Origin: Paraspadella gotoi
Lineage: Eukaryota; Animalia; Chaetognatha
Length of the DNA stretch: 49,298 nt
Direction: 5' to 3'
Assembly (NCBI GenBank): GCA_051294375.1
Contig: CM119267.1
Coordinates: 1,305,215-1,354,512, forward strand
Under the pieces are notes generated by a model that saw only the letters and a list, made by a program, of their open reading frames with translations, was not told the origin of the DNA and did no database searches. A program made the translations under genes and the position numbers. Shown here piece after piece: positions 1-49,298 of the stretch (position 1 is the stretch's first letter; each line of letters opens with the position of its first letter).

Positions 1-818
1 CCGCAGTATGGGAAAGCGATAAAGGCTATGGTAAGGAGAAAGAGAGAAAGAGAGAGAGACGGAAAGAGAGAAAGAGAGTTCCCTTGATTGGGATTGTCGT
101 TCCGTACGTGGTAAAGAGAAAAAGGAATAAAGAGAGACTCCCCGTAAGATAAATAAGCCCACCTTGAAAAATGCGCAAATGTTGTCTCCCCCTCTTTTCC
201 TTCAATTTTTCTTCTACCCTCACTCCCTCTCCCTGCCCCTTCTCCCTCTTCCCTTCTCCCTCTCTTATCCAGATGCTCCTCATCCCTCTCTTCGGCCTCC
301 CCGCCATTCTCTGGTGGTGTTATATCGAGCATCCCCAGTTCCAACTTCTCGTCCACGTCCTGGAGGGTCTTCAAGGGGCCTTCGTCGCCGTCTGCTTCTG
401 TTTCTTCAACGGAGAGATCCAGAGCCTCTTGGGACGAACTTGGCACCGCTTACGGTTCCGTCATTTCCCGTCCGGCGCCGGAGCGGCGCTCGTTTGCGGC
501 GCCGGAATCAACAACAACAACACTCTGGCGCCGACGACTTCTGTTTTTAACGTCAGCGGAAGAGAGTCGCTACGTGCTCGATCGGGCGGAGCGGTGTCGG
601 GCGGGGTGGCGTCGGGCGGAGCGGTGTCGGGCATGGCGGCGTCGGGAGGGACGGCGTCCGGCTTGGCGGGGACGGGCAAAGCGCGCCTATCTTCGTCGGG
701 TCCAGCTGAGCCTATGCCGGGCAAAGCGGAAACGGCCCAACCTTCGGTGGCGGGGGAAGGCGCTTCTGTGGGAAGAGTAGAGTTAGAGAAAGAGCAGGAG
801 ATAGAGACGAAAAACTGA
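1..818 (+). CDS. Class B (secretin-family) GPCR, last two coding exons (TM6-TM7 and C-terminal tail); 5'-partial
   Basis: Exon 1-30 (PQYGKAIKAM, donor GTAAGG at 31) splices in frame to exon 273-818 (pyrimidine tract, CAG acceptor), giving KAIKAMMLLIPLFG...LQGAFVAVCFCFFNGEIQ. This matches the class B KAxKATLxLIPLxG and QGxxVAxxxCFxNxEV motifs. Ligand subtype not assignable. Confidence 0.88.
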
Positions 819-1111
819 GAGAGATAGAGACACTCAGACAGAGAGAGAGAGTCAGAATCCGAAAAATATGATCTAGACAGTTTTCGTTTCAATTTTTAAA
901 TTTTTGACAAAACCTTTTGTTAATATTTTGAAAACAAATCAAAAATAGTCTCCGATAGTGTTCGCTCGCGAGGAGAGAACAAGTCACATCTGGTATGGTC
1001 GATTGGTCTGTCTGTCTGTCTGTATAAACTTTGATGAATGAAATGTTAAAATTGGTTAAACCAATTCTATAAAATTCTTAAAAAATCAAACAACGACGAA
1101 AACAAACCAAT

Positions 1112-1344
1112 TATGGCAATAGCCGGGTTACTTGTGATGCCCATTGGGATGGGGCATCTCACTGAAGGCTTTGGGGGCTTCCGACCCTCAGTGACGCCTC
1201 CAGTCACAGGCGCGGTTAACCTAGGACGGTCTCGCTTTGTCAAAGCAGAGGGAAGTCGTTAGGACTGTGGATGGAACACAGCGCTTGGGATGATGCGTTC
1301 CCCCTCTGATGATGGATGTGAGGCGGTGTGAATATACCGCCACA
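1112..1344 (-). mobile_element. Structured ~233-bp element, family 1 copy A (TG...TA ends, 4-bp TSD; solo-LTR-like)
   Basis: Aligns end to end with the reverse complement of 13631-13867. Flanked by CAAT at 1108-1111 and 1345-1348. Minus-strand ends are TGTGGCGG...TTGCCATA. Confidence 0.75.
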
Positions 1345-1858
1345 CAATTTCACTTTTCTTAAAAAGTCGTCCATCAAATTTTGAAAAATTGTCAGATGAA
1401 AAAACTGAGATCATCTTTTTTAGAATTGACTTCGAAAAAAATTAGTAAAAACTTAGTAACATTAAATAATTTTAAAACAAAATTAATTTTCGTGGAACAC
1501 CTTGTTTACTGTTCATATACTACATGTACAATTGTACATATAGAGAATTAAACCGTCGTCGTCGTCGTCGTTGTCGTCGTCGTCGTCCTCATTGTCGTCG
1601 AATTTTTAATGTTTATTTTGTTTTTTCTTCTACGTTTCATAGATTAATTCAATTTTTAAAAAAATGTAGCCTTGCGTTGGGTGGGCTTTAAATTTATATC
1701 TTAGTCGAAAAAAAAATGTTTAGTTTTTGATTGAATACGATAATCATCTTCAGTCTTCAGTCTTCACTGTTATTTGTGGCGAATCAAACCACCTCATGTT
1801 GAATGTTGTTTTTAGATCTCAATGTGAACAGCTGTTATTGTAAACAAATGTTGATATA

Positions 1859-1864
1859 AATAAA
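1859..1864 (+). promoter_or_regulatory. Candidate polyadenylation signal of the GPCR gene
   Basis: AATAAA about 1 kb after the stop codon, followed by GT/T-rich sequence. Confidence 0.35.
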
Positions 1865-2119
1865 CGTTGACTCAAATTAAAAAAAATATTGTTTCGTGAA
1901 AACTGTGTGGTTTTTTTATCACATCGGCAGGGATCTCTGTTTGAAAAATGTATAAAGTAATCATTCAAGTTGAATTGTATGACTCAGCAAAAATTATTTA
2001 GCTTTTTTAAAAAAAAACTATTAACTCAACTGACCAATAGATAGATAGAGAGAGATATATATATATACATATATAATATACAATTTTTTTAATACATATA
2101 TAATATATATGTCTCTCTC

Positions 2120-2160
2120 TGAGAGAGAGAAAGAATGAGAGAGAGGGTAGAGAGAGACAG

Positions 2161-2225
<65 letters not shown>
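2120..2225. repeat. (AG)n microsatellite, representative of many (AG/CT)n, (GAC)n, (TTTC)n and (GGA)n tracts across the window
   Basis: Directly visible dinucleotide run. Confidence 0.95.
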
Positions 2226-2355
2226 CGCGTCTACATGAACTTTAGATCATCTCCAACAATTCCTGGTTTCTTTTATTCCATCTGCAACCAACCACAACCA
2301 TCTCTAACCCCCATTTGTGACCATCTGTGACCATCTCCATTCTCCTTCTCTTCAG

Positions 2356-3466
2356 GCGTGGGCAAGTCGACGGTGACGTCCCTTCTCGCCGCCGGATTCG
2401 CTCGTCGAGGCTTCAGGGTCGGCGTCTTGGATGCGGACATCTGTGGACCAAGTTGTGGGAAGATGTTTGGAGTGGAGGAGGTGAAAGAAAGGGTATCATG
2501 ATACACCTAATACAGCTGATACAGCTAATACAAGCATTACAGTTAATAAAGCTAATCCAGACTAAACAGCTGATACACCCAAAAAAAGCCAATACAGCAG
2601 ATACAGCAAATACAGTCAATGCAGCCAAAATAGCCATTACTGCCGATACAGCTAATACAGCCTATACAGCTGATACGGTCACTACAGCATATACAGAGAA
2701 ATAAGAATTTCCCTTATCCAACATCACCTTATCATTCTTTTCCATCAGGTCTCGGTTGTCAATTCCCCTTGGGGTTGGAAGCCAATCGATTCCCCCCTCC
2801 ACTCTGAGAGAAGGGAAGGGGGGGCGTCAATTAAAGTCATGAGCGTCGCAAATTTGTTGGATGAAGATGGCGCCTCAGTTGTGTTTAGGTGAGAAAGAGA
2901 AGAAGAGAAGAGAGGAGAAGGGAAGGGAAGGGAAGGGAAGGGAAGGGAAGGGAAGGGAAGGGAAGGGAAGAGAAGAGAAGTAAGAAAAGAAAAGAAAAGA
3001 AAGAAAAAAGAAACAATAGAAGAAAAAATAAAATAAAATATATAAAATTAAAATAAAATAAAATAGAAAAATAGAATAAAATAAAAAAAAAATAATTAAA
3101 AATAAAATCAATAAAATAAAATAAAATAAAATAAAATAAGATAAGTCAAACAGCTTATTTTCTTCCTCAGAGGACCCCGCAAGACCCACCTCTTGGCCCG
3201 AATGCTCCGTGAGACTTTCTACGGGCGACTCGATGTTCTTTTGTTTGACACTCCGCCCGGAACATCGGACGAACACCTCGCGGTCGCGTCCCTCTTGCGG
3301 GCGGCGGCGAAACCCGACGGAGTCGTCGTTGTCACTTCCCCTCAAGAGGTCGCTACGGGTGTCGTCAGGAGACAAATCTCGTTTTGGCGACAAATGAACA
3401 TAGAAATTTTGGGAATAGTGGAAAATATGTCGGGATTCGCCTGCCCCTGTTGCGGGGAGGTCACGG
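2356..3466 (+). CDS. Mrp/NBP35-family (NUBP1/NUBP2-like) cytosolic Fe-S assembly P-loop ATPase, three internal exons; partial
   Basis: Exons 2356-2480, 2749-2888 and 3171-3466 have GT-AG ends and consistent phases. They encode GVGKST...DADICGPS...VMSV...FRGPRK...[11 protein letters not shown]...TSPQEVA...[14 protein letters not shown]. First and last exons not found. Confidence 0.9.
2508..2698. repeat. Degenerate 9-bp intronic minisatellite (AATACAGCT-like)
   Basis: Repeated atacagct/atacagca units inside the first visible NUBP-like intron. Confidence 0.8.
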
Positions 3467-3605
3467 GTGAGTAAAAGGGATAGATATCGGGGATAGGTAT
3501 CGAAGGAAATAATCAAAACAAACAAAATATGTTGTATAAGGCATCACAGTGATTTTGAATACTATTTTATTATATTTTATATGAGGACAGAATTTTCTAC
3601 CAAGT

Positions 3606-3669
<64 letters not shown>

Positions 3670-3688
3670 GATGATGATGATGATGATG
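3606..3688. repeat. (GAT)n microsatellite
   Basis: Directly visible; it accounts for the poly-His and poly-Ser ORFs in the track. Confidence 0.95.
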
Positions 3689-3983
3689 TAGACGACAACG
3701 ACGCCTGCTGTACTCCATATTGGCACTGATGCAGAACCGCAACTCTAGTAGTACCACTACAATCTGCAATGAAGAGGAGGAGGAGGAGGAAGAGGAGGAG
3801 GAAATGAAATGAGACGCGATGGCACCGAGTGCTAAAGGAGGAGGAGGAGGAGGAGGAGCTCGTTGAGAACGAGGAGAAGAAGAAGATAAAAAGAAAAGGA
3901 GGAGCGAGATGGAGAGCGAGACATCTCCCGGGCGTTGAGAGGCAAGGTCGCTGGGAAGAACGCGCGATGCACGATATATCACC

Positions 3984-4028
<45 letters not shown>

Positions 4029-4458
4029 TAAATTCAGCACCGGCTCCCCAATGATTCTCTTCTCGACAAAAAAAGAAAAAAACAACAAAAATTGTCTTCT
4101 GCGATTTTGATTTTTTTTTTCCTTCGCTGACCGTTTTTGGGCTCTATTTTCCAATATCGACTCATTTCTGTGACTTGATCCTAAAAACTAATTATAATCT
4201 TATCGTTTAACTCTAATATATTCTAATCCTAAACCTTAATCCAAAACCTCGATCCTTTACCGAATTTAAAGCCTAATCTCTAATTATAACAAATAACCTA
4301 ATATTTAAGCTAATCTTATTGATATGATTTCTAATTTAAAATGAATTGGGGCGTTTTGGGTTAATAAGACCAAAAAATATTGTTTTTCGCGATTTAGTTT
4401 GTTTTGATATAAAACTTTTTTTTTAAACGAAATTTATTTTTTTACGGATTTATTTTTT

Positions 4459-4590
4459 TATGAAATTGGTACAACCAATATAAAAATTATCCATTCATTT
4501 AATAAATAAGCTATCTTGCCCCTGACTTTGAACAGGCTTTGGTGGTTTAAGGCCTCAATCACTCTTACAAGATAATGACATAGCAGGTCT
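4459..4590 (-). mobile_element. Dispersed AT-rich repeat ('host' repeat), empty-site copy
   Basis: Its reverse complement matches 13597-13623 (26/27 nt) and then 13868-13939. The TGAAATTGGTACAACCAATA end recurs at 30571 and, diverged, near 16416 and 21235. Confidence 0.7.
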
Positions 4591-4905
4591 CGTTTATACA
4601 CTCCCAGAGTACCTGGCTTACCTATCAATGAAGTTGTGTAATATTTTATTTTATTTGAGTGAACTTTGGCTATTCATTCTCTTTGCGGCGTGAATAAAGG
4701 TTAGACCCCTGATCTGAGGCCTTCACTATCCAAATGGCCGTCATCACAACTGACAAAAATCAGCAGTTGGCCGCTGTCATCACTGGTAACTTGTTAAATC
4801 ATGACTGGCAAATCGTCTTGACTAAAAACATAAACTTTTCGGGTCGAACGTGGGTCTTGTACGTTTTAATGGAAAACGATTTTGTCAATTATCTCTTAAT
4901 ATAGA

Positions 4906-4940
<35 letters not shown>

Positions 4941-5299
4941 TTATTATTCTGCCAAACTTGCTTCAACCTTAATTAGATTTGGCCTCAAAGTGTAGGTCCG
5001 AACACGCTACCGTTGCTCACCGTTAATTCCTTTTTTTTTTGCGGAAATTTTTTTCAAATTGAAATTTTTTTATTAAAACGAAAAATTTACTGTTTTTTTG
5101 CGCTGTTCTCGTTGTTGTGAATAATTGTTTTTTTGTACTAGTGTCGTTGATATGTTGTTGTTGAAATTATTATTTTTTTGTAGAACGATGCATTTCATTT
5201 CTTCTTTCTTTTCTTTTCCTTTCTTATTATCTTCTTGTCTCACATTTGAATCTTGCAACAGTTTCAAGGTCAAGAGTCATTCAAGACGAAGTCCACCAT

Positions 5300-5404
<105 letters not shown>

Positions 5405-5625
5405 TTAACTCCACCATTTTTTCGTTCGATGTTTCTTTCTCTTTTATTTTTATGTCATTTTGTTTCTGGGTCAAAATCGTTGGCGCCATCGTCGTTCTCG
5501 TCGTCGTCGTTGTCGTCGTCGTCATCGTCGTTTTCATCTTTATTATCATCGTCATTTCAATTGTTTTAAATTCAATGTTAAATTAAGTTAAATTATATCT
5601 TCTTTCTCTCTCTCTATCTTTTTTT

Positions 5626-5713
<88 letters not shown>

Positions 5714-6268
5714 TTATTCCTCGAGTTCCATACTTATCACCATTGAAATGAAAATGACGACGACGACGACGACAACATTACCATAACAACAACAACAACA
5801 ACGAAAACAACAACAACAACAATTAACATCGCTGGATTTTAGTATCGGCCATTTTTATTTCTAAGGTCACGTGACAAGGAACGAAAAAGACAACGTGACG
5901 TGAGGACCGTGACAGTTGTCACGTTTGGTCTAAGTCAACTATTTTAAAGTTATAATAACAATTTCATTATTTATTTAACTATTAAAGCTTAGTAGTATTA
6001 ATTCTTTTTTTTCTTGTATTTAAAACATCAACTCATTACAACGACAACAACAACGACAACAACAACAACAGTTTGTGTCGCTTCGTCGATTCTAAGTCCT
6101 TGAAATTCCGGCGCCACGAGACTAAGAGATGACGCCTCCACCGAGTCCGGCGCCAGGAGACGGCGCTATTGGTGCCGACGCCGCCCGACGCTAGACGGTG
6201 CTAGACTATGACAGCTGACGCCGCCCGACGCCGAAAGAAAAGAAAAAGAGAAAGAAAGAAAGAAAGAA

Positions 6269-6308
<40 letters not shown>

Positions 6309-6989
6309 GGAGGGAGGGAGGGAGGGAGAGAGAAAGAGAGAGAGAGAGAGGGAGAGAGAGGGAGACGATTTAAGGTTTTATGGTGATGAGGCAAGGATTA
6401 TGAGGAGGAGGAAGAGGAGGAAGAGGAGGAGGAGGAGGAGGAAGATGACAAAGGAGATTCACGCAGGTGACGAGTCAATTGGGGACCAAATGAGGAGGAA
6501 GAAGAAGAGGAGGAGGAGGAAGAGGAGGAGGAGGAGGAGGAGAAAAAGCAATTTCCGGCGACAAAGACGAGGATTTTGAGATAAGATTTTCACAATTCCT
6601 CTTTGCCACTCCTTTTTGCCATTTCTGTTTGCCACTCTTTTTTGCCATTCTTATTTTCAATTCCCAGTTTATTACTTTGGCTTAACACTCCTTTTTGTCT
6701 CACCAGCCATTAGTATTTTCCACAACAGTTTGAAAGTAATTTTATCGGCTTGGTTACCACTCCGTTTTGCCACACCTTTTTGATACTCCTGTTTGCTACT
6801 TTTGTTTTGAAACTCCTGTTTACAACTCCAGTTTAAACACCTTGCTCGTCTTGTTTTTCAATACTGTAATTCACTCACTCACTGCTATTTCCATTATTTT
6901 GACACGCCTGTGTGTCACTTGTCTCCCAGTCACGCCCTCTTCACTCTGACTTTAAATTTGGCGAAAATAAATTCGCTTTTGTCGAAAAG

Positions 6990-7055
6990 GACCGACAACG
7001 ACGACGACGATGACGACGACGACAACGATGATGGCGACGACTCCGATGATAATAA

Positions 7056-7097
<42 letters not shown>

Positions 7098-7180
7098 CAA
7101 CGATGATGGCGACGACTCCGATGATAATAATGATGACGACGACGACGACGACCATGATTACGACGACGACGACGACGTTC
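6990..7180 (+). repeat. (GAC/GAT)n low-complexity tract with an internal duplication; possibly part of an Asp-rich exon
   Basis: GACAACGATGATGGCGACGACTCCGATGATAATAATGA occurs twice. The ORF 6910-7383 is open but has no recognisable domain. Confidence 0.6.
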
Positions 7181-7281
7181 ACATCGAGTTTAGACGAACG
7201 CAACAAAAAAATTCCACTGAGTCAGATTTACATAATGGAACTCTATTAAATTCACGGCCGCTTGCGGCGGGAGGAGGAGGA

Positions 7282-7317
<36 letters not shown>

Positions 7318-7355
7318 TGTTATGAAAACGAAGGAAGAGTGGGAGAGAAAGAGGC

Positions 7356-7392
<37 letters not shown>

Positions 7393-8462
7393 GAAAATTG
7401 ATAATTTCAAAACGAGTTGTTGAGCTTTGCAATTAAAATCAAGACTTACGAGTTATTGACGAGTATAACGTAAAATTTAATTAGCAATTTGTTTTTTTTT
7501 CTCTTATTAAAGTTTTTTCCCTCCTCCGTTGTTTATCAATCAATTTTGAAATGAAAATCTCGTTTACATATCGCAGTAATAAAAAATTTAAGTTTTGACA
7601 CTTCGTGTTTGTCCCAAAAATATTTAAAAAAATAAATTTGATAGTACATTCATTTCAAATATTTATTATGAGATTATTCTTTATGAACGTTCCAAAATTC
7701 TTTCAAACTATTAAAGAAAATATTTATTTTTTAATTATTCTCTGTTATGATACGTTATTATTATGTCGGATTCGAAGGCAGATAACAAAAGTCGTCTTGA
7801 TGAGCTGACTCTCTTTCTCATTCTGATTCCTATAATTGAGCCCTTTTCAACTCCCAGTACGGTGTAAATGTATTAATAATAAAAAAAATATACATTAACT
7901 TTGAGTTTTAATATTCCGAGATAAAATTTCGTAACCATAGAAAACAATAATTTTCGTTCTGAAAAATATTGTAAATAATTTAATTTCGATTTTTAAAAAT
8001 ATTAAAAAGTCACAAAATAAGAAGATTCTATTTTAAAAAATGAATTATGCTCCAGAACTGCAGAATAAAAAAAAATTAAAAAAACCTATTTCAGGAAACA
8101 ACGATTTAAATTTAAAAATTAACAAAATAAACAATTAAAGAATTACACGGTAAACAAATAGAAACATTGTTTCAAAGGACGCTATTAAACACAAACTAGT
8201 AAATAGACATTACTGCACAATTACTACAGTCGCTGAGCTAAAAAGCGAGATAAACATATTTGTAATATACAGTAACAAGTACATTTTCATAATAGAGAAA
8301 ATCATAATTCAAAGCGAAGTAAATTGATTTAGTATGAGTTTCTTTTATTTAATGTTTGTCTTTTTTTGATGTATGAAATCTAATATATTACTTTTTCTTT
8401 CGACTCTTTTATTGTCGATAAGCTTTGACGTTTTCATAATGAGAAAAGCTCAAATGTCAAAT

Positions 8463-9788
8463 TTAACATTTATACGGTTTTTCGTTGGAATGAGTTTTTT
8501 GATGAATTTTCAGATGGTACTTCCTAGAAAATAACTTTTGGCAAATTCCACATCCATATGATTTTTCTTTGGAATGCAAGAGTTGATGTTTTCTGAGATT
8601 TGAACTCGTGGAAAAACTTTTTTCACAAACATTACATTGAAAAGGTTGTTCATTTGTATGAATCCGACGATGCGTTGTCAAAATATAATTTCGTGCAAAA
8701 AACCTCTGACAAACTTCACATTTAAATAATTTTTCTTTTGTATGAGTGAGTTGATGTGTTTTTAAACTAGTTTTTTGCGTAAAGCGCTCTTCACATATTT
8801 TACATTCGTATGGTTTTTCTCCTGTGTGAGTTACTTGATGTATATTTAGATTTCCCTTCTGAGTAAAACTCTTCTGACAAATTTCACATGTGTACGGTTT
8901 TTCATTTGTGTGTGTGAGAAGATGCGCCTTAAGACCTGCAGTCTGTGAAAAGCATTTTTGACAGATCTCACATTTATACGGTTTCTCTTTTGTATGAGTT
9001 CGTTTATGAAGTTTAATGCAACTAAAATATGAAAAACTCTTTTGACAAATATCACATTTGTATTGTTTTTGTTTTGTATGTGTATTATAATGTGTTTTAA
9101 GATGCTGGGGGTTTAAATATGACTTCTCACAAATGTCACATTTATATAGTTTTTCCTTTGTGTGAATCTTCAAGTGATTTAACAGATATTCCCTTCGTGA
9201 AAAACATTTTTGACATATTTCACATTTGTACTGTTTCTCTTTTGTATGAATGTGATAATGTCTTTTTAACACATAGCTCCTTGAAAAACATTTTTGACAT
9301 ATTTCACATTGAAATTGTTTATCATTTGTGTGCGTCAAATAATGTTCTTTCAGATAAACTTTACGAGTAAATCTCTTCTGACATAAGTCGCATTCATTTC
9401 GTTTTTCTTTAACGTGAGTTTTAAGATGCGACTTTAGCTTTTCCTTCAAAGAAAAACATTTTCCACAAATTTGACATTCGTATGTTTTTTCTCTTGTCTG
9501 AGTTCGATCGAGGTAATTTGATGCTGATCTTATGGTTTCACATTGAGATGGATTTTTTTCTTTATGAGTTAAAGTATGTTTTTTTAAATGATGTTTCAGT
9601 GAAAAACATTTCGGACAAAATTCGCATTTAAATGTCTTATTCTTTGTTAGAGGATTTTCACTTAGAGAACTTTCGGTGAGACCAAAATCACTTGGACTTT
9701 TTTCATCTTCACAAAAGTCGGAGTCACGTGATGTTTCTTTTTCACAAATTGACGAATTGTGACTCAGTTGATCTTGGGTCTGTTTCAT
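8463..9788 (-). CDS. C2H2 (Kruppel-type) multi-zinc-finger protein
   Basis: 441-aa ORF with 13 intact CX2CX12HX3H fingers, one degenerate finger and HT(K/N/G)EKPY-type linkers. A possible acceptor just upstream of the ATG suggests an additional 5' exon. Confidence 0.95.
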   Translation of the reverse strand: MKQTQDQLSHNSSICEKETSRDSDFCEDEKSPSDFGLTESSLSENPLTKNKTFKCEFCPKCFSLKHHLKKHTLTHKEKNPSQCETIRSASNYLDRTQTREKTYECQICGKCFSLKEKLKSHLKTHVKEKRNECDLCQKRFTRKVYLKEHYLTHTNDKQFQCEICQKCFSRSYVLKRHYHIHTKEKQYKCEICQKCFSRREYLLNHLKIHTKEKLYKCDICEKSYLNPQHLKTHYNTHTKQKQYKCDICQKSFSYFSCIKLHKRTHTKEKPYKCEICQKCFSQTAGLKAHLLTHTNEKPYTCEICQKSFTQKGNLNIHQVTHTGEKPYECKICEERFTQKTSLKTHQLTHTKEKLFKCEVCQRFFARNYILTTHRRIHTNEQPFQCNVCEKSFSTSSNLRKHQLLHSKEKSYGCGICQKLFSRKYHLKIHQKTHSNEKPYKC

Positions 9789-10432
9789 ATCTTCGCTGAA
9801 TATGATATTAATTTTGGATGAATTCGATGAATTAGATGAATATGATAATAATTCTGATCTATTCAGACTAATTAGAGTTTTAAATGTTGATGTTAAAATG
9901 AAGAAGTTTTCGGATTTTATTTAAAAATAAAAACGAAGATTGTTATGCATGTTTTCTTTTCATCGCCTCTGTTATCTTGTTTTGTTTTTTCGCTTCTTTC
10001 GCCTTGTTTTGTTTTTATTCGCGTTTTATTATCAGCAAAAATATTTTAAAATGTGAATTCTAATATTTTATTTTAGACTTAAGAGAGAGAAAAGAAATCT
10101 TTGAATGAAATTTGATTCCGATTTGAATAAAAATGACTGAATGAAAATGTTTACGAAAAAATTATTATTATTTTCATTTTCCTTTTTTTTGTATTTTTAA
10201 AAAAATCATTTTAAGTCTAAGCATCCGAAGATTTTGTCTCAAAACTGAAAACAATTTATCAGTGAGATTCGTTGACCTTGTCGTCGTCATCGTCATCGTC
10301 GTTGTCATCGTCATCGTCGTCGTCATCGTCGTCATCATCGTCGTCGTTGTCATCGTCGTCGTCGTCGATCCCGTCCGTCGTCTCTTCACAGTTGTTTTTT
10401 TCTCGGATACAAATGGACATTAAATAAGAAGA

Positions 10433-10490
<58 letters not shown>

Positions 10491-10498
10491 AAAGAGAA

Positions 10499-10531
<33 letters not shown>

Positions 10532-10877
10532 TACGAGAGAGGAAACAGAGAGGGAGAGAGAGAGTCGCGGACCCAGCTCCGCCTCAGTCAAATTCCCAGA
10601 GGAGAAAAGCTGCGAAGAGGGAAGAAGAAAGAAAGTTTGATGAAAACGGATTTGATGCGACAATTGATTGAACACGCTTAGTCCATTGATTGATTGATTG
10701 AAAAGCGCACTTTCATTGATTGATTGATTGAACGCTTCATTGATTGATTGATTTATTGAAAGAGGAGAATGCTCCTAAACCATGTGCTTGCAAAAGGATT
10801 TATTATTTTCGAAAAAATCGATGAATCACATGCCTTCTTCTTCTCTCTCTCTCTCTCTCTCGCTCTCTTTCTCTCTA

Positions 10878-10920
<43 letters not shown>

Positions 10921-11127
10921 TTCTTTCTTTCTCTTCTTTCTTTCTTCTTTCTTTCTTTTCTTTTCTTCTTTTTTCTTTCATTCTTTCTTTCTTGATTTCT
11001 TCTCACTCACTATTCTCTCTCTGTCTGCTTTTCTTACAGTCAGCGTCTGACTCATTTCCGGTTCAACAAAACACCGGGTTCAGCTGCCTCCTCCTCCTCC
11101 TCCTCCTCCTCAGCCTTCTCTCTCTTC

Positions 11128-11193
<66 letters not shown>

Positions 11194-11270
11194 GCGCTTT
11201 ATCGACTTCGTATATTCAGAGGGGAGAGAGGGAGAGAGGGAGAGAGAGAGAGGGAGAGAGAGAAAGACAG

Positions 11271-11307
<37 letters not shown>

Positions 11308-11819
11308 CAGAGAGCGAGACAGAGAGAGAGCAAACTCACCAGTGGAATCGTCATATCTTTCAATTGTCATCGCCAAACGAAACTTGAGTATGTTTTTCGT
11401 TTGTTCGCGTGCCCGCCAAATCTCGTGCCCGCCAAATCTCGTGCCCGTCAAATCTCGTGAATCTCTTCCCCCCCGGGTCAGAATTTCTCAGAAATTAGAT
11501 TTTATTTGATTTTTCTCTGAATATCTGAATCTATGCGTCTCCTTATCACTGAATTCATTAATCTCTGAATCTCTGAATATGTTTCTCTGAATATTTCAAT
11601 ATCTGTATATCTTTTGATGAATCTCTAAATTTATTATTCTCTTCACTGCCACTGCCATGCCGCCGCCACCGTCTTGCCGACTTTCGTCATGTCGCCAAGC
11701 CCCCTGCGGCCATGCCTCCGCCATGCCAACTTGCCTTGCCTTGCATTGCATTGCTCTTTGTTGTCAAACAAAACTGAGATTAAAGTCGAAAACGAAATTT
11801 ACGATGACGTCTGAAGAGA

Positions 11820-11859
<40 letters not shown>

Positions 11860-12784
11860 CGCGCGCCACGAAGCCGGACGATAAACTCTCTCTCTTTTTC
11901 CATTTCAGCAGAAATAATTCGTTTTATTTCCATTTTTGTCGCTTTAGTTTATTCGTCAGATTTTTTAGACGAAATGTATAAACAAATCTTGGAGAGAGAG
12001 AGAGAGAGAGACAGACAGAGAGAGAGTGGGAGAGAGAGAGAGAGAGAGAGATCAACCAAAAGTGGCAAATCCACTTTGGTCAGGCAAGATGACCCGCTAA
12101 AATGCGGTTTCCCAATTTTGCACGCGATTGTACGCGGAAGGAACACGGCGCACACGCGATTCCACAGTGCGCCAGAGTCCACTTCGCCAGAGTCCACAGT
12201 GCGCCAGAGTCGCTACTGTGCGCAGGTGGAGACGAAATATCGCATCGAAGTCCCACGTCGACAGACCGACCAAAAATTGACCTGAAAAAGTCACGACTGA
12301 AACTGCGAATAAAAAAAAAAGAATTAAATTTGGTTCAACTTTTTTAATCCAGAGTAAAAAAAAATTAAATTTCCAAAAAAGAAAAAAATCTCGCAAATTT
12401 ATTTTTTTTTTCGGCTTAAATTTTTTTCCCCGTCATTTTCTTTTTGGTTTCGTCGACTTGGAATCTTGAATTTAAAAACAATTATCAAATAAATAAATAA
12501 ATAATTAAAGAGGAAAATAAATAAATAAATAAATAAATAAAAAATGACAATTTAATAACTATATCTAAAAAAATAAACAAATGAATAAATAAATAAACAC
12601 ACAAATGAATAGAAAATAATTATTAAAGAGCTAAATAAATTCTTAGCTAAATGCATAATGAAATAATAAAAAAAAAAAATAATTAAAACTCTTTTTTTTT
12701 CTTCTCAGTTTTTCTCCTCGAACCGAACAGCGCACAAACCAACAACAACAACAACAACGTATCTCATTGCTTTCCTCTCTCTCT

Positions 12785-12839
<55 letters not shown>

Positions 12840-13017
12840 TCCTTCCTCCATCATGTAACTCCCTCCTCTCATCTCCTCCCTCTCTCTCCCCCTTTTCATG
12901 CCCTCCTCCTCCCCTTCGTCCTCTCCCTTCCTCCTTCTTTCCTCCCTCTCGTCATTCCTCTTCCTCAACAACGTTCTCTTCCTCTTCCTCCTCCTCTTCC
13001 TCCTCCTCCTCCGCCTC

Positions 13018-13144
13018 ATGTCCGATTGTTATCGACTCGTTTTCGGCGACGAGGACTTCCGGTCGCCACGCGGCGCCAAGGCCACGCCCACCACGCGATT
13101 GGCGCCGGACGCGCTTCAACGCCGTCTGCGCAACGGCGTGGATG

Positions 13145-13181
<37 letters not shown>

Positions 13182-14055
13182 AGGCGACGCATCATATAAA
13201 CATTCAGATGCCGTTCAAGAGATTCTCAAACGGCGATCCCGGTTGAATCAGGACGCCGCTAGAGCGAAATCGGAGATCCCGGTGGACACCGGGAACACGC
13301 TAGACTTCGGCGCCGACTTCTCGTCGACGACGCCGCGGAATGAAGACGACGCCGGGTCGAGCGCGGCGACGGAAAGGGGCGCTCTACCGCCGGGCGGGAG
13401 TCTGACGAGAACGTGTAGCCCTGCTCGGACGGACAGCCCGGCGCGGGACTCGTTCGCCTCCACTGAAGACGACTTCGGGCATCCGCGGGCGTGCGCTCTT
13501 TCAAGGTATTACGGCATTCGGATGTTGGGTTTTGTAAACAGGCTTGGGACACTGGGTGCTTTGGCAATGGGCTTTGGACTGAGAGAGTCTTGCATGGACC
13601 TGCTATGTCATTATGTTGTAAGAAAGGAGGTGTGGCGGTATATCCACCATTGTTTGGCCAATCCCATTGGCTCAGTGGGGGAACGCGCCATCCCAAGCGT
13701 TGTGTTCCATCCACAGTCCTAACGACTTCCCTCTGCGTTGGCAAAGCGAGACCGTCCTAGGGTAAACGCGCCAGTGACTAGAGGGGTCACAGGGTCGGAA
13801 GCCCCCAAAGCCAACAGTGAGATGCCTAATGCCGATGGGCATCGCAGGCAACCCGGCTGTTGCCATAGAGACCATAAGCGAGCAAAGACTTTTAAAGTCA
13901 GGGACAAGATAGCTTATTTATTAATTGAATGAATAATTTCATATCATATTTATCCCAGTGGCTCCTTCTCTCCCGACGATTCTCCAACTCCATCTTCCTC
14001 CCGCCCTTCGTCCGCTGGTCGCCTTCGACTGGACACTTATATCACCGAGTCCGCT

Positions 14056-14088
<33 letters not shown>

Positions 14089-14656
14089 TCCGATGAGGAA
14101 TCTCAAACGACGCCGACCGACGACGCAATTCCTGGTCTTGACTACACAATCGGCGCTGGTCGACTCGACACCCGAGAAGTCGACGAGCTGCTTCGATACT
14201 GCGCCGCTCCGCCGGCGGCCGGTCGTCGCGGGCGATCGAGAATTCCCAGCGCCAAAAGAGAAGGAGGAAGTCGGTCTTCCTCCCGGGATTTGGCCGAGGG
14301 AGGGAGGGAAAAGGGAACGGAAGACGAGGTTGGCGGATCGAGGTAAGGAGTAAGATTTTTTTTTTTCAAAAGGAAGAATCGCAAATATTAAAATAAGTAA
14401 GTAAATAAATAATTTAAAATAAACCAAACCTCTATGCCTAACCTTTAACCTAAATTATAAACTTAAAAAAATCATGTGCTGAAATGAGGCACTTTTAAAA
14501 AAGGTAGCCATTAAGTAAGTATATATATATAACTATATATAGTCTCTATATTTGGTCCAGATTCGAATCATCCGTCGAAAATCGAGACTCGAATCGATCA
14601 GAATCTCGATATCAAAGGATGAAGCAACATCTCAACAACGGCGTCCACTCCTCTTC

Positions 14657-14695
<39 letters not shown>

Positions 14696-16242
14696 CGATC
14701 CCAAGTCAAAGACAGAAGACGAAGACGACGACGACGACGACTCTGACTCGACGAAGCTCCTGAAGCGTCGGCTGCGGCGGTCTGAAGCGGACGTCCTGCA
14801 GCTGCGATTCGAGGCGGAGGAGATGAAAGGCTGCATGGCCGAGTACGAGGTCACCATCCAGCAGCTAATGAGAGGTGAGGTTTTAAAGAAGAGGGTGGGG
14901 TGGGGGGTAAGTAAGAGCGGATCGGAAATGGTAAGGAGGTCAAAGGGAGTTGAGTTGATTAGATTTATTTGATTAGATTTGTGCGAGTTGATTGGATTTA
15001 TTTCAGTTATTATATTGATTTGTGCGAGTTGATTGGGTTTATTTGAGTTAGTATTATATTGATTTGTGTGAGTTGATTTGATTTATTTGATTTGATTTAT
15101 TTGATTGATTTGTTTGATTTGATTAGATTTATTTATTGATTCTATTGATTTGATTACGTGGATTAATTTGATATAATATATTTGATTGATTTGATTTATT
15201 CGAAGCATGCCAGTGGCTGGTGAGATGTGAATATCTAATTATGAATGAAGAAAATGTTGCTTCTCAAAAAAATAATAATGGATTAACTTAACATTAACTT
15301 AACATTAACTTAACATTAACTTAACATTAACTTTCCCCGATTTCACGAAAGACAAAGACGCACTCAAATCCGGTAAGAGCGACGAGATGCAAGAAGCCTT
15401 GAAGGAGCGCGACTCAGCCCTGGAGGAGCTCAACTCGGTAGAGCGCTCCTTCAGCGACCTTCACCGACGCTACGAGAAGACCAAGCTGCTCATCGAAGGC
15501 TTCAAACGAAACGAAGAGTCGCTCAAGCGGGTCGCGGAAGAATGGCAGCAGGGTTTGAGAAAGGAGCAGGAGCGGTACAGGGCTTTGAAGGCTCACGCTG
15601 AAGAGAAGCTGGAGCAAGCTAATAAGGTAATGAGCTAATAAGGTAATAAGCTAATAAGGTGAGATGGAAAAGTGAGGATTAGTTAAGGCAAACTCAAATT
15701 TATTACTTTTTTATTTATTTATTTTTTTTTATAAAAATCTTTCAATGAAATTAATTTTGTCCTAAATACTAGATTTCTACATTAACATTTTGAATGATAT
15801 TGCTTTGTTGACAAAACCAAAAAAAAAGCAAATAATACTTGTATATTTTAAAATTGCGATAGGTAAGTGAAAATTTTAAACAGTAATGATTAATTGAATA
15901 TCAGTTATTCTGTCAGTTTTGAACTATTACTATGAAGTATCATCAACATCTAATTCCGTCGACTATTCACTCACTCGTCTTTTTTTCCCTCTCCCCCCCC
16001 CCTTCCTCCCTGCCCCCCCGCCCCCCCCTTCCTCCCTGCCCCCCGCCCCCGCCCCCCCATTGCCAGACGATCGACAGAGAGAAGCGTAAATCTCAGAAGA
16101 GGTGGCTTCATTGCAGGCGCGTTGAGAAAATTCTGAAATCAAGAGCTCCAATTTGGAAAAATCGTTGGAAGCGAAGATCAAAGAGAATGAAGAGTTGACC
16201 GCCATTTGCGACGAACTCATTGCAAAAGTCGGCAAGACTTGA
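13018..16242 (+). CDS. TACC: Transforming acidic coiled-coil (TACC) protein
   Basis: Exons 13018-13505, 13959-14342, 14561-14874, 15352-15626 and 16067-16242 have GT-AG ends and matching phases. TACC-domain motifs LNSVERSFSDLHRRYEK, RYRALKAHAEEKLEQAN and KENEELTAICDELI are present. The last exon needs indel correction and the start codon is uncertain. Confidence 0.9.
13579..13939 (+). mobile_element. 'Host' repeat copy in TACC intron 1, interrupted by the family 1 element
   Basis: Left flank 13597-13623 and right flank 13868-13939 are nearly contiguous in the 4484-4589 copy. Confidence 0.7.
13631..13867 (+). mobile_element. Structured ~237-bp element, family 1 copy B (TG...TA ends, 4-bp TSD)
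   Basis: TGTGGCGG...TTGCCATA flanked by GAGG and GAGA; homologous to 1112-1344. The empty site at ~4550 carries a single GAGG on the minus strand. Confidence 0.78.
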
Positions 16243-16415
16243 CTTCAAGGCTTCGATCGATGGGACCCGAGACTCGGATTCGGACTCGGGACCAAGACTG
16301 GGACGAGGACTCGAACTCCACTCTACTTATTCCGTTCAAGTCTTGAACCCAAACAGCTTTCTTCTTTTGAGTTAATGAATTTGAAAGAGAAAGAAAAAAT
16401 GCGAGTTGCAAATCA

Positions 16416-16525
16416 ACTTGGTACAACCGACGTAAAAATTAAAAAAATTATTGTTTAACAGAAAAGGTATTTTACACCCTGACTTTGGACAGGCATAGCC
16501 TATGGTGGTTTGAAAGCCTACATAC
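16416..16525 (-). mobile_element. Diverged copy of the 'host' repeat downstream of TACC
   Basis: TTGGTACAACC...CCCTGACTTTGGACAGGC...TGGTGGTTTGAAAGCCT is collinear with 4466-4556. Confidence 0.6.
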
Positions 16526-18474
16526 CTTTTATTTTTAAAACTTATGATGAGGACCTGGTCAGTGAGATTATAAATTTGATTATAACAAAATGTTCTCATG
16601 TTTGGATAAATAAAGTCACTATCCTAATCGTTATTATATTAATTTAATTTCTGGATTAGTTTTTTGCACACCCGATTTAGTCGCCTAAGCCATTTATTTT
16701 GTTAATTTTTTTCACAAAATTTTCAAAAATGTTGATCTCATTTAAAAGAAATTTATGCATATATTCAATGACCAAAAATTTTGTGATACTTTGAAAAAAA
16801 AATCGCTTTGATCCCAAATCTTAATATCGAGATAAAAAAAAGAAATAAATTGGCCATATTTTCGGAAAGCGCCTAATTTTAGTGGATTTTTAGGTTTGAA
16901 GATAAGGATTATATAATGGATTTAACTATTGATGAGGTAATAAATTAAGGCTTAACGATTATGGTACAGAATTCGGGATCAGGAATAAATACTTGATAAA
17001 AAAATTAAGTTAAAATATCATTTAAATATCATTTAAATATCATTTAATCGATAAACCACAACAACAACAAAGCTAAAATTAAGGGATGAGGAACAGAAAT
17101 GGGTCGCTTTCGGATAATAGTGCCAAAATATCTATCGTTGTTTGATCTTTGTCTCTACCTCCGTTTTAAAGCTTTAGTTTTTTGAATTGTTTTAATTTTG
17201 AATCATGAATTGTTTTACAAAGCAGAATTTAAATCTGCATTACTCAATGGACGCTAAATAGCAATTACATATTTCAAGAGACTACACTAGCATTTTTAAT
17301 AAGTCTTAATCTCACTAACAAAATATCGCTGCTCCGCTGATTACATATTAAAAGCTTTAAAACTACAATCAAAATATCAGCTGCTTAGCCCTCGGATGTT
17401 TTACTGAAGAAAAGGTGAACATTTGTAAGACGTTTCATGGTTCGGAATGTCGTTTGGAATTTTTATTTGCTGTTAACATGACCCGTCGTGCTATTCTTTC
17501 TCTCTCTCTCTCCAAAAATAAAAAAAAGATAAAAAAAACAAACAAACAAACAAACAAAAACTTGTTTTTTATTTATATACTTTACTGTTAAGTCAGCAGA
17601 AAGAGTATTTGAATTTTGGTTGTAAATCACAGTTGACAACTTAACACAAATCACATTGTATTAAGAATCTTAAAACTAAATATAAAGCTTCGCAGCTTCC
17701 AGACAATATTTTTTTTCATATTATTTTTCATATCTTACCATTTTCATATAACGTTAAAGAACGTTTAAGGATCATTTTAACATTTTCATATAATTTTCAT
17801 CTCTGGTTAAAACTCTACAGAAAAAAAAGGTGCTAGATAGCGCCAAAATTATGCTAAAAATAGCTAGATTTTTTAACTATGCTAAATATTATGCCAAATT
17901 ATCTTATAGCTGATTTAATGCAAAACTGTTATGAGAGCATGGAGAAATTATTAATAGAGCCTATGAAAAATTATTTAGACAGATAAGAACAAAAAAATAC
18001 AAAAAATGAGACTTTTTGTTAACTGCAACGAGCCATATTTTTTAAACAGACCAACCAACCAACTGATGCCATCTAGTGTCTTGCATTTGTAAAGTTGTTT
18101 CAACGTGCTACTACTAGTGTTACAGAACTACACAAGCATCTCAGAGGAAAATCGCTAATAACTAAATACTTTGGCTTTATTGTATAAATGCTAGCAATCC
18201 GTTCCTGGTCTCAAATAATTGTAATGGGAATTAACATGATTGTTATCAAAGAAATAAATAATAAAATAAGCAAATAGCATAATTTATACAGATTGATGTT
18301 GCCAGAAGAAATGTTTTCATAGTTTTCACAGATTGTATGCTATATGCCAGATCAATTTTTTACTAGTCATAAATTATACCAGATCTGGCAATTTTTTTTT
18401 AATTAAAAAAAGTCGATTTTCATATAATTTGACCCAAAAATATTTTTGCGCTTCACGTATTTATCGTCATAAGT

Positions 18475-21400
18475 TCATAACACGACCCATGAGGACATCT
18501 CTGTAAAAAATGAGGAAGGGGAAAGCAGAAACAAAATGATGGCAAAATTAAAACATAAAATAACAAAAACAAATAAATAGATAAATATATAAGTAATTTT
18601 GACAAACTAAGAGAAAAACAGAAAATTTTTGTTTTGTCTTTGTTAAAACATTTTTTTACTACAATATGCAAATGAATTTAAAGGACTCTCTAACCTGTTT
18701 CTTCGCCAGCGAGCGACGCTGTTTGACCAATGACTGGAATCGAACGAATCGAATTTTCCCGGTCGTCGTCGTCATTCGTTGGCGTCGTCTCTCTCAGAGG
18801 AAGACGCAGCCTCGATTGACGCGGCGGTGGCGGTGGCGGCGGCGGCGGCGGCGTTAGCTGCCCCGTCGTGCAGGGTCGCAAGTCGGTAGCGTCGCAAAAC
18901 GAGGTTGTGGGCGTGGCGGGGCGCCGCGGCAAATGGCGATTGGCTGCGTCGTCTCTCAGATGATCGGCATTGCAGTAAATAGATGAGCATCCTACGTCGA
19001 CTTTGGAAGGGGGGAAGGCAGAATGTTTATGCGGATGAGGCGCAAGGTTTGCTGGTGACTACAATCCATATCTTCTGTGCCCCCTCAGCAGCTATGGAAC
19101 GGGTCCTGGGCTTGTAACCAGGCTTGAGGGTTTCCAAGCTCCCAAGGCCGTTTACGGCCGTCCTCAAGCTTCCCGCAGGGTAGGTATCATAGGGGATCAA
19201 TCCCGGTGCCTTTTGGTCATGAGCTTAAGGTATTACTCAATTGTCTCAGAAAAGTATCACCTAATTTATGCTTGATGCCTCATAACTTCATCAGTCACCC
19301 CCACTTTAGGATCCGCCACTTTAGGATCCGCCACTTTAGGATCCGCCAATACCAATTCAAATCTTACCTCTTGCATTCGGAGTCGACGAAGCTGATGCTA
19401 TAAATTGATCGTAGCCATACAAAAAGTTGGGGTTGCCAGTTTGGAACCCAACCTGTGGAGATTGAACGAAAGATCATTAAAACTTCCATTCAAATGCCGA
19501 TATCTCACTGTCAGTCTGTGTGAATGTGTCTCTATTTTTTCATATGGCCATCTTCCCTTCTGTCCCGTTCAGAGTTTAACTGTCTGTGTGAATGTTTGTC
19601 AGTCTTTATGACAGTCAATTTATCCATTTTGTCTTTCACGAACCTGTACAGGAAAGCCCCCGTAATGGTAAGGAACTGGAAAAGCGATGGGTGACGCCAT
19701 TGGCGATGCAAACGGTACCTGCGCCATCGACGAAGACATCGACGATGCAATCTGTGTTGCAAATGGCGCCTGCGCCATTGATGACGCCATGGGCGATGCA
19801 ATCTGCGTTGCAAATGGCGCCTGCGACATTGATGACGCCATGGGCGATGCAATCTGCGTTGCAAATTGTGCCTGCGCCATTGATGACGCCAACGCGGTGG
19901 ATCTTGCCATCGTTGGATGGGGATGAAGGCGGTTGTAAGTGTGAGAGGTTGCAGGTGGCGGCGATGGATGGTTGGGGTTAATTTGGTGAGCGTGGCAAGG
20001 GTAAGGCGACGCAAGCGGTGAAGGGGTGAGGCAAGGTGAAGCGTGAGGAAGATGAGTTGAACGTTGCTGCGGCTGCTGGTGCTGCTGCATGTGATGCTGT
20101 GGTGGCTGCATATGTTGCTGTGGCTGCAGTTGCATATGTTGCTGCGGTTCTTGCATCCATTGCGGTTTTTTGTGCTTGTGACGAGGACCAGGTTGCTGAT
20201 GGAAGAGAGATTGCTGGCTTGGATTCTGTGGTTGCAACTTATAATTGTTTCGATTGTATTGCAGTTGGTTGTGTTCGTGATGTCGTTGATGATGATGTTG
20301 TTGTTGTTGATGTCGTGGATGATGTTGTTCTCCCGTTGTCCGCCGATGGCGCTGAAGTCGCGGCGAAGTTGGCGTCGACGCGGACGTTGTGTCGGAAGAT
20401 TTGGAGGAGAGATCCAGCGGAGATTCTTCGAAAGGATCGTCGAGTGTAACCGAAAAACTAAAGTGGAGGAAAAGGAGAGAAAGAGAGAGAAAGAGAGAGA
20501 GAAATATTCACCTCAAGGAGTTAATACTATAATGTGCTCTGCAGTAGCATCAAAATACAGAGAGCAGACTAATTTAATATTGACTAATTAAAAAAAATGT
20601 TATGTAATTTAGCCAATTGATACTACAACCTAACATCGTTTACTGTCAGCTAATCATAAATGGTCATCATAAAATCTCACCAGGATGAACCGCGCTTCTA
20701 AAGGTCCAAGGTCTAAGGGCCCAAGTCCAAGGTTCAAGATACAATGTCTAAGGGCCCAAATCCAAGGTTCAAGATACAAGGTCTAGGGCCCAAGTCCAAG
20801 ATACAAGGTCTAGGGCCCAAGTCCAAGGTACAAGGTCTAAGGGCCCAAGACCAAGGTCCAAGATACAAGGTCCAAGTTCTAAGGGCCCAAGTCCAAGGTC
20901 CAAGATAAAAGGTCCAAGGTTCCCCCCTCCGAGTCCCCAAATCATTGGAGAACTTACCTTCTTTGTCTTGGACTTTGATAATAAGTGGATCTCTGTGACT
21001 CAAGGGGAGGCGCCATCTTGGGTCGAACAGATGAGAAGCAAACTGCGCGACGGAAATGATGATTAAATATTAAATAATCGTTGTTGTTAATTATTAACTA
21101 ATTAATTAATTATTAATTAATTGTTGTTCTTAAATTATCCAATTTATTAAACTGACCGTTTGATGTTCGCGGATGCGTCGATCTTGAAAAGTTCATTCGG
21201 GGATTTGGCTGAAAATATTAAACTTATATTTTGATGTTGGTTGTACCAAATTTCATTTATCAATATCGTCTTGATTCACTCCGACAGAACCCTGGCTGAA
21301 CTGGCACTGACTCACTCCGACTCACTATTCTCTACTCATTTCGACTAACATGGCCCCAAGAAGTTCTCCCGATGGCAGGGGGTACTGGGGCATTCTATAC

Positions 21401-24400
21401 GAAGGGGAGCTATATACTAGCCACAGAAGGAGTATCCCGACTCACCACTCACTCTGACCTACCTCCAACAAACTCTGATTCACTCCAACTTAACCTGAAT
21501 TATTCAGACTCACCCCGACTTACCCCTTAACCTGAATTATTCAGACTCACCCTGACTCGCTGGCAATAAAGTTGGACGTGACCCTTCTGTCCGCATGTCC
21601 AGCAGACGATGTCCGGACAGAAGGATTTCACGTGATCAAGTGATCCGCATTGAAAACAGAATCTGAGAAAAAGAAATGAGGAATTAGGAAAATAGACAAC
21701 ATATTGATAAACATTTAAACGAAAATAAAAATAATACAAAAGAAACACAAATAAACAACATATAAACATACAAACTTAACCAAAGGTCAAAAAAACCCAA
21801 CATCGGATAAAAATGAAAAAAATACAAAAAAATAAAACAACAAAATAAACAAAACTTGAAAAAAAATAGCAAAACAAAACAATTTCTGAAACAAAAAAAA
21901 AAAAAAACCAAAAAAACAGAGCACGAATTAAAACATAGCCAAATCCCTTAACCAATGATCTAACCAACGATCTAACCAATGACCTAACCTCATCGGAGCC
22001 GAAGAAGGTGTTTTCGCTTCGGATAAATTTTCTCTCGATTTTCGATGAGAAAAGTAAAAAGTTTTGGAATTATAAGAGTTGGAGGCTGAGGGAGAGAGAG
22101 GGAGAGGGGAGGAGGGAGAGAGAGGGAGTGGGGAGGAAGAGGAAGGGGAGGAGGAGGAGTAGGATGATTTAGTGGAATCTGGGGGGAAAATAAAATTCTT
22201 TGTTACTTTCTTTCTTTCCTTTTTCCCTTTCCACTTCACCTCTCTACTCCTCCTTCCTCCCCCTTTTCCTCTTTCCTCCCCCTCTTCCTCCTCCTCCCTC
22301 CGTCTTCCTCCCTCACCTCTTCGCTGGATAGGAAATGTTTCGAAAAGTCCCTGCGAAGTTTGACAGCTCACAGTTCGGCTTCTTTGTTCTGACCAAGAAA
22401 TTTGGGATAGGTTGATTTAATGAAATAACAATTTTAAATTGATTAAAATCAATTTTTAAATTCATATCTCTGCTTCCTAGAAAAGCCTACCTCTACCTAC
22501 CAATTTCTTGCGTAGTACTTCATTGACGACTTGCCGAATAGAACACCCACGGATGAACCCACCAAAGTATTGACTTATTTATCTATTGTCCTTTGTTAAA
22601 TGCCTCATCTCTCTCCCCCACCCAAGGTTCGACCTCACCTCAAAACCTTACCTCGCACGTCGCATTCCTCTTGCAGCTGCATGTGGATGTTCCTGATCAG
22701 ACTCTCCGTGTCCTGAGGGAGTCGGTAGTACTTGCATTCGGCGAGGAGAAAGTCCAGCCAACCGCCGATCTGCGGTGGAGAGAAGAGAGTCGCTCGTTGA
22801 GTGATCACTGATCACTGATCAGAATCGATCGAAAAATTCAAGAGGTTATGGCAACGGGAGGGGACATGTGTGTTGGGCGGCGTGAGAGGAATCTTTCGAG
22901 CGCTGGCGCTCAGGGATTTGGACCTGCAGTGACCACGCAATGTCGCTGGCGTTTTTATGCCGATACCATCAGGCTTTAACCAGCGTGACCGTGAGGGGAT
23001 TGAACTCGGAACTCACGGGTGGTGAACGAGTACATAGACGTCCAAGCCAATGGGACAAGCTGAGTTTCACTAAGCTATAAGGGAGGCGAATTTAGGATTC
23101 GCCACAAGGTCAATGATAGTTGTCAGTGTTACATCTTTTTTCATAAACTATCTTCAGGATTGTTCTATAAGTTTTCAATATCATCAATCCCACTACTTTT
23201 GCAGTCGCCTTTACCCTTACCCTTTCTCTTAACCTTACCCTTGGCTTCCAACCTTCTGCTCCACCATTGATTGGTACGATTCGTTTATTTAGGTGACGAG
23301 CGTATTCCAGTTCCGCTCGACAGTTCTTACTGTTTTCGTAGTCTTCGCTGTAGACAACCAGTATTATGCTGGATTCTGAGAATAAAAAGGGGACAAAATT
23401 AAATAAAAGAATTTAAGAAAAGTGATAGTTAATTGGTTCTTCATTGTAAGAAGCAGAAGAAAATGAAATTGCGATTGATCATACCGACGCTGATGCTTGA
23501 AAAAACAAAAATTTAAAAAAAAGTTAAAAGTTGAAGGAAAAATGATAGATTGAGTTTACCTTTAGCATTCCGCGATTGCCACATAACTAACCTGACACGG
23601 TCACACAACCGAAACTTTCTGCCCCGTCCACCCTGCCCCGTCTGCCCATTTACATACCTGCCATTTACATACATGCCATTACATACTGCCATTTACATAC
23701 ATGCCCATTACATACCTGCCATTTACATACATGCCCATTTACATACCTGCCATTTACATACATGCCCATTTAACCAATACTGATTTACATACCTGCCACC
23801 GCCTGACTCATCGCTTCGTTCATCTTTCCTTGCATTCTTTCAACGTCGACCCAAACAAGAATCCCTTCGGCTTTGAGTCGCTTAACCACGACGTCTTCGA
23901 CCAACTGTTTGCTCTGGGGAAAGGGACGTGGGAAATTGGCAGAGCGGTCGGGGTTGATCGTTCCAGAATTCACTCATCGAAATTGGGATAAAAATTATCT
24001 ATTTATTCAATTAGTCAGCTATTTTGTTTCTTAATTTTGACCAGCATTGGCGATTGAATACTTTGATCCATTTTACAAGATAATAACACAGCATGACCCT
24101 AAAAGCAATTAATCAAGTCTGACAGAGAATCTTTCTTCCTAACCATTGAAGTAAAAGGGCCACTCCTTACTATTTAATTAAGTAAAATAACATTAGTTAA
24201 TGAATTTCATAGTACATAGACTGTGAGAGAGTCTTGTAGCAATGTTTCTATCTTGTAACAGGGAAGGATGGCGTCACCGTCTCATATATGAGATAGGCGG
24301 ACCGAGGAAGGAGCAGGGCGTTAACCTGGAGGCCCTTTTTCAAAATATAACATTGTGTATGAGATAGGCGGACCGAGGAATGAGCAGGGCGTTAACCTGG

Positions 24401-24601
24401 AGGCCCTTTTTCAAAATATAACATTGTGCGGCGACTCCAATCATAGACATGAGACAACATAGTTATGGGCAATAAATAATGTTTAATGAAATTATTCAAT
24501 TTTATATTAGTTATATATCATAACTTGTTGACATGATTAAACATTAAACTTACCCCTTTCCAGGCGTAACTTATCATGACGTCGTATCGCCCTCTTGCCA
24601 T
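18475..24601 (-). CDS. TIR-domain (TIR_2-like) protein with two CCHC zinc knuckles and a Q/H-rich repeat region; 13 exons, ~718 aa
   Basis: Exons 24601-24554, 23913-23793, 23375-23239, 22769-22652, 22388-22317, 22178-21989, 21662-21551, 21208-21157, 21042-20958, 20457-19644, 19452-19368, 18991-18695 and 18500-18475 are all GT-AG and phase-consistent (2157 nt in total). TIR: YDVMISYAW...VWVDVERM...SEDYENSKNCRAELEYA...IVPI...GWL. Knuckles: CFQCGSLDHVKSFC and CWTCGQKGHVQLYC. Confidence 0.8.
19069..19248 (-). mobile_element. Structured module, family 2 copy A (intronic, same strand as the TIR gene)
   Basis: Collinear with 26742-26922. Contains hairpin GGCCG-TAAA-CGGCC, GGG..GCTTG-GAAACCCT-CAAGC and CCTGG-TTACAAGC-CCAGG. 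Confidence 0.65.
20700..20920. repeat. Intronic minisatellite built from CCAAGGT / AGATACAAGGT / AAGGGCC units
   Basis: Directly visible mosaic tandem repeat. Confidence 0.85.
22870..23056 (-). mobile_element. tRNA-derived SINE-like element
   Basis: Starts GTCCC, with A-box-like TGGCTTGGACG and B-box GAGTTCAATCCC. Tail GGTCC...GCCAGCGCTCGAAAGATTC resembles that of 26523-26702. Confidence 0.5.
23644..23797 (-). repeat. 14-15-bp minisatellite reiterating the TIR exon 2 donor (GGCAG|GTATGTAAAT)
   Basis: About ten units of ggca(g/t)gtatgtaaat; the first unit is the real exon-intron junction at 23793/23792. Confidence 0.85.
24287..24428. repeat. 71-bp tandem duplication in TIR intron 1
   Basis: 24287-24357 and 24358-24428 differ at one position. 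Confidence 0.9.
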
Positions 24602-25323
24602 GATTTCGTTCACGAATGAAAATCACAAATTTCACTGGACAGTCAAGCTTGAATTTTGCCTTTTCGTTTTTACGCGATGAGGGTTTAGAACTGAGGACCG
24701 ATGAGGTTTACGACTTCTGTGATCCCTGAAAATAAGTAAATAGATCAGTGAAAATGTGTCACAAAGCCAGGGAACCGGCATTAAAAATCTCACAATGCTA
24801 TTGGGCAAACTAAGTGTGGGAACTGTCCACACTTAGTGAACACCCTTAATCCACACTTAGAGTGCATGTCGACCGCCTCTCCTCTCTGTCATTCTATATT
24901 TTTTTATTATTTATTATCGTTAAAATATCTTTTTTTTTAAATCCTTTTCTTTTATTAATAACAAAGCGTTTTTTAATTCATGTGTATAACCTTCCAGGTT
25001 TATAAAAAAAATTCAATTTGTTTAATTCAGTATTGAGTTTAATAGTTAATATTTTTAAGGCAAAAGAGAAATCGCAAACGATGACTAGTACATAATGCGA
25101 TATTTTTAAAAAAGTATTTTTATTAATATTGCCTTTGAATCGATTCGATTTAATACATTTTTCGACGGGGAAAACCCGCGGAAGAGGGAAATCCCATGTT
25201 TGTTTTTGTTTCGTTATTTATAAAAAAACAACTTTATTCAGATTATATTTAAAACTCGAACCGATACCGCAGTGGTGACCGCATATTGGAGTTGATTTAC
25301 AAAAGTGATGAGGGAGAAACTGC

Positions 25324-25371
<48 letters not shown>

Positions 25372-25954
25372 CAAATCCGAGTACTAGTAAATTAATCAAT
25401 TAAATCAATTAATGGATGCATTGTTGTTATTTTATCATTTTCGATGCAAAAATATCAAAAACTCATTAATTTTTCAACTTTTCTATTTTTAATCAATTTT
25501 AAAATTTTCCAATTTGTTTTTATTTTTTTGAATATTATTCTTTTTCGGACGATATAGTATTTTAAATATTTTTTAAATTGTTTTCCATTTAGGACTTTTC
25601 CATTTTCGATATTTTTTATTTTAGTTCTTTTTTATTTTTGATAGAAAGACAGACAGATCGACGGAAAAGTATTCGAGGCGCAACTGAAAGCTTAATTTTG
25701 TAAATACGTGAAGTTATCTCTTCTCACCGCGGACCCGTGTCCATTTTCGGGTCCGCTAGAGGGAACCCGCACGCCAATCCCGAATGGGAGGGGAGGAAGG
25801 TCGGACGAGGACATGTCCGGACATGATCAGTTTGATCACGTGATCACTTTTGAGTTATTGACTTCTCTTGCGAAATTGTGATCACAAAAAGTAGAAGGAT
25901 ATTTGGTGACCCGCATTTTAAGGAAGGAGGTGAATGACGCTGGGATCCTGTGGG

Positions 25955-25988
<34 letters not shown>

Positions 25989-26522
25989 AATGATGATGAC
26001 GATGACCTAGTCGAATGCTAGTCTCCGCTGGCGTAAAAGGAAAAATCCTTTTCGCAATAATGATGATGACGATTATGAAGACGCTAATGATAATTAAGAC
26101 ATTGACTATGATATTGATAATGATAACAATAACGATGACGAGATGAAGATGATGGTGATGAGGATTGTAATTATAAGAGAACTTAATATTATTTTTTATT
26201 ATTTATTTATTTATTTATTTATATACATATATACATTCATTTTTTATTTTCTCATATATATTCATTTACGTATTCATTTTCTCAATCGAATTTAACTTTT
26301 ATTTTTGCAGATATTTTTCCAAATTCCGACGAAGCAGAAAATTTCACCGACGGAGAAGGAAAACCAATCAAGGCAACCAATAAAATCAATCAAAAATAAA
26401 TCAATTAATAACAAATAAATCGGCAATTTATCACAAATAAAACGAGAAAAACTATAGACAAGACGTCTGATAGGAGAACCCGTGACACACTAAATATAAA
26501 CGCCTTAACTCCGCCAAATCAC

Positions 26523-26702
26523 GTCCCGACCAAATGGCTGAGCGGGCTTAATGCTTTTGACTCAACCGTGCGTCCCGGGTTCAAATCCCCCGGGGAAACC
26601 CCGATTCTCATTGAAAGGGAATCGGTTTAAGAAAGCGAATGAGAAAGGTTCACTCAGGGTCCGCAGCTAACAAGCCAGCTTCGGAGATTCTCCGCGACAC
26701 CG
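26523..26702 (+). mobile_element. tRNA-derived SINE-like element
   Basis: A box TGGCTGAGCGG (26535) and B box GGTTCAAATCC (26578) at tRNA-like spacing; no complete cloverleaf; unrelated 3' body. Confidence 0.6.
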
Positions 26703-26741
26703 AAATAACCTAATACTATAAAGTAAAATCAATCTTTGTTG

Positions 26742-26922
26742 TATCTTCTGCGCCCACTCGGCTGCAATGGAACGGGTCCTGGGCTTGGAACCATGCTGGA
26801 GGGTTTTCCACGCCCCCTAAGGCAGTTTACGGCCAACATTATGCTTCCCGCAGGGTTGGTACCTTTGGGGATAGATCCCGGTACCTGATGGTCAAGTCCG
26901 AAGGCGGGGCAAACTTGTCGCA
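26742..26922 (-). mobile_element. Structured module, family 2 copy B
   Basis: Shares ATGGAACGGGTCCTGGGCTTG, GTTTACGGCC, GCTTCCCGCAGGGT and ATCCCGGT (plus strand) with 19069-19248, in the same order. Confidence 0.65.
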
Positions 26923-26963
26923 ATGCCCAAATTCAATGTCTAATCAAATCCTTTATAATCTAA

Positions 26964-27084
<121 letters not shown>

Positions 27085-28233
27085 TGATAATAATCCTCCG
27101 TCCAACCAAAGATTCTCGGTCGCCTTCCGCTGGATCCTCTCGTCAGCGGCTGCAGCGAGAAAGGCAGCAGCATTCTGCAGGAGCATCCGGAGAGCGGCGC
27201 CGCGGGACGCGTTTTGGATTTGGTCGACGCAGTCGTCGCTACTTGGGGATGAGATCTTTTCGAGGGGATACAGGGAGAGGCGGGTAAAACGATCGTTCTT
27301 GTCGTGTCTTAGTGTATTTCAATCAAAAGGGCCAGAAGAAAAGAGAATTCAGAGAGAGAGAAGAGAGAAGAGAGAAGAGAGAGACAGAACTGACCTGTGT
27401 TAAATCATTAGTCCATTACACATTACCTCTTCTATTTTCAATCGTCGTTTTTAATTTTGAATTTTTAAACAAATTGTTTTGACGCTCGTGGCGGCCGACG
27501 CGTGCGTTCCCGGGCGGAATGAAAGTTCGACGTCCGCATAGTCACCGGCGGACGATATCGCGATCGAGACGGCCCAAATAATAGGGAAAAGTTTTACAAC
27601 TGATTCAGTCGCGAAGAAAAGGGGGAAAAAGGGGGACAATTGGTATCCGTCTTATTTTTAACTTTAGCAATGTTTTAGAGAGAGAAAGTCGTTGCCTCTA
27701 GAACGTTCAACGTTTTTAACTCGCCGTTGGGGTTTATTTTTAATTGATTTTATACTCACGTTTTTATATTTTTAACCTCGAAATTAAGAATTAATTTCAC
27801 ACATTGTTTGTTGATAAATAAACTCGCCAACCTGTTCCAAAAACTGAACGTTATTTAAATAAGAACTAAAGTCAGCCAACGTGATCGAAACTACAGAGGC
27901 ACAAACACAAATTATATTTGATTGCTAATAATAAATCAAGCTTTAAAAAAAGCCACAGCTAGACAGTTGAATACTAGTTTAATAGTTTCGTAAGTAAACC
28001 CTAAGTTAACCCTTGTGTAAGTAACTAAGTTGTACAGAGTTCATATTTCGAAAACTTGTTTTATGTTTTTTTCTTTTGGCGCAAGGACTATCCTTATAAT
28101 TTTGAATCAGTCTCGCCACCTATAGAGTAAATCTCGTGCTACATCGCTGCTCTTTTGTCAGTCAGAAACAAAGGGTTTTGTCTGAGTCGCCAGAAAATAA
28201 AAAGAAAGAATTCATGTAGAAATTTACTGCCTG

Positions 28234-28270
<37 letters not shown>

Positions 28271-28695
28271 GCCAAAGCATAATTCAGTCCCTTTTAGTTT
28301 CTTCGCGTGATCAAACTTATATAATCTCGCACGATTTTTTCCCTTTTTTGACTAATTTTTTATTTTCATCTTTTTATTCTATTTTTTAAAAAAAAATTCT
28401 TCTGACGCTTAAACGTTTAAAACCTTTTCAACATTTTCCAAACCTTATTTTTTACTTATGTTTATTTTTTGTGCCATTTTACTTTATTTTATTTGTGCTC
28501 TCTCTCTCTCTCCCTCTCTCTCTCTCTCCCTCTCTCACCCCTTTCCTCGAAGGTGAATAAAGAAACCCTTTCCTCAGCTGACTGTGTGAAGAGAGAGAGA
28601 GAGAGATGTCTGGCCGTTTGAGATTGTGTTGATCCTTGGTTCTCAGGTGAGGCTTAAGTTAAGAAACGCTGACGATAAGCATAAAAGAAGGAAAG

Positions 28696-28730
<35 letters not shown>

Positions 28731-28987
28731 CTCTCAGGTGAGGCTTAAGTTAAGAAAGACTGGGGATAAACATAAGAGAAGGAAAGAATGAAGCCGACAA
28801 ATTTTTATAATAAAAAAAGTAGAAAAAGTGAAAGAAAAAACTTAATTTAATGAAAGAAATATTACTTAAAATAAATTTTGGACCCATTTTCTGATTGGCT
28901 TCGACCCTCGTCCTTATTAGAGTTACGTCTCACTCTCGTATCTATATTTGTCCCGACAAGTAATGACCACAATCACAGATGTGGGTC

Positions 28988-29062
<75 letters not shown>

Positions 29063-30216
29063 ACTCTAACGAAATACTCTTTAGCCAAATGCCGTGATTC
29101 GTTCGAGACAAAATATAACAAAAAGAAACAAAAAAACTTTGATTAAATAAAAAATGTTAGTTTCGATTTAAGCCAAAAAAAAAAAAAAAAACCGCAAAAA
29201 GTTTAACTAAAAGAACCAAGAAAACCGACGAGTTTTTCTGATTAGCGTCGCGTCTATTTTAATATATCATTATATCATTAAATCTTACTCTCTAAAACTT
29301 TATCGTAGATTTGGGAGCTCAAATGATAAATCTTTAAATCTTTAAAATCCAAATCTCTTTTTAATTCAAATCTCTCGGATTTAAATTAAAATCTTAAACT
29401 CTCAAGCTCAGTAAATCTTTTCTCCTCTAAGGATTTAGCGTCATAAACATAAGAAGAAGCGACGTAGCGGAGACGACGACGACGACGACGACGACGAAAA
29501 CGACGAATCCTGAATTGAGGAAAATCCCCCTGGAAATGACGGACAACCTGAGTCAGGTCCTGAGTCAATCTTAAACGAAGAAACGAGAAAAAAAAAAAAC
29601 AACAAAAAAATACACGAAAGGAAACAACAAAACAGGAAAAACGAGAAAAACAGGAAAATTTCTCGATTCGAAAAAAAAAAAAAAAACTTCAAAAATAATT
29701 CGGTTAATAACGAAACGAAATACGATGAAATAAACAAAACATCGTCATCTAAATCTAATCTAAACATTTTTACGAAAAGACCAAATTTTACGCGATCGAG
29801 TCTGAAGCGACGTAACGCATTTTTTTGTGGCGGGAAAAACACGACTGTTTAGACGAAAAAATAAAAAAATTAAATGAGTAAAAATAAATAAATGAATAAA
29901 TAAATAAATGATTAAGTAAAATCAACAACTAAAAAAAATACTGAATTAAAACATTTAAATTGGTCACGTCGCGTATTACTAGGAGAAAAGACATTATCAA
30001 AATTGTCAGCGCTCAACACTAAACACTGGTCATTTCTGGTCAATTCTTCTAAACCGAACTCAAATTTTGAGTCAAAATCTTGGTTAAAACCGACGCCGAA
30101 TCATAGTTAACCGACAACAATTCTTCGTTAACCGACGCCGGTTATAAATTCGTTTTAAAGCCGACATTTCAATTAACCGACATTTCAATTAACCGACATT
30201 TCAATTAACCGACATC

Positions 30217-32525
30217 ATGATGCAAGAATCGACGGAGGAGGAAGAGCGACTTCCCGCCAAGGAATTCATCTCCCTTGCCGACAAAGATGACAAAGAAGAC
30301 GACAAAGAAGACGACAAAGTAGACGTCGAGGCCGACACCTCCGTCGCTACCCTCATCCCCAAGACCGACGGAGTCGTCGTCAACAAACAAACGAGTGAGA
30401 CAGAGATGGAAAGAGAGAGAGATAGAGAGAGAGGAATAAAAATGGGAAAGTAAAAAAATAAAACGTAAATTTTTATTAAAAAACAAAATAATTTTTTAAT
30501 ATAATGCTATATAAAATGCTAGTTAAAAAATTGTTTACCTATTGGTTTTTTAGTATTATAATTTATATTATGAAATTGGTACAACCAATATAAATATATT
30601 ACATTATATACCATTTTATCTCGTTGTTCGTTTGTTCCCAGCGGTTTACTCTCACGGCGACATGACCGCGCCGCCTCTCAGTCAGTGAGGAAAACAATCC
30701 GGATAAAGAAGGAAAACAAAAGGCCTCTCCTTTTGCAAAGTTCTTTCATTACAAAAACAGAGCGGATGAGGTTTAGTAAAAACCATTATTTTTTATTATT
30801 CTTTACATCACGACAACTTAAAAAAAAAAAAAATTTATGGTACGATAACCTCCATAAGTTTTGTTAGGCGACTTTCAAGATAATAACATAGCTTGAGTCG
30901 AGAATCTCCCTCATTAGTTTATTAATTCCCGCAATGAATTTTTCTTTCTCTCTCCCTCTCCCCCCCTCTCTCTCTCTTCCTCTCTCCCCCCCCTCTCTCT
31001 CTCTCTCTCTCTCTAGATGCTCTCCCGAAGAGGGTGTTACATGTCCAACATTCTGTCGCTCTTCATTCCTCTCTTGATGGTCATTTTCGGCGTCGTGTTT
31101 GTCTCCAACTGCGAAATTCAACCAATGATTCCAATTTATCTCATCGTCGGTGGAATCTTTTCCGCTTTGGAAGTTTTATATCGGATCGGGAGGTGAGCGG
31201 GGAAAGACTTTAAGGGGATGGACTTGAGGAGTGAGCAGGGAAAGACCTTAGAGGAAGGACTGTGGAGGTGAGCGGGGAAAGACTTTAAGGGGATGGACTT
31301 GTGAGGTGAGCGGGGAAAGACCTTAAGGGGATGAACGTGGAGGTGAGCGGGGAAAGACCTTAAAGGGATGGACTGTGGAGTGAGCGGGGAAAGACCTTAA
31401 AGGGATGGACTGAGGAGTGAGCAGGGAAAGACCTTAAGGGGATGGACTGTGGAGGGAGCGGGGAAAGACTTAAGGGGATGGACTGTGGAGGTGAGCGGGG
31501 AAAGACCTTAAGGGGATGGACTGAGGAGGTGAGCAGCGGGAGACCTTAAGGGGATGGACTGTGGAGGTGAGCGGGGAAAGACCTTAAGGGATGGACTGTG
31601 GAGGTGAGCGGGGAAAGACCTTAAGGGGATGGACTGTGGAGTGAGCGGGGAAAGACCTTAAGGGGACGGACTGTGGAGGTGAGCGGGGAAAGACCTTAAA
31701 GGGATGGACTGTGGAGGTGAGTGGGGAAAGACTTAAGGGGATGGACTGAGGGAGGTGAGCAGGGAAAGACCTTAAGGGGATGGACTGTGGAGGTAAGCGG
31801 GGGAAGACTTTAAGGGGATGGACTGTGGAGGTGAGCGAGAAAGACCTTAAAGGGATGGCTGTGGAGGTGAGCGGGGAAAGACCTTAAGGGGATGGACTGT
31901 GGAGGTGAGCGGGATTGACTGTGGATTGAAGACTGTGGACTGGAACGATGGACTGGGGACTATGGACTTGGGATTATGACTGGGGGCAATTGACTGGAAA
32001 CTATTAATTGGGGAACGATGAACAGTGGATTAGTCGGTCTTGGGCTTTAAGCCTTAGTTCCTAAGAAGTAAGCAGTAAAAATTATTAAGGTCTATGTATT
32101 AGTCAGTAAGGACAATGTACAACTGATAAGGGTTAAGGGCTTAAGACTAACGACTAATAACAAAGGCTTAAGAATCAACGTTTAGTGATCACCAAAAGTT
32201 TTTTCTAATTATCTCCCTACATAAAAATTAACGATATTCAATATTATATTGAACTCAACGTTTATCCGTCATGATTTTTTAAGTTGAATTTGATTCCCGA
32301 TTTTCAAATTTCGAAATATTTTCTTCTTTTTTTTTCAGAAATTTGTTGGAACATTTCGAAGTCGTCTTTTCGATTTCGAGAAAAAAGAGGAGATGTACGA
32401 GCGTCGTACGGATCCTTAATGGATGTTTTTCTCATCGTTTGGTACGTGAAAATACGTACGGTTATTATGAAGGGTCGTTTAATGATGATACGAATCAAAG
32501 AGGGATAAGTTATAAAAAGTAAAAT

Positions 32526-32565
<40 letters not shown>

Positions 32566-33055
32566 AAAGAGAGAAAGAGTGAAAGAGTGATGAAGAACCA
32601 GTGCCACAGATAGCTTCGTTGTGGGCCGTTGATGAGCCATAATTTAGATTATTTCGATTTATTGAAAAAGCAAAGTAAATGCTTGCGTCAAATTGCTGCT
32701 TTCCCTCCACCTCCCATTAGGTTCATCGCTGAGGCAGTGCTTGGGTACTACGCGAATTTTCTATCCTGATCACCAAGATTGTAATTTGACTTTAGTACAA
32801 CTTTTTTTCGGCCTAATAATCGTTTCGTCTACTGGGTCGCTGTTGGCTTTGCTTGTGGCGCTGCCTCTCATACGCCAACAATTCGTACTGAAAATGACGG
32901 TCTGCGTCACTTGCTTGCTACGCCCCCTTTCTCGCCGCTCTAATTTTTTTGGGGACCCCAAACGATTTTGGGGTCCTTCTTGTTTTGAAATGGCTCGTTA
33001 TCTCACGTCAGTTTTTTATGATGGATTATACTATACATCTATAAGAAATTTATAG
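30217..33055 (+). CDS. TMEM272: TMEM272-like multi-pass membrane protein (several frameshifts; sequencing errors or pseudogene)
   Basis: Exons 30217-30394, 30642-30770, 31017-31192, 32339-32441 and 32721-~33055. Motifs NCEIQPMIPIYLIVGG and FLIVW|FIA(G)SAWV...DCNLTL are typical of the family. An extra C near 30667 is absent from the second copy at 47730. Confidence 0.7.
31189..31915 (+). repeat. 38-bp G-rich minisatellite (GGAG|GTGAGCGGGGAAAGACCTTAAGGGGATGGACTGT), ~19 units
   Basis: The array starts at the exon donor 31192/31193; there are no unique spacers. Confidence 0.95.
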
Positions 33056-36000
33056 AAAATCAAATTTTACATATAACCCGACCGCTGAAATTATTTTTAT
33101 TTCAATTTTGTTTTACAATTTTCAAATTTGATTTTCATTGAACATTTAAAAAAAGAAAGTTGCCAGTCCGTTAATGTTTCGAATTTTTGCCCAAAGAATT
33201 ACTTTTTTTTATAAGAATACTAAATTCGCGAACGAAAAACACAACACGAACGTAGTATAAAAAAATGAATTAAAATGAATGATTTGTTATTGAAAATAAC
33301 TTTTGTTACAAATGTCATTGTGACCTGTTGTGTTATTTTAAATATTTATCAAAACATAGGATTTAATAGGAATTGTGTATTTTTATGAATCTTTTCGAAA
33401 AATCATTCTCGTACTCTCTCTCATCTCTCCTCTCTCTCTTCTCTTCTCTCTCTCTCTCTCTCTCTCCCTATCGATGTTTTTGTTGATCATTTATCACACA
33501 AAAGGTGAAATCAAATATCCCCTTCCATTTTCGTGACGTAAACAAATTTTAGTGCAGATTTCTGCATCTCGAGTCGAAAATATGGTTAGTGAAGAGAATA
33601 ACAGAAGACAGAGACGGCGAGACGAGAGAAAAATGACGAACGACAGAGCAGGCGAGATGGGAGCAGAGGAAGAGCTAACGGAAAAAATTGCTCTAGATTC
33701 GCAAATGCTGAAAATTAATTGACACAAACATTGAGAAGAAGGTTTTGCACCCAAGAGATGTGGACGCTGATCGGAAAGGTAAAGCAACACTGTGAAGCGT
33801 GGGCTCGTATTTTTGAAGAAACCCGAAACGGGAGCGTGATAGAAAAATTCAGAATAAGGAATTGAACCCGGAATGCTATAATAACCCATGCGTGTTCGGC
33901 TTCCTGCGTCAATTGTTTTTATTGGTTTTAGAAATGAAATATTAATGTATAAAATCTTGCAACCCCCTGCTCTTTCTTGATTTTTTCCTTTTAAAGATTT
34001 GTTTTTAATATGTATTCAACATTTAAAATTGTTTGCTCTTATTTTTTATCACTTTTCTTTTATTTTTTGTTTTTTCTTTTATTTCTCTTTTCCTCTTTGG
34101 TCGAGAATCTATGAAAAAATTACATATTTATTTTCTAATTATTCTTTTTATATATTCAAATAAAATCTGACCGCTGAAAAAGATTTTTCTATCTGAAAAA
34201 AAAAACTGCTAATTAACGTTAAATTAAAATTTAAATTAAACTTTTTAATTTTATAAAACTAAAAATTTTAATTCTTTATTATTTATTATTTTTCTTTAAA
34301 TTAACGTTTTTTTTTTTTAAATCCATTAACATTTTTCCATGTATAAACAAGTGTTAAGACCAAAAGATTTTGATTCTTTTTATTGCAATATTGCATAATA
34401 TTATGCTTATACATTACTTAAATTCCTCTAACACACTCTCTCTCTCTATTCTTCTTTCTTTTTACCCCTCTGCCACTGCAACAAAAAAGCAAATAAAAAA
34501 AATATATAAAATAAATTAAATCAAAATTATTACATAAAACAAGTTTGGAGCAAACAATGCCGGATCTGGCCCAACCGATCATTAGCGTAATTAAATGATA
34601 TATTTGTAATTAAAAAAAATGATTTATTAAATTACAATATTAATTAATTAAAATAATAACACTCGAACATGTGCGGATCTCAAATGATGTTGAACAAAGC
34701 ACGACAACGACGATGAATTACAATGACGAAAACGATGACCGAAGTCTTTGTACTTTGTGGAGCCGGCTAAGTACACCAGTAAGTGGTCAATAAGAGATGA
34801 CCCTGTTTTAGCCCATCTTAGTTCGTACGAGGGCTGACTTTTTCTCAGCATATGTAAATACTAGTGTTGTTGTTATTATTTTATCATTTTTACTTTTTTA
34901 CTGTTTGATAATACCAGTGTTTTCTTTATCACAAAAAACACGCCTCAACATTTTCTATAAATTTTTAGTTTTGAGCCACCGCAATAACATTTGATAAAAA
35001 ATATTTCAATTACATTAATAAAGAGAAAGCAAAAGAATTTTGAATTGTGTGACAACGATGTTATTAATAGTTTGGACAATGTTTCGGCTTGTTTACTTGC
35101 AAGCTCTTCATCAGCATATTGGACATTCAATAATAAATTTGTGTCTAAAGAAGACGTTGATGTAGAGAGAGAGACGAGAGAAGATGAATGTGAGACGAAA
35201 GAGTGAGAGAGGGTAAAAGTTTTCTGCCAACAAAGTTTGGATGAGACAGAATAGTGGTCAGATATGAGGACAGGTTGAAGGTAGGGGCAGATTGAGTGAG
35301 TTGTGAAAAAGGAAGTCGAAACTTGTTAAAAGAAGAGAAGAGAGAAGAGAAACAAAAAAACATAGGGATAAATAAATAATAAAGATATATTTTTGCAGAT
35401 GTACCAACAAACGATAAAGGAGTTTAATTAATTTAAATAATTAATGATGGCAACCACGACATGATAATACCCGACAATGACAAATGATTGATTGCTTAAT
35501 TTTTGATTGATTATTGAATATCTTTATTCATTGATGAATTAATTAATTACACACTGATTAGTTCTGGCATTGTCTAGCTAAACAAACTTCGTTTGCTTTT
35601 TTTGTCTTTTCATATGACAAAAAAAAATGACTACCCTGATGATTGATTCTATGATGCGAACAACGCAGGATTATAGCACCATCATGAATTAATTGACATG
35701 ATGGATTGATCAGATAATACAATTCATATCAGACCTGTTAATTTTTAGGTCTTTTTGTCAGTTGGTTAAAAGCAACAACGCACTTTTGGAGATGACAATA
35801 ATAAGCACTGACACTTGTTTAAATTTGAACTTGGTTAATCTACATTAATTGGTTCTTTTTAATAATTTATTGATAAATAAATTTTATTAATTAGTTGATT
35901 GATAAATGAATTGATTATTTAATTGATTGATTGGATAAAAAAAATTGTATTCATTAAATTTTTTAAGTGATTTTATTGATTAGTTGTTAGTTAATTGATT

Positions 36001-36585
36001 GATTGATTAAATTAAATGATTAGATTAATAATGTAATGCAGCTTGTATTATATTTAATAAAAAAAAGCAAATAGGGGAGAAAAAGGTTTTTTGTTTTTTT
36101 ATTTAAAACTCGATTTCCACTCGAACGATTCTTTATAATCTTACAAATCTTACAATTTTTCATAGTAAAAATTTCACTTTTATTTGTTAACAAAAAAGAT
36201 TGTTTAAAACTTATTCTACCAATGAATACATGTCAAAGAGAAAAATTTTTATGAATAATTAACAAATGTAAAATTTCTAAAGAAGGAAGCGATGTGCACT
36301 CGAAAACCAAAAAAGCGATTCCGGCTAAAAAGTTAAGGATTGCACCCGAAAAACGGGAGCGGGAGGGTTCTTGGAAGCGCCGGATTTGGGGCAAGCGAAA
36401 AATCGATCGCTTCACATCCCTCTGGTTTGACCAATAAAAAAATTTTTTTGTTTGAAACTACGCCGAAATATTTTATAATACTGGCCGTCATGTGTAAACT
36501 CGTAGTGGGAACCTGGGAACAATTTTTGTCGGAAGGTGTAAATACAGATTAATGTAAACGCTATATTATATTTTTTATAGAATAC

Positions 36586-36655
36586 AGGGATTGAACCCTG
36601 GGACTTTCTATACAGACAGGATGATTCAATCAGATTTACCATTAAGAAGAGGCCT
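36586..36655 (-). mobile_element. Degenerate tRNA-like/SINE head
   Basis: B-box GGTTCAATCCC with a weak upstream A-box-like TGGTAAATCTG. Confidence 0.3.
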
Positions 36656-37632
36656 TTAAATCGAATATTTAATTTGATATTAATTAATTATTACCTCGAT
36701 GCTAACAGTTTTTATTTATAGTTTAGCTTAATGCCTCTTATTGAAATTTTGGCTTTTGAGTTAGTGTGTCTTGAGGTGAGTGACCAAATAAAATGACAAA
36801 ATATATTGTTTATAATCAAAACTAACAAGTTAGCCACTTGGGACCAATTTTATAAACGCGGAAAGCTTATTGTATTCTCAATGAGGCGCGCTTTGCGTCG
36901 GACAAGTCGCCCGTACGTTCACGTAGCCTACAGAGAATGGCGTCGTACGTCGTTGTTTCGTCGTCGTTGTCGTCGTCGTCGTCGGTACGTCGTCGTCGTC
37001 GAGAGGCGTCAAATTCAGTATTATTAGTTATCATCGAATTTTCCAAAGAATTTCTTTCTTCCTCTTGTTATTGTCTCAGTTGATTTCTTCAAAAAATAAA
37101 ACGAGGACGAAATAATTACAATTCATTAAGCCAATAATTAGCATTTGTCCAATACCCATTAAATTTTATTTAAGGGGAACGAATGCGTATCTCGCTTTGG
37201 TCTCACTTTTTCCTTCCCTGTTATCGTAGTCTCTTATTGATCCTCTTGGCTCGCTTAATCCAATCGCTCCGAAATCGCGTTTCGCTCTTTTGACGGCCGA
37301 TCGCTCTCGCCTTTTCCAGGTTTGATCAACTGATCACCTTTGACTTCTCAGCCCGATCGCCTGAGAAATTGCTTTCGCCTCCCCACTTAATTCTTCGAGA
37401 ATCGTTTCTATTATCACCGATCCAATCGCTTTAAAATCATTCTCGCGCCGATCCGCTTTAAAATCGTTCTCGCCCCGCATTCGCTTTAAAATCGCCAACA
37501 TCGCCATGGCTCATCGCCTTCAAGACCCGCCGCGTCTTTCCCGTCGTCAAAATCGCTGACGACTGCGATTCCACTCAGTTCTCTCTTTGACTTTTCAACG
37601 GACGTCTACGCTGTTCTGAGTGAATAGAGCAT

Positions 37633-37682
<50 letters not shown>

Positions 37683-37685
37683 CTC

Positions 37686-37717
<32 letters not shown>

Positions 37718-38240
37718 ATTTTTCCGGTAAAAACCTTAATAAATCATGAAGTGAGAGAGAAGGGGAAAGGAGCTAGCTGCCGAGGATGGCAAGACCGTAG
37801 GGTGATAGCGGATTAAATTATTGGTTTCGTATGAAATAATTACCACGCTGACCATTAAAAGCGAGATTTAAAATTGCTGAAAAAAGTATTATCTTAAGTA
37901 AGAAGACAGGATTTCGACTTGAAACCAAAGTGGCAATTATTTAAGAGAAAATAGATAAGAAGACTGGTGTTAATTTTGGACAGAATGAAATAGTACAAAA
38001 AATCAATAAAATCTATACAGGGCAGTCGAGCAGTCGTTAACGGAGTCATTAATATACTTTAAATTCAGATATTTGCAGAATTTTAAAAAAAAAACAAAAA
38101 CACCAAACAAAAGGCCAGAGCGCTCAACTCTTTTAACAAACCCGGCTTTGTTATCAAAGAAACTTTTTCTTTCATCTTAAACATAAATTCCTAAAACTAG
38201 AGAACGGTCCTCTTCATCCCAATCCCTCCCTCTTAAAAAG

Positions 38241-39117
38241 GTCTACGCCTCCTCTCCCGCTCCCGTGGTCGGCTCCTCGCTCTCGTCCTCTTCCTGTCCT
38301 CCTCCTTCATTCCCTCGTCTTCCTCCTCTACGGACAAATCGCCAATCTCGTCGCCAACTGGAAACTCGATTATTTCCCTTCCTGTGGGCAGAGCCGGCTG
38401 AGACGCGCGGGCGACGGTGCGGCGCAATTGACCGGGTTGGGGCTGTGTGTCTATCATTGTAGGACTATTTTGGCCGAGTTGTTGGGGAGGGAGAGGGGAG
38501 GAGGGAGGAAAGGAGGAAAGGAGAGAGAGGGAAAGAGGAGAGAGAAGAGAAGGAAATTGAGAGAGGAGGAGGGAAGAAGAGAAATAAGAGTGAGAAGAGA
38601 AAAAAGAGAGGAGAGGATAGAAAGAAAGGAGGAAGAGAAAAGGGATAAGAAAAAAGAAAAGAAGACGACGCGACGACGAGGATTGGAAGCAACACATTCT
38701 CACTCGATGCAACTGATTCAAGCATTTGCGAATACCCCCCCGATGCCGCAAATTTCTGTTGCAAACTGCAGCAATGTTTATCGCGTGGAGAATGGAACGG
38801 TAAAGCAGCAATTGTTTTCCTCGTAAGTTTGTTTTGGACAGGAGGAAAATTAGAAAAAGGGTGTTAAACATTAATTGTATATCTCTCTCTCTCTCTTCTC
38901 TCTCTCTTACATTCTCTATCCCATCTCTCATTCTCTCATTTCCACACCGACGAGCAGATTCACTCTTTCCTAGAAATGCTGCCCAACCGCTCCTCCTACC
39001 TCTTCCTCCTCCTCCTCCTCCCTCTATCGCCTCCGTCTTCCGCCTCCGATGCTTCTTTCCTCTGACTTCCGGTTTCGTCCAGAATCCGCGCCTTGCGACA
39101 AATGCTTCCCATCAGAG
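38241..39117 (+). CDS. Possible exons of an unidentified gene
   Basis: An open frame ...ANLVANWKLDYFPSCGQ...VENGTVKQQLFS ends at GTAAGT (38823), followed by an AG/GT-bounded segment 38974-39117. No domain recognised. Confidence 0.3.
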
Positions 39118-39578
39118 GTGAGAAATTGGTTCCATCAAGAGGGTGAGAATGGTTCTCATCAGAGGTGAGAATTAGTTCCCATTAGAGATGAGAAAGCGGT
39201 TTTCAACAGAGGTGAGAATGGGCTTCCCATTAGAGGTTAGAATGGGTTCCCATTCAGACGGGTGAAATGGGTTCTCATCAGAGGTGAGAAATGGTGTTCC
39301 CATCAAAGAGGTTGAGGAAATTAGTTCTCCCATTAGAGATGAGAAAGGGTTCAACAGAGGTGAGAATGGTTTCCCATTATAGGTTAGAATGGGTTCCCAT
39401 TAGATTGTGAGAAGTGGGGCTACATCAGAGGTGAGAATTGGGTTCCAAGTCAGAGGTGAGAATGGGTTCCGCATCCACAGAGTTGAGAAGAGTTTTCCCA
39501 TCAGAGGTGAGAATGGTTTTCCATCAGAAGATGAAAGAATAGTGTTCCCACAGAGGTGAGAAAAAAGGTTGCCCATCA
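39107..39578 (+). repeat. ~23-bp minisatellite (CCCATCAGAG|GTGAGAATGGGTT), ~20 units
   Basis: Directly visible; the first unit coincides with a candidate donor at 39117/39118. Confidence 0.9.
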
Positions 39579-40993
39579 AAATAAAATCAATAAATGATTG
39601 GGTATTTTCCTAAGATTAGCCCTTTTTTTGTTCATTTTAATTTCCTCATCTTGCAACGCGACAACCAAGGCACCCAATGGGACGCTCGGCGGCTACCAAG
39701 TCTTTGCAGTTGGCGCATCGAGGATCCGCTGGCGTCTGCATCAGTGGGCCTTGCGACGTTTTCCATTGCGTGGGCATTGCAGGATTTGGCGTTGTGGCAT
39801 TGTTGAGCGGGGATGGGAGGTGGAAGCGGTGGAGGCGAGAAAAAAGTATGGACGGAGGCGAAACGCGATCATGGAGGCGATGACGGAGGCGAACGCGAAA
39901 TGTAAGCGAACGATGCGGAAGCGACCACGAAAACCGAAGCGAGAGACAATGAAAAAAGAGAACAAGGACAAAGAAAAGGAGAACAAGGACAAAAAAAAGG
40001 AGAACCAAGGACAAAGAAAAGGAGAACAAGGACACAACGAAAAGGAGAACAAGGACAAAGAAAAGGAGAGAACAAAGGACAAAGAAGAATGACCTTCATC
40101 CCTCGCGAGTCGCCTTTTCCTCCCTTTCTCCCTCTCCTCTCCGCCTCTCTCATCTCCTCATTCCTTTCCCCTCAACTCCCCGTTCTCCTCGTCATCTTCC
40201 TCCGCTCTTCCTCAACGGGTCGTCGTCCGGCATCGCTTTCTCGTCTTACTTCGTCCTCGTTTCCTCAGACTGTCCTCAAATCCGCCCCTCTCTTCCTTCC
40301 TCTCTCGTCCCTCTGACCTCTCAGAGTCGCGACGCCGAGACGTTGGTCTTTTTCGTTTGGCGTCGGACGTGATAGGATGGGCGCAGCGAGGAAAGGGTTG
40401 CGAGAAGGGGAGAGATGGAAGTGTGGGAATGGGAAGTGTGGAGCATGGGAAGTGTGGGGATGGGAAGTCGTTGGGGATGGGAAGTGTGGAGATGCGGAAG
40501 TGTCGGATGATGGAAGTTGCGGAGATGGGAAGTGTAGAGACAACGCGAGTCGGAAACCAGGCGCCGTTCATGCTCGTCCTCGAGCTCCAGCCTCTGGCGC
40601 TCTTTTTTTTCTCGCGGACGTCGCCATCTCTTTCGCTCTCTTTTATTTTCGGCGGGCCGGCGAAATTAATTTTCGATGAAGTTTCTCGACGTGAATCGCC
40701 GCGACGTTTTATTCCCCGACGGCACTCACGCACCTTGGTGCACACTCACCGAGGTCGAGTGGAAGGGAAAGTGGACTCGAGAAGAATCCATTTGAAATTA
40801 GTCAAAACGGCAAAGATACCTTTAGTAAACATTTAATATTTTGATTAGAGAAAACTAAAGTTTCTTTTAACAAACACACGGATTTATTTTATGAATGACA
40901 TAAAAAATCAATTAGTCATATTCTCGACCTTCTAAGTCCGCCGCGGTGGTAGTGACTTATAACTTTCTCTCCTTCTCTCTCTCTTCTCTCCTT

Positions 40994-41025
<32 letters not shown>

Positions 41026-41587
41026 GTGAAGTTGTTTGAGACTTCGCGCCCAGCGGAGGACCAACGTCGTTGGAGTTCGCACCGAAGAAATGTACTAACT
41101 TGAGTCGCACGAGAAAAAGTAGATATCGAATATTTTAAACGTTTAAATTGACTTATTGAACAATCCCTTAGGAGACTCGTAAGAAAGCGAAGTTTCTTTT
41201 TTCCGGTACCGCCAAGTGAAGCAATTTTGGTGATGAGTCCAAAAGAAAACTAAAAAGTGCGAACTCGGGAAATCGAGGCGGTCGAGAAAGAGACACAGAT
41301 ACTACTTTTCAAAAACGTCGTTATTCTGAACAGAGGCGAGCCTAACATCTTTACTCTCTCTCTCTCTCTTTCTCTCTCTCAGATCCTGATTCACGCGAAA
41401 TTGGAAGCAAATTTATCTTAAACTGACGGATATCTGGACTGGTGTGTTTTGAAGTTTGAAAGGTTGGCTGACGAGTCCAAATGGAAGGCGATCATGAGAG
41501 GAAATATCCAGAAAATTCAAGAGGTAATTTATGTGTCTGTCTGTCTGTCTGGTCTGTCTGGTCTGTTTCGTCTGGTCTTGTCTGTCT

Positions 41588-41620
<33 letters not shown>

Positions 41621-42239
41621 TCTGTCTGACTGACGTTTCTATTCTGCATTCGTGTAGTGAGTTCCTCCTACCGTAGTGTGTTAAAATCCCTAAATCTCGC
41701 TTTAAGAATCAAAAACTATACAAGGTTAAGAAAATGGAACAACGTAATAGTTACCCCAAACAATAGTAATGTTATTTCAGTATAATTAGCAAATATTCCG
41801 CCACTTGAGCAAAATTTTTATACATTATTTAGTATTAATATCTCTTGTAAATGTTTAATTTAAAAAATTCGATTAGTTTGTTTGTCAATAATAATTAATT
41901 AAAGAAAACGTAACGTGTAAAAAATTAACCCAACACCTCCCCCCCGAACTTTCCTCCCCCCAACACTGCCCCTCCACCAGTGTCGCTCTTCGACGAATCC
42001 AAAACTTCGAACAGCCTCCAACTTCGCGTCGGGAACTTCGACTTCCTCAACCGCCTCGTCCGACTTTCCACGCCGTCTTCGTACGTCGTCGACGTCGTCG
42101 TCGCGTCGTTTTCGGCGTCGTTCTTTCGTCCGCCATCGACCTCGACTGGCCGCGGAACCGGACGTCGTCAAGCGGCAGCTCTCTCAAGCCACGGCGTTGC
42201 TTCCGGTTTGATTGGTGGTTGTAGGACTTCGTTAACATC

Positions 42240-42700
42240 ATTCTTGTGGTCGTCGTTATCGTCATTGTGGTTTCATCATTCTTGTGGCTTTGATGTTGTG
42301 ATCGTCGTTTTCCAGCTTCTCGAGCAGCCTCAGTCTATTGTTTGTGATTAGGACAATCATCTTTGACAAAGACTTTGTGGTTGTTCATATATGGTTTGTC
42401 GTGCCGTCGTTTGTCGTGGGTTGTTGTCAGTGTGGTTGTCGTCGTCGTCGTCGTCTAAGCTTCAGTCATCGTGAGTCGTTGGTTCATCGGTCGTCCGTTT
42501 CGTCGTCCATGTTGTGGTCGTCATTGTGGTCATTCCATTTGGTCCGTCTCCTTGTGGTCGATCATTGTGGTCGTCTCATTGATGCTTTCATTGTGGTCGT
42601 CAGTTGTGGTCATCATGTGGTCGTCCATCTGTGGTCCGCATTATGGTTCGTCATTGTGGTCTCATTGTGGTCGACATTGTGCGTCGGCACTGTGGTTCGT
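42240..42700. repeat. Degenerate 12-bp repeat (ATTGTGGTCGTC); possibly a Thr- or Asp/His-rich coding tract on the minus strand
   Basis: Recurrent tcattgtggtcg units; no continuous frame. Confidence 0.65.
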
Positions 42701-43056
42701 CTTGGTCGTCTTCATGCTGGTTTCCTCCACAGACGGACCGTCATCCTTCAACCAATTTCGTCGTCGATCTTTCGACTTCACGAAGCGGAAACTCGCGTCC
42801 TCTCGTTGCTAGGCAACTGGAACCGACAACTCTGCGGACGACCGACTTGCGTTGGAGCCGTATGAGGTTGGTGGACAGAGAGAGAGAGAGAAAAAAAAAA
42901 GAAAAGAAAGAAAATTATGCACTATACAGTGGAGACACAAAGAAATTGAATGATTGGTAGATTGAATGAAATTTTTAATTGATATGCTCGCTTGATCGAC
43001 TGATTGTTTGATGATTGGGTTTAAAGCCAATCATCTCTTAAAAACTCCCAGGGCAG

Positions 43057-43330
43057 ATGCCACGCCCTCTCTCGTCGGATGCCTGCCTGGCCTTTCAAAA
43101 GCTGGAGCCGCCTTACGACGAATCGGAACGAGTCAAAGAGCGCGTTTACCGTGACGCTCTGGGCGGCGCTTTCGGGTGGAGCGGTGGTCGGTCTTGTCAT
43201 TGGCGCACCGCGCGTGTTGACGCCGATTGGCGTTCACTGTTGTGGGCCGTACGGGCGTTGGCTGATCGCGAAGCGTCCTGTCATTCTCGTTCTTAGCCTC
43301 ATCCTCGATCAGTCTCACGTCGCTTCGTTT
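43057..43330 (+). CDS. Possible frameshifted exon of an MFS-type transporter
   Basis: After a CAG acceptor, hydrophobic TLWAALSGGAVVGLVIGA is followed, across frames, by a G..LADR..R-like motif and VILVLSLIL. Weak evidence. Confidence 0.25.
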
Positions 43331-45675
43331 CAGCCGATTTCGATGGCGTACCCCTTACGCCACGGGAATGACCCCGTGGCGCCACCACGATACGTCGACA
43401 CGCTGGGAGCGTGCTCGGAAGATCGATGGACGGCGGTTGGAGGCGAGCGGCGGCGAAGCGGAGGATGAGTTGATAGTTTCGTAATCGTTAGTTTAGAGCT
43501 GTCTTACTTTTGCTAAAGATATTGTAAAAAGTGCTTTGGTAAATATTTGTTATCTCGATTGTTGCTTAACATTAAAAACGAATTCAAACGCTTTTTTTCG
43601 TTTCTTTCCTTTGTAACGGAAGAAATTTTTTTTTTTTTAAAGTTAAAAAAAATTGTAACGATTGAGACGAGAGAGGGTGAGTCCACAAGGTGAGGACGGA
43701 GATAAAAGGAGGAGGGCGGGAAAGCGATTCCCCCCCGTGAAAGGGGTGGGCGGATTTTTTCTACGCGGAATCGCCTTTTTTCCGCGCAAGCTGCGAAGTT
43801 CGGAAGAATAGAGATGAGGAGAGAGACAGGGAAATAGAAGCGAGGAGAAGATATATAAGTCAAAAGGAGAAAAAGTGAGAGAGAGAGAGACCTGAGAAAT
43901 GTACCACCGCGACTATCGTAAAAATTTTTAATGTTTTCACCTGGTTGTAATTAAAGAAATAAAAATCAAATAAACTCAAAAACTACCTCATTCTTCTTAT
44001 AACTTTACGCTAAAGCCAAATGGTTTCAGCGCCGAGCTGGCGAGTTGTTTGTAGCGTTAGGATGGCCTACAAAATGTTCAAATTTTTTCAAAGCGGACAT
44101 ATAAGATTACCATGTACATTATTGTATTTTCTGAATCGAATTTATTCAAAAAAACATTTCTCTTAATCGAATAAATTATTGATACATTCCAATACAGATA
44201 TTAAATGAAAACAGAAGTCAAACTAATATAATAATTATAGATTTATTCAATGTAATAAGACTATCTTTCCCTGAGTTTGTTCAGATAATAATATAATAAT
44301 GATATAAATATTTTGACGTTATTTCTCCCGTTTTGCTCAAAGCCTTGAATGACAACGTTGAAGACAGAATTGGAATCTGTTGGACACCAAAATTGAAATC
44401 TCGAATGGATAATCTTAGAATTTAACGATCTTGGATTTACTTCTCGACTTAAAATAACAATTCATGAATCTTCTCATCGAATCGAATTTTCTCGAGTTGA
44501 AACTTCCAGGACAGACAGGTTTAAATTCTTTTTAAGAGCGGTTTTTAAGGAATAAGCGGTCAGGGTCAGGATAGTTCAAGAAAGGTCAAGGAAGGTCATG
44601 AAGGTTCAAGAAGGTCAAGGAAGGTCCAAGGAAGGTCAGGAAGGTTAAGGAAGTCTCAAGAAAGGGTAAGATTGATTTCGGTTTTTTGAGGGAGAATTTG
44701 AGGATTTTCTTAAGGATTTTGATGTTTTCAGAGTCAGTTTTTAAGATTTTTTTGAATTAAAAATTTTTTACGTTAACCTTTTAATATTTTAGGGATGTGT
44801 ATATAGACATGAGTTTGTTTAATGGCGTTTTCAATAGTAAATGACTAAAATTTTCATTTTCATTATTGTAGTATAATTACTTTTATCAAAGTTTTGATTT
44901 ATAACTATGGGTTTTTTTACTGTGTTTTGAAGAGTAATGAAGAGAGAGAGAGGAAAGAGAGGAGAGCGAGAACAGACAGAGACAGAGGGTCACCTCTCCC
45001 CCCATCCCCTAATTAGGATAGGCCTGGTCTCCATGACCAGTCGGCGAGCGGCTGAATCTTCTCCTTCACGACGAATTCGACGTCGTTCGAAGCATCAACG
45101 TTCGCCGTCAGAACCGCTCGTGTCGGACGATTTCGTTCGAATGCGTGGTTACTCGGGCGCCACCGATCATTCTCGTTCCGCTCCGCCGCTGGTCGGCGAC
45201 CGAAATTTCTACGGCGCCGTTTAGCTTCCGATGACGCCCGTCGTCGTCAGCCTCGGCGTCGTGGGTGGCCTCGCTTGGCGCGGGCGGGCGTCGCGCGACC
45301 GAAGACGGATTCCGGCGCGCGCGCTCGAACGACTCTAGTGCGGCGTCAGGATCGGGCGCCACTTTCTCGCTTTCCCCGTCGGCGTCGAAGGCGGACGGAA
45401 TGTGGCGTCTTCGCCAGGAGGACAGCGTCGTTGGAATCGGCTTTCGCCGGATGTGGAAGTCTTTCGCCGGAGCCGTCGGAGGACTGCGCGTTGGGAAGAT
45501 CTCCGGGAAGAAGGAGGTTGCTTGGAGGATTTTCAACGGACGGAGATTTATCGAATTGAAAGATTAACGGAATCGCGGGAGAAGACGGCGGAGAATTTGC
45601 GGCTCTTCACGTCTTCGATTTGACCGCGCCGGGTTTTGGCGCATTGCTTGGCGCGCTCTTTTATGGCCGTTTACG

Positions 45676-45758
45676 GGTACCGGGATCGATCGTTCCAATG
45701 GTGGGCAGTGAGAAGGGCGGTAAACCGCCTGAGGGCCTGGGAAAACCCGTCTAGGTTC
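45676..45758 (+). mobile_element. Structured module, family 2 diverged copy C
   Basis: GGTACCGGGATC...GGCGG-TAAA-CCGCC-TGAGGG-CCTGGG-AAAACCCG-TCTAGG has the same layout as the 19.1 kb and 26.8 kb modules, with compensatory changes. Confidence 0.5.
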
Positions 45759-46939
45759 TTTGATTCGGCGTGGCTGCGAGAAGGGCATTAAAAGAATGTT
45801 GGCGGTTAGCACTCTTCAGCACACTTGCGCGGCCGTCGTTGCAACAATTCTGACTCACCCTTATTAGTTGGATGAACAAATTCGAGGAGACGCATATAAA
45901 ATCGACTATTAACAGATTTTGGATATTCTTGTCGACACAAACATGTCCCGCCCAAAAGGTAATGGGCATGCCATAGGCTTACATAAATGAATAACTAGTA
46001 GATTGCTATGTACCAATTATACTAGCAGAGAAATCGGACGGTGAATACAATTTTGTTTAAATACATCCGATGGTCTTTGCTTACGATGAAAAAAATTAAC
46101 AAATTAATGTAGGCGTCATTTTTCTTTGATTCTTCTTGATGGAGTAGAATGAATAAACGAGGTATACATCCTTGTCAAACTGTTACCAATTGAAATAAAT
46201 TTGTTCTTAACTTGAAAAAAGAGGAGAAAAAATAATTGAAGTTGATGTATTAATATCACTTATCGGGTTTAATGATTTAAAACTAATCTGATTCGCCATC
46301 TTCTTTTTGTTTATTTCAATTTAAATCCGCGAAAGATACATATTAATTATATAAAATCAAAGACCATATTCGCTAGTACATCTTGAAATTGCTAAGAATA
46401 ATTCATCTCTAACTTCACTTTGTATATTTTGCATGAAAATAAGTCAAGCGATTTAAGAAGGAGATAAAAAATAGACCAAAAAAAAAAACATTTTTTAAAT
46501 TATAAGCATCGAGAACATTTAACAGAGGAGAGAAGGGAGAGGAAAGAGGAAGAGAGAGGGAGGAGAGAAAGAGGAGAAAGAGAAGAAAGGAGAGAGAGAG
46601 GAAGGAGAGGATGTAAGAAGATAAGGAGAGGGGAGACGGGAGAAAGCGTTAAGTCAATTGCATTTTAGAATATCGGAATGAGAAGCGAGGAGAAAGAAGC
46701 AGGGAAAGAGTGAAAAAATGATAGAACGTAAGGCGATTTACCAAGCTCTTGAGGCGATTACCAAGCTTTTTAAGCCGACTTACCAAGCTCTTAAGCCGAA
46801 GTTCCAAAGATCTTTGGTAAGTTCATCTCAGCAACCTCATTTCGTTGGAATGAAAAACGAAAAAAAAAAGACAAAGAAGATATTTTTATGTGGAGAATCT
46901 GTAGATAATAAAGTCGCGCGTTTTTGATCAAAATTGATC

Positions 46940-47400
46940 ACCACTTCGATCACACTTTCGATCCACCACTTTTGATCCCATTTTTTGAATCCCATGCTTT
47001 TTTAAATCCTCGCTTTGAAAAACCCCACTTTACGCTATCACCACTTTTAAATCATCCCTCAAATCGTCCACTTTTAAATGCCTCACTTTTTGATCCCCAC
47101 TTTTTATAAATCCTCACTTCAAATCCCCACCTTTTAAATCATTATGTCAAATCCCCCCTTTTTTGATGCCCACTTTAAAATTCTTTACTTCAAATCCCCA
47201 CTTTTTAAATCCTCACTTTCAATCCCAACTTTTGATCCCCACTTTAAATTCCTCAACCTCACTTACAAAATCCGCACTTTTCTAAATCCTCACTTCCACA
47301 ATCCCCACATACCTTGATGTCCCACTTCACGTTTTAGCACATCCTTCACTTCAAATCCCATCTTCGATTCCCAACTTTCATAATTCGATCCCTGCGACTT
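46940..47400. repeat. Degenerate minisatellite (AAATCCCCACTTT-like)
   Basis: Recurrent atcc(c/t)cactt units. Confidence 0.75.
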
Positions 47401-47704
47401 CATCTTTTTTTCTTGGATTTCCATCTTCAATTTCGCTGTTTCATCCACGAAGATACTTCGCATTCCGTCACCGCGAACAGTCTCTCTTCTCCTCGTCTAC
47501 CCTCCTCCTTGTCGGTGTCCTCCATGTCCCGTCCTCGCCCTCTCCCCTCTGACTCCTCTCGCGGGCAGATAATCTGCCAACGGAGGGTCGGTCCTCACCC
47601 AGTTTGCATAGGTGTTGGGCGACGGGATCGAAGCGTACCTAAAAGGGAAAAATAACAACCATACATATACTAATTTATGGTGTTCAATCTCTCTGCTTGG
47701 GGTT

Positions 47705-47830
47705 NNNNNNNNNNNNNNNNNNNNNNNNNGACATGACGCGCCGCCTCTCAGTCAGTGAGGAAAACAATCAGGACAAAGAAGGAAAACAAAAGGCCTCTCC
47801 TTTGGCAAAGTTCTTTCATTNNNNNNNNNN
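47705..47830. other. Assembly gaps (N at 47705-47729 and 47821-47830) enclosing a short redundant fragment
   Basis: N runs; 47754-47820 is repeated with a few substitutions at 47831-47897. Confidence 0.95.
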
Positions 47831-49298
47831 AGTGAGGAAAACAATCCGGATAAAGAAGGAAAACAAAAGGCCTCTCCTTTTGCAAAGTTCTTTCATTACA
47901 AAAACAGAGCGGATGAGGTTAGTAAAAACCATTATTTTTTATTATCTTTACATCACGACAACTTAAAAAAAAAAAAAAATTATTGGTACGATAACCTCCA
48001 TAAGTTTTGTTAGGCGACTTTCAAGATAATAACATAGCTGGATCGAGAATCTCCCTCATTAGTTTATTAATTCCCGCAATGAATTTTTTCTTTCCTCTCT
48101 CCCTCTCCCCCCCCTCTCTCTCTCTTCTCTCTCTCTCTCTCTCTCTCTAGATGCTCTCCCGAAGAGGGTGTTACATGTCCAACATTCTGTCGCTCTTCAT
48201 TCCTCTCTTGATGGTCATTTTCGGCGTCGTGTTTGTCTCCAACTGCGAAATTCAACCAATGATTCCAATTTATCTCATCGTCGGTGGAATCTTTTCCGCT
48301 TTGGAAGTTTTATATCGGATCGGGAGGTGAGCGGGGAAAGACCTTAAGGGGATGCGACTGAGGACAGTTGAGCAGGAAAGACCTTAGAGGATGGACTGTG
48401 GAGGTGAGCGGGGAAAGACTTTAAGGGGATGGACTGTGTGAGGTCGAGGCGGGGAAAGACCTTAAGGGGATGAACGGTGGAGGTGAGCGGGGAAAGACCT
48501 TAAAGGGATGGACTGTGGAGGTGAGCGGGGAAAGACCTTAAAGGGATGGACTGAGGAGTGAGCAGGGAAAGACCTTAAGGGGATGGACTGTGGAGGGAGC
48601 GGGGAAAGACTTAAGGGGATGGACTGTGGAGGTGAGCGGGGAAAGACCTTAAGGGGATGGACTGAGGAGGTGAGCAGCGGGAGACCTTAAGGGGATGGAC
48701 TGTGGAGGTGAGCGGGGAAAGACCTTAAGGGATGGACTGTGGAGGTGAGCGGGGAAAGACCTTAAGGGGATGGACTGTGGAGTGAGCGGGGAAAGACCTT
48801 AAGGGGACGGACTGTGGAGGTGAGCGGGAAAGACCTTAAAGGGATGGACTGTGGAGGTGAGTGGGGAAAGACTTAAGGGGATGGACTGAGGGAGGTGAGC
48901 AGGAAAGACCTTAAGGGGATGGACTGTGGAGGTAAGCGGGGGAAGACTTTAAGGGGATGGACTGTGGAGGTGAGCGAGGAAAGACCTTAAAGGGATGGCT
49001 GTGGAGGTGAGCGGGGAAAGACCTTAAGGGGATAGGACTCGTGGAGGTGACGAGGATTTTGACTGTGGATTGAAGACTGTGGACTGGGAACGATGGACTG
49101 GGGACTATGGACTTGGGATTATGGACTGGGGGCAATTGACTGGAACAATTAATTGGGGACGATGAACAGTGGATTAGTCGGTCTTGGGCTTTAAGCCTTA
49201 GTCCTAAGAAGTAAGCAGTAAAAATTATATGTCTATGTATTAGTCAGTAAGAACAATATACAACTGATAAGGGTTAAGGGCTTAAGACTAACGACTAA
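47730..49298 (+). repeat. Near-identical second copy of 30659-32157 (TMEM272-like exons 2-3 plus the 38-bp array)
   Basis: Collinear throughout, including the order of minisatellite unit variants; differences are mostly small indels. Confidence 0.93.

Follow-up and report, generated by a model that had tools for sequence, protein, structure and literature searches.

A candidate gene joining a TIR domain to tandem CCHC zinc knuckles in the chaetognath Paraspadella gotoi

The predicted gene and its parts

The window, by which we mean the whole stretch of 49,298 nt that was analysed, carries on its minus strand 13 exons (24601-18475) that, when spliced by coordinates, yield one open frame with a single stop codon at 18477-18475. 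All 12 introns are of the GT-AG type and range from 114 to 640 nt. The length of the predicted protein depends on the exon-12 acceptor (acceptors 19051, 19000 and 18991 give 738, 721 and 718 aa), and the alternative in-frame acceptors together give a range of 687-738 aa. A preliminary description of this DNA had proposed 13 GT-AG exons joined without a phase conflict into about 718 residues, and our coordinate splicing reproduced that model, with 718 aa when acceptor 18991 is used. The order of parts is a TIR domain (aa 1-141), a Ser/Pro-rich linker, two zinc knuckles (aa 231-244 and 249-262) and a Q/H/P-rich region (aa 313-500). An in-frame stop codon lies 7 codons 5' of the ATG, and the TIR domain is therefore N-terminal. 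The features are as follows.

24554-24601, minus strand: coding part of exon 1 (aa 1-16), with the start codon and TIR strand A; there is an upstream in-frame stop, and the relative P0012 begins at the same place
23793-23913, minus strand: exon 2 (aa 17-56), with TIR helix A, strand B and the BB loop; TIR_2 E 0.063
23239-23375, minus strand: exon 3 (aa 57-102), with TIR strand C, helix C including Glu78, and strand D; TIR_2 E 1.8e-5
22652-22769, minus strand: exon 4 (aa 103-141), the end of the TIR domain, from the homologue alignment
22317-22388, minus strand: exon 5, a 24-codon linker exon that could be skipped in frame, from splice sites and frame
22086-22316, minus strand: intron 5 in its long form, with a purine-rich 5' half, a pyrimidine-rich 3' half and an end-to-end fold; it contains the nearer acceptor 22178
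21989-22178, minus strand: exon 6, a Ser/Pro-rich linker with two alternative starts, 22178 and the in-frame 22085
21551-21662, minus strand: exon 7 (phase 2 to 0), a pair of CX2CX4HX4C zinc knuckles joined by a 4-residue linker; zf-CCHC E 1e-6
21157-21208, minus strand: exon 8, short and basic, with weaker splice sites
20958-21042, minus strand: exon 9, from splice sites
19644-20457, minus strand: exon 10, a Q/H/P-rich low-complexity region with a 17-residue (51-nt) repeat in about 3 copies
19368-19452, minus strand: exon 11, from splice sites
18695-19051, minus strand: exon 12, proline-rich; in-frame acceptors tested were 19051, 19000 and 18991
18475-18500, minus strand: coding part of exon 13 with the stop codon; an ATTAAA lies at 18403

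No paralogue of the gene was found within the 49,298-nt window, and a Pfam scan of 12 other long frames gave a C2H2 array as the only clear neighbour. This array, the many introns of the gene and the invertebrate relatives of its TIR domain all fit an animal source.

The order TIR, Ser/Pro linker, two knuckles and Q/H-rich region had been recognised in the preliminary description and stands, although 31 codons of the Ser/Pro linker lie upstream of a stronger acceptor and may belong to an intron. That second acceptor, at 22085, is preceded by 17 pyrimidines of 17 and lies in frame, 93 nt into the Ser/Pro-rich start of exon 6. The sequence from the exon-5 donor to acceptor 22085 folds end to end with a predicted energy of -134.6 kcal/mol, a value that none of the block shuffles reached (150 per block size, three sizes, mean energies near -110), where the shuffles preserve local composition and not run structure. 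Since the fold places the donor beside the far acceptor and hides the near one (22178), a good part of the Ser/Pro linker may be a fold-back intron; the frame is intact either way. Rfam gave 17 matches in 17500-27500, 16 of them on the purine/pyrimidine tract and all below the gathering score; we rejected a microRNA reading of the tract.

The two CX2CX4HX4C motifs in exon 7 are the only ones in all six frames of the whole window. Both stretches match zf-CCHC (PF00098), which exon 7 hits with 29 bits against a cut-off of 20.8. Among solved structures the best match is yeast AIR2 (E 7.2e-6), which has the same 4-residue linker, followed by retroviral nucleocapsids. All eight metal ligands are intact, as are both aromatic residues, a Phe and a Trp that follow the first Cys of the two knuckles as in HIV-1 nucleocapsid. 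Aromatics at these two positions are known to stack on bases. The preliminary description of two knuckles is thus borne out, and from the AIR2 and nucleocapsid matches the pair is predicted to bind single-stranded RNA. The atlas look-alikes obtained with exon 7 stay below a score of 0.9, and we set them aside.

The tail is of low complexity, with 32 Q, 28 P and 26 H among the 188 residues of aa 313-500, and its composition changes in order from Q/H/P-rich to A/S/M-rich to P-rich. No Pfam match was found in exon 10. From this composition, the tail is predicted to be disordered and to condense. The synonymous bias of the exon-10 repeat is in favour of the model frame, 4:6 versus 2:8 and 0:8, and comes from 7 variable columns, which are too few to use.

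The probable join between the TIR exons and the knuckle exon

We consider it quite probable that exons 1-13 form one gene with one transcript, the splice sites being what links the TIR exons to the knuckles. Exons 1-4 are fixed by homology, as they tile one domain when compared with homologues. The closest relative, P0012, which comes from a 668-nt ENA contig, is colinear with the predicted protein across the exon 1-2 and exon 2-3 joins and is 56% identical over 107 aa. Both P0012 and a second relative, P0006, cease to resemble the protein once the exon-3 donor is reached. Each carries a Val at this point, in keeping with read-through of an intron there; both contigs end too soon to show the sequence that follows. 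Contigs from one sequencing run of guessed type, compared over 22311-23400 (exons 3-5), cover the intron-3 repeat (7 of 30 bins) and no exon, and the sole joint listed in them sits within that repeat, so that they are neutral for the join.

Strong donors in this DNA are strand-biased, numbering 27 among the 331 GT dinucleotides of the minus strand and 6 among the 325 of the plus strand. The highest-scoring donor is that of exon 4, and 263 nt separate it from the next exon. We compared the number of routes through strong sites that hold the frame under the true phase and under false phases, from exon 4 to exon 10. Between the exon-4 donor and the knuckle acceptor, five such routes hold the knuckle frame with the true phase, versus one and two with the false phases, and among the five are routes with exon 5 included or skipped, with intron 5 retained, and with either acceptor. 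These counts are favourable to the join and not decisive. Between exon 7 and exon 10 the false phases give route counts similar to the true phase, and the exact tail exons are therefore less sure. An earlier figure of 0.5% for exons 5-12 all being open was dropped as a p-value, since the acceptors had been chosen with the frame in view, which makes the phase comparison the fairer one.

The same sites bear on the alternative that the locus holds two genes, or that a short isoform dominates, with a TIR-only protein of 146 aa and a separate knuckle and low-complexity gene starting from an ATG in exon 6. Read-through of exon 4 meets a stop within six codons (22637-22635), with an ATTAAA further on at 22421; an in-frame ATG closes exon 6, and the first knuckle Cys comes two codons after it; and TIR-only proteins are common among invertebrates (PMC5094078); if the join were wrong, an ordinary orphan TIR would stand beside an ordinary knuckle protein. 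We nevertheless regard this arrangement as unlikely, as exon 4 ends with the top-scoring donor, acceptors precede exons 5 and 6, a poly(A) site and a promoter would have to share just those 263 nt, and all five strong-site routes hold the frame. The fused gene, which we favour, rests on one genome, no relative with both domains having been found.

Relatives of the TIR domain and its glutamate at the catalytic position

The Pfam TIR_2 profile (PF13676) is matched over consecutive stretches by exon 2 (14.2 bits) and exon 3 (25.7 bits), each below the 28-bit cut-off when scanned exon by exon; P0012 reaches 56.6 bits. Both profiles named in the preliminary description are thus matched, TIR_2 by exons 2 and 3 and zf-CCHC by exon 7. 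The best look-alikes of exon 3 are TIR_2 clusters, and a search of 1.84 billion representatives with this exon gave 95 hits, of which the best after P0012 and P0006 are invertebrate proteins, from Mytilus, Amphiura, Dimorphilus and Hydractinia, with 33-39% identity. Domain partners among the relatives (18 proteins scanned) are ARM-like, NACHT, ankyrin and tandem TIR. Taken singly against the PDB, exons 2 and 3 gave chance matches only; an exon-3 search among longer proteins gave one candidate and no hits, a weak negative; and JGI metagenomes gave no match to the exon-1 motif, while of 193 pattern matches from a further search there 0 were confirmed.

In a tree of the top 40 of 108 proteins, several of them redundant and none from the atlas, the protein groups with P0012 and P0006 with support of 98/92, and the deeper backbone is open. 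The rows of the TIR atlas (PMC13142454, supplement 1) that share the TIR motifs belong mostly to clade 10 (ARM-TIR-SAM) or clade 11. Exons 1-4 tile one complete TIR_2 domain, by these shared motifs probably of the eukaryotic clade-10/11 type, and it appears to belong with a widespread invertebrate and protist TIR_2 group in which ARM and SAM domains are the usual companions. PMC13142454 describes clades 10-13 as uncharacterised and as distinct from the clade 8 of SARM1. The likeness to SARM1 drawn in the preliminary description therefore does not extend to descent, as the nearest hits are non-SARM1 TIR_2 proteins. Neither the ARM-TIR-SAM order nor the ARM-SAM-SAM-TIR order of SARM1 orthologues occurs here: the TIR domain begins at residue 1, and a Pfam scan of exons 6, 7, 10 and 12 gave neither ARM nor SAM; the other exons past the TIR domain (5, 8, 9, 11 and 13) are each under 30 codons.

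A glutamate in the segment SKNCRAELEYA had been put forward as catalytic in type, which holds for the first of its two Glu residues, Glu78. The Glu of the family profile falls on Glu86 of Roq1 and on the equivalent Glu of RPS4 and of Cat1, the latter being the best solved sequence match to the profile (E 6.2e-10); Glu78 thus occupies the catalytic position, from which the preliminary description had allowed that the residue might prove to be displaced. It is kept in 37 of 40 relatives, compared with 18 of 40 for Glu80, and Ser11, Asp39, Cys75 and Glu78 are each retained in 35-39 of the 40. The E86A change is among the catalytic mutants of ROQ1 (10.64898/2026.02.03.703613).

The superposition on SARM1 proposed earlier gave a TIR fold, on a stand-in: the modelled chain was P0012, a 56%-identical relative that lacks the exon-4 part, and not the protein itself. 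This model (pLDDT 74.7) superposes on the SARM1 TIR with Z 14.5 and rmsd 1.6 over 102 residues, and its Z scores against TIR structures run from 12 to 15.7; because many of these tie, it gives the fold and not the subfamily.

When 61 animal TIRs bearing the Glu were screened in E. coli, 12 showed activity; the active ones, with non-TLR animal TIRs among them, mostly made cyclic ADP-ribose (cADPR) without draining NAD+, and IL-1R9, IL-1R10 and TLR2 have the Glu yet were inactive (10.64898/2026.04.20.719644). Since only 12 of 61 were active, the Glu by itself predicts activity weakly.

A possible RNA-responsive TIR enzyme and its known counterparts

The preliminary description had found the architecture unfamiliar, and our searches agree: no protein with both TIR and CCHC domains appeared among the 95 exon-3 hits, in the 4,322-row atlas or among the papers listed by our literature searches. 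The CX2CX4HX4C motif is absent from 95 of the 95 hits. A search with the TIR alignment gave 5 hits from 2013 candidates, with PF00098 in none of the five, and a homologue search with the knuckle exon gave no candidate; both are weak negatives. The terms "CCHC", "PF00098" and "knuckle" are absent from the five supplements of PMC13142454 (cell text to 400 characters; one PDF unreadable), whose atlas table does name other zinc-finger families, and no TIR-CCHC case occurs in the accessible portions of three surveys (PMC7075850, PMC5094078 and PMC2575513). The TIR_2 domain has been shuffled extensively, with a count of 362 architectures in 2016 (PMC5094078), and a new partner in one genome is therefore to be expected now and then. 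The present case stands out because its partner can be recognised as a binder of nucleic acids.

We propose tentatively, as a possibility that falls a little short of an even chance, that one gene encodes a soluble protein in which RNA-bound knuckles and the Q/H-rich tail cluster the TIR domains for NAD+ cleavage. The two knuckles would grip single-stranded RNA, the tail would help to crowd many copies of the protein, and the crowded TIR domains would assemble and cut NAD+, most likely producing a cyclic ADP-ribose signal. Knuckles and tail would in this way replace the ARM and SAM domains of the relatives as sensor and clustering device. TIR enzymes require self-association (PMC7282519), and condensation activates plant TIRs (PMC10972746) and worm TIR-1 (PMC8923663). 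An immune or anti-transposon role, as suggested in the preliminary description, would be borrowed from these and other families by analogy.

The TIR domain could instead be a non-enzymatic scaffold, the same single gene placing it on RNA granules through knuckles and tail, where it would recruit other TIR proteins. Animal TIRs are classically adaptors, no product was seen for 49 of the 61 Glu-bearing ones in E. coli (10.64898/2026.04.20.719644), and ZCCHC3 ties RNA sensing to the recruitment of TIR adaptors without catalysis in the account of PMC7232131. That Ser11, Asp39, Cys75 and Glu78 are so widely kept among the 40 relatives argues against a scaffold, and a screen of isolated TIRs in E. 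coli without an activator probably undercounts enzymes; on balance we find the scaffold unlikely. A different reading, quite improbable in our estimate, retains one gene and places the doubt on the knuckles, which might be a recently captured Gag-like exon that, in the manner of the integrated domains of plant NLRs, acts as a decoy or binds protein, or might belong to a young fusion without a settled function. The knuckles are similar to retroviral nucleocapsid, zf-CCHC_4 is an integrated domain in plant NLRs (PMC4759884), and the shuffling of TIR_2 and the failure to find an orthologue are in keeping with a recent origin. The intact ligands and aromatics speak against it, as does exon 7 itself, which is neatly bounded by strong splice sites and whose skipping breaks the frame. 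Retroelement Gag, which has a capsid domain and a linked pol within a single frame free of introns, is a poor fit to knuckles that sit in a 112-nt exon between introns, and no Gag, capsid or reverse-transcriptase match was found in exons 6, 10 and 12.

In its fullest form, which we hold to be improbable, the RNA-clustered enzyme that we prefer would combine a cytosolic sensor of RNA with an enzyme in a single animal protein chain, in which the knuckles bind viral or retroelement RNA, the tail condenses, and the TIR domains make a cyclic ADP-ribose alarm or drain NAD+. If true, this would give bacterial SPARTA an animal counterpart that works without a guide, provide an uncharacterised TIR clade with its first member of defined ligand, and link the recognition of RNA in the cytosol to cADPR signalling in animals. 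Non-model animals and protists commonly have TIRs of clades 10-13, among which no member has been characterised (PMC13142454), and the activator of catalytic animal TIRs other than SARM1 is an open question on our reading of 10.64898/2026.04.20.719644. A built-in, recognisable ligand-binding module makes RNA-triggered NAD+ cleavage directly testable.

The clade-10/11 ARM-TIR-SAM proteins, such as those of Mytilus (XP_052098462) and Amphiura (XP_072024411), share the TIR motifs throughout the domain, with 33-39% identity and the conserved Glu, whereas here the TIR domain is N-terminal, ARM, SAM and NACHT matches are lacking, and there are tandem knuckles and a Q/H tail, a combination found in 0 of the 95 hits. 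SARM1 and C. elegans TIR-1 have the TIR fold in common with our protein (Z 14.5 for the stand-in) as well as the Glu at the catalytic position, and a switch by assembly is likely to be shared; SARM1 differs in belonging to clade 8, in having its TIR domain C-terminal after ARM-SAM-SAM, and in matching the family profile weakly (E 1.4e-4). AIR2, retroviral nucleocapsid and ZCCHC3 resemble it in their tandem CX2CX4HX4C knuckles, AIR2 also in the 4-residue linker, and none of them is known to have a TIR domain. ZCCHC3 acts in antiviral signalling and LINE-1 restriction and aids TIR proteins in trans. TEP1 is an animal NADase with a TIR-like fold (DUF4062) in the RNA vault particle (10.64898/2026.05.01.722283); it is a large multi-domain protein of another TIR-like family, and a DUF4062 match is absent here. 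SPARTA (TIR-APAZ with a short Argonaute) and Cat1 (TIR-CARF), which like TEP1 and ZCCHC3 are functional analogues, are bacterial TIR NADases that a nucleic-acid or nucleotide signal activates through oligomerisation. The gene described here is an intron-bearing animal gene without Argonaute, APAZ or CARF, and in place of their guide or second messenger its sensor would be a pair of sequence-tolerant knuckles.

A candidate fold-back intron and a site upstream of the start codon

Intron 5 of the probable TIR-CCHC gene, in its long form (22086-22316, minus strand), is a candidate fold-back intron, in which a purine-rich 5' half pairs with a pyrimidine-rich 3' half from end to end. Its termini contain an 8-nt perfect complement that adjoins the GT and the AG. 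This pairing would mask the nearer of the two in-frame exon 6 acceptors, at 22178. Upstream of the gene, an acceptor-like site was seen by eye at about 24728 (minus strand). It precedes the start codon by 127 nt, which suggests either trans-splicing at this position or an untranslated 5' exon.

Repeats within the introns

Intron 3 contains a high-copy dispersed repeat at about 22900-23110. When sequencing run X1, the type of which was guessed, was compared with 22311-23400 (exons 3-5) alone, many contigs, 90-99% alike, covered only this repeat. The repeat had no match in Rfam; a B-box-like word, identified by eye, suggests that it is a tRNA-derived SINE. Intron 11 carries a 150-nt element, also without a match in Rfam; a second copy with the same orientation and 82% identity lies at a distance of 7.7 kb. 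The dispersed and tandem repeats are as follows.

Repeats in introns of the probable TIR-CCHC gene
about 22900-23110, intron 3, dispersed repeat
19069-19219, intron 11, 150-nt element (second copy, 26742-26894)
24287-24428, intron 1, tandem repeat
23643-23798, intron 2, tandem repeat
20707-20919, intron 9, tandem repeat
19301-19348, intron 11, tandem repeat

The donor-like word CAGGTATGT recurs three more times in the intron 2 array.

Elsewhere in the window

A 1.5-kb stretch is present in two direct copies (30684-32157 and 47831-49298; 96% identical) and includes a tandem array with units of about 38 nt. A C2H2 zinc-finger array at 8463-9920 (minus strand) occupies one frame of 485 codons and contains at least 10 fingers. 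The frame at 168-818 (plus strand), for which a Pfam comparison gave no match at E 0.01, resembles, by eye only, the terminal exon of a gene for a class B G-protein-coupled receptor.
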